This document shows positions 1 through 64,000 of a stretch of 64,000 nucleotides of DNA, piece by piece. The translations under genes were made by a program, and so were the position numbers. Where the stretch lies: positions 1 through 64,000 of IMG/VR virus record IMGVR_UViG_3300025413_000017, one strand, 5' to 3'. The notes under the pieces were generated by a model that was not told the origin of the DNA, did no database searches, and saw only the letters and a program-made list of their open reading frames with translations. The stretch is from an uncultured virus (IMG/VR IMGVR_UViG_3300025413_000017). Lineage: Duplodnaviria; Heunggongvirae; Uroviricota; Caudoviricetes. How positions within the stretch are numbered: the first letter of the stretch is position 1; the number at the start of each line of letters is the position of its first letter.

Positions 1-16
1 AAAAACTCTTTTATCA

Positions 17-436
17 TTATTCTCCTGGCCAAAAGTAAGGCAAGTCATCTGGGACTCCTATAAAGTGTTGTGAATAGTGGTCTGGTAATTTACGAAGTAG
101 GTTACTTTGGTGAGAAAGGTGAAATTTATAGTCACCAATCCAACCAGGCCTAGTTGTGTTTGTCTTAACAGAATCAACCAAATCAATAGTCTTTTGCAAG
201 CATGTATCTTTGTAGCCACGACTAACCCACTCATTGCAAATTGCTTTTTGGTATTCTAGTAATGTAGTTTCATGACCTCTCCACATGTTTACTGCTGGAT
301 GACTTTGCCAACCGTAATTCGGATTAAGAATTGCGTTCATAATTTGCATTGTCTCTACACGTTGTTTACCAAGTCGTTGACGGTCCAATGATTTTGCTGA
401 CTTTTCAAAATCTGCGTATGGTAAAAATGTTTGCAC
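17..436 (-). CDS. MSMEG_6728-family / pyrimidine dimer DNA glycosylase (DenV)-like protein
   Basis: N-terminus MQTFLPYADF..SA..LD..RLGKQRVE, HPAVNMWRG and SHQSNLLRK.PD.Y motifs are typical of this family; GTG start. Confidence 0.8.
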   Translation of the reverse strand: MQTFLPYADFEKSAKSLDRQRLGKQRVETMQIMNAILNPNYGWQSHPAVNMWRGHETTLLEYQKAICNEWVSRGYKDTCLQKTIDLVDSVKTNTTRPGWIGDYKFHLSHQSNLLRKLPDHYSQHFIGVPDDLPYFWPGE

Positions 437-535
437 TTACTGTTCCTCCTCAGGGAATTTCTTTTCCCATTCTTCAAGATTATATGTCATCTCTTTTGCA
501 CTTTCAAGAAGTTCTTCACTAGGCCTATCAGACAT
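437..535 (-). CDS. Small acidic hypothetical protein (32 aa, MSDRPSEELLESAKEMTYNLEEWEKKFPEEEQ)
   Basis: Read by hand. It fills the gap exactly, overlaps the upstream stop as TAATG, and its stop abuts the next start. Confidence 0.6.
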   Translation of the reverse strand: MSDRPSEELLESAKEMTYNLEEWEKKFPEEEQ

Positions 536-918
536 TACTTACCCTTCTTAGCTTGTTCTCTTTCGGTTTCACCGTCTCTAACTTCATAGTAACCCCTACG
601 AATACCAACAAAATAAAAAGGGTTCTCCTTAATAGTTTTGATTGCAGTCTCATAACTACAATCTAGACTTGAAGCAATTTCTTTTGTACTTAATTGCTTA
701 GAAAGGTTGTTTTGAACCCATTCTTTAAGTTCTTTAGTTTTATCTTGCTTTTCTTTCTTAGCCCAGTTTGGGACTTCACCGGTTAATTCTTCAATCAATG
801 ACTTACCAACCATATGGGATGTGAGTGTCTCAACTACATTAAGATTGTCTCTAAGTGCCTTAGCAATAACAAACTGTGCTCTTAATACTTCTTGGTTGTC
901 TACTTCTTTAGGTTCCAA
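535..918 (-). CDS. Hypothetical protein, possible C-terminal winged-helix domain
   Basis: ORF coupled to its neighbours; LSTKEIASSLDCSYETAIK followed by a beta-hairpin looks HTH-like. Confidence 0.5.
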   Translation of the reverse strand: MEPKEVDNQEVLRAQFVIAKALRDNLNVVETLTSHMVGKSLIEELTGEVPNWAKKEKQDKTKELKEWVQNNLSKQLSTKEIASSLDCSYETAIKTIKENPFYFVGIRRGYYEVRDGETEREQAKKGK

Positions 919-1505
919 CTCTCGGCTTCCTTCTTAAAATAGTCTTCCCAAAGTTCAAGTTGAGTAGGCATTTTTTTAATCTTACGATTCTTGTTATAAG
1001 GAGACATGACTACTTCTATCATGTTACCAACTTCAATTTGATACTTCTTATCACCAGGTCTAGTGCCGTCTTCTTCAACTGGTCGGTGGTCAACTGGTAT
1101 GTAATAAACCTTGTCCCAATAGTTGTTTAGTTCCCAATCCATTTCCATTTGACATACTCTTAGAGTGTGGGCACTATCACGGTCCATCATATCTTTTCTA
1201 GCTTTATAAAGTTGATAAGCAGTTTCATCCATTGCCCAACGTTCACTGATTACAATGTCTGCTTTTAATGAACCCTTAGCAAGCATCTGACGGCGGCGTT
1301 CATAAATACAAGCAACTTGGAATGAATTACTTTCTGGAGAAAGTGATAACTTACCATCCCCTTGACCCCAACCTAAAACACTTCTAGTTACACTTCCTAG
1401 TGGTGCAATTGCTAGTCCTGGATAAGTTTCATTTATAACTTTTCTTAAAATCTTGGCAGCAGTTGTCTTACCTGTACCATGACTACCAGTGAATGTAATT
1501 TTCAT
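900..1505 (-). CDS. P-loop nucleotide kinase-like ATPase (AAA_28 / thymidylate kinase-like)
   Basis: N-terminal Walker A GSHGTGKT, ISER..MD..AY, and EDGTR lid motif. Confidence 0.75.
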   Translation of the reverse strand: MKITFTGSHGTGKTTAAKILRKVINETYPGLAIAPLGSVTRSVLGWGQGDGKLSLSPESNSFQVACIYERRRQMLAKGSLKADIVISERWAMDETAYQLYKARKDMMDRDSAHTLRVCQMEMDWELNNYWDKVYYIPVDHRPVEEDGTRPGDKKYQIEVGNMIEVVMSPYNKNRKIKKMPTQLELWEDYFKKEAESWNLKK

Positions 1506-1522
1506 GTTTTCCTTTTTAGATA

Positions 1523-1903
1523 TTATAGAATGGTTGGAGGTGGTTGTTTAATACCACCTATTGTACCTTTTCTATATCTACTTCTGTGTTTCTTAATAGG
1601 TTCTTTAAATGCATCAATCCTAAGAATAATTAACTTCATTTGCCTTGAAGTCATTTTATTCTGTCTTCTTAATGAGTGGGCAATCTTTTGCAAATCATCT
1701 AAACTAAATCTTCTGTCCCCACCTTTGGTCCTTGTTATTACAATTGGTGTACCATCAGCATTTTGCCAATATCCAAGCCTTTCCTTCATCAAGAAAGATT
1801 GTGTAGTTAGGTCAAAGAAAGCGGCTGCCATACCTGCAGTAAAGACAGGGTCATCATCTCTTCTAATGTGTCTAGTATAACCGCTACTTGATTGGTCGGA
1901 CAT
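1523..1903 (-). CDS. MerR-like HTH DNA-binding protein
   Basis: FTAGMAAAFFDLTTQSF helix-turn-helix and RTKGGDRRFSLDDL wing motif. Confidence 0.7.
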   Translation of the reverse strand: MSDQSSSGYTRHIRRDDDPVFTAGMAAAFFDLTTQSFLMKERLGYWQNADGTPIVITRTKGGDRRFSLDDLQKIAHSLRRQNKMTSRQMKLIILRIDAFKEPIKKHRSRYRKGTIGGIKQPPPTIL

Positions 1904-2564
1904 AGAGTGCTGTACGACTCTTTCCTGGTAGTGTTGACATTAGTATTTGTTCCATGCCTATGTTACCAACCTTAAGTTCTTTTTCCAATGCCTCTTCGTT
2001 TAGTTCCCAATATGCATTGGTTTCTTCTGCCCTTTTACCACCTGGATAAATTGTGTACTTTACAGTTTCAATGTAGTTAGTAATACTCTTGAACTGGTCC
2101 TCATCTAGGTTCTCTTTGAGTAGGTCAATGTCAACATTCAACTTACCACCAGATACTTCTTTAGAAAGTTTAACATTAAACTCTGGTGAGACAAGGTAAC
2201 CGCTTTCTGCGTTTGAATCCTTGCCTTCAAATTCTAACTGTAGATTAATTGTACTAGTTACATAACTTTTAAGTGCAGTTTCACGACCTTCAGTAATATC
2301 CTTTACTGCACGAACTGCAAGTAGTTCATTTGTAAGACTGTTAATCTCTTCAACTGAAAGTACATGCACATCTGACAAATCAGTTGTACCTAATACATCT
2401 AGACAACTATTAAATGAATCAAGTGCATCTGAACTTACCGCAACTGAATTTTCACGTTGAACTTCAGCACGACTTTTTGTCTTTGCAACCTCTTCTGTAA
2501 ATTGAGGTTCACTTACCTCAACTAAATTTTTCCTACTTAGGCGTTCTGCCAAACTTTTTTCCAT
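1884..2564 (-). CDS. Hypothetical acidic protein
   Basis: 226 aa ORF with an AAAGGAG ribosome-binding site and an upstream promoter. Confidence 0.6.
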   Translation of the reverse strand: MEKSLAERLSRKNLVEVSEPQFTEEVAKTKSRAEVQRENSVAVSSDALDSFNSCLDVLGTTDLSDVHVLSVEEINSLTNELLAVRAVKDITEGRETALKSYVTSTINLQLEFEGKDSNAESGYLVSPEFNVKLSKEVSGGKLNVDIDLLKENLDEDQFKSITNYIETVKYTIYPGGKRAEETNAYWELNEEALEKELKVGNIGMEQILMSTLPGKSRTALYVRPIK

Positions 2565-2594
2565 ACTATCTCCTTTAAATACTAACTACTTATA

Positions 2595-2623
2595 AATATA
2601 GTAAAGGTCGAAAAAGAAATCAA
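2595..2623 (-). promoter_or_regulatory. SigA/sigma70-type promoter TTGATT-N17-TATATT
   Basis: Exact 17 nt spacer; the -35 box overlaps the TGA stop of the upstream gene. Confidence 0.6.
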
Positions 2624-3192
2624 CCCTTTTTTACTTCTAGGCTTTTACTAGTAACATAGTAAATGTCACCACCTACACCCATTGCTGTTTTGGTAGCATT
2701 TTTAGCTGCCTTGATAACATCATTCTTTGTCCATGGGCCTTCATCACCCAAACTACCAAATGCTTCTCCACCGCCTGAACCCATTGCCCATCTTCCACTA
2801 ACTGGTATTGTTATAGAAAAATCTTCATCAATTGCAACTAAGTTATCTTCCCAAGCCATAATAATACCTGCACCAAAAGATTCAACTTTTCTAGAACTTT
2901 CTAGTGCACCATGGGAATCTAATGCTTCTCTTAATGCTGGGATTATCTCTTTAATAACAAATTTTTCTATATCATCTCTGTGATAATCACGAAATTCAGG
3001 CCAATCGGTCCAATGTTGGATTACTTGCATAGCACGAATACTACCACAACCACCAAAAACATACTTACGGTCTTTTTCAACCCATAATTTACCGGGACCT
3101 TCATCGCTTTTGTTATAGTCCCAAGAGATTTGTGAGTCGGCAGAAATTACTACACCGTCTAGTCTAGTTATGGCGGCTGCTAATACAGTCAT
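2620..3192 (-). CDS. HslV / proteasome beta-subunit-like Ntn protease
   Basis: Met-Thr N-terminus (Thr1 nucleophile), ADSQ, a conserved Lys (GKL), FGGCG and AMGSG motifs. Confidence 0.75.
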   Translation of the reverse strand: MTVLAAAITRLDGVVISADSQISWDYNKSDEGPGKLWVEKDRKYVFGGCGSIRAMQVIQHWTDWPEFRDYHRDDIEKFVIKEIIPALREALDSHGALESSRKVESFGAGIIMAWEDNLVAIDEDFSITIPVSGRWAMGSGGGEAFGSLGDEGPWTKNDVIKAAKNATKTAMGVGGDIYYVTSKSLEVKKG

Positions 3193-3338
3193 GACTTAGT
3201 TTGCCAATCTGGTTCTGCTTTGTGAGGACCATGAGGACTTGTGTGAACCCACTGGTCATCATCTCCAATACGGTCCCAATCTGTTGCACTAGAACTATAT
3301 TTAACAATTTCTTGTCCACAGTGTTTACATTCTGTCAT
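3189..3338 (-). CDS. Small CxxC/His-containing protein (49 aa, MTECKHCGQEI...HGPHKAEPDWQTKS)
   Basis: Read by hand; ATGA overlaps at both ends. Confidence 0.6.
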   Translation of the reverse strand: MTECKHCGQEIVKYSSSATDWDRIGDDDQWVHTSPHGPHKAEPDWQTKS

Positions 3339-3409
3339 AGTCTACCACTCCAAAGAGACCAAAAAGCTACTCCTGCAAGAATAGCACAAAAGATTATATT
3401 TTCTAACAT
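3335..3409 (-). CDS. Tiny membrane peptide (24 aa, MLENIIFCAILAGVAFWSLWSGRL)
   Basis: Read by hand; TAATG and ATGA coupling; one hydrophobic segment. Confidence 0.5.
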   Translation of the reverse strand: MLENIIFCAILAGVAFWSLWSGRL

Positions 3410-3507
3410 TAGTTCCACCCACCACCAATACCAACCAATACAAAAAGAAAAAATGCTAATGCACCAAGAAAAAGTCCATGTACTAAGATATTAATGAATA
3501 ATCCCAT
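3409..3507 (-). CDS. Tiny membrane peptide (32 aa, MGLFINILVHGLFLGALAFFLFVLVGIGGGWN)
   Basis: Read by hand; TAATG coupling on both sides; one hydrophobic segment. Confidence 0.55.
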   Translation of the reverse strand: MGLFINILVHGLFLGALAFFLFVLVGIGGGWN

Positions 3508-3809
3508 TAGTAATACTCATCCTCATCTGTAACAACTTCTTCTGTTACTTCTTCTTCTCCTTCAACAGTTTCAGTTTCTTCAACATCTTCAATTGCTGGT
3601 TCTGATTGTTCTGTTAGAAGACTATCAACAACACTTTTAAACTGTGGACCAACAACATTGTCCCAGAGTTCATTAAAGTAATGTTGAGTATTTTCATTCA
3701 TTGCTTCAAAAGTAAGTTCAGCACCTACTTCTGGTTTAATCCAATCCCATTCACCCTTGGCATTCTTTACTTGAAGTGAAGCACCAATGTTTACTGATAA
3801 TTTTAACAT
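3507..3809 (-). CDS. Hypothetical protein with acidic C-terminal tail
   Basis: Strong AAGGAGG ribosome-binding site and an upstream promoter. Confidence 0.65.
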   Translation of the reverse strand: MLKLSVNIGASLQVKNAKGEWDWIKPEVGAELTFEAMNENTQHYFNELWDNVVGPQFKSVVDSLLTEQSEPAIEDVEETETVEGEEEVTEEVVTDEDEYY

Positions 3810-3827
3810 CTTATCCTCCTTACTATA

Positions 3828-3856
3828 ATTATAGATACTATTTCATTTTATTTCAA
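3828..3856 (-). promoter_or_regulatory. SigA-type promoter TTGAAA-N17-TATAAT
   Basis: Near-consensus boxes with a 17 nt spacer, upstream of the AAGGAGG RBS. Confidence 0.7.
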
Positions 3857-3857
3857 G

Positions 3858-3938
3858 TGGATGGAGAGGGATTCGAACCCCCGAACAATAAAGAACTGGT
3901 TTACAGCCAGCCGCGTTTGGCCACTTCGCTACCCATCC
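3858..3938 (-). tRNA. tRNA-Tyr (GTA)
   Basis: GGATGGG acceptor stem, GCTGG-CTGTAAA-CCAGT anticodon arm, variable arm, GGTTCGAATCC T-loop. Confidence 0.92.
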
Positions 3939-3940
3939 GG

Positions 3941-4031
3941 TGGAGGAAGAAGAGGGATTCGAACCCTCGGTGGGCTATAAACCCACGGTTGTTTAGTAGA
4001 CAACTGCCTTAAACCACTCGGCCATTCTTCC
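3941..4031 (-). tRNA. tRNA-Ser (ACT), unusual A34 anticodon, CCA encoded
   Basis: GGAAGAA/TTCTTCC acceptor stem, perfect GTTGT/ACAAC stem around loop CT-ACT-AA, long variable arm GTGGG..CCCAC, GGTTCGAATCC T-loop. Confidence 0.88.
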
Positions 4032-4035
4032 AGTA

Positions 4036-4090
4036 GGTCAATAGCACTCCTAGTATAAAGGAGGTGAAAACTAAGCAGATACTATTGACC
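4036..4090 (-). ncRNA. Hairpin RNA between tRNAs with an anti-Shine-Dalgarno loop (UCACCUCCUUU)
   Basis: Outer stem GGTCAATAGTA/TGCTATTGACC, inner stem CTTAGT/ACTAGG, loop TTTCACCTCCTTTAT. Confidence 0.5.
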
Positions 4091-4092
4091 AG

Positions 4093-4166
4093 CGCCCCCG
4101 GTAGGACTTGAACCTACAACCTGCGGGTTAGAACTCCGATGCTCTGTCCAGTTGAGCTACAAGGGC
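4093..4166 (-). tRNA. tRNA-Arg (TCT) with a weak anticodon stem
   Basis: GCCCTTG/CGGGGGC acceptor stem, GCTC/GAGC D-stem with A20 (Arg identity element), loop GT-TCT-AA, GTAGG-TTCAAGT-CCTAC T-arm. Confidence 0.82.
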
Positions 4167-4176
4167 TGTTTTATTC

Positions 4177-4205
4177 AGTATAGTTAAATCAGTATTTAGA
4201 ATCAA
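4177..4205 (-). promoter_or_regulatory. SigA-type promoter TTGATT-N17-TATACT driving the tRNA cluster
   Basis: 17 nt spacer; the -10 box ends 10 nt before the tRNA-Arg 5' end. Confidence 0.7.
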
Positions 4206-4441
4206 CCACTACCAGGGCCATATGGATCTGTAGAAATTCCATTTGCCCTAAGTATTTGAATTGCCCTATCATAATAAGAACTATTCATAGCACCAATTTG
4301 AGGTGCTGCCTTTCTAATTAATGCGTAAATCCATTGTTGATTATCAGCTGGATTTTCAAAAGCAGCCAAATAGTTAGGACCAGCAGGAATGTTAGATCTT
4401 TCAAGTAGAAAACTGGCAGCCCATCTAAGTTCTTTATTCAT
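4202..4441 (-). CDS. Hypothetical protein
   Basis: 79 aa ORF directly after the GT17 gene. Confidence 0.55.
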   Translation of the reverse strand: MNKELRWAASFLLERSNIPAGPNYLAAFENPADNQQWIYALIRKAAPQIGAMNSSYYDRAIQILRANGISTDPYGPGSG

Positions 4442-4442
4442 A

Positions 4443-5213
4443 TTAATCTTTTCTAATTAAATGGGATAGTTTATCTTGATTATCAAGAATATACTTAGGG
4501 TAAGAGTTATCCAATTCTACTGTTTTGAGTGTAAAACCACGTCCAAAAACATCTTCATTGTTGACCATACGTTTTGCAATTTGCTGAATAGTTTCTTCAT
4601 TGTCATACTCCTCATGGGCATAACTTCTAATCTTTTTTTCAATTTGCTTTTCACCACCAAGAAAACTCCAATGCCAACCAGCATCAGGTAGTGTCATGCA
4701 AAGGTGTTGGGAATGCCTCATGGTTTCAGCATCCATCAAACGATACTTTTCCATACTACAAATTCTAGTTCCTGCCCAGGGTTCACTCATGTTTCTAACA
4801 TTGAGATAGTATTGGTGCATCTTTTGTTCTAGTGCATACATAGCGGCTGGATTAAAATTGTCCCTTACCCATTCAATTGCTTGTGGGTCTGGTATTTCAT
4901 CTAGGTCACTAGTCATAACAATAGAATCTTCGTTAATACCATATGCCCTAAGGTCAATTTGAGTTCCTCTTTGGAACCTGTCTCTTTCCCAGGTGTTCAT
5001 TCCAGATGAGAACTCAACTACATAAGTGAATACCTTTGGATGGTCATAAGTTTTAGAAAGTAATTCTTTAGGGTCACCTTGAAAGGTGTGAGTTGCTTCT
5101 TTAATAATAAAGAAGTCAACCACATCTTCTAGGATTTTTACTCTAAGGTCTAATAGTTCTAATTCGTTATTAAAAAGAACAATGTCAACTACTTGTCTTT
5201 TTACTTCTTCCAT
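4443..5213 (-). CDS. Glycosyltransferase family 17 (MGAT3-like N-acetylglucosaminyltransferase)
   Basis: FNNELELLDLR..L..VVD.F...EA..TFQG.PK, SDLDEIP (DxD) and GWHWSFLGG motifs. Confidence 0.85.
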   Translation of the reverse strand: MEEVKRQVVDIVLFNNELELLDLRVKILEDVVDFFIIKEATHTFQGDPKELLSKTYDHPKVFTYVVEFSSGMNTWERDRFQRGTQIDLRAYGINEDSIVMTSDLDEIPDPQAIEWVRDNFNPAAMYALEQKMHQYYLNVRNMSEPWAGTRICSMEKYRLMDAETMRHSQHLCMTLPDAGWHWSFLGGEKQIEKKIRSYAHEEYDNEETIQQIAKRMVNNEDVFGRGFTLKTVELDNSYPKYILDNQDKLSHLIRKD

Positions 5214-6493
5214 TCTACTGTTCCACCCTTAAGAAGGTTAGCACTCTTAGACTTGTTAACTGCCTTGTTAAAGACATTTGTCCAGTCTTTCATAACATGC
5301 TTCCAAGTTAGTTCCTGGGCAAACTCATAAGCTGCTTCAACCTTCTTTTCTACAATTCCGTTCTTATTTTCCATAATTTCGATAATTGCATCAGCAGCAT
5401 CTTCTACATTCATAAGTGGACGAATACGGTCGTTGTCATTTTCCTTAATAATCCAATGTGAAGGACTATCACCAGAACCTGCAACCCAACCACGCTTACC
5501 ATTGTCGGTAATTTCTGGAATGCTAGTATTGTTTGGAACAACAATTGGTGTCTTAGTTGCCATTGCTTCTGTAATACTCAACCCCCAACCTTCACCCATA
5601 CAGGTAGTTAGGTAGCAATCTGCAGAGTTGTAAAGTTGGTTAACAACTTCAATTGGGAATCCTGCATGTGCAGAGAATTGCCCTGGGTTAGGAAGAATCC
5701 AATCTTTTTGAAGTTCAAGGCCAAAGTTCTTAGATTGCTCAATAATACTTCCACCAAAGTCTGTTTCTTGCATGTGCATGTACAAGAATGGTTCCTTGTA
5801 TCCACGGTCTCTAAGTTCTTTTAAAATCATGAAGGAACGACTAACATCTTTACGACCTTGATTACGATTAAGGTTCATAATAATAAAACGGTCCTTATTG
5901 TCACCAAAGAAAGCAGAACGAATTTGCTTCTTATCCTGTTCAGGAAGTGGGAAAAAGTTAGTTGTGTTTGTACCGTGATAGATAACGTCATGCTTTTCAG
6001 CCGCTGTTCCACTCCACTTAATACTTTCATTCTTTGCATATTGTGTATAGGCAACTGGGAAGTCAAATGAGTTAACACATTGTGTAACCCACTCTTCTTT
6101 TGGACCACAATCAAACGGGTAATAGTAAACTGTACTAAAACTCTTTGGCTTGTTACGTTGCACTTCAAGAATCTGAGGTGTAATTGGCAACATAATAAAG
6201 GTGTCCTGAACAATGAATACTACGTCATAGTCACCTTGCTGGAGTCGGTCAAGAAAAACTTGTCTTCCATGAAGGTCAGCGTAAGGACCTTGCTGTCTTA
6301 GTGCACTGATAGCAGGCCATACTTGTCCGGGCCATTGGGTTTGGTCAAAAGGTCCTCCGTCATAGTTAATAGCAACAACATCAATGTCATACTTTCCTGT
6401 TGCTTCTAGTTCTCTCATAATGTTACCCATTACGGTAGCGAACCCAGTAGCACAGCAGTAATCACCGTACGCCAATACTTTTGTTTTTGCCAT
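5201..6493 (-). CDS. Glycosyltransferase family 4 (GT-B fold)
   Basis: TGF..V N-terminus, NRNQGRKD, LYNSAD....GEGWGLSITEAMA..TPIV. Confidence 0.85.
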   Translation of the reverse strand: MAKTKVLAYGDYCCATGFATVMGNIMRELEATGKYDIDVVAINYDGGPFDQTQWPGQVWPAISALRQQGPYADLHGRQVFLDRLQQGDYDVVFIVQDTFIMLPITPQILEVQRNKPKSFSTVYYYPFDCGPKEEWVTQCVNSFDFPVAYTQYAKNESIKWSGTAAEKHDVIYHGTNTTNFFPLPEQDKKQIRSAFFGDNKDRFIIMNLNRNQGRKDVSRSFMILKELRDRGYKEPFLYMHMQETDFGGSIIEQSKNFGLELQKDWILPNPGQFSAHAGFPIEVVNQLYNSADCYLTTCMGEGWGLSITEAMATKTPIVVPNNTSIPEITDNGKRGWVAGSGDSPSHWIIKENDNDRIRPLMNVEDAADAIIEIMENKNGIVEKKVEAAYEFAQELTWKHVMKDWTNVFNKAVNKSKSANLLKGGTVEWKK

Positions 6494-6708
6494 TAGTTGT
6501 CTTCCTTTGCCTTAGATAGTTTGTTGATAATAATTGAAAGAATTGTTATTCCGTAAACTCCAAAGAAGGATTCAACCCCTACTTTAAAGTTCCAAAAATA
6601 ACTAGCTAACAATGGTGCAAAGCATACAACAGCAATAATTGCTATTAGTAGAATTAAACCTATTAGGTTAATAAAAAATGAAACTAGTGTCTTCATTACT
6701 TGATCCAA
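6493..6708 (-). CDS. Small membrane protein (2 TM) within the glycosyltransferase cluster
   Basis: Two hydrophobic segments; translationally coupled to its neighbours. Confidence 0.6.
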   Translation of the reverse strand: MDQVMKTLVSFFINLIGLILLIAIIAVVCFAPLLASYFWNFKVGVESFFGVYGITILSIIINKLSKAKEDN

Positions 6709-7400
6709 TCCTTTGGAGTTAGGGTACTATCATTATACGGGGTTTTATACCTCTCTATCAAGTTTCGGTTTTGGCTACCCCACTTTTTAAGGTAATACTC
6801 TCCACTCTTAATAGAATTGATTGGCTTAGTCAACTTCTTAGTTGTCTGATTGCCTAGGTGAATGTAAGGGATTTCATACTTTTTAATATTAAATCCAAGT
6901 AAAGTGATACGATAATGCATATCATTATCTTCCCACCAGCAAGGGTCAAAGTTTTCATCAAACCAACCACACTTTTCCCAGAAATCTGCTCTTACCATTA
7001 CCATTGAGAAAAGTTCTTTTTCTACATACTTATACTCTGTATCTTCATCTGAGAATACAATCTCAAATGGTTCATCAAAAGTATCTCCTACATGTAAAGG
7101 AGCTGTTAAGACAATATTGTCTGATTCCTTACTCATTGCACTTACCCAGGCATCAATTGACCATGGTGCAAAAAGGGTATCATCATTAGCAATAATAATA
7201 TAATCACAACCATCCATGATGGCTTGCTTCATACCATTGTTCCAGGCCTGAGACAAAGGTAGTTGATACCTATACTGAGGTTGGATGTAAACCTTTAATT
7301 CATTCTCTTTAGTTTTTGCACTATAGATAAGGTCAACTGCTTGGTCAAAATTATTTAGGATAGGAATAACCAATCCAACTTTAAAAGGTGAATTCCCCAT
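6696..7400 (-). CDS. Glycosyltransferase family 2 (GT-A fold)
   Basis: VIP..N, AWNNG, IANDD (DxD-like) and GWFDENF...WEDND...R motifs. Confidence 0.85.
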   Translation of the reverse strand: MGNSPFKVGLVIPILNNFDQAVDLIYSAKTKENELKVYIQPQYRYQLPLSQAWNNGMKQAIMDGCDYIIIANDDTLFAPWSIDAWVSAMSKESDNIVLTAPLHVGDTFDEPFEIVFSDEDTEYKYVEKELFSMVMVRADFWEKCGWFDENFDPCWWEDNDMHYRITLLGFNIKKYEIPYIHLGNQTTKKLTKPINSIKSGEYYLKKWGSQNRNLIERYKTPYNDSTLTPKDWIK

Positions 7401-7872
7401 TTTCCGCCGCTTTCTTAATTTTCAAATCATTAATGTAATCTCTGTTTGCTTTTTTACAAGGTTCACAAGGAACTTCTTTTCTTCCTAAGTGACCTTTATA
7501 AGCACTGTATGTACCACATACTCTGGCCTTTCGACCACGCCCTTGAATCTTAGTTCTGTTTTCTTCTTTTTCTCTTTTTGCTTCACTAACACTATACCAA
7601 AAAACTGTTTCAGGTTTGATAAGTATTATGTCTCTGTTCATCCTAATGGCAACTCTATCTTTTTCAGTTGTACCACCCCAATAACCATGGGCTTCATACT
7701 TAAGGGCATGTTCTAGGCAGGCATCCTTTACAGGACAAATTGCACATCTCTCTTTAATAACTTTAGAGACAACCGAACCTCTACCAGGATAAAACATATC
7801 TGTTGGTAGGTCTTTACAAATAGCATCACTTTGCCAACTGTAATCAATAACTTCTTGGTTTTCTCTTCTCAT
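7381..7872 (-). CDS. whiB: WhiB-family transcription regulator with a C-terminal Cys/His extension
   Basis: W...AIC, FYP, C..CPV...CL..AL and GYWGG.TE.DR; extra C-terminal CGT..AY..H.....PC.PC. Confidence 0.9.
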   Translation of the reverse strand: MRRENQEVIDYSWQSDAICKDLPTDMFYPGRGSVVSKVIKERCAICPVKDACLEHALKYEAHGYWGGTTEKDRVAIRMNRDIILIKPETVFWYSVSEAKREKEENRTKIQGRGRKARVCGTYSAYKGHLGRKEVPCEPCKKANRDYINDLKIKKAAENGEFTF

Positions 7873-7886
7873 ATAATTATAGAAGG

Positions 7887-7996
7887 GATATTGGTGAGAA
7901 GGAGTCCCCGGGAGGAGGAATCAATTTCAACTGCGACTCCCGGGCGACCCTGTAAATAGACCCATTTTCTGAGTCTGCAACTCCTTACCTAATATC
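7887..7996 (-). ncRNA. GC-rich multi-stem structured intergenic element
   Basis: Nested pairings GATATT/AATATC, AAGGAGTT/GACTCCTT, AGACTCA/TGGGTCT and CCCGGGAG/CTCCCGGG. Confidence 0.5.
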
Positions 7997-8210
7997 AGGA
8001 CTCCTTTACATTATCCTTTCCAAAATTCTCTGCTCTCTTAATTAAAGAAACCATATACTCTACAAACTCTTCTATGTCAGAAAGGTTTTCTTTCTTATCA
8101 CTGTGGTCAACCATAATTGTCTTACCAATCATAGTAGAGTGTATCTTCCCGGACAAGATGTAGTCCATCAGTTCTCTTTGCATCTTGTCATACTTCTTTA
8201 TTTTTTTCAT
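7995..8210 (-). CDS. Hypothetical protein
   Basis: 71 aa ORF with a purine-rich RBS. Confidence 0.55.
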   Translation of the reverse strand: MKKIKKYDKMQRELMDYILSGKIHSTMIGKTIMVDHSDKKENLSDIEEFVEYMVSLIKRAENFGKDNVKES

Positions 8211-8228
8211 ACTTATCTTTCTTTCTCC

Positions 8229-8606
8229 CTACCAGCCGTGTCCGCAACCATATTGGTCGGGAACATAGCCACTCGAATTTATTTTTTTTGCTATATATAT
8301 TTGTTCTTCTATAGAAGCATCAGCTGCATTATTAGCAAACTGACCACCACCATAAGAAGTCCAATTGTGATTAGTAATTCCTAGACCTCCAGAGTATAGG
8401 GGACCTCTGAGAGTCCAGTTATAACCGGTTTCACATACTGCTACCTTCTCCCACTTTAATACTATTTCTCTAGGGACAAGTCCTACATTTACTACAGGTG
8501 TTTCAATTTTTGTTGTCGTTGTTACTGTATTGTTGGTGTCCGCAGAAGCATTATTTACTATAAATAATGATATTGCTAAAACTCCAAGTGCAATTAAACG
8601 TGTCAA
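8229..8606 (-). CDS. Secreted resuscitation-promoting factor (Rpf)-like lytic transglycosylase
   Basis: Signal peptide ending ASA, then WEKVAVCETG.NW....YSGGL.....W..YGG....A..AS.EEQI..A with the catalytic Glu. Confidence 0.85.
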   Translation of the reverse strand: MTRLIALGVLAISLFIVNNASADTNNTVTTTTKIETPVVNVGLVPREIVLKWEKVAVCETGYNWTLRGPLYSGGLGITNHNWTSYGGGQFANNAADASIEEQIYIAKKINSSGYVPDQYGCGHGW

Positions 8607-8674
8607 AATTACTCCAATGTTAGATTAATAAGAACATTTAGTTACTATAATTTCTCCTCTCGTTTGATTAATGA

Positions 8675-8703
8675 AGTATATAACAAGCTACTCTTGATTT
8701 CAA
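8675..8703 (-). promoter_or_regulatory. SigA-type promoter TTGAAA-N17-TATACT
   Basis: 17 nt spacer; the -35 box overlaps the helicase stop codon. Confidence 0.65.
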
Positions 8704-10550
8704 GAATTAAATAACAAACCTTTTGGTGTCATTTCAATGGTGTCATCCATATCTACATTCTCATCTACTACACCTCGAATGGCTTCTGCTTCAGATCTTC
8801 TTCTAAGAATTTTGCCATCCACCCGCTCCTCAATAGTTCCCACTGCGACTGGACGGTAGATCCAGGTATTACTAATGCCCTTTGAACGGGAATCTGCACG
8901 ATTGATACGGTCTTTCCGTTGTTTGTATTCTGCATAAGTCCTGGGAATTTCGATGTTCCAAAGATATGGTGCATATAGATTTAGTCCTTCCTGACCAACA
9001 TCACTTGTAAGTAACACTGCAGGACCTTTAGTTGAATTAAAAGTTTGAATGTTACGGGTTGTCTCTTCTGACTTCATACCTACACCCCAAATTGGTAGGA
9101 TAGGAACTCCAGAAAATTTTTTCTTTAAAGCTTCAAGGTATGGGAATAGTGTCCCATGTGTCCAGAAAGTAAACAATACTACTTTTTCATTTGCTTCAAA
9201 AATTGTCTCAAGGTTACTTTCAATCAATTGATACTTAGCACTGTTTTCAATAGAAATCAAATCATCAAATTGTTCAACTATTTCTTTAGCAAACTTACTT
9301 TCACTATTCCTAAGGCCTTCGGTTGTGTTACAAATCATTCTTAAAGTATCAATATAGGCCCAACTTGAAACAGGGTTATCTGGATTGTAACGTGCCCTTG
9401 CCTCTTCTTCTGCCCAATCATAAACAATACGATCTTGGTCAGAAAGTTGGTAAACTATTCTCTTCGGCATACTTTCTGGAAACTGCTTAGCAATGTGGGG
9501 GTCACTTTTCATTGCAATGTGAGTCCAGTTTTCATGTTTCTTACCAAGGAGTGGTAATTTGGTACGGTCCCACTCTCTAACATAAAGTTCACGAACATAA
9601 CCACGTTCAAATACCTCTAGTTCTTTAGCATAAACTCTTTTAAATTCATCTCTTGTAAGGTCACTAACCCCAGGGATACCAGGACTAATAGTTGTAAAAA
9701 TATTTCTAATATTTAAAGGACTAGTTGTGTAAGGAGTTGCTGTTAGTGCAAGACATTTGGTTCCTTCATTCTTACTAAGAAGTGTCTCAAAACCTTCACT
9801 GAGCAAACTAGTTCCTGTATTGATTTTTTGTGCTTCATCAATTACAACTAGAACTCTCTTGCCTTCAATTTTTTCAAGAATTTGTTGAAGGTCAGTACGG
9901 GAATAATCCGCAACTTTTCCTCTTACTCCTGCTTTTTTAACCATACTAGGACCACGAACTTTTTCGTAGTTAAGAACTAATACTTGACTATTGTCTTCTT
10001 TGTAAAACTTGTGTCTTTTGCTTCTTTCAAGCTCACCAACTTTTGCAACTGAACAAGTAGTCATACGTTTAAACTCTTGCTCCCAGTCATGTTGTTTAAT
10101 TTTTTTACAAAAAACCAGTACAATATCTACTAAATCTTCTTGAAACAACTTTTGACTTATTAAACAACTGAGAAGTGTTTTACCAGCACCTGTATCCCAT
10201 TGGATTAAGATTCTGTTACAATCATCATTTTTTACTTGATTCCAGACCATGTTAAGGCCTATATTTTGAAAAGGAAATAATTTATTACTTAATAAGAAAG
10301 GTGATGATACATCAAAGTTATTAGTAATTGAATTATAAAGCTTATTATATAAAGTTTCAGCCTCATCATCTTGAAACTTAAAAACATAACCATCAGATTC
10401 AAGTTGATTATGAAATTCAACTAGTCTGTCTCTATTTCTTAGTGTACCATAAGGGTCAATATAGTTTTTATCTAGAGGTGTGAGAGATGAGTATCTTAAT
10501 ACTCCATTGAGTAACTCACTCTTCTGTATGAATACAGTATTCTGTGACAT
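8700..10550 (-). CDS. SNF2-like superfamily 2 helicase
   Basis: LFPFQ Q-motif, DTGAGKT, DEAQ, TATP, GQEGLNL and QRKDRINR. The second ATG (10550) is preferred as a leaderless start; 10556 is the alternative. Confidence 0.85.
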   Translation of the reverse strand: MSQNTVFIQKSELLNGVLRYSSLTPLDKNYIDPYGTLRNRDRLVEFHNQLESDGYVFKFQDDEAETLYNKLYNSITNNFDVSSPFLLSNKLFPFQNIGLNMVWNQVKNDDCNRILIQWDTGAGKTLLSCLISQKLFQEDLVDIVLVFCKKIKQHDWEQEFKRMTTCSVAKVGELERSKRHKFYKEDNSQVLVLNYEKVRGPSMVKKAGVRGKVADYSRTDLQQILEKIEGKRVLVVIDEAQKINTGTSLLSEGFETLLSKNEGTKCLALTATPYTTSPLNIRNIFTTISPGIPGVSDLTRDEFKRVYAKELEVFERGYVRELYVREWDRTKLPLLGKKHENWTHIAMKSDPHIAKQFPESMPKRIVYQLSDQDRIVYDWAEEEARARYNPDNPVSSWAYIDTLRMICNTTEGLRNSESKFAKEIVEQFDDLISIENSAKYQLIESNLETIFEANEKVVLFTFWTHGTLFPYLEALKKKFSGVPILPIWGVGMKSEETTRNIQTFNSTKGPAVLLTSDVGQEGLNLYAPYLWNIEIPRTYAEYKQRKDRINRADSRSKGISNTWIYRPVAVGTIEERVDGKILRRRSEAEAIRGVVDENVDMDDTIEMTPKGLLFNS

Positions 10551-10557
10551 GGTCATA

Positions 10558-10586
10558 ATTTTAATAGATAAACTCTATAAAATCAA
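10558..10586 (-). promoter_or_regulatory. SigA-type promoter TTGATT-N17-TAAAAT, probably giving a leaderless mRNA
   Basis: The -10 box lies 7 nt before the ATG at 10550, and there is no Shine-Dalgarno sequence. Confidence 0.6.
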
Positions 10587-10589
10587 GAG

Positions 10590-13562
10590 TTAATCTAGAT
10601 AATATGGGTAACTTATGTTCATCAGAACACCAATATCGTATTGAGAAGGGTGTAGTTCTGACCTTAATTGGAATAGTGGTCTTTGAGCAGGTGTTCTCTT
10701 CCAACTTAGTTCATTTGTCTTTGGATCTCCTACATAATTAATTTGAGTTGTACTGTAGTAAGGACTTTGAGTATAATTAGGGACTAATGTTAAAGAAGAA
10801 ATTTGTGCGTTATCTTGAAGAATAGTTCCTCTAAGTTGTATCTGGTTGCTAGGAGCCCTTAGATTAATAGTGGCATCAGGGTCATTAATTCCTGTGGTAA
10901 TCCAATTCCAGTTATTCCCTGTACCATCTGAGCAATACTCCCATGTTACTGGATTATAGAAGATTCCAAACATTGCAAGGTCATAAGACTCTCCTTGGCC
11001 ATTTGTTTGAGTTAGTCTTGTACTAAAGTTGTTTGAATTGTAGTAACCTGAAACAAGTGTAAAGGGAACTTCAATGTCAACCCAAGTGCGTGGTGGTATA
11101 TTTGAAAATTGCTTGTGGGCAAGCTCAACACCATTTGAATAAAGTGTACATTTGTAAGTTCCAAAACTAGTATTAGGAAGGTATATTCTTGAAACTGCAG
11201 AAATTCTCATACCACTAGTTACCAAAGGCCGTGTCCATGAAGATGGTGTGAATCCACTTGAACCAAGGAAGTATCCTGCTTGACTTAAACCAACAGTTCC
11301 AGAAACTGCTATTGAAAAACTTACACTACTTGTATTAAGTGGTTGAGTAGTTGTAAATGTCAAGAATTGGTTTGCACCACTTATGTTTGTAGTGTAACCA
11401 CTTGTTGTTACCCCACCAGCACCACTATACGTAACATTAGTAGTAACAGAACCTGAACCACTTGCAGTAATTATAAATGTATATCCTCTAAGTTGAATAG
11501 CACCCAAGGATGGAGTAACACTATAAGCATCAGAACCAAAATCTGTATTACCATAATCAGGTTGACCCCAAGAAACATTTGTTGATACCGGCAAACCAAT
11601 ACTAGTAACACCTGAAATAGATGCATTTGTAACAACACTATTTGCACTTAAGGGACCGGACCATCCTGTTCCACTTATAACAAATGCTTCTGCTGTAGTT
11701 AAAAGGTTTTGGCCTCCACCAACAACTGCCGATTGAACATAAGTTTGAACAGGGTTACCACTAGGTACAAAACTCCATACACCATAGTTTGTACTACCTT
11801 GTATGTTAGAAACAGTTGATATACCACTAGTAGTAATACCTAAGTTTGCAAGATTTGAACCTAGTAGTACTGTTTGGGCATTTGTCAAATAAGGAACCCA
11901 GTCACTACTTAAAGCAGCAAACTTAAAGCTTGGATAATTACTAAAAGTTTTTAAGTTTTTTGTTATTAGTTGTGTACCAGCAAGGCCTGTGTAACCCATA
12001 CCACTAACAACCGAGTAGGTTACACCACTTATAGTAGTATTTATAATTGAAGGAGTTCTAAAAGTAGCTGTACTTGAACCACTTACAATTGTTGTTGTGT
12101 TATTTGTTAAATAATCTGTAAAGTCAGGGTAATCCATTTGAACTGTTTGGTCAGTACCATAAAGACTCAATGACTTAATACCTGTAAAATAAGCTTCATG
12201 CCAAGTTTGATTTACTGGAACTTGTTTGTAAATATGTTGTGTTACATAAGGGAATCTACGACTAATAAATGCAACATCAGTAACTGGGTTATATGTTGAG
12301 CCAAGGCCGGCAACACTTTCGACAGTCTTATAACTTACTGTGGGGTCAGTAATAGTTGTATTAGAGTTAACAAAATTTGAAGAAGAGTTATTCCCAATTG
12401 CATTTAAACTATTTAAAGTACTTGCACTTGCACCATAGAAGGAGTTTGAAGAAATATTTGTATTATAATTAGTAGTTGGTGTGACTGCTGAACTAAATAC
12501 ATAATTTTGATTAGCAATATCTGGGATTGCTCTTTCTGAGTTTGTATAAAAATTGTCAACCCAGTCAGGGAAAACACTAATAACTTTTTGGATAGAATCT
12601 AACTTTAAGTCATAAGGTTCTGGTGTAAGTTGAGTGAATTCAAACTTTAAATAACGAGCAGAAATTGTAGGCAATTGATAAATACCTTTTTTAAGCCTAA
12701 AGTCTCTTTGAACAGGATACCAGTAACTATTATCAAAAGAATAGTAAAGATTAAAAATTGTCCCTGTGTATAATGGGTCTATATACATTTTATTTATAGA
12801 CTGTAAAGAACCCATATCAATTACAAAATATACAACTGAATCTCCTACAGGTTGTGGGGAACACTTCCAATAAGTAGTAGAGTCATTATCATTAATATTA
12901 TTGATACTGTAAACAGTAGGGTTGTAATTTTCTACAAAACCAAGTATACTTTGCGTTGTAATACCAGAAACAACCGTGTTATTAACTGTTATATCCTGTA
13001 AAGTTTGAACATTTAGTTTAAATAAAAAGTTACTTACACCAAGTTGGTATTGTGTATTTGTAGGCCTTTTAGTAAGTACAAGTTGAAGTGAAGAGTTTGA
13101 AGATGTAAGAAGGTAAGTTTGACCTAAGGGCACAACTATGTATTGCCAGTAATCTGTGTTATACTCAGTTATAGCACCAGTTGATAGTTGGGTTGTTCCG
13201 CTTGGTGTTATAAGATTTAGTGTCCAATTAACAGGAACTTGAAGTAAACTAAAACTAACTGTATTACAGTAAGTGTCTCTGTTAAATTGAAAAGCTAAAT
13301 TGTAAGTAGTATTTACTTGGTCATCAACTATTCCTGAATACCATTCATTAACATTTGGAGTCTGGGGGAATGAATATGCACCAATATTACTAGTTTGGTT
13401 AGTTAGTGGGTCTTGATAAGTATCTGTAGTTTGAGTAATTGTGTCAATAACTCCGGTGACTGCATAAACACCGTCAACTATCAATCCGTCCACTGTCATT
13501 GGTGGATTACTACCATTTAAGTAAGTTTTTAAAGGATTTAATTTTTTAGGGTGTAGTGTCAT
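10590..13562 (-). CDS. Minor tail / baseplate peripheral protein with discoidin (F5/8)-like domain
   Basis: D.DSTTYWKC.PQ....FVIDMG...ARYLKFEFT motif; last gene of the baseplate block; beta-rich. Confidence 0.65.
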   Translation of the reverse strand: MTLHPKKLNPLKTYLNGSNPPMTVDGLIVDGVYAVTGVIDTITQTTDTYQDPLTNQTSNIGAYSFPQTPNVNEWYSGIVDDQVNTTYNLAFQFNRDTYCNTVSFSLLQVPVNWTLNLITPSGTTQLSTGAITEYNTDYWQYIVVPLGQTYLLTSSNSSLQLVLTKRPTNTQYQLGVSNFLFKLNVQTLQDITVNNTVVSGITTQSILGFVENYNPTVYSINNINDNDSTTYWKCSPQPVGDSVVYFVIDMGSLQSINKMYIDPLYTGTIFNLYYSFDNSYWYPVQRDFRLKKGIYQLPTISARYLKFEFTQLTPEPYDLKLDSIQKVISVFPDWVDNFYTNSERAIPDIANQNYVFSSAVTPTTNYNTNISSNSFYGASASTLNSLNAIGNNSSSNFVNSNTTITDPTVSYKTVESVAGLGSTYNPVTDVAFISRRFPYVTQHIYKQVPVNQTWHEAYFTGIKSLSLYGTDQTVQMDYPDFTDYLTNNTTTIVSGSSTATFRTPSIINTTISGVTYSVVSGMGYTGLAGTQLITKNLKTFSNYPSFKFAALSSDWVPYLTNAQTVLLGSNLANLGITTSGISTVSNIQGSTNYGVWSFVPSGNPVQTYVQSAVVGGGQNLLTTAEAFVISGTGWSGPLSANSVVTNASISGVTSIGLPVSTNVSWGQPDYGNTDFGSDAYSVTPSLGAIQLRGYTFIITASGSGSVTTNVTYSGAGGVTTSGYTTNISGANQFLTFTTTQPLNTSSVSFSIAVSGTVGLSQAGYFLGSSGFTPSSWTRPLVTSGMRISAVSRIYLPNTSFGTYKCTLYSNGVELAHKQFSNIPPRTWVDIEVPFTLVSGYYNSNNFSTRLTQTNGQGESYDLAMFGIFYNPVTWEYCSDGTGNNWNWITTGINDPDATINLRAPSNQIQLRGTILQDNAQISSLTLVPNYTQSPYYSTTQINYVGDPKTNELSWKRTPAQRPLFQLRSELHPSQYDIGVLMNISYPYYLD

Positions 13563-14551
13563 TATTGAGCTCCAAAAACTGTGCTTGTAACGGGCAAGGT
13601 TGGTGCACCAAGAGGGTATTGTGTAGTATACGAATTCAAAGTTTGACCACTTGCTGTAACTGGTGTTATGGTAACAGTTGATACATTTGTAGTAACATCA
13701 ATTGAAACTTCTTGAGAAGTTGTAAAAGCAAAATTAGGTGCGGTTATAGGTTTACCATTTTCTAACCAATATCTTGTATAAACAGAAGGACTTTGATTAT
13801 TAATTGCATAAGAAGGGGTATTAATATTATTAGCAGTAACTACTCTAGTAAATGTAAATAGTTCTGAATTATCAGAAATTGGTGTGTAGGGTACAGGAGA
13901 AAAATTATTTATATTTCCAGATACTTGAGTTATAACTGTACCAATTGGTGATACTTTTTTTAATGAATTAAGTATTGCTGTTCTTTGAACGTTACTTACA
14001 GTCAACCCACTAGGAGCATTATAAACAAGTATTGTTTCTTGAGAACCAAAACCATTACTCCAACCATTTGCACTAACTACACCGCTTGCTGTAGTCCAGT
14101 TTTCAATTACAAGTGCCTGAACTTGTGCTGTTGCTTCAGCGGTTGCCTGAATACCTTGAACAGTCCCACCTTTTAATAAGGCAGTCATTAAAGCAATCAA
14201 TCTTTCACGATAGTTTGAGTCTTTAATAAAGACATCATTCCATTGTTTTGGTGTAAGTTGGTCAGTAAATGGGTTTACAGGAGTATTGTAAAATTCAGTA
14301 GTAAGTCTAGGAGCATTAAGTAATTCACCAATTGTATTTTCTAGATCTGAAAATTGAACATATTGTTGAGTTAATCTTGCAGCTATTTGAGATGCTGAAA
14401 GTTGACCTGTACCTGCATTTCCTAATAGGGAACTCATTAATATTGTTAATAAGTCTCCTGGGTTAAAGTCATAAACATTGTCTGGGAAATTTCTAGTTTT
14501 CCAAGAAAGTGTTTGACTTATATTTAAGGGTAGTGAATTACCTGTAGCCAT
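13562..14551 (-). CDS. Baseplate wedge protein (P2 gpI-like)
   Basis: D..YRERL......KGGT..GI...AEA motif; follows the baseplate J gene. Confidence 0.65.
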   Translation of the reverse strand: MATGNSLPLNISQTLSWKTRNFPDNVYDFNPGDLLTILMSSLLGNAGTGQLSASQIAARLTQQYVQFSDLENTIGELLNAPRLTTEFYNTPVNPFTDQLTPKQWNDVFIKDSNYRERLIALMTALLKGGTVQGIQATAEATAQVQALVIENWTTASGVVSANGWSNGFGSQETILVYNAPSGLTVSNVQRTAILNSLKKVSPIGTVITQVSGNINNFSPVPYTPISDNSELFTFTRVVTANNINTPSYAINNQSPSVYTRYWLENGKPITAPNFAFTTSQEVSIDVTTNVSTVTITPVTASGQTLNSYTTQYPLGAPTLPVTSTVFGAQ

Positions 14552-17103
14552 TAGAAGTTATTAACTCCAAATACTGTATAGTTTATTTGCCAAACAGTAG
14601 GTAGTTGATTATTTGCTAATAGTATATCTTTAAAATATGGTCCACTAGAAATAGTGTTGTCTATATTATAAATTGAAATACCATAATTAATTGGGTTGTC
14701 TGCTTGAGTTGAAATTCTAATTGCTTGTACTCCAGTTGAATTTGCGGCTGCACTTAGTAAAGAAGCAATACTAACTGAAGAACCAAAGGTTACAGAATTT
14801 AAATAATTTGTAACTGCATTTTGAATAGATGTGTTAGCAACAATTGGGTTTGTATTAGGAGTATAGACAACTGAGAAATTTATTGCTAGTGGCAAGAACT
14901 TTGCTATATGAGTTAGTGTGTTTGAACCAACAACTCTACTTTGTTGAGAAAGATTGTCAACACTTACAACATCTGCATAGTAACTGTGTGAAATAGTTCC
15001 TACCTGGTAATTAACAGAACTAGGATAATTGGTTAAATAACTTCCTGTAGGGTCAACTGCTTTTAGGGCAACACCACCTATGTCTAATATACTTCCTGCA
15101 GTTTTTGTATTGTCATAGACAGGGTATGAAACAGAAACCCAACTAGTATTATTAGAAGCGATGTTACTTGTAAGGTTATTTGCAAGAACAATTTGGTTAG
15201 GGTTACCAGGAATCAAAGAAGTAATATAGTTTCCTGTTCCAATTCCAGAAATTGTATTGTTCCCGTAAGTACCACTAATTACCAAACCTACTTGCAATCC
15301 GGAGATTGAAGTAGAAGTATAAAGAACATTTGTACCTGAGAGGCCAGATGCTACTAAAGTTGTGCCATTTGTAGTTACAGGGTCAATTGCAATTGGGAAA
15401 CTTATACTTCCAAAAGTAATATAACTTGGAACATTCCCTGAAACAACTTGGTTAGGAAAGTTGGCAATTGGATCTTGGGTAAAATTAATATAATAGTCAC
15501 CAACGGTAGGCATAGAACCATTTGCTTGAACAAAATTATTTGCTTGGTAAGAACCACCAAGACCACTTGTAGTAATTGTATTACTAGTTACCATTACAAC
15601 TTGTTCTGTTGCGGTTTGGGTATTTGTACTATTAATAAAAATATCAACAAAATTAGAGTTTAGTATTTGACCACCTGAAATAATTGTTCTACTACTAATT
15701 GGTGTGTAAGTAGATTGAAGTTGAACAGTCGCCCCGGTATAAGTTGCAGGAGAGTTATTTGGTCCTGGTATGAAAGTTACTCTAGGAGCACAAGTTCCAC
15801 TAATATTTTGGTAATAAGTGTAATCAACATTTCTTGTAAATATAGTTTGATTAGGTGAATTTAAGTTAGTACCAACAACTTCATAACCTGCCGGATAACT
15901 AAATTGTGAATCTGGAATCTTACTATAGATAGTATTAACAGCGGTAGTATTTGAACCACTAGTAACTATAATATTCCAAGGAATGTTTTGGTTAAAAGTT
16001 ACAGTAACACCACTTGATACAACAGCGTTGGTACCAGTTACTGTAATACCAATTGTATTTTGATAATTCAAAGAAATGCTATTTAGTAGACCACTAATAG
16101 CAGTTGCAACGTTTGCAAAAGTACTTGTACCATTTAAAGTAGTTGGTGCAGTACCAGAATAGACATAAGCAATGTTTAAGTAACCACTTGCAGTAGGTGC
16201 TGTTCCTGAAAGGTTATAGTTCGTTCCGTCATAAGTAACAGTTCCTGTATAAATACTAGCAGGAGTGGTACTTGAAATTGGTATAGAAACATTTGGTTCT
16301 AGTGTTCCCAAGTAACCTGAAGCAACCAAACTTCCAGATATTGCTATAAGTTGTGCTTGGGTTTGCAACCCAATATTAAAAGCTGCTGAACCACTAATTA
16401 CTGTACCAATTTGAAGATTTTCAGAATAATTTTGTTGAGCATTAACTATATTAGTTTGAGTGACAGAAGGATTTTGTTGAGCAATAGATTGAAACTTAGA
16501 AATTGTCCCTGCAAAGTTAGAGAAAGCAGTGTTTAAGAATCTTTGTTGAAGTTGACTATCAGTTTCAGTATCACTACCACCTGAAAGTGGGTAAGTATTA
16601 GTTACTGTGGTTACACCTACCAAAGGACTTGTAATTTTAGTTATGGTATTTGGGTCTAGGTTATTGAAAGAACCAGGAAGTGTTGAAATAATTGGAACAT
16701 TAACACTTGTTTGACCACTTGCTACAGTTGCAGGGCTAGTTGTTGTAAAAGCAACATTGGTAAAGTATTGATTAAGGTTTGCTGAAACTTGGGTGCCTAG
16801 CGGGACATCATAGTTTTGTACTGCAGGACTTGTTGTGCTAAAAACAGCAGTACCAATGGAACGAGTACCAAGTTGTCTAGTAATACCAAAAATGTTTACA
16901 AAGGCGTCAAGTTCTGAACCAAAATAACTTGTAACATCCAAACCATAAGTAAGCAGAGTTGAGTTATTGGTAGCATTTGCTATTTCTTGTGCTACTGACT
17001 CCATAATCTTATAAGTAGCACTACCTACAGTTGTGTCCCAAGTTGGGTCAGAAACTGAAAGTGAGGTTAATAGTCTAGTTAATATAGTATTTGTATCAGC
17101 CAT
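14551..17103 (-). CDS. Baseplate J-like protein with a large central insertion
   Basis: G.ELD.....FGITR..GTRS.G...F, TN.....GGSDTETD..L..R, and a C-terminal I..AV..YLN....G..V segment. Confidence 0.85.
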   Translation of the reverse strand: MADTNTILTRLLTSLSVSDPTWDTTVGSATYKIMESVAQEIANATNNSTLLTYGLDVTSYFGSELDAFVNIFGITRQLGTRSIGTAVFSTTSPAVQNYDVPLGTQVSANLNQYFTNVAFTTTSPATVASGQTSVNVPIISTLPGSFNNLDPNTITKITSPLVGVTTVTNTYPLSGGSDTETDSQLQQRFLNTAFSNFAGTISKFQSIAQQNPSVTQTNIVNAQQNYSENLQIGTVISGSAAFNIGLQTQAQLIAISGSLVASGYLGTLEPNVSIPISSTTPASIYTGTVTYDGTNYNLSGTAPTASGYLNIAYVYSGTAPTTLNGTSTFANVATAISGLLNSISLNYQNTIGITVTGTNAVVSSGVTVTFNQNIPWNIIVTSGSNTTAVNTIYSKIPDSQFSYPAGYEVVGTNLNSPNQTIFTRNVDYTYYQNISGTCAPRVTFIPGPNNSPATYTGATVQLQSTYTPISSRTIISGGQILNSNFVDIFINSTNTQTATEQVVMVTSNTITTSGLGGSYQANNFVQANGSMPTVGDYYINFTQDPIANFPNQVVSGNVPSYITFGSISFPIAIDPVTTNGTTLVASGLSGTNVLYTSTSISGLQVGLVISGTYGNNTISGIGTGNYITSLIPGNPNQIVLANNLTSNIASNNTSWVSVSYPVYDNTKTAGSILDIGGVALKAVDPTGSYLTNYPSSVNYQVGTISHSYYADVVSVDNLSQQSRVVGSNTLTHIAKFLPLAINFSVVYTPNTNPIVANTSIQNAVTNYLNSVTFGSSVSIASLLSAAANSTGVQAIRISTQADNPINYGISIYNIDNTISSGPYFKDILLANNQLPTVWQINYTVFGVNNF

Positions 17104-17551
17104 TGTTAACCTGTATTCCGTTTGGTGTGATTAATAGATTTAGTGCAAATTGTTGGCCATTTAAAGTAGAAATAGCAACAGTAGCATTTATAAAACCAGT
17201 TCCTTGTAGAACAGTTATGTCTCCAACACTTTGAATAATTTCAGACTTGTTATAGTAACTTAATTGAGAACTTTGTTGAAGGTTTTGAAGATTTTGAAGT
17301 TGCTGGGCAGAATAAAGTGAAATTATTCTTTGAATTTCTGCTTGAACTTGAGATAAGGTACTAGAAGTGATTGGCCCACCAATCATTGAATAAAGTGTAC
17401 TACCAAAGTTTGGTGTAGTATAGCCAATACCGTATTGTTCTTCTAACCAGAGTGCTAAGTCTTGGACTAATTTGTTAGAGCCTACAACAAATTGAAGTCT
17501 TCCACCACTATCTAGTACAAGATCCCCATTGGAAACTTGCATGCTTTTCAT
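17096..17551 (-). CDS. Baseplate wedge protein (gp25 / W-like)
   Basis: NGDLVL....L..V.G..KLVQDL..WL.E..G.....PNFGS.L motif; adjacent to baseplate J. Confidence 0.75.
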   Translation of the reverse strand: MKSMQVSNGDLVLDSGGRLQFVVGSNKLVQDLALWLEEQYGIGYTTPNFGSTLYSMIGGPITSSTLSQVQAEIQRIISLYSAQQLQNLQNLQQSSQLSYYNKSEIIQSVGDITVLQGTGFINATVAISTLNGQQFALNLLITPNGIQVNNG

Positions 17552-17582
17552 ATTACTTCCTTAAGTTTAGATGTTGAGTACA

Positions 17583-19010
17583 TTAAGTCTTGATAATCTT
17601 GTAAACTACAGCATATGGCTGCATATTATTGTGACCTGAAACACTAGTAATTGCGGTGTTGTTACTGGTGTTAAGTCCGGTTTGAGCAGGAACTGTAAAA
17701 TTAAGACCAGGAATAGCTACACTACCACCAACAGTCATTGCAGGAATAGAAAGTGCAGGTATAGAAGCACTATTGACAGTGAGTGAAGGTACAGTAAAAC
17801 TTGCACCAGATAGACTGTGGGTGTGACCAGAGTCACTAGCAGAAGTAGTAGCACTAGAAGTAATACCTGTTGTTGCAGATTGAGTTGGGTTAGCAGTACC
17901 AAAGTGATTACTAGGGGTTCCGCTACCATAAAGGTTTCCACCACCACCAGTATTGTATACCATAAAAGCATAAGATCCAGCACTATGTGTGTGACCAGGA
18001 TCTGATATACTTACACTTGTACTAGCACTAATATTAGCAGTACCACTTCCTGTACTTCCTGAACCAATAGTACCAGCAGCCGCTACAGTAGTAGTTGAAC
18101 CTGTGGTACCAGTTCCTGTACTATAAGTACTACCTGGGATACTAAGACTTACACTAGAACTTGTACCTGTACTAGTTGTTCCTGTAGAACTTGGGACTGT
18201 AAAGGTATGAGTGTGGACATTGAGAGGAGTTTCTCCACTTTGGAGTGTGTGCATAAACTCTCCGCCAAGTGCAGCAAGAGGATATGCTGTTCCACTAACT
18301 CCAATTGTAACTTTACCTCTTAAGTCTGGAACATTAAAACTTGCACCAGAACCACCCCAAGTATAGGCAATTGCGGAAAATAGAGTAGCGTAAATTGTTG
18401 TACTATAACTTGCACCATCACAAATTAAATAACCTGTAGGTACATTTGCTGAAGGACCTGCAAAATCAATAACTGTTCCGGCAGGAATACCTGCACCTGC
18501 ACTTGGTGTTTGCCAAACAGGCGTTGGGACTGTACCACTTAAAGTTAATACTTGACCACTAATACCAACAGGATATTGAGCAGTCCAGGTAGGTGTTGTA
18601 CCACTTAAAGCAAGTATGTAACCACTAATTGTTGGACCAGGTAATCCACTAACTGAAACTGAAGATGACCAGATAGCACCGCTTATACTAGTTGAAGTGA
18701 GAATTTGTCCAGTAGAAGTTGGTACACCACTAATAGTAACACCGTTAATTGTACTAACACTAATTTGGCCTACATAACGACTTAATCTATATGCAGTAGT
18801 TGTATTTTCAATAAACCAAGTTTGACCTTGTTTAATCATGTCTGAAGTTACACCGGCAGGCAAAACATCCAATGCAATTTGATATTGAAAACCTCTATTG
18901 TCTTGCCCTGTAGTCCAAAGAAGACTATTAAGTGGGTTTATATAAGGGTCATTTAATATAGTTACTCGTCTATTTGTTGTAACAACTGTAGAATTAGCAT
19001 TAAGTACCAT
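17583..19010 (-). CDS. Tail collar-domain fibre/spike protein
   Basis: PAGTVIDFAG...PTGYLICDG......LFSAI..TWGG....FNVPDLRG, HxH metal motifs (HTH x3) and terminal HNNMQPY...KIIKT. Confidence 0.8.
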   Translation of the reverse strand: MVLNANSTVVTTNRRVTILNDPYINPLNSLLWTTGQDNRGFQYQIALDVLPAGVTSDMIKQGQTWFIENTTTAYRLSRYVGQISVSTINGVTISGVPTSTGQILTSTSISGAIWSSSVSVSGLPGPTISGYILALSGTTPTWTAQYPVGISGQVLTLSGTVPTPVWQTPSAGAGIPAGTVIDFAGPSANVPTGYLICDGASYSTTIYATLFSAIAYTWGGSGASFNVPDLRGKVTIGVSGTAYPLAALGGEFMHTLQSGETPLNVHTHTFTVPSSTGTTSTGTSSSVSLSIPGSTYSTGTGTTGSTTTVAAAGTIGSGSTGSGTANISASTSVSISDPGHTHSAGSYAFMVYNTGGGGNLYGSGTPSNHFGTANPTQSATTGITSSATTSASDSGHTHSLSGASFTVPSLTVNSASIPALSIPAMTVGGSVAIPGLNFTVPAQTGLNTSNNTAITSVSGHNNMQPYAVVYKIIKT

Positions 19011-19012
19011 AA

Positions 19013-22000
19013 TTAACCTACTTGTGGTGGGAAACCATAATGAAGTAATGAAGGTTTACTTGTTAATGTTTTCCTATAAACTGGACAAGTAACATTTGCA
19101 ATTGTATAAAAACCACTTGCTCTATCACCTTGATGTTGAACACTTTGAACGTAGACTTCAATACCATGGTCTTCAAGCCTAATCCTCATACCAGGATAAA
19201 GTTCAGGCATAAATGAAAGTCTAATTGTTGAAGAATATTGATTTGCCCAACTTTGCATAAACAATTGCCAGGCATACATAAATTCTGTGACATGACTACG
19301 AATCATTGGTTGTTCTTGAACAAGAGGCCTCATACCGTATCTAGCAAGAAAATTATTTGCAAAATTTCTTCCTAATTGTTTGTAAAGAGCATCTAGTGCG
19401 GTAGTTGTTGCATTGGGACTATCTGCAGTTGCAAAACCAAATAATATTGCCATAATTTCTGGTATTTGAACAGAAATAATACCGTTACTTTGCATCCAAT
19501 CAACTAAACCAACACTTGTTCCTAAGTTTACTTGGTCACCACTAACTGCAATGTGAGTTACTAATTTAGTGTCATCATGGTAAATAGTAAAATCAATAAT
19601 TTCTATATCATGGACACTTAGTGAGGGTGCTTGACCGTAAAGACCAAAATAATCTGGGAACCATGCTAAGAAGTCACCATTAGGAGCACTTTGAAATTGC
19701 CTCAAACTACTTTGCACCATTGTTGCAACACTTTGAAGTACAGGTTGGTCTGTAACAAATGCTCTTGGTGTACCAATAAGTGCTAATGTATTTTGGTCAA
19801 TCTGTGGTGGTTGAAAAGTTATATTAAAGTTTGTTCCAGTATTGGTAGCTGTTGTAGGAAGATTACCATTTGTTGGGTTGTTTACAGTTCCTGTAGATGC
19901 AGGGCCACCTTTCCATGTACCATAAGGTGTTGGAACCCAAATACCAGGATTTGTGTATGCCCTAGGATTAGTGCTTCCTACACCCCAAGTTCCTGCTGCT
20001 TTGTGTTGATAGTGACCACCATCCCAAGGGCATGCTTGAACTGCAGTTTTAAAAATGTTAATTGCACTACCTAAATCTTTTGGTGCACCAGGTGTATTAG
20101 CACTAGGCAATGGTATGTCTGGTATTAATTTTTTGTTACTATCATATTTTTTGGTAGGAGTGTATGTACCATTAGAATATCTAGGCCTACTATCAAATAC
20201 TGCACCAATTGCCCAATAAATTGAGGTATTCATTTTATAACCCCACCATTGAGCTGCAGCATCAAGTGATTGAAAAGCAGCACCTGGTGTACCACCTCTA
20301 CCTACAGCAGAGCCTAAACTAGTATCTGTATCACCAAGAGGATTGTAATAACAAGCCCAGTTATCAGCATTTTCTAGTGTAATCCAAAGATTAATGAGAG
20401 CGGCATTATTATCAGTGTTTGGGAAGCCACCATATAGTAAACATAAGTGAGCCCAAGAAGTACTATTGTCATATCTCCAAGGGGATATTGGAGCTTTGTT
20501 CCAAGGAGGAGGACCACCTGAGTTGTTTGCACTACTTGGTGTGTTCTTTGTAACTACAGTATTAGTATCACCTGTAGAACTTGTAGTTGTTGTTGAAAGT
20601 TGCCCACCTTGGTTAACTGTTTGACTAGTTGTAGTACCACCTTGAGCAAGTGTATCGCCTAATGAATAACCGTAACTTTGAAGTTGACTAACAAGGGTTG
20701 TAGTATCCTGAGGACCTTCATGAACTTTTGTAGGGTCTGCCCATGCTAGGGTTACCCTGATATTATTTGACAAATAAAAATCACCAGTAGTAGAAGTACC
20801 AGTAGAAGTTTTATGCTTCCCAACATTTTGGGTAACCGGTGTCCCTGCTAGGTATTCCCATGCGGCTCTACTAAGAACAATATTGTTTGCTGTGTTACCT
20901 GCAATACTTGCTTTAACTACAACTTGTTTAGCATTTGCAATACTAGTAACAAGTATAGGTCTACCATTATCCCAACCAGAACCTTGACCACCAAGCCAAT
21001 TTGCCGCTTCAGCTGCATTACCAATATTACTAGTAAAATAAGGCCAAGAAATTACACACCAATAATCTGGATCTTGCCTATCAGCAGAAACAGGTTGAGG
21101 CTTATTACTACCATTTGAATAATAATCCCAAACATCTTTAACTGATACAGTTTGAGCAATAATACCAGTTGGTCCGTTAGGGATTGTGTATCCTAATGCA
21201 CCACCTTGAGCACCATTAAGTAGTGTACCCGGTGCCATAACAGCATTTGTTGATACACCGTTAGGAATTGTAACTGCTTGAATTTGGGTAGGATCTAAAC
21301 CACTATAAGTAATATTTGTTTTATTAATACCGGTACCAATTAAGTTATTACCACTAATAATTCCGGCACCATCAAGTGCTTGCATCAATGTTTGAGCACC
21401 GTCTTGAGATACATAAGGGGTGTTTGTATTAATTAAAAAATTGTATGTTTGAGCAGCATTTGCTATCCAACCTGAAGGTATAGATGCAACATGAATGTTA
21501 GGCAATGGGATTCCTACAACATTAGAAAGTACATTAACAATACCTTGAGCTGCACCACCATCACCCCATTTTGAAGCATCAGATGTTGAGGCCATAAGCA
21601 TACCAGGCATTAATGACTGGAAGGAAAGGTTATTAACATCCCAAAAACTGTTTTGAATTTTATAAATAGTGCATTGTGCCTCAAAAGTTACCGGTTGAGG
21701 GACTAAAGTAATTATAGGAGCATTAGTTATATAACCTGTAAAATATTGTAGATAAGTATCTCTTTTTAGATATATAACTACTTGGTCCATTGTTTCTATA
21801 GGGAGTGATGTTTGACCACTTGCTATAGACTCAGGAGGAAGTGTGTACTTCCACCCTTTATTTACTAAAGTAAAATTTGCATTACTTGTAGAATTTGTTT
21901 GTCTAGTAATTGAAAAGTTGGTTATATCTTCTGAAACATCTATAATTTCAAAATTACCGTCTTTGTCTTTCTTTGAAGAACTCTTTACAAAAATTTTTAT

Positions 22001-22045
22001 ATCTGGTGAATAAAAATAAGTTCCTGTAGTTTTTGAAGCCGTCAT
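19013..22045 (-). CDS. Baseplate hub protein with inserted putative cell-wall-acting domains
   Basis: IDVSEDI..FSI.R N-terminus, FQSAPNGDFLAWFPDYFG and FMPELYPGMRI..YVQSV.H hub motifs. Confidence 0.75.
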   Translation of the reverse strand: MTASKTTGTYFYSPDIKIFVKSSSKKDKDGNFEIIDVSEDITNFSITRQTNSTSNANFTLVNKGWKYTLPPESIASGQTSLPIETMDQVVIYLKRDTYLQYFTGYITNAPIITLVPQPVTFEAQCTIYKIQNSFWDVNNLSFQSLMPGMLMASTSDASKWGDGGAAQGIVNVLSNVVGIPLPNIHVASIPSGWIANAAQTYNFLINTNTPYVSQDGAQTLMQALDGAGIISGNNLIGTGINKTNITYSGLDPTQIQAVTIPNGVSTNAVMAPGTLLNGAQGGALGYTIPNGPTGIIAQTVSVKDVWDYYSNGSNKPQPVSADRQDPDYWCVISWPYFTSNIGNAAEAANWLGGQGSGWDNGRPILVTSIANAKQVVVKASIAGNTANNIVLSRAAWEYLAGTPVTQNVGKHKTSTGTSTTGDFYLSNNIRVTLAWADPTKVHEGPQDTTTLVSQLQSYGYSLGDTLAQGGTTTSQTVNQGGQLSTTTTSSTGDTNTVVTKNTPSSANNSGGPPPWNKAPISPWRYDNSTSWAHLCLLYGGFPNTDNNAALINLWITLENADNWACYYNPLGDTDTSLGSAVGRGGTPGAAFQSLDAAAQWWGYKMNTSIYWAIGAVFDSRPRYSNGTYTPTKKYDSNKKLIPDIPLPSANTPGAPKDLGSAINIFKTAVQACPWDGGHYQHKAAGTWGVGSTNPRAYTNPGIWVPTPYGTWKGGPASTGTVNNPTNGNLPTTATNTGTNFNITFQPPQIDQNTLALIGTPRAFVTDQPVLQSVATMVQSSLRQFQSAPNGDFLAWFPDYFGLYGQAPSLSVHDIEIIDFTIYHDDTKLVTHIAVSGDQVNLGTSVGLVDWMQSNGIISVQIPEIMAILFGFATADSPNATTTALDALYKQLGRNFANNFLARYGMRPLVQEQPMIRSHVTEFMYAWQLFMQSWANQYSSTIRLSFMPELYPGMRIRLEDHGIEVYVQSVQHQGDRASGFYTIANVTCPVYRKTLTSKPSLLHYGFPPQVG

Positions 22046-22884
22046 CCTGGAATCCCATCTATATTGATTCCATTACCCATGGTTATATTTACCCTGGTCC
22101 AATTTTGACCTTGTTGAAGGACAGTATTAGCGGTTGGTCTAAGTTGTGACAAGTTACCTTTAACTACAATACTTGAAGGAATATCATTATTACCATTTTG
22201 AGGAGTTAATACATTCATTACATATTGAACAGAATAAACTGCTTTAAAACGGTCATATTCTTTAGCAACTTGTAAAATCCATCCTTGATATTGTAATGGT
22301 TGTAATTGCAAATTGCTTTGAACAGGATTACTTGCTTTATAATCTGGACCTGTTGCAGTATTTGTAAGTTGGGTATAATCAATAATCCTTGAAAGATTAT
22401 TATTAACCAAACTATTTGCTTTAGCAGTTGAATAAGTAGAACCTGGTCTAGAAGTTATGTCAAGGTTGGTAGTATTTGCAGCTGCATCAACAGGGTAGTA
22501 ATTATTGAAATAAGTAAAATTCATAGGTGGAGGACTAACAGAAGTTGTTGCGCTCAACTTTTGATGTGCCCTTAAATCATTATGGAATTGTTGCATTGCT
22601 TGAAAACCGTTGTAATCATATTTACCAGCGGTTGTATTTCCAGTTACTTGTAATGGCCAGTCAATACCAAAACTAATCATCATTTCAGATCTACGAATTG
22701 GAACCCAAACAATTGATTGGTGTGTCTGAGCACTAGCAAATTGAGTTTGTGCAGATGTAGAAAAGTTAGTAATCCATAAATCATAAGTAGTTGTAATTAA
22801 ATTTCCTTTAATATCAGAACCTGTTGAAAGGACAATATTAGAATTACCACCTCTATTTAAATAATTATTAGCTGCATTTGTCAT
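22042..22884 (-). CDS. Baseplate/tail structural protein
   Basis: Lies between tape measure and hub; start moved to the ATGA-coupled Met. Confidence 0.55.
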   Translation of the reverse strand: MTNAANNYLNRGGNSNIVLSTGSDIKGNLITTTYDLWITNFSTSAQTQFASAQTHQSIVWVPIRRSEMMISFGIDWPLQVTGNTTAGKYDYNGFQAMQQFHNDLRAHQKLSATTSVSPPPMNFTYFNNYYPVDAAANTTNLDITSRPGSTYSTAKANSLVNNNLSRIIDYTQLTNTATGPDYKASNPVQSNLQLQPLQYQGWILQVAKEYDRFKAVYSVQYVMNVLTPQNGNNDIPSSIVVKGNLSQLRPTANTVLQQGQNWTRVNITMGNGINIDGIPG

Positions 22885-23057
22885 TGTTGATTTCCCAACC
22901 AATCATTAAAAGAAGAAGCAGGGTTTGGGTTTTGACTTTGAAGAATGATACCCTTACTATTACTCCATGCAAAACCGTTCCAAGTAATAATTTCTTCATC
23001 TGGATAGTAAATTGGTTTTGAAACTAAGCAATCACTGATAGGTTTTGAATCTGCCAT
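22881..23057 (-). CDS. Small tail-region protein (58 aa, MADSKPISDCLVSKPIYYPDEEIITWNGFAWS...)
   Basis: Read by hand; fills the gap and is ATGA-coupled to the next gene. Confidence 0.65.
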   Translation of the reverse strand: MADSKPISDCLVSKPIYYPDEEIITWNGFAWSNSKGIILQSQNPNPASSFNDWLGNQQ

Positions 23058-23058
23058 A

Positions 23059-23682
23059 TTATACGTTGTAACTTGACCCTACATTAGGGGTATTTATAAT
23101 TGTTTTTGCATCACTGGAAGTTGCGGCAAAAGAGTTAGCAAGTTGTGCAACACTCAGTTGGTTTACTGAATCAAGTCCTTGATAAACTAAGTTTAGTTGG
23201 CCTGTTATAGTATTACCAACACCTGCAGAATAATTAAAAATATTGCCTACTTCTTTTAAAGTTTTTGTTATCAATTGGTCGGTAACATTATTGTCTTCTA
23301 TTTGAAAAGCAATTTGATAAGGATGAGTTACAGTTGTATAATCAATTCCCAAGTTAATTGTTTCAATATAGACACTTTGAGTAATAGTTCCATTTTCAGC
23401 AAAACTTGCAGGAATTACAAGTGTGGCGGCTGCTTTTGATTGAATTTGATTAGTTTGCATTTGCTTTAATTGAGAAAACAAATACATTAATTTAGGCCTA
23501 CTGCCTGCATCTCCAGAAAAGTTCATTTGTTGAGTTGCAACAGAAAGTATTTGAACTACACGACCACCGTAAGTATCAATTATTTGTTTGTTCAAAATAT
23601 AGTTCCACATAACATTATTAGGATTATATGGAAGTGCTATTGTTTGAGTATTTCCTAAAGTAAGGGTAGCAACACTTGTCAT
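23059..23682 (-). CDS. Tail tube initiator-like / baseplate protein
   Basis: LPYNPNNV.WNY.LN....DTYGGRVVQILS motif directly after the tape measure gene; TAATG-coupled. Confidence 0.6.
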   Translation of the reverse strand: MTSVATLTLGNTQTIALPYNPNNVMWNYILNKQIIDTYGGRVVQILSVATQQMNFSGDAGSRPKLMYLFSQLKQMQTNQIQSKAAATLVIPASFAENGTITQSVYIETINLGIDYTTVTHPYQIAFQIEDNNVTDQLITKTLKEVGNIFNYSAGVGNTITGQLNLVYQGLDSVNQLSVAQLANSFAATSSDAKTIINTPNVGSSYNV

Positions 23683-26153
23683 TATGGCATCCAACCGGTA
23701 TTTTGTCTAGTATTGACATCTAATCCCATGCCTGCAAGCATTTTAAGTTGTGCATTGGTAAGTTTTTGTGGATTATTAATTAACTCAAACAAAGCGGCTG
23801 CCCTTGGACCAAGTTCAATTTGCATTTGATTTTGAGTTAATGTACCATTATTAATCCCTTGAAGTGCTGTAACACCAAAAAGATCTCCTACAGACTTAGA
23901 AGAACCATATTGCTTTTGACCAAGTGGGCCCCATTGGATGGTACGAAGTTTATCTTTACCTGAAAGCATATCTTGGAATATTTGCTGTTGTTGCTTTGCA
24001 CTATCGTATTGTATAGAACCAAGAGTTTCCCAATTGCCACCAACATTTACTTCTGCTGTAAGACCAGTTTTTGAAAGATTAGCAGATGCTCCAAGTTTTC
24101 CAGCTATTGCACTAATTGAATTAGTAATACCTGTTTCACCTGTTTTACCGCCTGTTAATTGATTATACAATTTTGTAATACTTTGAGCACTTGCACCAGA
24201 TATACTCTCTCCACTACCACCATTTGTCATTGCTTTAGTTATCCAATCTCTTGCAGCTTGCGGTGTCCATTGAGCACCCTTACCATCAGGACCCATTGGC
24301 ATAAGTGATGAAAGAATTACATAAATTTGATATAGGTTATTATCAATTGCAGCTTGAAGGCCTGGCATTCCAGGATAAATTCCAAGACTGTTCTTAATAA
24401 CATTTAAAACTGCAGTATTGGTTGCACCAGCAAGTGCTGCTGCACCACTTTGTGTACCCATTTGAGAAAATGCTTGTGTAAATGACATACCAGCGGCTTG
24501 TGCTGTAAGTGCAAGGCCTGGCATGGTTTCAAGCATCATACCTGTACCACCAATATCTTGTTGTCTAAGATAAGTATTTGCTTGTGAATTTCCTACATTA
24601 GCAAGAGAAATACCAGCAGCAAGGTCTGTTGCCATAGCACCTTGAAAACCAAGACCACCAAGTAGATTTGTAGAATAAATAAAATTAGCTCTTAATTGAG
24701 AAAAACTAGCACCTGTGGTAGCACTAGTATTAGCTAGTCCATTTAATGCAGTAGTTAATTGTTGAACAGTAGCACCGGCAGCAATTACTGAAGAGTTAAA
24801 CATTTGCAAACTCTCTTGTGGGCTCATACCATATTGTTGATATGCACCACTAGCAAACCCTGTGTATTGGCCAAGTAACCCTGCATTTGGACCTGTACCA
24901 CCATTAAATAAACCGTTTACATCTCCTTGAAAACCAGCAGAAAGTCCAGTCATTTGAATTTCTTTAGCAGCACCATAACTTAGACGTGGATTAAATAGTG
25001 TATTAAAAAAATCGTTGGTTTCCATACCAACCATTTTACCAGCATTATTTTCACCAGTTAAACTACCAAGAACTTGACCTTGTCGGTCATAGGCAGCATA
25101 AGCATTGTAAGCTTGCATACCTAAATAACCAGCAGCTGCAACTGGTGCAAGAGCAGTTGCTGCACTACCAAGTGCTCCTAGCAAACCTGCACTACCAGCT
25201 ACTCCAAGACCACCTGCAGCTTCAGCAGCTATAGCAGCCCCTCCAATTTCTGGCATAACACTAGCAGCAACACTTTCAGGAAGCATGGCTGCTTGTTCGG
25301 CAGTCATTGGACCAATACCTTGTTCCATCATAGCTTGTGTAAAAGCACCAGAACCTGGACCACCAAACTCAGAACCTGGGGTACCAAAAATACGTGGGTG
25401 CCTACTTACCATACCACCTAATCCTTCAGTTACCCTACCACCTGAAAGTCTATCAATGTATCTACCAAGAGCAGCTACTTTACCACCAGGCATCCAATAA
25501 TTAATACCCAGCATTTTTTTAGCCATTGACTCACCATATGAAGTTTGCATTTCTTCATGGCTTAAAATACCTTTTGTACTTACTGGAGCATTGGCTCTAC
25601 CACTACCTCTTCTACCTTTTCCACCACCAGTATTACCCATCATAGTGGCAGTTACCAAGTTGTCTAGTAAACTACCCCCTCCCGACATACCAAAATCGGC
25701 AGCAGTTGCTTCAGGTGCACCAGGCATACCATAGCCAACATTTGCACCACCACCATCAACTACACTAGCAGGTGTTGTACTTGAAACACCTGGAGTATAC
25801 CCTTCACCACCACCACTTAGACCAGAAATTGCTCTGTTAATTTCATGGGCATTTTGTGCCATGTCTCTGAAGTTAACATTTGATGAGGCTGAAAGTTCTT
25901 TAAGTTGCCTAGCGGCTTCTAGGATTCTTTCTTGTGTTTCTGCAAGTTGCCCTGCAGTTTCAAGCATTTCTCCCTGGGCAGTATTATAGTCTTGAAGTTG
26001 TTTAGTTGCGGCTTCAATACTTGAACCCCAGTCTTTTAATTGACTAGCAAGTGCAGCGGCATCTTGGGTAGAACGGTCAATATTATTAAGATTGAGTTCA
26101 ATATTGGCTGTAATATCTGATGAGCCGTACCCACCCATAATATTGTCTGCCAT
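23682..26153 (-). CDS. Tape measure protein
   Basis: Ala/Gly-rich helical 823 aa ORF directly downstream of the frameshifted chaperone pair. Confidence 0.8.
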   Translation of the reverse strand: MADNIMGGYGSSDITANIELNLNNIDRSTQDAAALASQLKDWGSSIEAATKQLQDYNTAQGEMLETAGQLAETQERILEAARQLKELSASSNVNFRDMAQNAHEINRAISGLSGGGEGYTPGVSSTTPASVVDGGGANVGYGMPGAPEATAADFGMSGGGSLLDNLVTATMMGNTGGGKGRRGSGRANAPVSTKGILSHEEMQTSYGESMAKKMLGINYWMPGGKVAALGRYIDRLSGGRVTEGLGGMVSRHPRIFGTPGSEFGGPGSGAFTQAMMEQGIGPMTAEQAAMLPESVAASVMPEIGGAAIAAEAAGGLGVAGSAGLLGALGSAATALAPVAAAGYLGMQAYNAYAAYDRQGQVLGSLTGENNAGKMVGMETNDFFNTLFNPRLSYGAAKEIQMTGLSAGFQGDVNGLFNGGTGPNAGLLGQYTGFASGAYQQYGMSPQESLQMFNSSVIAAGATVQQLTTALNGLANTSATTGASFSQLRANFIYSTNLLGGLGFQGAMATDLAAGISLANVGNSQANTYLRQQDIGGTGMMLETMPGLALTAQAAGMSFTQAFSQMGTQSGAAALAGATNTAVLNVIKNSLGIYPGMPGLQAAIDNNLYQIYVILSSLMPMGPDGKGAQWTPQAARDWITKAMTNGGSGESISGASAQSITKLYNQLTGGKTGETGITNSISAIAGKLGASANLSKTGLTAEVNVGGNWETLGSIQYDSAKQQQQIFQDMLSGKDKLRTIQWGPLGQKQYGSSKSVGDLFGVTALQGINNGTLTQNQMQIELGPRAAALFELINNPQKLTNAQLKMLAGMGLDVNTRQNTGWMP

Positions 26154-26160
26154 TTTTATC

Positions 26161-26583
26161 CTATTCTTCTTCTCCTAGTTGGGAGACATCTATACCGTGG
26201 AATTGTTGTAGGAGTTCCAAGTCTCTTTCAAAGTCTTCATCTTTTTCAAGATCTTTGTGAGCATTAGAAATTGCGGAAAGAACTTCTTGTGCCTCTTCAA
26301 CTGTTTCTGGAGTTTTCCAGACAATTTCTGAGTAACCAAGATTCTCTTCAAGTTGGTCTTCTTTCGCCCTCTTATATTCTTTGTAAGCTTCTGGGCGGTG
26401 AATTAAGAGTTGTTGTTCAAACTTTGACTCTTCAAGTTCTTGGTTTTTTCTCTTCTTTAAGATAAGAGAAATTAATAGTAGTTTTTCTTGTACTTCACTT
26501 AAGACTTCTTTGTTAAAGAACCCTCTTTCAAGGGCCATCTCAATGTGATACTGAAGATACTGATCTACTTCCCACCTTTTGGG
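26161..26583 (-). CDS. Tail assembly chaperone, -1 frameshift extension (gpGT-like C-terminal part)
   Basis: The -1 frame from C-CCA-AAA reads RWEVDQYLQYHIE-MALERGFF..., continuous with the 26161..26538 ORF. Confidence 0.8.
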   Translation of the reverse strand, partial: PKRWEVDQYLQYHIEMALERGFFNKEVLSEVQEKLLLISLILKKRKNQELEESKFEQQLLIHRPEAYKEYKRAKEDQLEENLGYSEIVWKTPETVEEAQEVLSAISNAHKDLEKDEDFERDLELLQQFHGIDVSQLGEEE

Positions 26584-27068
26584 GTATCACTGATCTCTTC
26601 TTCATCTTTAAAGATAGGGGTGACTGTAGAATCCTTAGGAAGAATTCCAATCTCTTGAAGTACCTTAAATACCTGACCTTCTAGTTCGTCAATTTCTGCG
26701 AACAGAACATCAATTACTCCGTCATACCAACTGTTGATGACGTACTCAAACTTCTGTCTAAAGGTGTTAGTTCCCTTTACAGAAGGAATTAACTCCCTAC
26801 CATCTACACTCTCAAGACCTGCGGCAACAACTGCTGCTCGGTAAGCTCTACCGTATCCTACTGTGTCTTGATAATCCTTGGTTGCTAGTGTAATTTCTAG
26901 CTTTTCATTTACCGTTAGAGTTCTTACTACAAAAGTGTGAAATGGGATTTTCTTAATTTCTTTGTGCAAGTACCCTAGGTACAGAAGTCCTTCAAAAGGT
27001 TCTTTCCACTCTTCTGGAAAAACTTCTGCACCTAAAGGGTTTACGCTGCTTTGTTCGTTTCGTTTCAT
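26565..27068 (-). CDS. Tail assembly chaperone (gpG-like)
   Basis: Lies between tube and tape measure; F..LLYLG.L....F.VRTL...E.LE motif; slippery site just before the stop. Confidence 0.8.
   Translation of the reverse strand: MKRNEQSSVNPLGAEVFPEEWKEPFEGLLYLGYLHKEIKKIPFHTFVVRTLTVNEKLEITLATKDYQDTVGYGRAYRAAVVAAGLESVDGRELIPSVKGTNTFRQKFEYVINSWYDGVIDVLFAEIDELEGQVFKVLQEIGILPKDSTVTPIFKDEEEISDTPKGGK
26577..26583 (-). other. Programmed -1 ribosomal frameshift slippery heptamer CCCAAAA
   Basis: X XXY YYZ pattern in the correct frame, three codons before the TAG stop. Confidence 0.8.
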
Positions 27069-27119
27069 CTCTACTCCTTGGTCAAGGGTAACTACCTACC
27101 AATAATTATAGATGATTAA

Positions 27120-28043
27120 TTAGTTCTTATTAAGGAAACGGTTGTAAGGCTTCTTGACCTTAGATACTGAACGGATGTCTGCACTAATGAAACCAGTTCC
27201 ACTAAGTGAAGCAAGTGCTGTACCAAATACGTTGTTTGAAAGTGCACTACCTGAAACGGTAACACCATTAACAACAGTTGCACCACTAGCTTGTGAGTTA
27301 GCAACACCAGTACCACCAACGGCAAGTGTAGCACCAGCAGCAAAGTTACCACTAGCTGAAACGTATGGGCAGAAACCTTCTGATTGGATCCAACCGTAGT
27401 TACCACTAGGAATAGTAACAAGAGCAACACCAGCAAAGCGGCCGGCCTTTGTACCTACAACTGTTGGGTTAACGTTAGTGTCATCACTAGAAGCTACGTA
27501 CTGTGTACCTTGTCCATCAACAAATACTTGGTAGGTAGGACGGCCGTTGGTAGCAAAGCGAGATACTTCGTCTTGCCATACAGTTACTTGACCACTTGTA
27601 ATAGTAGCGTTAGCATTGTAAACATATAGGTAACGCTCACCGGCAGGACCAGTAAGTGCTTGGTTAGAAGCATTACCAGTATAGTTTGGACTAACACCAA
27701 CGTTGGTACCTTGTGTTCCACCTGCATCATAACCCTGACTTGCAAAACCAGCAAGAGTGTAAGTGGTTGGTGTGGTGCTTACGGTTGTAAGTACAGTACT
27801 AAGGCTCAACTGTGCGTTAACACCTGTTGAAGACTGAGCAAGTACATATGAACCACTTGCAGTTGTAGCGTCATTATTAACGGTTACAACTTGAATAACA
27901 TTTTGACGGGCACCTAGCGAAAGCTTGTCGAAGGTTTCCCAGTCGATTACATATTGGATTCCTGGAAGCATCTTACGGTGGTCCGGAAGGATAGCTTGTT
28001 GTACTCCAGGCTGCAATTGAATTACTACTGAACGGGCAGGCAT
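27120..28043 (-). CDS. Virion structural protein, possibly with a decoration/cement-like C-terminal domain
   Basis: Y.YV......I..GQ and AGVA...IPSGNYGWIQ..G motifs; strong RBS. Confidence 0.5.
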   Translation of the reverse strand: MPARSVVIQLQPGVQQAILPDHRKMLPGIQYVIDWETFDKLSLGARQNVIQVVTVNNDATTASGSYVLAQSSTGVNAQLSLSTVLTTVSTTPTTYTLAGFASQGYDAGGTQGTNVGVSPNYTGNASNQALTGPAGERYLYVYNANATITSGQVTVWQDEVSRFATNGRPTYQVFVDGQGTQYVASSDDTNVNPTVVGTKAGRFAGVALVTIPSGNYGWIQSEGFCPYVSASGNFAAGATLAVGGTGVANSQASGATVVNGVTVSGSALSNNVFGTALASLSGTGFISADIRSVSKVKKPYNRFLNKN

Positions 28044-28064
28044 TTTAATATTCCTTTCTAAGAA

Positions 28065-28601
28065 TTAGAGAACCTGTTGACCTGGGTAGGTCAAAGCTGA
28101 AGAGTTGTTTACATTTTGGGATTCTTGACGACGGAGATACATCATCTGAACGCTCTTCGGGAATGTCATAGATCCGATATTTACAACTTCGTCTACCATA
28201 ACATTAACTACCACAATACCCATGTAAGTAATCGTTCTGTGATTACCGTTTGGGTTTGTGATTACTTTTGTCACAGTCCAGTCGTTGCCTAATGCACTTC
28301 CTGTTAACTGTGCCCTGAAAACATCCAACAAGTCACTGGCATTTTGAAAACCAGCTCCAGGTAGATATGCCCAGACTTCTGCATCCCATTGTTCACGGAA
28401 TGTAATATCAAGATTACCGGCTTCTAGTGCTGCCGGAAAAGCAATTTCAATTGGATAAGCACTGTCCATTGGTTGAATAGATTGTGCTTGAGCGACAGGG
28501 CGTGGTGCTGTCTCTCTAATAACATCTACATATAGTAGAGGTTGTCCATTAAAGTTGATGGAGGTATAACCACCACCTACGCGAAACTTTGAGGTTGCCA
28601 T
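28065..28601 (-). CDS. Tail tube protein
   Basis: 178 aa, directly after the sheath; P.EI.FP.A..AG.L.I...E.W motif. Confidence 0.75.
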   Translation of the reverse strand: MATSKFRVGGGYTSINFNGQPLLYVDVIRETAPRPVAQAQSIQPMDSAYPIEIAFPAALEAGNLDITFREQWDAEVWAYLPGAGFQNASDLLDVFRAQLTGSALGNDWTVTKVITNPNGNHRTITYMGIVVVNVMVDEVVNIGSMTFPKSVQMMYLRRQESQNVNNSSALTYPGQQVL

Positions 28602-28615
28602 AAGTTACTTTCTTT

Positions 28616-30127
28616 CTAGCCTACGTATGTACTACCAACGTTACTTACAGAAGTAATAGACCCTGTTTGAACATTGACAGATAGGTTAACATTAACGTAG
28701 TTCAGTGGAATTGTTGGTGAGTATTGGAAACTAACAACTACATTTGTAGGATTAGCTGGGTTTGTAGCATAAGTCAGGTTTTGGTAACTCTGAATAAGAT
28801 TAGTATTAACTGCTCTCATCAAAGTTGCCAAGACTGTACTTTGCAAACTTGCTAGTGTATTGTTTGTTAGTGGACTACCAATAAGTGTTGAGTTATTGAG
28901 AGTTTGAGCAATGTTATTACTCAGTCTGTCACCAATTGCTTGAATTGAAAGTTCTTGGGTCAACCAGTTTGTAGTATTTAGTGTCAAACCATGACGTACA
29001 TAAAGTGTACCATTTGCACGTTGTCTAACAACTGTACCACCAAAACTCTGAATTGTAGTACTGTCACTTGCAGAAATTTGGTTAGGAATACTTTGAATTG
29101 CATTTACATTCTTGTGAGTAATTGGAACATAAACATCTGCCTGACCTGTGAATAGACCAGCAAGTGCAGCTGCCAAGTAAATACCATCAACAGTTACATA
29201 ACTAGTACTGATACCAGTAACTGAGTTAAGTCCTGGGTTAACATTAACTTGTTGTGGAACTGCTAAAGTCATTCTTGAACCAGAACCATTAGAACCAATA
29301 GCAGTTGCAATCTTTGAAACTGTGTTGATTAGGTTTGTACCACTAACTGTGGAATCCATACCAACAAATGCTCTTTGATAAACACCGTTGGTTGCTTGAG
29401 CGGTCAAGAAATTGTTAAGTCCACCAAACAATGTTCCAGCACCACTACCACCTGGGTTGTAAGTTGTGTCATACTTAAGTGGAACAATAACGTTAATTCC
29501 AGGAACTTTTACAAGTCCTTGAACTGCGTTTAGGAAGTCTTGCTCAGTACCAGTATTACCGCTAGCACTAATAATGTTTTGACAACTTACAACTTGAGCA
29601 CCATTCTGGAAGGCAAGCCAAGAAGCAAAAGATGCAGGGCTGTTTACAGTTACTGTACCATTATTGTTATAACTGAAAGCAGGACCAAAAGTATTTTGAA
29701 CACTATTAAAGTTATAGAAAGTATAGGTTTGACCTGGAACTGCTGTTGTGTAGTTATAGTTAGTTGCAATCCAACCATTTGCACCAACACCAGCAATTCC
29801 TGATCCACCTGTAATTGTAGTAAGTGTAGTAGTATTATTAACAGTAGTTAATGCATAGTCAGTACCAAGTGTTAATGTTGCTCCGGTTGTATTGTTAGTT
29901 ACTACAACACTAGAAGTTACTACACCGCTTTGAGTTAATGCAAAACTCATAGGGGCTGAAGTTCCGGAAGTTACAAGAAAACGGTCGGTCTGAGGAGCAA
30001 CTGGGTTATTGCCACTAGCATTTGCAAGGAAGCAAATGTTAAGTGATTGGGGGTTGGCTGTAGTAAGTGACGGGTTGGTAACCTGACTTACATAAACCCC
30101 TGGGTTCTGATAGTTGTTAACGGCCAT
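28616..30127 (-). CDS. Contractile tail sheath protein
   Basis: Y..PGVY N-terminus, AFQNGA, YLAAALAG, PIT.K and VRHGLT......ELS motifs. Confidence 0.9.
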   Translation of the reverse strand: MAVNNYQNPGVYVSQVTNPSLTTANPQSLNICFLANASGNNPVAPQTDRFLVTSGTSAPMSFALTQSGVVTSSVVVTNNTTGATLTLGTDYALTTVNNTTTLTTITGGSGIAGVGANGWIATNYNYTTAVPGQTYTFYNFNSVQNTFGPAFSYNNNGTVTVNSPASFASWLAFQNGAQVVSCQNIISASGNTGTEQDFLNAVQGLVKVPGINVIVPLKYDTTYNPGGSGAGTLFGGLNNFLTAQATNGVYQRAFVGMDSTVSGTNLINTVSKIATAIGSNGSGSRMTLAVPQQVNVNPGLNSVTGISTSYVTVDGIYLAAALAGLFTGQADVYVPITHKNVNAIQSIPNQISASDSTTIQSFGGTVVRQRANGTLYVRHGLTLNTTNWLTQELSIQAIGDRLSNNIAQTLNNSTLIGSPLTNNTLASLQSTVLATLMRAVNTNLIQSYQNLTYATNPANPTNVVVSFQYSPTIPLNYVNVNLSVNVQTGSITSVSNVGSTYVG

Positions 30128-30179
30128 AGAGAATTCTCCTTACAGGTACTAAGTATGACATCTTTTTATTTTTACAATG

Positions 30180-30833
30180 TTAAGCTTCAAATTGATAAGA
30201 AAGTGTTCCACTTAATACTACGGTTTGTAGGGTAGGTGTTAGAACATCAAACTTGCTTTCATAGAAGTCACCTACACATTGGATTCTTACAGAGGATTCA
30301 TAACTAAATTCTTCAGGACTCCAGGGTGTTCCAGGAGAAACTGTGTCTCCTAGTGTCTGAACTGTTCCTTGAAGAATTGTCATCCCTACAAGATTATTGT
30401 TTGCTAAACTTTGATAAAATGCATTACTTCCTGGGTTTCCAGGGTTCATTAAGACCAAATTATACAAAGTATCCCATAATTGGTCTCTTTCTTCAGAAGT
30501 TAAAGCAAGAACTTGAAGGTCAATTGACCCTTCAAAGTAACCTGTTCTATCCATAAGTGCGGCTTGAGCACCATAGATATACTGGCCACTTGGTAAAGTG
30601 TAAGTGTCTGGGTAAAGACCACTCCACTGAGTCTTAGAAGGCCTGAACTGGACAAAGATTGCAGGCCAGTGAGCCATCTCTTTTGGATACTCAATTGTTA
30701 CTGAGTTTGGTGTTAGGTCTAAAGTTGAAGAACTTGGTATACCAACTTGACGACCTGATGGGGCAGGATTTATTGCATTAAATCCGGCAACAAGTGCTTC
30801 TACTATTGCAATTTTTACACCTGTAATAAGCAT
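30180..30833 (-). CDS. Tail terminator / completion protein
   Basis: IEYP.....WPAI.V and ALTSEERD.L.D motifs; directly upstream of the sheath; TAATG-coupled start. Confidence 0.65.
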   Translation of the reverse strand: MLITGVKIAIVEALVAGFNAINPAPSGRQVGIPSSSTLDLTPNSVTIEYPKEMAHWPAIFVQFRPSKTQWSGLYPDTYTLPSGQYIYGAQAALMDRTGYFEGSIDLQVLALTSEERDQLWDTLYNLVLMNPGNPGSNAFYQSLANNNLVGMTILQGTVQTLGDTVSPGTPWSPEEFSYESSVRIQCVGDFYESKFDVLTPTLQTVVLSGTLSYQFEA

Positions 30834-31321
30834 TAGCGTAACTCTTTTATAGTCTCTATAAGAAAACGGACTTCGCTCTCTTCTAACATTGAAATAGCTC
30901 CTGCACCTGATGAAGCTCTTGCCCATTCATTAAATGCTTGTTTAAGAGCATTATCAATGAAGTGGCTACCTTTAAGTCCTGGGTACCTCCAACTAATTTT
31001 GGTACTAATAATTCTTCCCTTTTCATCACGAGAAACTATTTTAGTTTTACCAATATTACTAGCAGTAGCAGTCCTAAAAATTATTTGGCCAGAAGGTAAC
31101 CTAATTGGAATTACCTTACCTGAAAGTTCCCACATTACTCTTGGTTTTGCACCAAAATTTTGAACCACCATGTAGTCAGGAGCTTTTATACCAACCATTC
31201 CTTCTGCATTTATTGCTTGAAGTCTAGATGCTCCTGAACCTGTATCCTTAGGCGCATTGTCATAGGCAATCTCCAATGCTCTTCTTGAAATTTGGTAAGT
31301 GACTCTTTCAGGTAATTTCAT
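30833..31321 (-). CDS. Neck / tail completion protein (HK97 gp10-like)
   Basis: AP.DTG motif and W.YPG..G..FI..AL; basic; position in the neck block. Confidence 0.55.
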   Translation of the reverse strand: MKLPERVTYQISRRALEIAYDNAPKDTGSGASRLQAINAEGMVGIKAPDYMVVQNFGAKPRVMWELSGKVIPIRLPSGQIIFRTATASNIGKTKIVSRDEKGRIISTKISWRYPGLKGSHFIDNALKQAFNEWARASSGAGAISMLEESEVRFLIETIKELR

Positions 31322-32088
31322 ATAACTGGTACCGAATAGTAAGGACTGTCAGGTGGTAATGCTTCTAGTGTACAAGTTTGATTTACAATTTTATTTGTAT
31401 TCTGAAAAGGTTGTGTAGTACCAACTCTATAAGGGTATTGAGAACTTGGACCAGGACCTGTACGAATAGTAACTGGATTAACATTATTTACTTGAAATCT
31501 CTGTGAAGTAAAAGTTGGGACATTACCGTTCCAATTTTCAACTCTAACAACCAAATCACCTTGGCGAATTTGTGGATACCATGAGAATTGAACAGATGGA
31601 TTCTGTTGCCAGAATTGACCAACTTGCATACTTCTACGAATATCAGGTGTATCAGATGCTAACATGTAAAGGTGATAGGCAATAGGTTGAAAACCACCTG
31701 TAAATGTAGTACCATAACAATCAGGGCAATAACTGTTACCACTTTGTCTGTAAACAGCACTTGCTCTTGCTTTAACATTGGCATTAGGTTGTGTTGGGTT
31801 TGGAGTTACTTGGCATGTCTGGCAGTAAGTAACTAATCCAGCGGCTGCATCTTCTGCACGCCAAAGTAATCTAACAATGCACTCTTCGCCAAACCATTGC
31901 AAAGTTTCATCATGAAATCTTTGTTGGTCAATTTCTGCCCAAAGGTCTCTTTGCTTTACTACTAGTAAAGGACTTTCTTGTTGGTAAGGAAGTTGACCAA
32001 AAGGTTCAGGTGCAGGTTGTACCGGCAAAGGTTGTGGGTCAATACCAAGTCCCCAAGTATTTGGAATGTCATTAGGGACATTAGACAT
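31318..32088 (-). CDS. Head-tail connector (stopper-like) with Cys motifs
   Basis: CxxC...CPDCYGT.F.GG motif; position in the neck block. Confidence 0.6.
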   Translation of the reverse strand: MSNVPNDIPNTWGLGIDPQPLPVQPAPEPFGQLPYQQESPLLVVKQRDLWAEIDQQRFHDETLQWFGEECIVRLLWRAEDAAAGLVTYCQTCQVTPNPTQPNANVKARASAVYRQSGNSYCPDCYGTTFTGGFQPIAYHLYMLASDTPDIRRSMQVGQFWQQNPSVQFSWYPQIRQGDLVVRVENWNGNVPTFTSQRFQVNNVNPVTIRTGPGPSSQYPYRVGTTQPFQNTNKIVNQTCTLEALPPDSPYYSVPVI

Positions 32089-32954
32089 TAAATACCACCA
32101 GCGTTAACTGAGGCATACATGTAGTGAGGACGTGCTGGATTGGTAAACATACGTGGAATAAGTCCACCAGCAACCAAAAGACTTCTCTTAGAACCAACCA
32201 TGTATTGACGCTTCATTTGGCGAAGTTGCTTATCTGCAATTTCTTTTTCAAATTCATAAAGTTGCCACCAACGTTGATAGTAGTCACGGCGATTCATCCA
32301 AGCCGCTGTCATACCTTCAGGTGTTGGTTGTTCAATGTAGTTACGAGCAATGTGCTTTAAGAAGTTTGCATATGTTTGAGTTGCAAGAACACCCATGTAA
32401 GTTGAAGGCCATGGTGCCATTGCATTATTCCCAACTTCATAAGCTGGTGTAAAAATTGGTTGGAATTCAAAGTTGCAATAGTCAAGTGCTTCTGTACTCA
32501 TGATGTATGCTACTTCTTCAAACAAGTTAAAACCACTTTGTTGAAGTTCTTGCAAGTAAGGCCCACCTTGAGTTGAGTCAAAACTCTTGTCAATTCTGTG
32601 AGCAATGCCTATGGCTATTTGTCTTTGGTCGTAAGTTAAATTTTGGAAATAAGGCATTTGGTCAGTTATCACCAAATTATCTTGATATTGTCTTCCACTA
32701 CCACTAACAGTGTAATACCAATTTACTTGGTAATTTCCTTGAATACTAGATTCTGAACTTGTAAGTGTATACTGATATTGACCAACACTTTCACGGGTGG
32801 CAAGTGTACCGCTAGGAATAACAGTTGTATTATTGTCTGTATTTACCATTGTAAGTGTGACAATATCGTTATCAGGGTCAATAAGTACACCGTTAGAATA
32901 AATCATAATTCCAACTGGTTCAATTGCATATTGAGGTACGGGTCTTGGTCTCAT
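32088..32954 (-). CDS. Head-to-tail adaptor / neck protein with N-terminal Ig-like domain
   Basis: G.Y.Y.......G.Y...W.Y Ig-like strand pattern, then Y.EQP and RRDY..RW. Confidence 0.6.
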   Translation of the reverse strand: MRPRPVPQYAIEPVGIMIYSNGVLIDPDNDIVTLTMVNTDNNTTVIPSGTLATRESVGQYQYTLTSSESSIQGNYQVNWYYTVSGSGRQYQDNLVITDQMPYFQNLTYDQRQIAIGIAHRIDKSFDSTQGGPYLQELQQSGFNLFEEVAYIMSTEALDYCNFEFQPIFTPAYEVGNNAMAPWPSTYMGVLATQTYANFLKHIARNYIEQPTPEGMTAAWMNRRDYYQRWWQLYEFEKEIADKQLRQMKRQYMVGSKRSLLVAGGLIPRMFTNPARPHYMYASVNAGGI

Positions 32955-32963
32955 ATTTTATCC

Positions 32964-34829
32964 TTAAAAAGTAATTGTCCCACTGCTACCACCGGTACTA
33001 CCAGAACCCCATATATAAATAACATTTCCTGAAGCATCTGTTCCAGCAAATTCTACACCAGTAGTACTTGGAGTTCCTGGGTAATTACTTGATGACCACC
33101 AGAATGCTACCATACCACCACTGCCTTGTTGTTCCCAAGCACCTCCACCACCATAAGAACCACCATTATTGCCATTACCATTACCGTTAGCGGCTGTACC
33201 GTGACCTTCACCACCATAACCAATTGGCAAATAAGTTCCTCCACCTGCAAAAGAAATGTAAATACTTCCCCAGTATGCCCCACCATTACCACCAATACTA
33301 TTCCCCGTAGTAGTACCTGTACCAGCTGCACCATTGCCAGCAGCACCAGCACCTCCACCGCCTCGATAACTAGCTCCTGCTCCACCACTATAACCATTAC
33401 CGCTGCTACCACCAGAGCCTTTATTACCAGTGCCTGGTGATCCAGAAGCTCCACCATTACCACCACCTGCAGTGGAAACTATACCGCCAGTAACTACTGT
33501 TGCAGAGCCTGCATTACCGCCATTTTGTCCGCCAATATAAGTTCCACCAGCACCCGTACTAATAGAGATGGCATTTCCAAGAGTAACAGAAGTTGAACCA
33601 GTTACAACTTGACCTGCTCCACCACCTGTATACCAACCACCACCACCTCCACCACCCACTACAATATAGTTAACAGTAAGTGTTGTAGCTGCTGGAGTTA
33701 CATTATTACTTGTAGCATTTGCAGAACCTGTACCATTAGTAGTAGTAACAGTAAAGGTATAAGAAGTCCCTGGAACAAAACTTCCAGTTACACTTGCACT
33801 TGTTGAAGTACTTGTAGTACTGTAACTCAATGATATAGAAGGTGTACTAGATATACTAATACTATTAATTGGACCTCCACCTGTAGGTAGACTCCAACTT
33901 AAAGCAACAGTAGTAGAGTTTGTTACAGTGGCAGTAAGTCCTGTAACTGCATTTGGAGCAACACCTGTAACAGAATATGTAACAGTAGTTTGCCCTGTGT
34001 TACCAAGTGAATCTTTGGCATAAAAAGTAACTGTAAATGTACCACCTGCACCAGCAGTTGCAACAGTTCCTGTAATAGAACCACTACTTCCATAACTTGG
34101 GTAAGATGCTCCAAAACTAGTTCCTGTAGGCAAATTACCAGCATAGGAATAAGTGTAAGGACCAGTTCCACCAGTTGCACTAATGGTTCCCATACTGGCA
34201 CCATCAGTTTTAACAATAGTTCCTGAACCATCACTGTCACTTACAGTTAATGTTACAGTAATTGAGAAAGTAACCGAACTAGATGTAACTTGGTTACTGT
34301 CTGCATCAACTACTTTAAAGGTTACAGTGCTTGTTCCACCTGTAGTTGGGGTTCCTGTTATTGCACCTGTACTAGTATTTAAAGTAAGTCCATTAGGTAA
34401 ACTACCAGAATTAACTGAATACACATAACTTCCTGCACCACCTGTTGCTGTAATAGAACTACTATATGGAGTTCCTATAGAACCTGAAGTATTAAGACTT
34501 GCGGTAGAAAGTGCAAGTGCTGTTGTAACTGTAAATGTAACAGAACCTTGTTTAGTAAAACTTGTACTGATATCTGTTACAGTAAAAGTAACTGTATAAC
34601 TACCAGTTGCTGCTGTTATATTACCAGAAAGGTAACCTGTACTTGCATTAAGTGTTAATCCTGTGGGGAGTGCTGTAGAACTAAAACTATAAACTGTACT
34701 ACCACCTGTAGCACTTACATAACCAAAATTTATAGTTTTCCCAGTGTAAAGTCTTGTAGTTACATTACTGGTAATTATTGCTAAGGGACCAGTAAGTCGC
34801 CAAGAAGATGCAATTACCCCAGGAATCAT
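32964..34829 (-). CDS. Adhesin with putative Ig (He_PIG) repeats, an Fn3 domain and a C-terminal glycine-rich domain
   Basis: Three LP.G..(LN.STG.I.G.P) repeats, P.A.TGL.AT......V.LSW..P Fn3 pattern, and YIVVGGGGGGG domain start. Confidence 0.75.
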   Translation of the reverse strand: MIPGVIASSWRLTGPLAIITSNVTTRLYTGKTINFGYVSATGGSTVYSFSSTALPTGLTLNASTGYLSGNITAATGSYTVTFTVTDISTSFTKQGSVTFTVTTALALSTASLNTSGSIGTPYSSSITATGGAGSYVYSVNSGSLPNGLTLNTSTGAITGTPTTGGTSTVTFKVVDADSNQVTSSSVTFSITVTLTVSDSDGSGTIVKTDGASMGTISATGGTGPYTYSYAGNLPTGTSFGASYPSYGSSGSITGTVATAGAGGTFTVTFYAKDSLGNTGQTTVTYSVTGVAPNAVTGLTATVTNSTTVALSWSLPTGGGPINSISISSTPSISLSYSTTSTSTSASVTGSFVPGTSYTFTVTTTNGTGSANATSNNVTPAATTLTVNYIVVGGGGGGGWYTGGGAGQVVTGSTSVTLGNAISISTGAGGTYIGGQNGGNAGSATVVTGGIVSTAGGGNGGASGSPGTGNKGSGGSSGNGYSGGAGASYRGGGGAGAAGNGAAGTGTTTGNSIGGNGGAYWGSIYISFAGGGTYLPIGYGGEGHGTAANGNGNGNNGGSYGGGGAWEQQGSGGMVAFWWSSSNYPGTPSTTGVEFAGTDASGNVIYIWGSGSTGGSSGTITF

Positions 34830-34831
34830 GA

Positions 34832-35947
34832 CTAGGCAACATCTCCGGTTACCAACCAAGTGTTGGTTCCTAAATAAATTGCTGTAGCAACTGAATATTG
34901 AGCTCTCATTGCAGGACTTGATGCAGTTGCACCTGTAGAAATTAATGTTCCTGAACTAGTGAAAAGAACTGCCCCGGTATTTTGACGAAGTATACTTGTT
35001 TGTTGACCAGTAGCAAAAATACCTGTTGGTAATGTAACAGTTGCAGTTGCAGTATTTTGCATTTGAATAATGTTTGCGGCATCAGTCAATTGAACTGTGT
35101 AAGTTGTCCCTGTAACTGTAGTTAATCCATAAGTAACATTGGCAACTGAAAGTGCAATGTTAGGACCATTAAGTGTTCCAGAAACTGTACTTGCAGGAAT
35201 TACTACCCCACCACTAAGTATACCTGTAATTTGAGAACCTGAAATAGTTCCTGTTATTGCATTACCAGAAATTGTAGCTTGGTTAAGTGCACCAGTTACA
35301 CCACTTGCAGAAAGTGGTCCAAATACTTGACTACCGGGAACTTGAAAACTAGTAGTTGCGTTTCCTGAAAGGGTTGTTGCAGGTACTTGAACACCATAAG
35401 TAGTTCCTAGTACCCCACTAACTTGAGCTGCTGGAATGTTACTGGTAATTTGTTTACCACTTATGGTAACTCCAGGGCCAGTAAGGAAACCTGAAAGCAT
35501 AGTACCAGGGGTGTACATACTCCATACTGCAGTTGTAGTTGATGGACTTGCTGTACCACTTGATACTAACATGTACATATCACCCATAGGAGTAGGCATG
35601 TCACCATTTGCAACCATATTGGTTAGACCAAAGTCTTGTGGTGTTGCACCGTGAGCATATACTGTACCATTTGCCCAACTACCACCATTAGCAGTACCTT
35701 CTTGAGCACGGGCACAAGTTGCTGTACTACCACCAGTGTAACTAAAAACATAAACAATTTCACTTGCGGCTGTACTACCATAGGTGGCAGGGTTAATTGT
35801 TAGTGGTAAGTAATTTGTACCACTAGTAATTATGCTTGGTCCTAGTGCCCCAGTTGTTGAAAAGGTAATAACATTACCAGCACTAATACCACTAATGGTT
35901 CCTGTTATAAAATTATAACGAAGTCTTTGTCCGTAAGGGCCAGCCAT
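34832..35947 (-). CDS. Fibre anchor/shaft protein, Ser-Gly rich
   Basis: EIVYV...RAQEGT N-terminal domain, xSG-rich middle, and TYT....D....TVTLP...QYS.A......NTWLV.GD C-terminal domain. Confidence 0.6.
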   Translation of the reverse strand: MAGPYGQRLRYNFITGTISGISAGNVITFSTTGALGPSIITSGTNYLPLTINPATYGSTAASEIVYVFSYTGGSTATCARAQEGTANGGSWANGTVYAHGATPQDFGLTNMVANGDMPTPMGDMYMLVSSGTASPSTTTAVWSMYTPGTMLSGFLTGPGVTISGKQITSNIPAAQVSGVLGTTYGVQVPATTLSGNATTSFQVPGSQVFGPLSASGVTGALNQATISGNAITGTISGSQITGILSGGVVIPASTVSGTLNGPNIALSVANVTYGLTTVTGTTYTVQLTDAANIIQMQNTATATVTLPTGIFATGQQTSILRQNTGAVLFTSSGTLISTGATASSPAMRAQYSVATAIYLGTNTWLVTGDVA

Positions 35948-35953
35948 TTAGTC

Positions 35954-36445
35954 CTACTTTGTTTGTGGAGTGTGTGAAGAATGTGCGTTAATAGCACTAG
36001 TGTTAAAACGAAGATAAGTTTGAGGCTTACGGCCATCTTGGTTAACGTGAACATAAGATGGGTCACCTTGTTGTCCCATTGAAATAGTCAATGGATTGGT
36101 TGCATTAGGACCTGTTACATCTACAATTAGAGCAGTGTGTTCACCGGTCCCAGGACCATAAACAATAACATCTCCAGGAAGAACATCCTTAAGTGCAATC
36201 TTTTTACCATGAGAAAGTAGTGTTCCTGTGTATCCTGTGTGGTTGTAACTTTGACCATTTGGATCTGGTGCACCGGCCCAGTTATAGCAAAGAGTTACAA
36301 AAGCAGAACAATCAGAATTTACTGGTAATGCACCAGGCCTTCCAATATTGGTCATGCGTAAAGGACCTTCAGTGTAATTAAATTTTGCGTGGTTTGCAGC
36401 TGACCACTTGGCCCAATCTACAATTGTTTGTCTTACATCAGTCAT
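35954..36445 (-). CDS. NlpC/P60 peptidoglycan peptidase (candidate endolysin)
   Basis: SDCSAFV catalytic Cys, PGDVIVYG and HTAL catalytic His. Confidence 0.8.
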   Translation of the reverse strand: MTDVRQTIVDWAKWSAANHAKFNYTEGPLRMTNIGRPGALPVNSDCSAFVTLCYNWAGAPDPNGQSYNHTGYTGTLLSHGKKIALKDVLPGDVIVYGPGTGEHTALIVDVTGPNATNPLTISMGQQGDPSYVHVNQDGRKPQTYLRFNTSAINAHSSHTPQTK

Positions 36446-36490
36446 AATATCTCCTATGTTCCTTAAATGAGTTTTTAGTTCTAGTACATT

Positions 36491-39400
36491 TTACTTGGGT
36501 TCAGGAATAGTATCAAAACCCAGTTCATCATTGGTTTCTGAATAATCTACTGGGCCTTCATCATAGATAACAGGTCCGTCTCCAGGTACAGATTCACCAT
36601 TATTAGGTGTGGTCCATTGGTCACTAATATTAAGTTGTTGATTAGATGCTCTAGAAATAACCGGAATGTTAATCTTAGTTGTAATTCCTTGCTTCCTAGA
36701 AATATTACTTATTACTGGAATGTTAAGCTTAGTAATAATATTTTGAGCCATGCGGTAAATGGCTTCTACTTGAATACCTAAGTGTTTTCCAAGATATTTT
36801 CTAGAAGTAATTGAACCTACAGAAGTTGCTTTAGCTTTTCTAATATAGTTAACACTACGATTAGTACCAATAGAGTAAGAAGTAGTAACTTTAACATTTC
36901 TACGGTATTGGTGAGTTCTAGTAACAGTTGCACCAACAACTTGATTAGCGGTTGCCTTTCGGTTGTAATGTCTAATTCTCATAAAGTAAGAAGTGTTAGT
37001 TAGTAGAGCTTTAACATATCTTACACGATGTTTAGTATTAGTATTTATAGAAGTTCTAACTTGAGTTGCTCTAATGTTACGACTTCTAACATACTGAACT
37101 TTAGAACTATTAACTTGTACTGCAGAAAATACTCTACGAACTTTAACTACACTAAACCTAGAAACATTAGTTTGTAATACCCTAACTTTTTTACTGCGAG
37201 TAGTTGTAATTCTAGGTATAGAAATATTTGTTGCTCTAATAACTTTAAGTTGATTTCTTCTTAAGAAAGAAGAATTAACATTAAGTACCTTTATATTTTT
37301 AAGTTGAACTTTATATATTCTTGGAATATTAAGTTGAGTAACTCTAATATTTCTAATTCTTACAGTAATAGATCTACTTGAATTAACTAAAGTGGCTTGA
37401 GCTTTACGTACTCTGTTTGCAATTCTAAGCAATGAGGCTGTGTTTATTCTAGTAACTGATACTTTTCTAAAAAACTGAGAACTTTTTAAAACTTTAGCAG
37501 AATATAAAATTACAGCCTTACCGGTATCTTTTTGAAAGTTTCTGAAATCACCAAAATAGAAAACTTCTACAGCGGTTGGGAATCTAAGAAGTGCTTTACG
37601 TCTATAATTTTTAGTTATATTAATTGATGTTGCAGGAGAAACTGCTTTACCCCTAGTAATATATCTAGGTGGTGCTATATTAATTAATGTTGCTCTAACA
37701 GTTTTAACTCTTGTTGTAGAAACTTTAGCAATATTATTTAATGAAGCATAAATATTCTTTGTTCTAACTGTACGAAGCTTAGAACTACTTAAAGTAGTAG
37801 AATATATCATCTTATTTCTAGAATAACGAGGTTTAGCAATATTGAATAAAGTAACTGTTATATTTCTGAAATCTGTTCTTTGTTTAAATACACTAGCAGT
37901 ATTAATTAAGGTAACTTTAACTGCACGAATTGGATTGTGTACTTTAATAAAGTAAGAACTTCTTATTTGTGTTACTGAAATTCTTTTAACTGGGTTGAAT
38001 ACTTTAATAGCATAAGAAGTATTAGTTTTTGAAACACGAATTAATTTACTTATACTTTTAAGAGACTTAGCTGCATTAGTAGAAACAGCTTTTATATTTC
38101 TTCCTCTAATATAGTGTATTACACCAACACCAACTTGAGTTGCATTGTAGTTTCTACTTCTGAAAGTAGTTCTTATAAGACTAGCACTATTAAATTGAGT
38201 GACAGAAGCAAACTTACCTTTAAAAACTAACTTAACAGCCCTACTTATATTAACTTGAACTGCATTTATAAGCCTAACTCTAACAATTGGTGGTCTTAAA
38301 GCAAAAGCAGTATTTGTAAGTAAAGCTTGAACTTTTTTAATTCTTAAGTATTGTAAACTTTGAGCACTAACTTGTACAACTGAAATTAATTTTGGTAGTT
38401 TGATAAATGAAGCTTTTACATAAATAGTTCCAGTAAAGGATGCAACTGCTGTTCTATTTAAAGTTCTTTGTGATGGGAATAGTGTTTCACCACCAAATAA
38501 TGCTTGGGAGATTTGGCGACCGGTATACTTAACTACTCTATTAATATTTTCAATAAAGTAAGAAGTGTTAACTCTAACTATAGTTACATTTTTACTTATT
38601 GCTTTAGAAGTTCTAGCTGCACCAATAACAGAGGCAATAGCAGACTTAGGAAGTGAAATTGGTGGTTGTGGAGAAGGAAGGTATGCTGAGCCACGGTTAA
38701 AAGCATTGGTGATATATACACCAAGATTAAAGTTAGCTCTAGTAACCCCATCTAGTGCAATACTTGCTGAAGTTTGAAGGACTTTAATAAATGCAGTTCT
38801 AGTCTTTTGTACACTAGCTGCACCAACATTTACAGCATTTATTAACTTATAAAGTGTATAAATAATAGGAACTATATAGTAAGCAGTTCCACCTTTAAAG
38901 GCAGCAGAAATTTGGTTACCAAGAGTCCAGTTACGTCCAATACCTTCAAGTGCAATACTTCCAGAAGTTTGTTGTGAAAAGATAAAAAATGATTTTAATC
39001 TTCTTATACCGGCCGCTCCAATTTGGGAAGCATAAACTGTTCTGTTAAGTCCGGTTTGTATTGTAGGGTAGTAGTATTCCAATCCACCTTTAAATGAATT
39101 AGATATTTGTTCTCCAACTAATTGAAAGTTACCAATATATCTCTGAATACCTTCTAGGGCACTACTTGCATACCCTTGTATTGCTGTAATTACTTTACTT
39201 GTAGTTTTTTGTACGGGAGCAGCTACACTAATATTTGAAGCACTGACCGAACGTTGTTGGATTCTAACTGGGAAGAGTAAATTACTGCCTCTATTAAAAA
39301 GGTTGGTAATATAAACATAGGTATTGCCAAGGGTAGGTGGGAGTAATCTAAAAACTTTACTTGGTGCAGAAGTTGTAACAAAAACATTTGCTACAAGATT

Positions 39401-39622
39401 ACGAATAGTTTGGGTAGGGTAAAGTATACCATTTTGATATACTCTTTGAGAGGCTGGGAATATACCTTTAATTAAATAACCGTAATAACGGTAAACACCA
39501 TAGGCATAATTACTACTTACTTGAGTAATTTTTATATTGATAGTAAGAGCTCTTTTACTACCGCTATCTAATACTATACCATCTTTAAGTACGGCTTTTG
39601 AGTCTCCGTATATGCTTTGCAT
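36491..39622 (-). CDS. Very basic, repetitive beta-rich protein (1043 aa) with an acidic tail
   Basis: Quasi-repeats of about 18-21 aa, [KR]x[IV]x[AV]Tx[IV]N; almost no Asp/Glu in the central ~600 aa. Confidence 0.6.
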   Translation of the reverse strand: MQSIYGDSKAVLKDGIVLDSGSKRALTINIKITQVSSNYAYGVYRYYGYLIKGIFPASQRVYQNGILYPTQTIRNLVANVFVTTSAPSKVFRLLPPTLGNTYVYITNLFNRGSNLLFPVRIQQRSVSASNISVAAPVQKTTSKVITAIQGYASSALEGIQRYIGNFQLVGEQISNSFKGGLEYYYPTIQTGLNRTVYASQIGAAGIRRLKSFFIFSQQTSGSIALEGIGRNWTLGNQISAAFKGGTAYYIVPIIYTLYKLINAVNVGAASVQKTRTAFIKVLQTSASIALDGVTRANFNLGVYITNAFNRGSAYLPSPQPPISLPKSAIASVIGAARTSKAISKNVTIVRVNTSYFIENINRVVKYTGRQISQALFGGETLFPSQRTLNRTAVASFTGTIYVKASFIKLPKLISVVQVSAQSLQYLRIKKVQALLTNTAFALRPPIVRVRLINAVQVNISRAVKLVFKGKFASVTQFNSASLIRTTFRSRNYNATQVGVGVIHYIRGRNIKAVSTNAAKSLKSISKLIRVSKTNTSYAIKVFNPVKRISVTQIRSSYFIKVHNPIRAVKVTLINTASVFKQRTDFRNITVTLFNIAKPRYSRNKMIYSTTLSSSKLRTVRTKNIYASLNNIAKVSTTRVKTVRATLINIAPPRYITRGKAVSPATSINITKNYRRKALLRFPTAVEVFYFGDFRNFQKDTGKAVILYSAKVLKSSQFFRKVSVTRINTASLLRIANRVRKAQATLVNSSRSITVRIRNIRVTQLNIPRIYKVQLKNIKVLNVNSSFLRRNQLKVIRATNISIPRITTTRSKKVRVLQTNVSRFSVVKVRRVFSAVQVNSSKVQYVRSRNIRATQVRTSINTNTKHRVRYVKALLTNTSYFMRIRHYNRKATANQVVGATVTRTHQYRRNVKVTTSYSIGTNRSVNYIRKAKATSVGSITSRKYLGKHLGIQVEAIYRMAQNIITKLNIPVISNISRKQGITTKINIPVISRASNQQLNISDQWTTPNNGESVPGDGPVIYDEGPVDYSETNDELGFDTIPEPK

Positions 39623-40689
39623 TATGATAACCTTGTTATAGTAACAGAACCGTTAACTAGAGTACCTCTATAAGTTCCATTATAAGAATTAAGGTTAATA
39701 ATAGTAGAACCATTAAAAGTACTAGTACCGGCCCAAGTACCTGTACTAGTACTTACATTAGTAGCAGAAGAAATAATATAAGAACCGCCACCGCCTCCAT
39801 TGTCGGGGCTTTGATTTTGATTACTTCCACCACCCCCAGTATAACCACCACCAGCTCCACCTCCACCAGTATTACCGTGAGTTCCACCACCACAACCAAA
39901 ACCACCATAAGCACTGGTTGCTGTATTTCCACCAGTTGCACCATTTACAAAACCACTACCAGCTCCACTATATCCGTATCCTGCTGCATTAGCTGCTGCA
40001 GTACCTGAACCATAAAATCCACCACCTCCACCACCCCAACCATTATTAGAGCCAGTACCACCGTAACCTGTACCACCGTTACCTCCCCCAATACCAGAAT
40101 TATCTGCTGAATTAGATGCAGTAAAATTCATTTGTCCCTGAGCTCCTGCAATACTATAGGCACCATTACCATCAAGACCGCCACCTCCACCGCCAGCAAT
40201 GATGAGAGGCGATGAAGTATAATTAGTTCCACTAGTTACAAAAGTCCCACCACCACCGCCACCACTTGTTGAAGATTGCCCATATTGTCCTACCAATATA
40301 GTAACAATTCCACTTTGTACTAATTGAACTGTAGCTTGAATTATTGCACCAGCACCAACAACTAAATTAGTACTAGCACCTGGAGCACCAAATGCTTTAA
40401 TTTGATATAATCCAGTTGCAGGGACTGTCCATAACTGATAACCATTTTGAGTCATATTAAAAAAAGCAGTATTGCTTGCCCAACTTGTACTTGCATTAGA
40501 AGTTAAACCACTAAGTGCTTGAGAAAGATTAGGTCCATTTTGACCTGTAGCTGTTCCTGCAGTAAAAGTAAGTGTAGTATTAATATTAAATGGATATAAT
40601 GGAGGTATACTGTTTGTATTAAGATTATTACCATCAGCAAAACCAAAATCTCTAGCAGAGTCTTCTCCAAAAGTTTGAAGTAGAGGCAT
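39622..40689 (-). CDS. Glycine-rich domain fibre tip protein (type B)
   Basis: MPLLQTFGEDSARDFG leader, GYQLWTVPATG.Y.I.A.GA.G, GGGGGTFV and GSVTITRL. Confidence 0.7.
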   Translation of the reverse strand: MPLLQTFGEDSARDFGFADGNNLNTNSIPPLYPFNINTTLTFTAGTATGQNGPNLSQALSGLTSNASTSWASNTAFFNMTQNGYQLWTVPATGLYQIKAFGAPGASTNLVVGAGAIIQATVQLVQSGIVTILVGQYGQSSTSGGGGGGTFVTSGTNYTSSPLIIAGGGGGGLDGNGAYSIAGAQGQMNFTASNSADNSGIGGGNGGTGYGGTGSNNGWGGGGGGFYGSGTAAANAAGYGYSGAGSGFVNGATGGNTATSAYGGFGCGGGTHGNTGGGGAGGGYTGGGGSNQNQSPDNGGGGGSYIISSATNVSTSTGTWAGTSTFNGSTIINLNSYNGTYRGTLVNGSVTITRLS

Positions 40690-41693
40690 TATGCTATCCT
40701 TGTAATAGTTGCATAACCATTTGGTTGATTATAAACACCTAAATCTGTTATAGTAGCAATTCCGTAACTTCCACCTGCACCACCACTTCCAATACCCTGT
40801 GTACCATTATAAGAACCACCACCGCCACCACCTGAAAAACCACCTCCACCGCCACCACCAGCTGCAGCTGAATTACCATTTGCTGCTCCACCACCACAAC
40901 CAAAACCGCCTACACCACCACCAGTTCCACCTGAGTTACCACCTGTATAAGTTGATGTAGGGGTACCAAACCCTCCACCACCAGCAGACTGAGAGTCCCC
41001 TGTAAGTGTTGCATTTCCACCCTGTCCTTGACCACCATTTTGAACACCGGTACCAAATGAACCGTTAGTGCCTCCAACACCTGCAGATTGACCTGTACCA
41101 TTCCCACCACTAGTACCAATTAATCCATCATTACCAGGAGTTACAGTCCATTGATTAGAACCTCCGGCTCCACCAGCAATAAAAAGAGGAACATTTGTAT
41201 TTTTATAATATACAAAAGTCCCGCCACCTCCACCCAGGTTCCAACCACCGCTACCTACTCCACCTGCTTGACCAATAACAATTCTAATAATATCACCAGA
41301 AATTAAATTATAAGTCCCTGTTAGAGTTCTTCCATACCCTCTATAAACATTTCCTGACCCTGACATCCTACTACCCGTACCTTGCCCACCAGCCCCACCA
41401 GCTAATTGAAATTGATATGTACCAGTGATTGGTACAGTCCATTCTTGGACTCCATTTATAACCATATTAAAAAAAGCAGTATTACTAGACCAACTTGTAC
41501 TTTGATTAGAGCTTAAACCTGCAATTGCTTGAGATAAATTAGGCCCAGACTTTCCAGTTATTCCCCCTGAAGTAAAAGTTATATAAGAACTTATTGGGAA
41601 TGTATAAAGTGAAGGTAATGCAATACCTATATTACCATCAGCAAAACCAAAATCTCTAGCAGAATCCTCTCCAAAGGTCTGAAGCATTGGCAT
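40689..41693 (-). CDS. Glycine-rich domain fibre tip protein (type B)
   Basis: Paralog of 39622..40689 with a near-identical N-terminus. Confidence 0.7.
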   Translation of the reverse strand: MPMLQTFGEDSARDFGFADGNIGIALPSLYTFPISSYITFTSGGITGKSGPNLSQAIAGLSSNQSTSWSSNTAFFNMVINGVQEWTVPITGTYQFQLAGGAGGQGTGSRMSGSGNVYRGYGRTLTGTYNLISGDIIRIVIGQAGGVGSGGWNLGGGGGTFVYYKNTNVPLFIAGGAGGSNQWTVTPGNDGLIGTSGGNGTGQSAGVGGTNGSFGTGVQNGGQGQGGNATLTGDSQSAGGGGFGTPTSTYTGGNSGGTGGGVGGFGCGGGAANGNSAAAGGGGGGGFSGGGGGGSYNGTQGIGSGGAGGSYGIATITDLGVYNQPNGYATITRIA

Positions 41694-41695
41694 GG

Positions 41696-43237
41696 TTAGA
41701 ACTTTGTTTGACTTGCGAGTACCGTATAGGTTGGAGTGGCTGCTGTTTTAATAACAGTAAATGTATAGGCATCAATACCATTAACATTACCTGAAGCTGG
41801 GCAAGTGCCACCTTGCCAATATGTAGCAAAATTAGATGAATTACCATCAATTTGAATTGCAGTATTAGCACCACTAACTGTCATGTAAGCCGGACTACCT
41901 TGAGTTGTTAAAGCAGTAAAAGTGATACTTTGACCAACACCCAATGTACTACTAATTGTACCAGAGGTTGTTAGGTTAAAAGTAAAATTATTTGTTGCAT
42001 TAACAGTGTAATAGTTAATGGTACCAGTAGTACCAGAGAAAGTAACTGTTCCATTCAATGCGGGTGAAGAAACAATGTTTACAGTTTCTTTAGCACTAGT
42101 AAAAGTTGGGTTAATAAAAGTGGTATTATTACTTGTTACACCATTTGCAGTACCACTGTTAAGTACAACATTATTTAGGGTTGCATAACCAAAAGTTTGA
42201 CCACTAGCAAGTGCTGTAGGAGTTAAGAATTGTACCCATGGACAAGGACTTACACCAATAGTTGCACTTGGGTTCATTTGACATTGCCAGGTTGTACCAT
42301 AATAGATATTTCCTTGACCCACTTGAATAAGACTAGCTACTAGTTTTGAAGTTGTGTCAACATCATTGTCTCTAACAAGTACAGGTGAAACAGCACCGGC
42401 ACTACTTGTATTTACATATACACCATTGTATGCAGAATTAGTTTGTCCTGTAAGTAGTATTCTATCTCCTGGTTGAATGACATAACCATCAACTGAGAAA
42501 GTAGAACCATAACCAGATGAAACTGTAAAAGTATCAACACTTAGTGGGTAGTCATTTGTGGTATTACCATTAGGTGTATAGAGACCTGAAATATTAGTAA
42601 CTGCTACTGCTTGTACTGTTTGGTGAATATTATAATTGACCCATTCTGGGCCACCATTAGCAATATTACCATAACTCATAAGTAGTGCACCAGCAGCACC
42701 GGTTGCACCACCACCATTGTTTGATGTATCTGACCATGCACCAGTTGCACTTCCAAAAGGAACTGCTCCTGGAGTCAAACCACTAATAAGTCCTGGTTGA
42801 ACTGCTTGTGGTTTAATACCACTACCAGTTGAAAAGAATGCCTGGCCACTTGAAGTTGCAACTTGGCCTAGTGTTTGACTAACAACATTATTTGCTTCGA
42901 AAAGGTCAACACCTGTCATTACAAAAGCAGTAATTGAACCACTAACGTGTGCTACAGCACTTGTGTTATCTTGAGCTCTAGTAATACCACTAATTACAAC
43001 TGGGCTAGCAATTCCTAAACTCCAGTTATAAGCTCCACTAGGAACAAATATTTTTTCTTCAAGTGCTGTACCGTAATCAAGTGCTAAAAAGAACCCACCA
43101 TTAACACCAAGTGGATACCAACCACTAGAAGTATTTACAATTGCTATTTGAGTACCGGTAATACTAACAGCCGCTGCTAATGCAGCAGTTGGGGCACCAC
43201 CAGTATAACTGTTGAGAGAGTAGGGCGCTCTTGCCAT
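41696..43237 (-). CDS. Fibre anchor protein (type A)
   Basis: MAR.PYSLNSYTGGA N-domain, GDRILL..Q....NGVY domain, and C-terminal WQGG..P..GN.NGIDAYTF..IKT....YTVLASQTKF. Confidence 0.7.
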   Translation of the reverse strand: MARAPYSLNSYTGGAPTAALAAAVSITGTQIAIVNTSSGWYPLGVNGGFFLALDYGTALEEKIFVPSGAYNWSLGIASPVVISGITRAQDNTSAVAHVSGSITAFVMTGVDLFEANNVVSQTLGQVATSSGQAFFSTGSGIKPQAVQPGLISGLTPGAVPFGSATGAWSDTSNNGGGATGAAGALLMSYGNIANGGPEWVNYNIHQTVQAVAVTNISGLYTPNGNTTNDYPLSVDTFTVSSGYGSTFSVDGYVIQPGDRILLTGQTNSAYNGVYVNTSSAGAVSPVLVRDNDVDTTSKLVASLIQVGQGNIYYGTTWQCQMNPSATIGVSPCPWVQFLTPTALASGQTFGYATLNNVVLNSGTANGVTSNNTTFINPTFTSAKETVNIVSSPALNGTVTFSGTTGTINYYTVNATNNFTFNLTTSGTISSTLGVGQSITFTALTTQGSPAYMTVSGANTAIQIDGNSSNFATYWQGGTCPASGNVNGIDAYTFTVIKTAATPTYTVLASQTKF

Positions 43238-43248
43238 TTATGTTTTCC

Positions 43249-46200
43249 TTAGGCCTGTGCTTCATTCCAAGAAATACGTCCAAGTAGTGAAACTGGGAAA
43301 CCATTTGCATTTGTAGCAATTAGTGTTAGTGTGTCAGGACCGTCTGGGTAAATACCAGTTGCTGGAGTTAAACTACCTCCACCAAGGATTGAATTACCTA
43401 GATCTCGAACCTTAGAAACATCAACTTCTTGTGTAGTGTCTACGAAGAATCCACCAGTAACTTCACCACCAAAAATACCAACTCCAGAAACTACTGTTGA
43501 ATAGTCAGCAATTTGACTCAATGATGAGTTAGGTACTGCTTGCCCACCAACAGCATTGGTCCAGATTGGGATAGAACCACCATTAAGTAGGTATGGAGTT
43601 GAATTAAGGTAAGCACGAATTAGTACGTTACCGGCACCTACGTTTTGAGGGTTACCAGATGCTGTTACAGCTACGTCTAGTGTTTGAAGTTGCAACTGAA
43701 CACGGTTTACAAGTTCACGAGCACCAATTTGTGAGTTAATCAAACCTTGGTCAACACTTGGTGCAATTCTAATTGCTAATAGTGCTTTTGTTTGACCACT
43801 TAATAGTGTTGTTGGGTTTAACTGTCCATAGGTAAACAAGAGTGAAGGGTCAATTGTAAATCCACCATCCATAATAACAGCAGTACCCCAGTGAGAAACA
43901 TAAGGTGAGTGTGATGGATAAGCAAGTTCTACAATAGTTGGGTTAACTGCACTCCATGCAAAGTTTTGTGCTGTATTACCCATTGGAGGCAATACAAGAG
44001 TTGGGTTATTAATATAGGCAGCATTACTAAATGAAATACTTGAGTTATAGTTAAACCCAGTTACAAATGTATTGTCTGGGAAACCACTACTTACAGCAAC
44101 TCTTTGACCAATTTGAACACCAGCTGTACTTGCAACCTGAGCTGTGGTTGAACCAGAACTCATTGTAGTTGCAATACTTGTGTTACCTGCCTGTCCACGG
44201 GTTAGGCCTTGGAAACCACCACTTGTAACTGAAGTATAGTTAACATACTCATAAGTAGTGTTATTACGAATACAAAGTGTACCCTGTGGTGGGAACAAAC
44301 CACTACCAACAGTATTAAGGGTACTTGTAGTAATAATTTGTGTATCTGTAGCCTGAATACCTGAACCAGAAGCAAGATAAACTGTAGGAACAACACTAAC
44401 ATTTTCATAACGGCCAGGTAAGTTACCGGAACGCATATATGCTGTAGTGTTAATGTTGTTGTTAGCTAATTTGTGGGCATAGACAATACGACCATCGGTG
44501 GTTCTTACACCCCAACGAACAGTACCAGCACCATACCATGCATAGTCAATAAACCACATTTGCATTTTACCAGCATCAATGTTATAACCACTAGGACCTG
44601 TACCATCAAGGCGGTCAACATTAAATGCACCTTGAGGGATTCTAGTTTCAACAGTTGAAGTCATTGTCATGTAGGTATTTGTTACACCACGGTAAGGAGG
44701 TGAAATGTTAATACTTGTATCACTGTTAATATCAGTTACACGATAACTAATACCACGAATAACTACATACTGACCAACAATTAATTGTTCTGAAAATGTG
44801 GTTGGCCAGTTAGAGTCTGTTTGAGTTACAGTTGAACTACCGTTAGTGGCACTTACACGTCCACCGACTTGCTTGATTGAACTTCTTAGAACAGCGTATA
44901 GTGATTGTCCATCAAATTCCCAGAATGGACCGTCTTGTTGATTAAACAAACCAATTCTAGTTGATGCACCGTACCAACTGTTAACCTGTACTGAGTAAGG
45001 CCCAATTGAGTCAACAGCAGGTGTGCTGAATGGAATACCACTAGCAATGTAAGTAAACTGTGTTGGGTTAAGTACATTGTTTACGCTATAAGTACCATTG
45101 TAACCAGAAGTAACTACACCGGTAATAAGAACTGTTACACCTGGAGTAAGGTTGTGTGGTTCACGAGTTTGTACAACTACTGTTCTGTTATTTGCAACAC
45201 CACCAGAAACTGAAAGGTAGTCAACTGTGTAAGCAGTCTTCATAATAGTACCGGTTGCCATTGAAAGGGCTTTACCTGACTGGTAGTGAAAGTTTCTTCT
45301 AGTTTGTCTAGTTGCAGACTGTTGATTACTTAATGAATTGTTTCCAAAAAGAACTCCACCATCAAAAGGTCTTTGTTCAAACAAAGACTGGTTACGAGGG
45401 AAGATTACTGCTGTTGAAGAGTTAAGAGAACTTGGTATACCTGCCTTTGCAGCGTAAGTAAATACTGTAGGTGAGTAAATACCAGTTACATAGAAATTAC
45501 CATTTGGTGGGTTAACACCGGTAATACCAGAAACTGCAATCTCATTACCAAGACTCAAACCGTGAGGTGTTGAGGTAGTAACTGTCATAATATAATTATT
45601 AGGACTTATAGTAAATGAGTTACTCAACTGGGCACCAGTGTAATAACTTTGGTTCCAAATATCTGTTTTGTTAGGGTCAAAAATATTGGTAATACTTGAT
45701 CCACCGGTATTAATACTCTTTGCAGAGTAAGTGTAACTAGATGCTGTTGGAATACTTTCAATTACATAGTTACCATTTGCATACTGAAGGAGTGCATCTT
45801 GAACTTGGATTGGGTTACCAACTGAAAGTCCGTGAGCACCAGAGAAAGAAACTGTAACCTGGTTAGAACCCTGAGGCATAGTAATACTTGAAACAGTAGT
45901 ATAAGTAGCAGGTGGATAGTTGTTGTAACTTGCTGGGTGCCAGTTAGTAAGACCAATCTGTTCCCACTTTGAAACCTGGTTACCATACTCAAAGTCGGTG
46001 TCAATCATTGACTGTGGTGTACTTACACGAAGTTTTTGAACACCGTCAAGCATTGATTCTTCTGGGTAAAACTTTTCATTGTATTCATCAATAACAATAG
46101 AAAGCTTGTCAGTTGCAAGCATTGTAGTAGTATTGTAGTTAAGTACAATAGTTGTGCTACCTGTTGCACCAGCCACACTTGAAGTATAACTTGTAATGTT

Positions 46201-46353
46201 ACGACTTGGGTCCGAGAAGTTAAAAATTACCTGGTCACGGGTGACATTGGTAATAAGAACAAGTTTTTCCTGAGGAAGATACTGAGGGATGGTGATTGTT
46301 CTTGTTGCTGGGTTAAATACGTAATATGGATTGTCTATAACCTTACGTGCCAT
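43249..46353 (-). CDS. Large virion structural / adhesin protein with repeated HGL..G beta-domains
   Basis: Three H[GN]L..G..[IV]...G.....NG..[YV] repeats; KLRVSTPQS.IDTDFEYG and WYGAG motifs resemble aquatic phage virion proteins. Confidence 0.65.
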   Translation of the reverse strand: MARKVIDNPYYVFNPATRTITIPQYLPQEKLVLITNVTRDQVIFNFSDPSRNITSYTSSVAGATGSTTIVLNYNTTTMLATDKLSIVIDEYNEKFYPEESMLDGVQKLRVSTPQSMIDTDFEYGNQVSKWEQIGLTNWHPASYNNYPPATYTTVSSITMPQGSNQVTVSFSGAHGLSVGNPIQVQDALLQYANGNYVIESIPTASSYTYSAKSINTGGSSITNIFDPNKTDIWNQSYYTGAQLSNSFTISPNNYIMTVTTSTPHGLSLGNEIAVSGITGVNPPNGNFYVTGIYSPTVFTYAAKAGIPSSLNSSTAVIFPRNQSLFEQRPFDGGVLFGNNSLSNQQSATRQTRRNFHYQSGKALSMATGTIMKTAYTVDYLSVSGGVANNRTVVVQTREPHNLTPGVTVLITGVVTSGYNGTYSVNNVLNPTQFTYIASGIPFSTPAVDSIGPYSVQVNSWYGASTRIGLFNQQDGPFWEFDGQSLYAVLRSSIKQVGGRVSATNGSSTVTQTDSNWPTTFSEQLIVGQYVVIRGISYRVTDINSDTSINISPPYRGVTNTYMTMTSTVETRIPQGAFNVDRLDGTGPSGYNIDAGKMQMWFIDYAWYGAGTVRWGVRTTDGRIVYAHKLANNNINTTAYMRSGNLPGRYENVSVVPTVYLASGSGIQATDTQIITTSTLNTVGSGLFPPQGTLCIRNNTTYEYVNYTSVTSGGFQGLTRGQAGNTSIATTMSSGSTTAQVASTAGVQIGQRVAVSSGFPDNTFVTGFNYNSSISFSNAAYINNPTLVLPPMGNTAQNFAWSAVNPTIVELAYPSHSPYVSHWGTAVIMDGGFTIDPSLLFTYGQLNPTTLLSGQTKALLAIRIAPSVDQGLINSQIGARELVNRVQLQLQTLDVAVTASGNPQNVGAGNVLIRAYLNSTPYLLNGGSIPIWTNAVGGQAVPNSSLSQIADYSTVVSGVGIFGGEVTGGFFVDTTQEVDVSKVRDLGNSILGGGSLTPATGIYPDGPDTLTLIATNANGFPVSLLGRISWNEAQA

Positions 46354-46364
46354 TGTTTATACTC

Positions 46365-47162
46365 CTAATATCCTAACATTACATCCGTTGGTTGAAACGG
46401 ATAAATTGTTTGACTGTTGTTAAGTGGTGGTGCAGGCATATAATTGCCTTGAAAAGATTGGTTAACTGGTGTTTGTGCGGTCGTTGTTGTAGGTACTTCT
46501 TGAAAAAATATGTTTCCGTTATAATCTACCTGGAATCCAGCCTGTGGTACATACGATAACCATACCCATTCTGGTTGATTCCATTTTTGTGGGACACCGC
46601 TTAAGTATAGTTCAAGTGAAAGCGGATTTGTGAAACTTATTGGAACACCTTGATAAGTAGCTTTAAAGTTTGTATTTGCACCATCAAAAAGAACTGATAT
46701 ATCATCTAGGGGAACTATATCTTGAAATACAAAGTTAGCAAAACCAATGCCTGTACCATTTAGTGCAAGTGCTTGACCACTAGTTGCGGTAGTTACTTGA
46801 CCAAGTGTTTGTGCTACTAAGTTATTTGCTTCTTGTAAATCTACAGCAGTTAATGTTGGGGCAACTGTTGCACCCAAAATGTGTTGCTGAGCTGTGGTAC
46901 CATCAACTCCACGGCTTACACCACTTACAGTAACAGTACCACTAGAATAATTATAGTTACCGGCTGGAACATATACTTTTTCTTCGTATATATTTCCAAA
47001 GTCAAGAACTAGGTAATAACCACCACCTGAACCTAGAGTTGCCCAAGAAATTCCAACATTATTTAGTGTAAAAGTTGTATCACTATTAAGTATGTTATTG
47101 CCAAGTGTGGCAAGCGTTGCTCCACCAACATAAGTATTTTGTGAATAGGCAGTACGTGGCAT
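46365..47162 (-). CDS. Fibre anchor protein (type A N-domain, alternative C-domain)
   Basis: MPRTAYSQNTYVGGA N-domain; C-terminal LDDIS..FDG....F ... YPF...D.MLGY. Confidence 0.65.
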   Translation of the reverse strand: MPRTAYSQNTYVGGATLATLGNNILNSDTTFTLNNVGISWATLGSGGGYYLVLDFGNIYEEKVYVPAGNYNYSSGTVTVSGVSRGVDGTTAQQHILGATVAPTLTAVDLQEANNLVAQTLGQVTTATSGQALALNGTGIGFANFVFQDIVPLDDISVLFDGANTNFKATYQGVPISFTNPLSLELYLSGVPQKWNQPEWVWLSYVPQAGFQVDYNGNIFFQEVPTTTTAQTPVNQSFQGNYMPAPPLNNSQTIYPFQPTDVMLGY

Positions 47163-47213
47163 AAGATATCTTAATTACTAAGGTTTTTTAAAAGGAGTTT
47201 TACAAGGTGCATA

Positions 47214-48152
47214 TTAAGAAAGTCTAGTTATAGTACAGTAACCATTTTGGCCAGCGCCATTTGATCCAAGTGTATTTGTTTGATTAGTTCCAGTATTATA
47301 AGAACTACCACCAACACCATTCCAAGACCACTGGGTTGAGTTTCCACCTGTCCATCCGCCTCCACCACCAGCACCGTTGGTTTGACCACCACCACCTCCA
47401 CCACCAAAGCCACCATATGCTGAGTAACTTGGGTCAGTTAATCCTTGTTGAAATCCTTGACCATACCAGTTTCCTTGACCATTACCATAAAACCCACCTC
47501 CACCACCTGGATTACCATTGGTACCAGTATTACGTCCACCATAACCATCTGAGTAGCCACCATAACCATTAGCATTTGTTAAAGTAGTTTGAGAAGAAGA
47601 AGCATTAATGCTTCCACCACTAGCTGAGTTACCTCCTGCACCACCAGCAATAATTAAAGGGATAGCAGTAGTAGCAACAGAACCTGAAGCAACAAAAGTT
47701 CCTCCACCTCCACCAGCATCATAACCGTTATTTGCACCACTTTGACCTATTGTTATTGTTAACTTGGAACCTTGGGTAAGTGCAAAAGTTCCTGTTATAT
47801 TGGCAGGTTGACCACCAGCAGGACCATAATAAATAGAAGAACCACCAGTAGCTCCATAACACTGTATCTGGTAAGTACCAGTTATAGGCACAGACCAAAC
47901 TTGATAACCAGTGTAAGTACCAGTATTAAAAAATGATGTATTGATATTCCAAGAAAGGGAGGCATTAGAGGTCATTCCAGCTATCATTTGTGATAATGAA
48001 GGTCCGGTAGGGCCTGTCTGACCGCCTGTATTAAATGTTACATAAGTACCAACATTAAAAGTATATAAAGGTGGTATAGTTGGTGGAGTACCAAATGTAC
48101 CTGCACCATCTCCACGACTGGCTGCATTTGAAAAACTATCAAATAATGGCAT
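47214..48152 (-). CDS. Glycine-rich domain fibre tip protein (type B)
   Basis: MPLFDSFSNAASRG leader, GYQVWSVP.TG.Y.I, and GGGGGTFV. Confidence 0.7.
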   Translation of the reverse strand: MPLFDSFSNAASRGDGAGTFGTPPTIPPLYTFNVGTYVTFNTGGQTGPTGPSLSQMIAGMTSNASLSWNINTSFFNTGTYTGYQVWSVPITGTYQIQCYGATGGSSIYYGPAGGQPANITGTFALTQGSKLTITIGQSGANNGYDAGGGGGTFVASGSVATTAIPLIIAGGAGGNSASGGSINASSSQTTLTNANGYGGYSDGYGGRNTGTNGNPGGGGGFYGNGQGNWYGQGFQQGLTDPSYSAYGGFGGGGGGGQTNGAGGGGGWTGGNSTQWSWNGVGGSSYNTGTNQTNTLGSNGAGQNGYCTITRLS

Positions 48153-48153
48153 T

Positions 48154-49035
48154 TTAGTATCTAGTCTGGCTTGCTAGTGTTATATAGGTTGGAGTTGCAG
48201 AAGTTTTAATAATATTAAAAGTATAAGCGTCAATACCATTACCAAATCCAGAAACTGGAGCTGTACCACCATACCAGTACATATTAATTGGTCCACCACT
48301 ATATACCTGTACTACACCATCGATTTGAAAACCTGAAGAAACCAAGTAATAACCCGTAGCACCGTTTGTTACTAAAAGACTTGCTGTAATACTCTGCCCA
48401 ACTGCCAAAAGACTATTAAGTGTACCACTAGCAGTTAAATTTATAGAGAATTGAGAAGTTGTAGCTCCATTATATAGATATGTACTTCCTGAACTAACGT
48501 TTAAAGTCATCAATCCACCAACAGCGTTACTACTTACATATGTTGTTTCCATTGTTCCGTTAAGGACAGGATTAGTAAGGAGAGATTTTGGAGTAGAAAG
48601 AAGGTTAGGAGTAAAGGAAACACCAGAACCAGTTGAAGTCAAGATTTGACCACTAGTTGCAGTTGTTAAGTTACCAAGTACACTATTTACCAACTGGTTG
48701 GCTTCTGAAGTTTCAATTGCAGTAAGGACTGGTACAACACTAAGTCCTGCAACTTGAAGGTAAGATGTAGTGTTGTCATAACCACGAGTAATTCCACTAA
48801 GGGTTACCCCACCACTTGTCCAAGGGTAGTTACCACTAGGAACAAAGATCTTTTCTTCATTTACTCCACCATAGTTAATAGCAAGGTTAAATCCACCGGC
48901 ACCACCCAAGCCACTCCAGGTGGTATTTGTTCCTGTTATAGTAATTACTGTACCAGTTGCTGTAACACTATAAAAGAGGGTAGCCGGTATGGCTCCTCCT
49001 GTATATGAGTTTACGCTATAGGGTATTCTTGGCAT
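48154..49035 (-). CDS. Fibre anchor protein (type A, minimal form)
   Basis: MPRIPYSVNSYTGGA N-domain plus GIDAYTFNIIKT..TY.TLASQTRY C-domain. Confidence 0.7.
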   Translation of the reverse strand: MPRIPYSVNSYTGGAIPATLFYSVTATGTVITITGTNTTWSGLGGAGGFNLAINYGGVNEEKIFVPSGNYPWTSGGVTLSGITRGYDNTTSYLQVAGLSVVPVLTAIETSEANQLVNSVLGNLTTATSGQILTSTGSGVSFTPNLLSTPKSLLTNPVLNGTMETTYVSSNAVGGLMTLNVSSGSTYLYNGATTSQFSINLTASGTLNSLLAVGQSITASLLVTNGATGYYLVSSGFQIDGVVQVYSGGPINMYWYGGTAPVSGFGNGIDAYTFNIIKTSATPTYITLASQTRY

Positions 49036-49082
49036 TTTATGTCCTTACATATCTTAATATGTTCTAGAGTGTTTTTTACAAG

Positions 49083-52000
49083 TTATGAAAGTCTAACAAT
49101 TGTTACTGAACCATTACGTGCATTACCGGTTAGTGCAGAATTGTTATCAGTACCATTAGTGTTTACTTGGTTAGCTCCAGAGTTATATGAACCACCACCA
49201 CCGCCACCACCCCATGAAGCCCAAGTACCATAACCACCACCACCATAGCCACCGCCACCACCTACAGCAAGTCCACCACCACCACCACCACCAAAACCAC
49301 CGTAACAATTATATGTACCCCAGCTTAGGTTTTCTTGAGAACCTATTCCACCGTTAGTAAATGATGTTGCTGCAGCACCACTACTATTGGTACCATTACC
49401 AGTATATCCTGCAGCATTTCCTTGTTGACCATTACCACCTACACCGTTTGGTCCAGTAGCTCCAACCCCACCGTTACCTTGCCCACCATTACTACCAAAT
49501 GTGTAAGTTGTCCCTCCACGACCATAGTTATAGGAAGGGTTACCAGTAAAAATCCAAGCACCTCCACCTCCACCTGCTACAATTAAAGCAGTTGCAGTAC
49601 TGGCAGTTGCACCTAATGCAACAAAAGTTCCTCCACCTGAACCAGCTTGCTGACCACCTTGTGAAAAGCCAATATTACTAGGTGCTGTTTGACCCACCAG
49701 TATAGTGAGTTGCTGACCCTGGGTGAGGGAGAAGTCACCCTGCATTACTGCACCACTACCACCATAATAACCATAACTAGTGCAGTTACCACCGGCAGCA
49801 CCACTTGCAGTTATTCGATAAGTTCCAGTTGCTGGTACTGTCCAAAGTTGATAACCATTGTAACTGCCTTGATTGAAGAATTGTGTATTACTTGACCAAC
49901 TAGTTGATTGATTAGATGAAAGTCCTGTAATGGCTTGTGCAAGGGATGGACCATTTTGCCCAGATACACCTGCACTTGTAAAGGAAAGACTTGTACCAAC
50001 TGGGAAGTTGTAAAGACCTGTTGAATATAAAACACCACTTGCTGCAACTTTACTACTTAATACAGTATAAGGCCTTCCAGCTTGATAAAGGTTTTGAATT
50101 TGAGCTGCGGAAAGGGCACTTCTAAATATTGCAACTTGATTTACATAGCCAGTATATTGAAAACCACCATTGGTACTAGCACCAATTACTAGACTACCAC
50201 TAGCAACCATGTTAGGTGCCATACTAGTAGATGTTCCATTTGCTACACCGTCTACATAAAGTTGGTAAGTTGTGTTTCCTGCACTAACAGCAGTGGCCTG
50301 AAGTGTGGCCATGTGCCAAGTTCCATCATTTACTTTTGTAGAACTAACTGGGCCACCCACAAATGCATTATCAACTTCAAGGTTACCAGTTGCATTGGTA
50401 AACATAAAAATACCATTATTAATAGCAGAGGCATTACTACCAATAACTACAAAGTCACCACGAGTACTTTGAGTAGTATTAAACCAGGCATTAATAGTGA
50501 AACTTTGATTATTTCCCCAGTTGGGAGTATAATTAGTGCTAACAATATTTTGACCGGCAGGATTAAAGTAAGCTGAATAATCGCTTGGTATTACAGGGTT
50601 AAACCCTTGTTGCACTTGAATAACATTACCACTGTAGTTACCAATGTAACCGTTAACAGAAGAATCGGTGGCTACACGAGTTGAGTTTGGGTCATTAAGT
50701 TTAAACCAGACATCTGGATTGTAACCTGAAAGAACTGTATCAAAGTTTAAATTATTTCTTAATACAGTAAATGTGTAAATATCAATACTATTAGCAACAC
50801 CACTTGATATAGGAGCTATACCACTAATTGTATTAAAATAGTAATTTTGACCAGAAGTTATTGTATAACCATCAACACTAATACCACTATAGTTACCACT
50901 TTGTAATAGTGCATAACCTGTACTTCCTTGAGTTGCAAGTAGGTTAGTTGTTATAGATTGGCCAGAATTCATTACAGTTGCAAGGGTATTGTTTGTAGTA
51001 ATATTAACTGTAAAGTTACCACTTGCTGGTACTGTGTAGAATGAAGTATTACCTGAGCTTGTATTAATAGTTAAACCACCATTAATACCAGTATTTAGAA
51101 TATTTATTGTTTCAAGTGGTGACTTAAGAATTGCATTATTTAATTTAGTACCTGGGGTAAATTGAGGAGTATAAACAATACCCGAACCTGTACTAGCCAA
51201 AGCTTGACCACTATAGGTGGCTGCAGGAAAGATTGCTTGGTTGACTAGTGCATTTGCTTCACGAAGTTCTACAGCAGTTAATACTGGAGTAACACTTGAA
51301 CCACTTGGGTGGACTTGAGCTGTAGTATTATCAATACCACGAGTTACTCCACTAACTGTAATTGAACCAGAACCAGTAAGATATGGAGAAATTGTATATA
51401 GACTTACAACATTAAGGTTACCAGCAGTATTGGTATTTGCAATATAAGCAAAGTTGCCACTAGGAGTAATTGCTAGTCCACCTGGTGCATTTAAATTGTA
51501 TTGGGTACCACTTATAGTATAAATAAGGTTATTGGTTGCTGTATCAAATACACTGATACTGTTACCACCAAGACTAGTAACAAAAAGATAATTACCACTT
51601 GTAGTAGTCTGCATTGACATAATGGTTTGAGTACCATTATTACCGGTGTTAAGAGTACCACCACTAATAATTGCAGTTACCGTATCAGTATTAGAGTTGA
51701 TTACACTAACTGAATTACCATTATAGTTCCAAACATAAACATAAGGAACTCCACTAACAGTTGTAGTAACTGAGGATAGAGGCGTATTAAACCCTGTGGT
51801 TAGACCACTAATAGTAGTAACATAAGTATTTGTATTTAGGTTAACAACAGTGATTTTATTTGCAGCTTGGTTACTAACATACATCTTACCATTAATAGCA
51901 GACATATTTCCAATATTACTAAAGTTGAAACTAGTACCACTCCATACAGTTGCAAGAGTATTGGTTGCAGTATTAATTACACTCACTGCATTATTAACAG

Positions 52001-52610
52001 GCCCTGCAACATAAAGAAAGTTACCACTACTAGTTGTTGTAGTAGTAATGTATTGAGAATTACCATTTAGTCCATAAGTTGCACCACTTAAAGTAGTAAT
52101 ATAGGCATTGGTAGTTGTGTTATAGACTAATACAAAACCAGAAGCATAACCACCAAAGTAAGTTTGGTTATTAGTAGAAAAAGCAGCTCCTTGAAGACCA
52201 AGAAGACTGGTATTATTACCGCTCAAAATTGTAGTTAGAGTATTTGTAGCTGTACTGAACACTCCGATATTACCAGAAATTTGCTGTGGCAAGAAAATTT
52301 TATCACCACTAGGAGTAATATAAGTATCTGCAATTACATTAGCACCACTACTAAAACCAGAAATGGTTGCATAAGGTGTATTAGTACCAGCAAATGCTCC
52401 AGAAATTACAGGTACATAAATCTTTTCTTCTGTGGTTTGACCATACTGAAGTGAAAGATTAAATCCATTACCAGAACCAAGAGTTGTCCATGTTGAACCA
52501 GTACCTGTTATAGTAATTGTAGTATCAGCGGCACCAATACCACTACCAGCAATAAAGCCTGGTGTTGCTCCACCTGTGTACGAGTTTAGTGAGTAAGGTA
52601 ATCTTGGCAT
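49083..52610 (-). CDS. Multidomain fibre: type A anchor + YVTN-like beta-propeller + LamG-like + fused type B glycine-rich tip
   Basis: Repeated YV.N....S[VI]SV[IF][ND]T.TN blades; FTINAWF, VNDGTWH and LYVDG LamG motifs; C-terminal type B domain. Confidence 0.75.
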   Translation of the reverse strand: MPRLPYSLNSYTGGATPGFIAGSGIGAADTTITITGTGSTWTTLGSGNGFNLSLQYGQTTEEKIYVPVISGAFAGTNTPYATISGFSSGANVIADTYITPSGDKIFLPQQISGNIGVFSTATNTLTTILSGNNTSLLGLQGAAFSTNNQTYFGGYASGFVLVYNTTTNAYITTLSGATYGLNGNSQYITTTTTSSGNFLYVAGPVNNAVSVINTATNTLATVWSGTSFNFSNIGNMSAINGKMYVSNQAANKITVVNLNTNTYVTTISGLTTGFNTPLSSVTTTVSGVPYVYVWNYNGNSVSVINSNTDTVTAIISGGTLNTGNNGTQTIMSMQTTTSGNYLFVTSLGGNSISVFDTATNNLIYTISGTQYNLNAPGGLAITPSGNFAYIANTNTAGNLNVVSLYTISPYLTGSGSITVSGVTRGIDNTTAQVHPSGSSVTPVLTAVELREANALVNQAIFPAATYSGQALASTGSGIVYTPQFTPGTKLNNAILKSPLETINILNTGINGGLTINTSSGNTSFYTVPASGNFTVNITTNNTLATVMNSGQSITTNLLATQGSTGYALLQSGNYSGISVDGYTITSGQNYYFNTISGIAPISSGVANSIDIYTFTVLRNNLNFDTVLSGYNPDVWFKLNDPNSTRVATDSSVNGYIGNYSGNVIQVQQGFNPVIPSDYSAYFNPAGQNIVSTNYTPNWGNNQSFTINAWFNTTQSTRGDFVVIGSNASAINNGIFMFTNATGNLEVDNAFVGGPVSSTKVNDGTWHMATLQATAVSAGNTTYQLYVDGVANGTSTSMAPNMVASGSLVIGASTNGGFQYTGYVNQVAIFRSALSAAQIQNLYQAGRPYTVLSSKVAASGVLYSTGLYNFPVGTSLSFTSAGVSGQNGPSLAQAITGLSSNQSTSWSSNTQFFNQGSYNGYQLWTVPATGTYRITASGAAGGNCTSYGYYGGSGAVMQGDFSLTQGQQLTILVGQTAPSNIGFSQGGQQAGSGGGTFVALGATASTATALIVAGGGGGAWIFTGNPSYNYGRGGTTYTFGSNGGQGNGGVGATGPNGVGGNGQQGNAAGYTGNGTNSSGAAATSFTNGGIGSQENLSWGTYNCYGGFGGGGGGGLAVGGGGGYGGGGYGTWASWGGGGGGGSYNSGANQVNTNGTDNNSALTGNARNGSVTIVRLS

Positions 52611-52648
52611 AATTTATTTGTCGTTACTTGAATGTCTTATAGTATATT

Positions 52649-53035
52649 TTACAGGGTTAATTGTAAATTTGAAGTTATCCAACTTTTAGAAGTTTCTTCC
52701 CATTCATAGATTTTCCCATCAGTTGGATAAGAAATAGGAGAATTCCATTGACCTGTCTTTGCATCTAATTTATCCCAGCTAGGGTATGGTTGGGGTGGTG
52801 AAAATATATCTAAATCTGGGTGATAGATGTATCCAATACCAGCATAATTTGCTCTCAATGGTTTACCTCCCAGATTGTGTTTTCCTAATCTAGTATTGTA
52901 ACTTGTTTGAATCCAGGTTCCTCCAAAATCACATTCATTAGCTAAATAATTTTGACCATCATTTTGATAAATATCATCAACAACAATTATTCTTAAAACT
53001 ATATTGTTTTTATCTATTTCTGCAAAGTGTGCCAT
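52649..53035 (-). CDS. Small fibre-associated (assembly-like) protein, MAHFAE type
   Basis: MAHFAEID..N.V...IVV, W.QTSYN, R.NYAGIGY and PPQPYPSW; a type commonly found beside glycine-rich phage genes. Confidence 0.7.
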   Translation of the reverse strand: MAHFAEIDKNNIVLRIIVVDDIYQNDGQNYLANECDFGGTWIQTSYNTRLGKHNLGGKPLRANYAGIGYIYHPDLDIFSPPQPYPSWDKLDAKTGQWNSPISYPTDGKIYEWEETSKSWITSNLQLTL

Positions 53036-53036
53036 A

Positions 53037-53885
53037 TTATGCAATATAAGTCAAGATTATTATACCTGACCCTCCGGATTTAGGATTGTTATCAAAAGTA
53101 CCACAACCACCTCCACCACCCCCGGTTTGAGGTGTTCCAGCAACTGATACATTTATATTTGTTCCACCAGCACCACCCCCACCTATACCACCTGCAGCTT
53201 GAGGTGTAGAACTACCTCCACCCCCACCACCTCCGGCTAAAATAAAAGTTCCTGAGGCAGTTACAAATGTACCACCCGAACCGCCTGCACTACCTGGGTT
53301 TTGTTGACCAGATATGTCTGTACCAGGTGCCGCATAACCACCACCACCAGATGCCCCGTACTGTCCACCGGATGTAGCATTTCCTCCCCTATTACCTTGG
53401 CCTACTGTCCCATTACCACCAACTTGACGATTAGCTCCACCACCAGATCCACCACCGGTTACACCTTGGGCTAATCCTTGACCACCACCACCTCCACCAA
53501 CTGCAGTAGTTACAGAACCAAAAGTTGTAGGATTACCTACAGAACCAGCTGTCACAGCACTTGAATCTGCAGAACCAATTCCAGCAGCACCACCTGCACC
53601 AACACTATAAGAAATTCCTGTACCAGTTACACCTGTCAATATACCACTAACAACACCTCCGGCACCTCCACCCCCACCACCAGTGGCATTACTCCATCCA
53701 CCTCCTCCACCTCCACCACCTGCTACAAGTATATAACTTATTCCTTGAGCAGTAAGTGTTGGGGGAGAATTAAAAACACCAGTACCAGAAAGTATTATTT
53801 GATATAACTTAGTAGGTATAACAGGTACACCTCCAACTCCATAAGCTTGAGCACTAGCTGTTCCAATAGTTTCAAGGAAAGGCAT
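53037..53885 (-). CDS. Glycine-rich domain fibre tip protein (type B leader, different Gly-rich subtype)
   Basis: MPFLETIGTASAQAYG leader, YILVAGGGGGG and GGSGIIIL.Y. Confidence 0.7.
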   Translation of the reverse strand: MPFLETIGTASAQAYGVGGVPVIPTKLYQIILSGTGVFNSPPTLTAQGISYILVAGGGGGGGGWSNATGGGGGGAGGVVSGILTGVTGTGISYSVGAGGAAGIGSADSSAVTAGSVGNPTTFGSVTTAVGGGGGGQGLAQGVTGGGSGGGANRQVGGNGTVGQGNRGGNATSGGQYGASGGGGYAAPGTDISGQQNPGSAGGSGGTFVTASGTFILAGGGGGGGSSTPQAAGGIGGGGAGGTNINVSVAGTPQTGGGGGGCGTFDNNPKSGGSGIIILTYIA

Positions 53886-53887
53886 AG

Positions 53888-55522
53888 TTAGAAAGTTGTC
53901 TTACTCGCTAATACTGTATATGGAACTCCAGCTTGGTATAATGATAATACTTGAGCAGCTGAAAGTGTAGAGGTAAATAATATAACTTCAGAAATTGTTC
54001 CAGGAAAAATTCTTTGAAAACTTGGAGAAACTGCATCTGATCCAATACTCAATATTCCAGTGGGAGCTAAAGCAACAGTTCCAGTATCTGTATATACTTG
54101 AAAACCATCTAGATAAAAACGAGGGTAACCTGAAGAATCTAGGGTCATTACTACAAAATGCCAACCCGGGGTTACTACAACGCCTGTTGGTATCCAACGA
54201 GTTAATTCAAATAATCCTTGTAGAGTATTACCTAAAGCATCAGCGTTTGGAGCACTATTAGAACCAATACCAAAACCATAACCAGTACTAGTAGCTGCAT
54301 TATGTAGCATTAGTATTATACCACTAGAAGTAGCTGCTGGCATATTGAACCATGCACCCATTGATACGTTAGTAGTTGCAGTAACTCCTGTGTTAGAAGT
54401 AATATAACCAGAACTTGCATTAACATTAAATCCACTAACTGTAGTTAAATAGGGGAAAGGACCTGACTGTCCAAAGTTAATTGTTCCTGTAACAGTACCA
54501 GTATATCCATTACCTGAGCTATCTGCAGCAGTGGTTGAACCAGCAGGTTCTCCCAACTTATACCAAGCTCTAGGAGATAATGCAGCTACTTGAGTTTCAT
54601 AAGAAGACCCATATGGAGAATAAAGTGCAGTAACAGAATAAATATCAATACCATTGGCATTACCACTACCAGGAGCTGTACCACCTTGCCAATAAACTTG
54701 CCCTGAACTTATTACAACATTATCAATAGAAATAGGACTACTACCAAGAAGTCCACTTGTTGTTGCATAAGCTGGAGAACCTTGCTTGGTTAATATAGTA
54801 GTAGTAATTGCTGTACCAGTAGTTAAAGTAGGGCCAAGGTTACCACTTGAAGTAATATTTAAATTAAATGTTCCAGTTGCTGCAGAACTATAATACCAAA
54901 CACTGCCTGAGCTAGTTGAAATTGTAGTTGTTCCATTTACTCCTGCATTAACAACATTAATCTTTTCATACCCTGCTTGTAAAATTGGATTGACAAGTGT
55001 AGAATTTGTATTTAAAGTTCCACTTGTTGTACCACCACGAATACTACCATTGGATATAATAGGATAAGAAATAACAGTTCCAGAAGAAACTGTAGCATTC
55101 CCATAAGATATTCCTGTACCATTAGATACTAATGCTTGACCACTGGAGGTAGTAACGTTGAGTAAAGTTTGACTTACTAGTAGATTGGCTTCCGTTAAAT
55201 CTACTGCTGTTAAGATAGGAACAGCACTTACACCAGCAAGTTGCAATTGTGCAGTTGTTCCATCAATACCTCTACTTACTCCACTAATAGTTACTGAGCC
55301 AGAAGCCCAGTTATAAGACCCGGCAGGACAATATATCTTTTCTTCAGTGGTTTGGCCATAATTGAGGGCAAGGTTAAAACCCCCAGATGTACCAAGGTTA
55401 TTCCAGGCACTTGTAGTACCGGTAATTGTAATTGTAGTTACACCAGATGCTACACCAGTAAAAAGAGTCCCGGCTGGGGCTCCTCCTACATAGGTGTTCT
55501 GGCTATATGATGTCCGTGGCAT
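53888..55522 (-). CDS. Fibre anchor protein (type A) with an inserted LamG-like domain
   Basis: MPRTSYSQNTYVGGA; P.AWYKLGE...ADSSGNG, WHFVVMT and FYLDG; ends PYTVLASKTTF. Confidence 0.72.
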   Translation of the reverse strand: MPRTSYSQNTYVGGAPAGTLFTGVASGVTTITITGTTSAWNNLGTSGGFNLALNYGQTTEEKIYCPAGSYNWASGSVTISGVSRGIDGTTAQLQLAGVSAVPILTAVDLTEANLLVSQTLLNVTTSSGQALVSNGTGISYGNATVSSGTVISYPIISNGSIRGGTTSGTLNTNSTLVNPILQAGYEKINVVNAGVNGTTTISTSSGSVWYYSSAATGTFNLNITSSGNLGPTLTTGTAITTTILTKQGSPAYATTSGLLGSSPISIDNVVISSGQVYWQGGTAPGSGNANGIDIYSVTALYSPYGSSYETQVAALSPRAWYKLGEPAGSTTAADSSGNGYTGTVTGTINFGQSGPFPYLTTVSGFNVNASSGYITSNTGVTATTNVSMGAWFNMPAATSSGIILMLHNAATSTGYGFGIGSNSAPNADALGNTLQGLFELTRWIPTGVVVTPGWHFVVMTLDSSGYPRFYLDGFQVYTDTGTVALAPTGILSIGSDAVSPSFQRIFPGTISEVILFTSTLSAAQVLSLYQAGVPYTVLASKTTF

Positions 55523-55556
55523 GATTATCCTTCAGGCTAGCTAGTAGCCAAGTAAA

Positions 55557-56102
55557 TCAAGCAGGGTACGGAGCAGACTGCCAGGTAGGTGTGATTGAAA
55601 GTGAGTCACCAGAAGCAAGAGTAACTGTTCCAAGGTCTGCAAATGGTGCATACCAAAGTACAACTGCAGGGATTGGTGAAGCTGCTGGGTTACTTGCTGA
55701 ACCAACACCACTCATGGTTGCAATGAAGATACCGTTGATGTTAGCCCAAGTTCCACTCTGGCAGGTAAAGGTCTGTGCTGAACCGTAAGTACTCTGTTGA
55801 ACGTTAATAGTGTTAGCACCGATAACTGTAGTACCGGCAGTTGGAGCACCCCAAGTACCAGAAGCAAGGAAGGCACGTGAGTAACCAATACCTGAAACAG
55901 CAGCCAACTCGGTTACAGGGTATGTACCTGAGTTAAGTGTAATGTTAGTATTAGCAGTACCATACCCTTGAACAGTACCCCATGAGGTAGTGAAAAGACC
56001 AAGGTAAGTACCTGAAGTTACAGCCTGTGAACCTCTAGGGACAATATTAAGAAGGAAGTTAAGTCCTTCTTGTGGGAATACGTAGTTTGATGAGGAAGCC
56101 AT
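55557..56102 (-). CDS. Small beta-sandwich virion fibre subunit
   Basis: YLGLFT...E....GYSR.....W....F.....W..I.G.F ... L.SGDSL..T pattern; strong RBS. Confidence 0.6.
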   Translation of the reverse strand: MASSSNYVFPQEGLNFLLNIVPRGSQAVTSGTYLGLFTTSWGTVQGYGTANTNITLNSGTYPVTELAAVSGIGYSRAFLASGTWGAPTAGTTVIGANTINVQQSTYGSAQTFTCQSGTWANINGIFIATMSGVGSASNPAASPIPAVVLWYAPFADLGTVTLASGDSLSITPTWQSAPYPA

Positions 56103-56116
56103 CTTTTAACCTTTCT

Positions 56117-56716
56117 TTACTGAAATTGTATATCTATAGTGAATTGAATAGTGTCACCGGCACTCAAACTAAGTCCAACAAAGTTAGTCTTAGCAATCAT
56201 TCCACTACCTTGAGTAATCCAAGTAGTCGCTGGAATGCTGGTTAATGCTGTTGAACCATTTTGCCCTCTAAGTACATAAAGAGTTTGATAGTTGTCTCCA
56301 CTAACTACTGTCATTACTTCTGATGCAACTTGAATATTAAAAGGATATTGAGTTGGCCAGTTGTAGTAGTTACTTGGATAAATAAAACTTTGGGAGTTTG
56401 AATTAACCTGTTGTGTTAGTTGCCCTTGGATAGGAGCTGTAAAACCAGTAAAGAGTCCAAGGTTAGTTAGAGTTTGTGTTGCTGAACTTGAAAAAAGTCC
56501 TACCCATTGGTAGGTATCTCCACTAGTGGTTGTAGTAACTTGACTAACATTACCACCAGTTCGAGCTTGTACTTCTTCAAATAAAGCTACATCAGTAGCA
56601 CTTGCTGTACCACTTGCAACTCCGACTCCAAGCCAGGGAGCATTTGCTCCGGCAGTTCCAGAAACTAAAGCTCGTACGATTGAACTTCTCGTACTTGCTG
56701 TTATTGTTCCTGCCAT
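56117..56716 (-). CDS. Small virion fibre subunit with an inserted beta-domain
   Basis: G.G...A.ATD.ALF.E...R, DTY, GLF and F....L.AGD.IQFT motifs. Confidence 0.6.
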   Translation of the reverse strand: MAGTITASTRSSIVRALVSGTAGANAPWLGVGVASGTASATDVALFEEVQARTGGNVSQVTTTTSGDTYQWVGLFSSSATQTLTNLGLFTGFTAPIQGQLTQQVNSNSQSFIYPSNYYNWPTQYPFNIQVASEVMTVVSGDNYQTLYVLRGQNGSTALTSIPATTWITQGSGMIAKTNFVGLSLSAGDTIQFTIDIQFQ

Positions 56717-56841
56717 TCTGGTTCCTTAGACTCATCAGCTGATGTCAAGAGAAGTTCCCCCATATCTTCCCTTGACCCATCTGCTTTAATTTTTGTAACT
56801 CTCACCGTTAGCTTAGTACTAACTGGATTAATTCCATCCAT
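56701..56841 (-). CDS. Small protein (46 aa, MDGINPVSTKLTVRVTKIKADGSREDMGELLL...)
   Basis: Read by hand; fills the gap and overlaps the next start by 16 nt. Confidence 0.55.
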   Translation of the reverse strand: MDGINPVSTKLTVRVTKIKADGSREDMGELLLTSADESKEPEWQEQ

Positions 56842-56847
56842 ATTAAA

Positions 56848-57558
56848 TTAGCACTGCTGTTGCTTAGTGTTCTTTTGCTTAGTCTGGTTAAGGTTGCTTT
56901 GGTAAACATTAAAGTAACCAGTCAACTGTTGAGTCTCAAGTCCACCATCAGGACCGTTACCGGTACGAATCTGGCGAACTTGTTGTTGAACAATTGTAGT
57001 GGTGTCTTGAACTACTGCACCGTTACCAATAACTTGATAAGCGTGTACTGTTGCGTCATCAATCCAAGTTGGAACAGCGTTAGGTGTTCCGTAGTAGTTA
57101 GGATAAGCAGTTGTTCCACTTGCAGTTGTAATGTTAATGTTAGTTGCAGTAGCAGTTGAACCACTTGTACTAAGTACAGGAAGAGCAGCACCAGTTGCAC
57201 TAGAGAATACAATTTGTGTAGTTGTCTGTCCAAGAAGTTGAGCAGTGTTACTACTAGATCCAGCAGCAATTACTGAAAAGGCAATTGTACTAGGAATAAC
57301 AGCTTGAAGACCACTAACAAGTGCACCAACAGTTGAGTTACCTGTAAGTCCTGCAGTATTGAAAGTTGTTCCACCAACACTACCTGAAATGGTAAATGCA
57401 GTAGTAAGGTCAGTTACTACAAGCTTGTAAAGTCCACTAGGTGTAGTTGCAGCATTAATAATCTGCAATGGGTTTGGCATGTAAGATGTAGCAGCAGAAT
57501 TTTGACGAATCGTCTGCTTCGTTAGCTGCTCAGATGTTACGTTTGGTGTTGTAGCCAT
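56848..57558 (-). CDS. Putative virion structural protein
   Basis: Thr/Ser/Ala-rich; lies in the head operon; TAATG-coupled. Confidence 0.55.
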   Translation of the reverse strand: MATTPNVTSEQLTKQTIRQNSAATSYMPNPLQIINAATTPSGLYKLVVTDLTTAFTISGSVGGTTFNTAGLTGNSTVGALVSGLQAVIPSTIAFSVIAAGSSSNTAQLLGQTTTQIVFSSATGAALPVLSTSGSTATATNINITTASGTTAYPNYYGTPNAVPTWIDDATVHAYQVIGNGAVVQDTTTIVQQQVRQIRTGNGPDGGLETQQLTGYFNVYQSNLNQTKQKNTKQQQC

Positions 57559-57833
57559 TATAGTCCGCTTCCTTCTCTACGTGAGTTGTATTGTCCGCTT
57601 TGGAAAACAAAGCCATTGTTATTTGTACCCATGTATCCATTACCAGAAACTGTAGGTGTAGCGTATCCGTTACTTACAGCACCTGGGAAGGTTTGGGGTA
57701 GGAATGGGTAGTACCAGCCTAGACTTGTTTGTGTCTGTGTATTAAGTGCTCCTGAAGGAACAATAATAGTTAGTGGTTCTGTTGAAACGGAAGAATCCAG
57801 TCCCAACTGTGGGGTCGACTTTTCTTCGCTCAT
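57558..57833 (-). CDS. Hypothetical protein
   Basis: AAGGAG RBS; coupled to the next gene. Confidence 0.55.
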   Translation of the reverse strand: MSEEKSTPQLGLDSSVSTEPLTIIVPSGALNTQTQTSLGWYYPFLPQTFPGAVSNGYATPTVSGNGYMGTNNNGFVFQSGQYNSRREGSGL

Positions 57834-57848
57834 TTAAGCTCCTTATAG

Positions 57849-57877
57849 ACGGGAACTGAACTCCCGTTTTTTATTTT
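57849..57877 (+). terminator. Intrinsic terminator-like hairpin with the T-tract on the antisense (+) strand
   Basis: ACGGGA-actgaac-TCCCGT followed by TTTTTATTTT. Confidence 0.45.
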
Positions 57878-58425
57878 AGATTTGTGGGTCTGTTAGACTC
57901 GCCCCAAATTTGTTGAGGTGTCATAGATGGTCCCTTTGGCTCTGCCTCATCTGGTAGGTCAATCTTGTACATACCATTATTTTCTGAAGCATTATCGCCA
58001 AGACTTTCCATCAGGTGACTGAGGTGGTCATCTTGTTCATTGGACTCTTCGGCCAATTCATTGATTCTAGTTATTGCTTCTTCATCATTCAAGAAACGGA
58101 TACGACCTCTTTGTACAGCTCTTAGAACAAAAGGGTCACGTCTCAACTCTTCAGTAATGGTTTGAACACTTCCGTGAATACCATGTGCCAATAGTTTAAA
58201 CGAGCCCTTAGGACTTGAAAAATTAGTAGCCGAAGGCATCAAATTTTCAATCCAAGAACCAGTGTTAATGCTCTCCAATCCCTTGGTAGAGAATGAAGGT
58301 GTAACACGAGCAGCAGATAGATCCACTGGATCTGCCTTGTGCTCTACATAAATGCCATCGTCAAATGGGACATTTACAGGGGTACTATTTCCGTTATCTC
58401 CGGAACGTGATACAGTTTTAGCCAT
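57871..58425 (-). CDS. Hypothetical protein downstream of the major capsid gene
   Basis: AAGGAG RBS; 184 aa. Confidence 0.6.
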   Translation of the reverse strand: MAKTVSRSGDNGNSTPVNVPFDDGIYVEHKADPVDLSAARVTPSFSTKGLESINTGSWIENLMPSATNFSSPKGSFKLLAHGIHGSVQTITEELRRDPFVLRAVQRGRIRFLNDEEAITRINELAEESNEQDDHLSHLMESLGDNASENNGMYKIDLPDEAEPKGPSMTPQQIWGESNRPTNLK

Positions 58426-58505
58426 TTTACTTCTCCTTGTTTCAAGGCAATTTACATATTTTGTAAACTGCTAACAGATCTAGGAAATCAGAATCTGCGA
58501 GGGGT

Positions 58506-58548
58506 GGGTAGGAGCCAGAAGGCGGTGGAGGGCATCTGACCCCTACCC
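58506..58548 (-). ncRNA. 14-bp GC-rich hairpin with a C-rich loop (UGCCCUCCACCGCCU) in the capsid 3' intergenic region
   Basis: GGGTAGGGGTCAGA/TCTGGCTCCTACCC stem; no U-tract follows. Confidence 0.5.
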
Positions 58549-58566
58549 GATTTGTTGCTAAGACAA

Positions 58567-59565
58567 TTAAGCCTTAACGATCTTACCAAGTCCGCGTGGG
58601 TTGAGAACAATCTCTGATACGAGCTCGTCCATGACCCATCCCTTGTGGAACTTCTCAGGTGTGTGGTTCTCTTCAACATCGAGTGAGTACATAACTGGGA
58701 ATACACCGAGGAACTCTGGTGATGGAGTCATGTAAACTGTTCCTTGTGGAACTTCAATTGAACGTTGAACTTGGAAGCCACCGAATTGAACGATACGCTC
58801 ACCGGCAACTACACGGTCCTTGAAGGCCCAACCAGTTTGGTTAATGTCCCACTTGTAAAGGTCACGGTAGTCAATTGGGTTGAACAATAGACGTGAAGCC
58901 TCAAGTTGGTGAACTTCAATCAATGCTACGAGGTCGTACATTGAGTCAGGAGTAATGTATCCTGAAAGTTCATTAACGATGTGGTTAGGTGAAACTGTGT
59001 GGTTAGGGTCAACAGCGTAGTTGTTGATAGCAGCTTCAAGAACAGTGATAAGACGTGCGTCTTCCTGCATCATGATTGCTTGCTTACTCATGTCCTGAGC
59101 ATATTCTACGATGTTAACACGAAGGTACCAAAGGTCTTCCTTCTTAATCTGAGGGAAGGTTGCAATACGGAACAAACGTACTGGAACTTTCTTACCTTCG
59201 AATGAAGTTACACGAACTTCTCCTTCGTTTCCAGAAAGAACGTAAGCCTGACCATATTCGTCAAGGACATCGTACATAACTGGTACACCAGGTGTTAGTG
59301 GATCTTCAAGAAGTACGTTACGGGTCATACCCTGGTAACGAAGCTTAAGCTGGATTGGACCAATCATTCCCTGACCAAGACGAACCATGTAGTTGTCCTT
59401 GTCAGCAAGAATTGAAGCCAAACGGCGTTGCTTTTCCTGGTTTGTAGCTGCAGTACGTCCTGTAGCGGTCTTTAGACGGTCCTTTGCCTCGAGAATCTCG
59501 GCAACATAGTCGTCAGAGCGCTTGGCAGTGCGTGGAGCCAAGTGTTCGGTGCTGTATGAACTCAT
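58567..59565 (-). CDS. Major capsid protein (Bxz1-like)
   Basis: LGQGMIGPIQLKLRYQG..RNVLLED, FRIATFPQIKKEDL and GWVMDELV....NPRG; start set at the AAAGGA-preceded ATG. Confidence 0.88.
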   Translation of the reverse strand: MSSYSTEHLAPRTAKRSDDYVAEILEAKDRLKTATGRTAATNQEKQRRLASILADKDNYMVRLGQGMIGPIQLKLRYQGMTRNVLLEDPLTPGVPVMYDVLDEYGQAYVLSGNEGEVRVTSFEGKKVPVRLFRIATFPQIKKEDLWYLRVNIVEYAQDMSKQAIMMQEDARLITVLEAAINNYAVDPNHTVSPNHIVNELSGYITPDSMYDLVALIEVHQLEASRLLFNPIDYRDLYKWDINQTGWAFKDRVVAGERIVQFGGFQVQRSIEVPQGTVYMTPSPEFLGVFPVMYSLDVEENHTPEKFHKGWVMDELVSEIVLNPRGLGKIVKA

Positions 59566-59581
59566 TTTAAAAGTTCCTTTC

Positions 59582-60106
59582 TTAGTTAACGCCAACAGGC
59601 ACTAGGCGGATAACAATTTGGGTTGGCCCAAGAACGTCAATAAGTTCAGCAACTGGAGTGGCGTTAGCGTTAGGAGCAGCTGAAGTCAGCATTCCCTTAG
59701 CAGAACCTGTACCTGCGTACAAGAATGTACGGGCACCAGTTGTTGATACTGAGTATGATTGAGTAGTGTCAAAAGCAGGAGCCGTAATGGTGAAGAAAGC
59801 ATTCTCACCACCGAGCCATACGGCCCAGGCGTTAACTCCAACTTGAGTCACATCATCAATGTTTGGGTTGCGGTCCAAGCAACTTAGACCAAATGGCTTT
59901 GGACTAGTTGATGCACCTGTAGCCGTGTTTCCATCGAATAGAGCAACAGTGTCGGGGCCGGTTCTGTAGACGACCATACCCGAGTAAATGTTACCCGTCT
60001 CCGAAGGATCCAGGAAAGTGTTGTATGGAGTAGCTTCGTACTTCTCATACAACGGACTGCACGTACGGTGCACTCCTACGTTGGCAACAGAGTTTAGCTG
60101 TAGCAT
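59582..60106 (-). CDS. Capsid decoration / minor capsid protein
   Basis: Directly upstream of the major capsid gene; R..PLY...EATPY..FLDP, IYSGMV and PAFDT motifs. Confidence 0.7.
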   Translation of the reverse strand: MLQLNSVANVGVHRTCSPLYEKYEATPYNTFLDPSETGNIYSGMVVYRTGPDTVALFDGNTATGASTSPKPFGLSCLDRNPNIDDVTQVGVNAWAVWLGGENAFFTITAPAFDTTQSYSVSTTGARTFLYAGTGSAKGMLTSAAPNANATPVAELIDVLGPTQIVIRLVPVGVN

Positions 60107-60126
60107 ATTTCTTTCTCCTTATGGGA

Positions 60127-61512
60127 TTATTTTAGTGTCATTAGCCAATCGTCAGCCTGTACGGACTGGCGAGTGACAGTTGAGGCAGTCGTCATACGAC
60201 CCATCTCGGGCAGGCGGTTTGCACCACTAGCCACTTTTTGGCTCCGGGGCTGACGGGCCCCAGACTCTTCGAGCATGTCGAGGCTAGCTTTAAAACCAGC
60301 AAGCTTTGCATCTGACATTTGCTCAAACTTTGCAACGTGCTTCATACGGTCATCTTCTGTGACCATACCAAGACGCTCAAGACGCTCTACAACCTGTAGT
60401 GCATCGAAAATCTTTTCACGACTTGCTTGAACCGAAGCAACAGTGCCTGCATATGGGGCAAGTGCTGGGTTAGTTCCATCGTAAGGGAATGGGTTACGGT
60501 CATCGTCCGCTTGTGGAGTCTTACCGGTTTCTGAACCATCATTGTAGTAGTTTACGTAACCAGCATCTTCGCCGTTTACTTCTTCTGGAACTTCAACGTT
60601 GGTAGTGTGGTCAGGAGTAACTGCATCTTGGTAGGTGAAGTGACTTCCTGAATCATCAAGGTTACGAACATCTGTGATTTGGAGTGTCTCTTGGTTACCG
60701 TTAGTGGCTTCCTTTGGCTTCTTCTTACCGTCACAGTTCTCAGTCTTGCAACCAGGACCAGAGCACCATTCAGTGCGCTCAGCAAGCTTAGCAGCCTTCT
60801 TCTCGGACTTCTTCTTCTTTTTCTTGTCCTTCTTTTCCTTCATTTTTTCTACAAAATCGTCTTCATCTTTGTCATCCTCATCCTTGTCGTCTGAGTCTTC
60901 GTCCTTAGAAGCAAACTTATTGATTTCTTCAAGGTAACCCTCAAGGGCCTGAAGTTCTTCGTAAGCCTGCTTGTAATCAGCAGTTACGATAAGGTTGTCT
61001 TCGATTTCATTTACTAGACCAGCAACTGTACCTACTGAGTAAACTACATCTTGGTCATTAGAGGCAACACGAGCAAAATCAATTGCTGAAGTTGAGGCTG
61101 TGAAAAGGTTTGTGAAGTCGAAGTCAGATTGACTGTCAATAGCGTCACGAATTTCACGGCTTGCCTTGTAAACATTGTAGAGTGTGTCGTCTAGAGTATC
61201 TTCAGTTGAAGCATACATTTCACGACCTTCTGGGTAAACAGCACTTGAACCAGGACCACCAACAATTTCACCATTTTCGGCTGCATCAAGGTCTTGAACG
61301 TTAAGTACACGCTCTGCTGGGGTATTAGCTACCCAATCGGCCATTTCTTCTGCAGGTGCAGGTGCTTGACTACTTAGACCAAATGGACCATCAAGGTACA
61401 AGTTAGTAGTCTGGTCATATGGCATTTGGCGTGGAGTAGTTGAGCCTGGAAGACCTCTCTCCTGCCAAGCATTTTCTGCTTCTTTAACAAGTTCATCGTC
61501 AAATCGACTCAT
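60127..61512 (-). CDS. Capsid scaffolding protein
   Basis: Acidic, low-complexity protein with a helical C-terminus, between protease and capsid genes. Confidence 0.6.
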   Translation of the reverse strand: MSRFDDELVKEAENAWQERGLPGSTTPRQMPYDQTTNLYLDGPFGLSSQAPAPAEEMADWVANTPAERVLNVQDLDAAENGEIVGGPGSSAVYPEGREMYASTEDTLDDTLYNVYKASREIRDAIDSQSDFDFTNLFTASTSAIDFARVASNDQDVVYSVGTVAGLVNEIEDNLIVTADYKQAYEELQALEGYLEEINKFASKDEDSDDKDEDDKDEDDFVEKMKEKKDKKKKKKSEKKAAKLAERTEWCSGPGCKTENCDGKKKPKEATNGNQETLQITDVRNLDDSGSHFTYQDAVTPDHTTNVEVPEEVNGEDAGYVNYYNDGSETGKTPQADDDRNPFPYDGTNPALAPYAGTVASVQASREKIFDALQVVERLERLGMVTEDDRMKHVAKFEQMSDAKLAGFKASLDMLEESGARQPRSQKVASGANRLPEMGRMTTASTVTRQSVQADDWLMTLK

Positions 61513-62150
61513 TGTTTCTCCTCGTTGGTTTCTTCAGGCTTTTGGCCTTTTTGATTTTGAAAGAATTCATCCTGGGCTACTGCCTGGAGTGCATCCTTAC
61601 CTCTAGTAACCTTATCTGAAGAAGCAACCTGGTCATCATCTAGCATGTTTCCAATACTAGCTTTCTTGGTCTTCTTCTTAAGTTTACTTTTTTGTTTCTT
61701 TATTTTTTCTTTTACTGAGTGTTCAGCGGAAGGAATAAATCTGTTCTTTTTATTTTTAATAAGATCTGGATGTACACCTGTAAAAGAAGGACTTCTGTGA
61801 TTAAGTTCATCAGGAGGTGTTTCATGTCCACACTGCGGATTTTCGCACTGTATATTGAATCCCCTACGACCACACTTCGGGCACTTCTTTTCTTTTCCTG
61901 CTGGTGGAGCCGTAAAGTAATCAGTAAAGGCTAGGCTTTTAAAAGCTGCCTTTTGTTGAATCCCTTGCGACTCTTGCCACTCTTTGATTGCTTCCATGAC
62001 TTCTGGACTTACAAAAGCACAGTCTTCACAGATACCACCTCGGTAATTAGTCCCCTGGCATTGAGGGCAGTCACCTAGCACAGTAATGTTAATTCTTATA
62101 ACTTCCAAAGCCTCTTTAATGAGGTTTTCAGAAACTTTCATAATTGGCAT
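61509..62150 (-). CDS. Double zinc-ribbon protein with a basic tract
   Basis: CPQC..CEDC and CPKC..C....C motifs; Lys-rich run; TAATG-coupled start. Confidence 0.6.
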   Translation of the reverse strand: MPIMKVSENLIKEALEVIRINITVLGDCPQCQGTNYRGGICEDCAFVSPEVMEAIKEWQESQGIQQKAAFKSLAFTDYFTAPPAGKEKKCPKCGRRGFNIQCENPQCGHETPPDELNHRSPSFTGVHPDLIKNKKNRFIPSAEHSVKEKIKKQKSKLKKKTKKASIGNMLDDDQVASSDKVTRGKDALQAVAQDEFFQNQKGQKPEETNEEKQ

Positions 62151-62827
62151 TATTGTACGTACTTCTTTTGTAGCAGCCAAGCAGATTCATCGGCTGGGTC
62201 AAATACATAACTCAACTCGAAAAAGTTTGGCTTGTGGCAGTTTTCCCAAACAAGGCTTTCCACACGCTTGCCTTGCTTGTAAACAACTACCTTGCGACCT
62301 TTTAATGCAGGAATGTGAGTACAGTATTCTGCAGGCTTACTTGCATACCTTCCACAGGCACTACAAGTTGTACCGGCCACATCTGCACCCATACTTACAG
62401 CATTTAATCTATCTTCCATAATGGCCTTTGCCAACTTTGGAAAACTTTGAGCATCTACTTCCATAAGGCAATAGACACTAGCATCAACAATTCCACTCGC
62501 CAATTTTGTTTCACGATAAATAGCATCCTTGATTACTCCACGAGCTCTCTTTGGATCTTGATTATTGTGTTCAACAAAAACTGGGCGACCAATAAAGGTC
62601 TTGTAACCTTGCTTAATCTCATCTACTGGCCAACCATCATAGTTAGCATTTACACGAGAACTAATAGCACGAGCTACAGTATAGACAAAACCCTTTTTTT
62701 CTGAAAACTTAAAGTCATCAAAAGTTACTGGGTGAAGGTCAATACTTTCACGCTTACCCAAAGCAGATGTGGATGTACCACCCATCAACGTGACTGTAGG
62801 AGCGCCGAATTTAATCATGATATGCAT
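62150..62827 (-). CDS. Prohead / capsid maturation protease
   Basis: RAISSRVNANYDG, TFIGRPVFVEHNN, SMGA.V....CS.CG and FFELS.VFDPADE.A motifs. Confidence 0.8.
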   Translation of the reverse strand: MHIMIKFGAPTVTLMGGTSTSALGKRESIDLHPVTFDDFKFSEKKGFVYTVARAISSRVNANYDGWPVDEIKQGYKTFIGRPVFVEHNNQDPKRARGVIKDAIYRETKLASGIVDASVYCLMEVDAQSFPKLAKAIMEDRLNAVSMGADVAGTTCSACGRYASKPAEYCTHIPALKGRKVVVYKQGKRVESLVWENCHKPNFFELSYVFDPADESAWLLQKKYVQ

Positions 62828-62876
62828 TACCTTGCATAATTAAACAACCCCTTTACATTGTCCCAAACTAGGGATT

Positions 62877-63266
62877 TTATTGATGTTCATTTCTTCTAGA
62901 AAGCAACTCTTTTAATTCACTTAACATTATTTTGTGTTCTTCACTTACACTTAAGTGATAGGCTGCAAGTTCAGCAGCAATTCGGTCTGCTCTTTTGGCG
63001 GCGATGAGAAGGATTGCTCCCTGTAAACCAGCGAGGGTTGAGAGCATAAGGTTAAGAAGGATAAACGGGTAAACATCGAAAGGGTGATGTGAGTATCCGT
63101 TGTAAAGCATCCATGTAATCATTAAAACTACAAATGCAAAGACAAAAGGCCACGAACCCATGCCATGACGCATAGCGTCTGCAGCTTTTTCCCCTAATGT
63201 TCTATCATTTCCAGACCTAACATGTGGGTGATAATCCCAGTGACTTACTTTTTTAATCGTCCGCAT
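62877..63266 (-). CDS. DUF1003-family membrane protein
   Basis: T.GE.AAD....MGSW.F and FD.YPFILLNL.LS.LA..Q...LL.A..R motifs. Confidence 0.8.
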   Translation of the reverse strand: MRTIKKVSHWDYHPHVRSGNDRTLGEKAADAMRHGMGSWPFVFAFVVLMITWMLYNGYSHHPFDVYPFILLNLMLSTLAGLQGAILLIAAKRADRIAAELAAYHLSVSEEHKIMLSELKELLSRRNEHQ

Positions 63267-63594
63267 CAAGTAAACCTTCATGATAACCTAGATGACGGTT
63301 TAAATCACGACCAATACTGTCTACCTTGTGTTCTACACGGTCCCACTGGTCTTTAGAGCTAGAACCACCATTGTTTCGGTGTTGAGAAAGTAGTTGTTCA
63401 AACTTGTCATCCATGTCTGCTTTAGTAGCAGCAAGTTCTTTTTCAATTCGACTTAATTCTTTTGAATTGTGATGAGTGAAGTATTTTTGAACTACTTTAG
63501 CTAGTGCTGCTAAAGCACCAACGGTGAAAAATGCATTAGCAATATAGCCAAACCAAACATTTGAAGAGTTAAAAAAATTGGAAGCAAAAAACAT
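63253..63594 (-). CDS. Single-TM membrane protein with coiled coil (holin-like / lysis-associated candidate)
   Basis: N-terminal TM, NGGSS.KD...R.E motif and terminal H..H. Confidence 0.5.
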   Translation of the reverse strand: MFFASNFFNSSNVWFGYIANAFFTVGALAALAKVVQKYFTHHNSKELSRIEKELAATKADMDDKFEQLLSQHRNNGGSSSKDQWDRVEHKVDSIGRDLNRHLGYHEGLLDADD

Positions 63595-63596
63595 CT

Positions 63597-63776
63597 TTAC
63601 TCTTTAGTATAAATACTATTACTAAGATCTAGGTCATCAAAGTTGCGGGCAAGGGTACCCTCACCTTCTTCAATGATTGAAATCTTTTCAAGATTACTAA
63701 CTATACTAAGAAATGCCAAAGTAGGTTTTGCAGTCTTAGGAAGTATGGTTGGTTGTTTGTCTAGGAAACGGCTCAT
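63597..63776 (-). CDS. Hypothetical protein (59 aa, MSRFLDKQPTILPK...ARNFDDLDLSNSIYTKE)
   Basis: Read by hand; ATGA-coupled to the upstream ORF. Confidence 0.55.
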   Translation of the reverse strand: MSRFLDKQPTILPKTAKPTLAFLSIVSNLEKISIIEEGEGTLARNFDDLDLSNSIYTKE

Positions 63777-63994
63777 TCAGGGTTCTCCTCATTTGAAAAC
63801 TTATCTAGTCCTGCCCCATCAATCTTAGGGTAGTCCATTCCACCATCACTGCTTGCATGGGCATCAGTATCTGAAGTTGGAACCATAGCATCTGTTCCTT
63901 CTATGACTGAAGCCAAGTGTTCTTTAAATTCATCTTCGTTAAATTTTTGATAACTATCGTCAACAATGATTTGCATACCCTTAGCAAGTTTCAT
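63773..63994 (-). CDS. Hypothetical acidic protein (may be truncated by the window edge)
   Basis: ORF at the window end, coupled to the next gene. Confidence 0.45.
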   Translation of the reverse strand: MKLAKGMQIIVDDSYQKFNEDEFKEHLASVIEGTDAMVPTSDTDAHASSDGGMDYPKIDGAGLDKFSNEENPE

Positions 63995-64000
63995 ACGCTT

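Follow-up and report, generated by a model that had tools for sequence, protein, structure and literature searches.

A hairpin in a phage tRNA operon carries a loop complementary to ribosome-binding sites and has counterparts in five other phage lineages

The spacer between the genes for tRNA-Arg(UCU) and tRNA-Ser(ACU) of an uncultured phage consists essentially of one hairpin, and this element is probably a small regulatory RNA since a tip of this kind is carried by unrelated stems in five other phage lineages. The reading we prefer, tentatively and at somewhat less than an even chance, is that an uncatalogued phage family of small hairpin RNAs has a member encoded in the spacer, the working part of which would be a single-stranded loop complementary to ribosome-binding sites (RBSs). 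The window analysed here is a 64-kb stretch of DNA from the start of a 74.6-kb IMG/VR record with an estimated completeness of 46%, and its minus strand carries nearly all predicted genes. The tRNA region was found with zero differences in four other IMG/VR contigs, one of which (G004, 132.9 kb, 84% complete) represents a fuller genome of the same phage. Both this phage and its host are uncultured. An actinobacterium is the likely host, judging from the WhiB and Rpf-like transglycosylase domains (Pfam) encoded by the phage and from the matches of its helicase among cultured phages, 224 of 226 of which belonged to phages of Actinobacteria (25–29% identity in the 12 records listed).

The tRNA cluster is encoded on the minus strand. 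It comprises tRNA-Arg(UCU) without an encoded CCA (4092..4166; Rfam tRNA model, 56.3 bits), the hairpin (4036..4090), tRNA-Ser(ACU) (3941..4031; 58.3 bits), and, as the last gene, tRNA-Tyr(GUA) (3857..3938); all three tRNAs were identified by both ARAGORN and the Rfam tRNA model. A promoter-like site, TTGATT-17-TATACT (4177..4205, minus strand), ends 11 nt 5' of tRNA-Arg. It agrees with the consensus at 9 of 12 positions and, as a consensus match only, would be where transcription of the Arg-hairpin-Ser-Tyr unit begins. Neither a promoter-like nor a terminator-like site was found between the hairpin and tRNA-Ser, so the hairpin is most simply part of the tRNA precursor. Its location in a tRNA operon, with no intervening promoter-like site before the next tRNA, also makes co-transcription and release by tRNA processing plausible, in agreement with an earlier interpretation made from the letters alone (the sequence-only reading), which had placed the hairpin inside the operon. 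Of the features of tRNA-spacer-derived small RNAs, a position between tRNAs of one unit was observed, and the processed ends are predicted. The cluster is followed on the same strand by a unit (3507..3856) consisting of a promoter-like consensus match after tRNA-Tyr, TTGAAA-17-TATAAT (3856..3828), and a conserved 100-aa gene with the strong Shine-Dalgarno (SD) sequence GUAAGGAGGAUAAGAUG (3809..3507). The anticodon ACU of tRNA-Ser, with A at position 34, is unusual in bacteria and phages; this tRNA is identical at 67 of 94 aligned positions to the tRNA-Ser(GCU) of L019 (3513-3602).

The 60-nt spacer (4091..4032, minus strand) forms a single hairpin, 4090..4036, composed of a 5' arm (4090..4070), a loop of 15 nt (4069..4055), and a 3' arm (4054..4036); the stem has 19 pairs and is interrupted by two bulges. 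Its assignment as a hairpin RNA element is based on the fold, the score of a covariance model, and the family alignment described below. The stem starts 2 nt past the tRNA-Arg discriminator (4093 according to Rfam) and ends 4 nt 5' of tRNA-Ser, exactly the edges given by the sequence-only reading. The folding energy is -21.5 kcal/mol versus a mean of -9.7 kcal/mol for shuffled spacers (z -5.0), and none of 200 shuffled spacers gave an equally stable fold. The loop, UUUCACCUCCUUUAU (4055..4069), is open: the unpaired probability is at least 0.85 for each of its bases and at least 0.96 across CACCUCCUU. That the spacer is one real hairpin with an exposed loop is thereby borne out. An alternative pairing, AGGAGUG with CACCUCCU, which had been proposed to make the RNA bistable, reaches -19.0 or -16.5 kcal/mol. 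Since the fold that buries CCUCC costs 2.5–5 kcal/mol, the hairpin RNA is not bistable at equilibrium, and its dominant fold leaves CCUCC accessible. Moreover, the SD-like partner, AGGAG of the 3' arm, occurs in the window copy only, as judged by eye for the stems of the other five members, and the idea of bistability finds no support.

No terminator-like site was found at 4036-4090, where the 3' flank reads UACUGGAAG, and the hairpin lacks the G+C-rich stem followed by a U-run that defines an intrinsic terminator. Expression of the downstream tRNA-Ser and tRNA-Tyr would need read-through of the hairpin. A search of the window spacer with the Rfam covariance models, among the checks proposed by the sequence-only reading, matched no family at E values up to 10.

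The sequence match and the stability of the fold carry little weight by themselves. The loop core CACCUCCUUU (4057-4066) occurs once in the window, and the 10-mer CACCTCCTTT was likewise found once with both strands counted. At least one copy of CACCTCCTTT was present in 17 of 100 shuffles, which means that the match by itself lacks significance. When the DNA was folded in a crude sliding-window scan, many stretches of coding sequence equalled the hairpin, and stability alone is thus no argument either. The weight of the hairpin rests on its conservation in relatives. Both of these controls, together with a sporadic distribution among relatives, favor a reading in which the element is a DNA palindrome, neutral or selfish, or resembles an anti-RBS hairpin by chance, with no function at the RNA level. 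We consider this very improbable. Transposon-like palindromes keep their arms, whereas here the arms are unrelated and the center is conserved; in all six copies of the family, the same strand is sense with respect to the neighboring genes; and the 132.9-kb record contains a single copy of the element.

Relatives of the region were retrieved through the neighboring 100-aa gene, which yielded 28 diverged loci with 48–81% protein identity. tRNA-Arg(UCU) lies upstream of this gene in all 28. In most of them, it is separated from the next tRNA by 1–4 nt or is directly followed by a gene, and no hairpin is present. In L015 and L016, tRNA-Arg and the same tRNA-Tyr are adjacent, and it is at this point that the hairpin and tRNA-Ser(ACU) appear inserted in the window. 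Apart from the window's own clones, which were not counted, a hairpin after tRNA-Arg was found in one of the 28 loci, L017. This hairpin is 62 nt long, has 21 predicted pairs, and starts 1 nt past the point where ARAGORN ends tRNA-Arg(UCU). In sequence, the stem has no relation to that of the window, while the loops agree at 13 of 18 positions and differ at the other five by transitions only; the L017 loop has UUCCC where the others have CCUCC. The tree of the 100-aa protein, in which 10 of 17 inner forks are open, does not establish a sister relationship of the window and L017.

Folding of all intergenic DNA of 18 loci revealed two further hairpins, in L021 and L213, with the loops UUUUUUCCUCCAUUUC and UUUUACCUCCAUUUCG, respectively, and again with unrelated stems. 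Among the 120 predictions made on both strands of this intergenic DNA, CCUCC was present in four sense-strand loops and GGAGG in none. In both L021 and L213, the hairpin lies right behind a promoter-like site, TTGAT(G/T)-17-TATA(C/A)T, and 5' of a phage panD gene (aspartate decarboxylase), and a second hairpin with the loop UUCCUUCCUUC follows the first in tandem; the promoter-like site and the two hairpins together occupy 6745-6912 in L021 and 7100-7325 in L213. No hairpin was found in the panD upstream regions of two other panD-containing records, G009 and G011, and in searches of L224 (the L213 record) and L208, no Rfam family matched the L021 or L213 hairpins at E values up to 1. Between the second hairpin and panD, the L213 record also contains an element that resembles a tRNA but has a shorter anticodon arm (L224 1607-1674; Rfam tRNA model, 40.7 bits) and was not called by ARAGORN. 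This element could give an RNase P site freeing the hairpin RNA.

A scan of IMG/VR with the 17-nt panD-type loop gave 34 matches. Four of them were loops of long hairpins, namely the two known ones and two new ones, L373 and L366, which originate from contigs richer in GC (about 0.5), lie between co-oriented genes, and possess unrelated stems. Because they were found through the loop sequence, L373 and L366 carry no independent evidence of loop conservation. The family is thus small, comprising six lineages (window, L017, L021, L213, L373, and L366) with hairpins of similar size and unrelated stems; the five members other than the window are located after tRNA-Arg (one), upstream of panD (two), or between genes (two). 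The window-type loop pattern gave 23 matches in IMG/VR. Five were known hairpins (four clones of the phage studied here and the L017 record), and the other 18 were unrelated, several being in coding sequence or antisense to gene starts. A pattern combining a T-arm with the loop and its flanks produced 32 matches in IMG/VR with no new member, and at least 120 stretches in metagenome contigs, none of which was convincing among the matches listed. A hairpin from the metagenome contigs, L131, was rejected as a member owing to its unrelated loop. Beyond the window, tRNA-Asn and tRNA-Gln of G004 are separated by a 66-nt spacer (16960-17025) that resembles a decayed tRNA 3' half (T-arm and acceptor end); it was rejected as a family hairpin since it is not a hairpin of that build.

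Two further intergenic hairpins of the window, at 58426-58566 and 7870-7994 (minus strand), contain CCUCC on the transcribed strand. One has an 8-nt loop, CCUCCACC, and a folding energy of -28.2 kcal/mol; the other has UUCCUCCUCCC at the border of stem and loop and lies 5' of the WhiB-like gene. Of the window's 17 CCUCC words on the transcribed strand, four fall in intergenic DNA, which makes up roughly 4% of the window; this count leaves out the word at 1536, probably a coding one, as well as the word at 3942 within tRNA-Ser.

Covariance models were used to compare the hairpins beyond their loops. A model made from the window copy alone assigned 20.5, 17.0, and 13.8 bits to the sense strands of three other members and 5.7, 1.1, and 3.2 bits to their antisense strands. 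Model R2 was built only from the L017, L021, and L213 hairpins, the window copy being left out. Applied to the 64 kb with filters off, it returned the window hairpin as the top match, with 38.6 bits and an E value of 9e-7 versus 16.3 bits for the runner-up, although its alignment was fitted to the structure of the window's copy and favors that copy somewhat. On the antisense strand, the window scored below the 1.8-bit reporting floor. L373 and L366 scored 35.2 and 25.5 bits, respectively. Another R2 match, L225/L226 (19.1 bits), was rejected because it is antisense within a 620-aa ORF. Two spacers with CCUCC-like words were also not counted: the 160-nt Arg-Val spacer of L023, which has no R2 match at E values up to 1, and the 71-nt Pro-Tyr spacer of L021, absent from the R1 matches (filters off).

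In the alignment of four members, 62 of 65 cells were paired (95.4%), and both sides had changed in 14 of 17 pairs. None of 500 shuffles equalled these values, and 24–50% of cells were paired in slid controls. Such compensatory changes are proof of structure only between homologous hairpins, and the case for homology consists of synteny within the two pairs and of loop similarity. The loop word was thus found to be conserved while the stems vary by compensation, in an alignment that is model-fitted and a family of which two members were found by their loops. With this reservation, sequence comparison indicates that the loop is conserved on covarying stems in six lineages, with CCUCC in five, the pattern that the sequence-only reading had proposed to look for in relatives.

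The numbers of predicted pairs are close, 19 in the window, 21 in L017, 18 in L021, and 21 in L213. With its length of about 20 bp, the stem could be a target for RNase III-type cleavage or could keep the folding of neighboring tRNAs separate; the hairpin would then be a structural or processing spacer whose loop has no function in trans. The similar pair counts in the four folded members, corresponding to about two helical turns, and the fact that the hairpin fills the tRNA spacer almost exactly would suit such a role, and the tRNA cluster of phage T4 contains stable RNAs, one of them reportedly an RNase III substrate. Nevertheless, it leaves the conservation of the loop across six unrelated stems unexplained, since RNase III does not read loops. 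Most relatives have neither spacer nor hairpin after tRNA-Arg, and with only 1–4 nt to the next tRNA in most cases no spacer is needed for processing. We regard a purely structural role as decidedly unlikely.

A cis-acting hairpin recognized by RNA polymerase or a protein, as in antitermination, an operator, or a translational repressor site, with the anti-RBS likeness being secondary, appears unlikely as well, if less so. Hairpins bound by proteins classically keep their loop while their stems vary freely, as is the case here. A promoter-like site is located within about 90 nt upstream in three of the six members, and in L021 and L213 the tandem hairpins come right after it; a layout of promoter and two hairpins recalls put of HK022 and nut of lambda. 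On the other side, no protein emerged as a candidate partner, the members occupy three different contexts, and CCUCC with U-rich flanks exactly suits an anti-RBS function, its complement being used as a real RBS elsewhere.

The composition of the loop bears on what it may recognize. The family pattern is GUUUU..CCUCC.UUU, in which the invariant parts are GUUUU and, after a variable stretch of two to four positions (pyrimidine or A/U), CC and UU. The sequence-only reading had taken the loop for a copy of the anti-SD region at the 3' end of 16S rRNA. The 11-nt match to the 16S tail does hold for the window's copy, the only one to have it. The family, in contrast, is not a strict 16S copy: GUUUU differs from the quoted 16S context (GAUCA), and the other five loops share CCUCC (four) or have UUCCC (one), so a conserved match beyond CCUCC, the mark of a 16S 3'-tail mimic, does not appear in the sequences compared. 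The 5' U-tract is instead the complement of the A-rich spacer between the SD and the start codon, and the loop is better called anti-RBS than a 16S copy because the U-tract matches this spacer and not 16S rRNA. Over the SD core itself, both amount to the same. The family consensus fits better as the complement of SD plus A-rich spacer and would still predict SD masking.

Sequences outside hairpins illustrate this complementarity. With a gene start defined as an SD, an A-rich spacer, and a start codon within 0–8 nt, followed by at least 40 open codons, 16 of the 30 non-hairpin panD-type matches were reverse complements of gene starts in other phage contigs, as were 5 of the 18 non-hairpin matches of the window-type pattern. 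An A-rich SD spacer is common in the genes of the window's phage and in these 16 gene starts. Complementarity alone is weak evidence since any CU-rich loop pairs with purine-rich RBSs. As to functional class, the element has a stable hairpin and an unpaired pyrimidine-rich loop complementary to the SD. The 10-mer CACCUCCUUU was also found after phage tRNAs in IMG/VR in at least 118 cases (L238-L355). Among those listed, 73 of 118 represented part of a tRNA-Val(UAC), namely its anticodon arm, which can easily mislead motif scans, and in 14 no tRNA was called at the T-arm match. The remaining 31 of those listed (21 distinct sequences) were heterogeneous, with a true tRNA followed by the 10-mer outside any tRNA; the next base was C in 16 of the 21 distinct cases listed. 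In the 16S tail, C follows the 10-mer. The 10-mers of L240 and L339 were read by eye as antisense gene starts.

The least probable of the explanations considered is that the loop acts as a decoy of the 16S 3' tail for factors that bind or cut it, for example, MazF-type toxins directed at the anti-SD as a phage defense. The toxin MazF-mt11 cuts single-stranded C^ACCU, and its only mycobacterial target is located immediately 5' of the 16S anti-SD (PMC12274833). The window loop contains 11 nt of the quoted 16S tail, including a single-stranded CACCU, the MazF-mt11 cleavage motif, and the host is probably an actinobacterium. However, CACCU is present in only one of the six family loops, the others having UACCU, UUCCU, or AUUCC; the invariant GUUUU is outside the 16S context; and no such toxin is known for the host of the window's phage.

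Specific targets were sought among the gene starts of the phage. In the fuller genome, 16 of 182 predicted genes pair the loop with the RBS at -10 kcal/mol or lower, but over all 182 genes the duplexes were no better than those of shuffled loops (19.5% of 200 shuffles were equal). Pairing of this strength was found for 9 of the 37 genes in a divergent module of small genes and for 7 of the 145 genes elsewhere. The module, located at 121-133 kb of G004 on the opposite strand and outside the window, has markedly stronger SDs and may be an early-gene module. Pairing of the window loop with the RBS of the next downstream gene was not significant (p 0.17), and neither were three of four loop tests for the next gene in L021 and L213; the first hairpin of L021 gave a marginal result (p 0.036). 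No specific target emerged from the 182 genes or the next-gene tests.

According to the reading we prefer, the hairpin would be transcribed together with tRNA-Arg, tRNA-Ser, and tRNA-Tyr from the promoter-like site at 4205-4177. Processing of the tRNA-Arg 3' end and cleavage by RNase P at the 5' end of tRNA-Ser, the latter setting the 3' end of the hairpin RNA, could then free an RNA of about 57–60 nt, which the 19-bp stem would protect. Its loop would pair with the SD regions of SD-led mRNAs (GGAGG and an A-rich spacer) and either block 30S binding or expose the mRNA to decay, in the manner of 6C, cuckoo, and RNAIII-type RNAs with their C-rich or anti-SD loops. Transcription, processing, accumulation, pairing, and an effect on translation are all steps that we infer for this RNA. 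A broader proposal, which we consider doubtful, is that several unrelated phage lineages make anti-RBS hairpin RNAs, often matured by tRNA processing, that mask strong SDs and reprogram translation, the window being one example of a convergent and undescribed class. An example would be the shut-off of host genes or early phage genes with strong SDs. In a bolder variant, the window copy would additionally act as a decoy for the anti-SD-cutting MazF-type defense toxins of Actinobacteria.

Should the family act as proposed, phage tRNA clusters would have a second role, delivering a translation regulator alongside tRNAs, and the phage would have a simple way to discriminate between SD-led messages and those that are leaderless or have a weak SD. 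Leaderless mRNAs are common in Actinobacteria. In the window, a TATAAT box only a few bases 5' of the ATG of the WhiB-like gene (7870-7885, minus strand) suggests that the mRNA of this gene is leaderless. The distinction between SD-led and leaderless messages matters in Actinobacteria because about a quarter of their mRNAs are leaderless (PMC12274833).

Bacterial chromosomes are known to encode base-pairing RNAs with anti-SD loops; the candidate of this kind described here is carried by phages and, in the case of the window, sits within a tRNA operon. No anti-SD hairpins of phage tRNA operons were found in the literature, where a description could have been missed. Among RNAs derived from tRNA transcripts, the 3'ETS of leuZ and the ITS of metZWV in Escherichia coli are by-products of tRNA precursors that act as base-pairing RNAs and sponge other small RNAs with Hfq. 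Unlike the window element, they are not hairpins with an anti-RBS loop. Species 1 and 2 of phage T4 are small, stable non-tRNA RNAs of a tRNA cluster, freed by tRNA processing enzymes; they are partly tRNA-like and, at roughly 120–140 nt, larger than the window hairpin, and we know of no anti-SD loop reported for them.

The cuckoo RNAs of Alphaproteobacteria (alpha-r14/RSs0680/CcsR and NfeR1) are similar to the family in build since an anti-SD-like loop, CCUCCUCCC, is kept on highly variable stems with compensatory changes (PMC4615179). They differ in having another loop word, 2–4 tandem hairpins, a chromosomal location with their own promoters and terminators, and a host of a different phylum, and the Rfam search revealed no homology of the window, L021, or L213 hairpins to the cuckoo/alpha-r14 family. 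In RNAIII of Staphylococcus aureus and other small RNAs of Firmicutes, UCCC loops start the pairing with target RBSs (PMC4615179). The L017 member resembles them in having UUCCC in its loop, whereas RNAIII-type RNAs are unrelated in sequence, chromosomal, and have known targets.

The 6C small RNA of Actinobacteria (Mycobacterium, Streptomyces, and Corynebacterium), whose phylum is probably that of the host, uses C-rich loops to bind RBS regions without a chaperone (PMC6486639). Both it and the family have hairpins with unpaired pyrimidine-rich loops, which in 6C pair with purine-rich RBSs and would do so in the family, and 6C represses translation of its targets without Hfq or ProQ (PMC6486639). 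The family loops are U-rich with a CCUCC core and 6C has runs of at least six C; the window element is a single, phage-borne hairpin inside a tRNA operon without a match to the Rfam 6C family. In mycobacteria, panD is a validated target repressed via the C-rich loops of 6C (PMC6486639). Two members of the family, in L021 and L213, lie in the leader of a phage panD gene, and these leader hairpins would form a striking parallel to the repression of panD by 6C.
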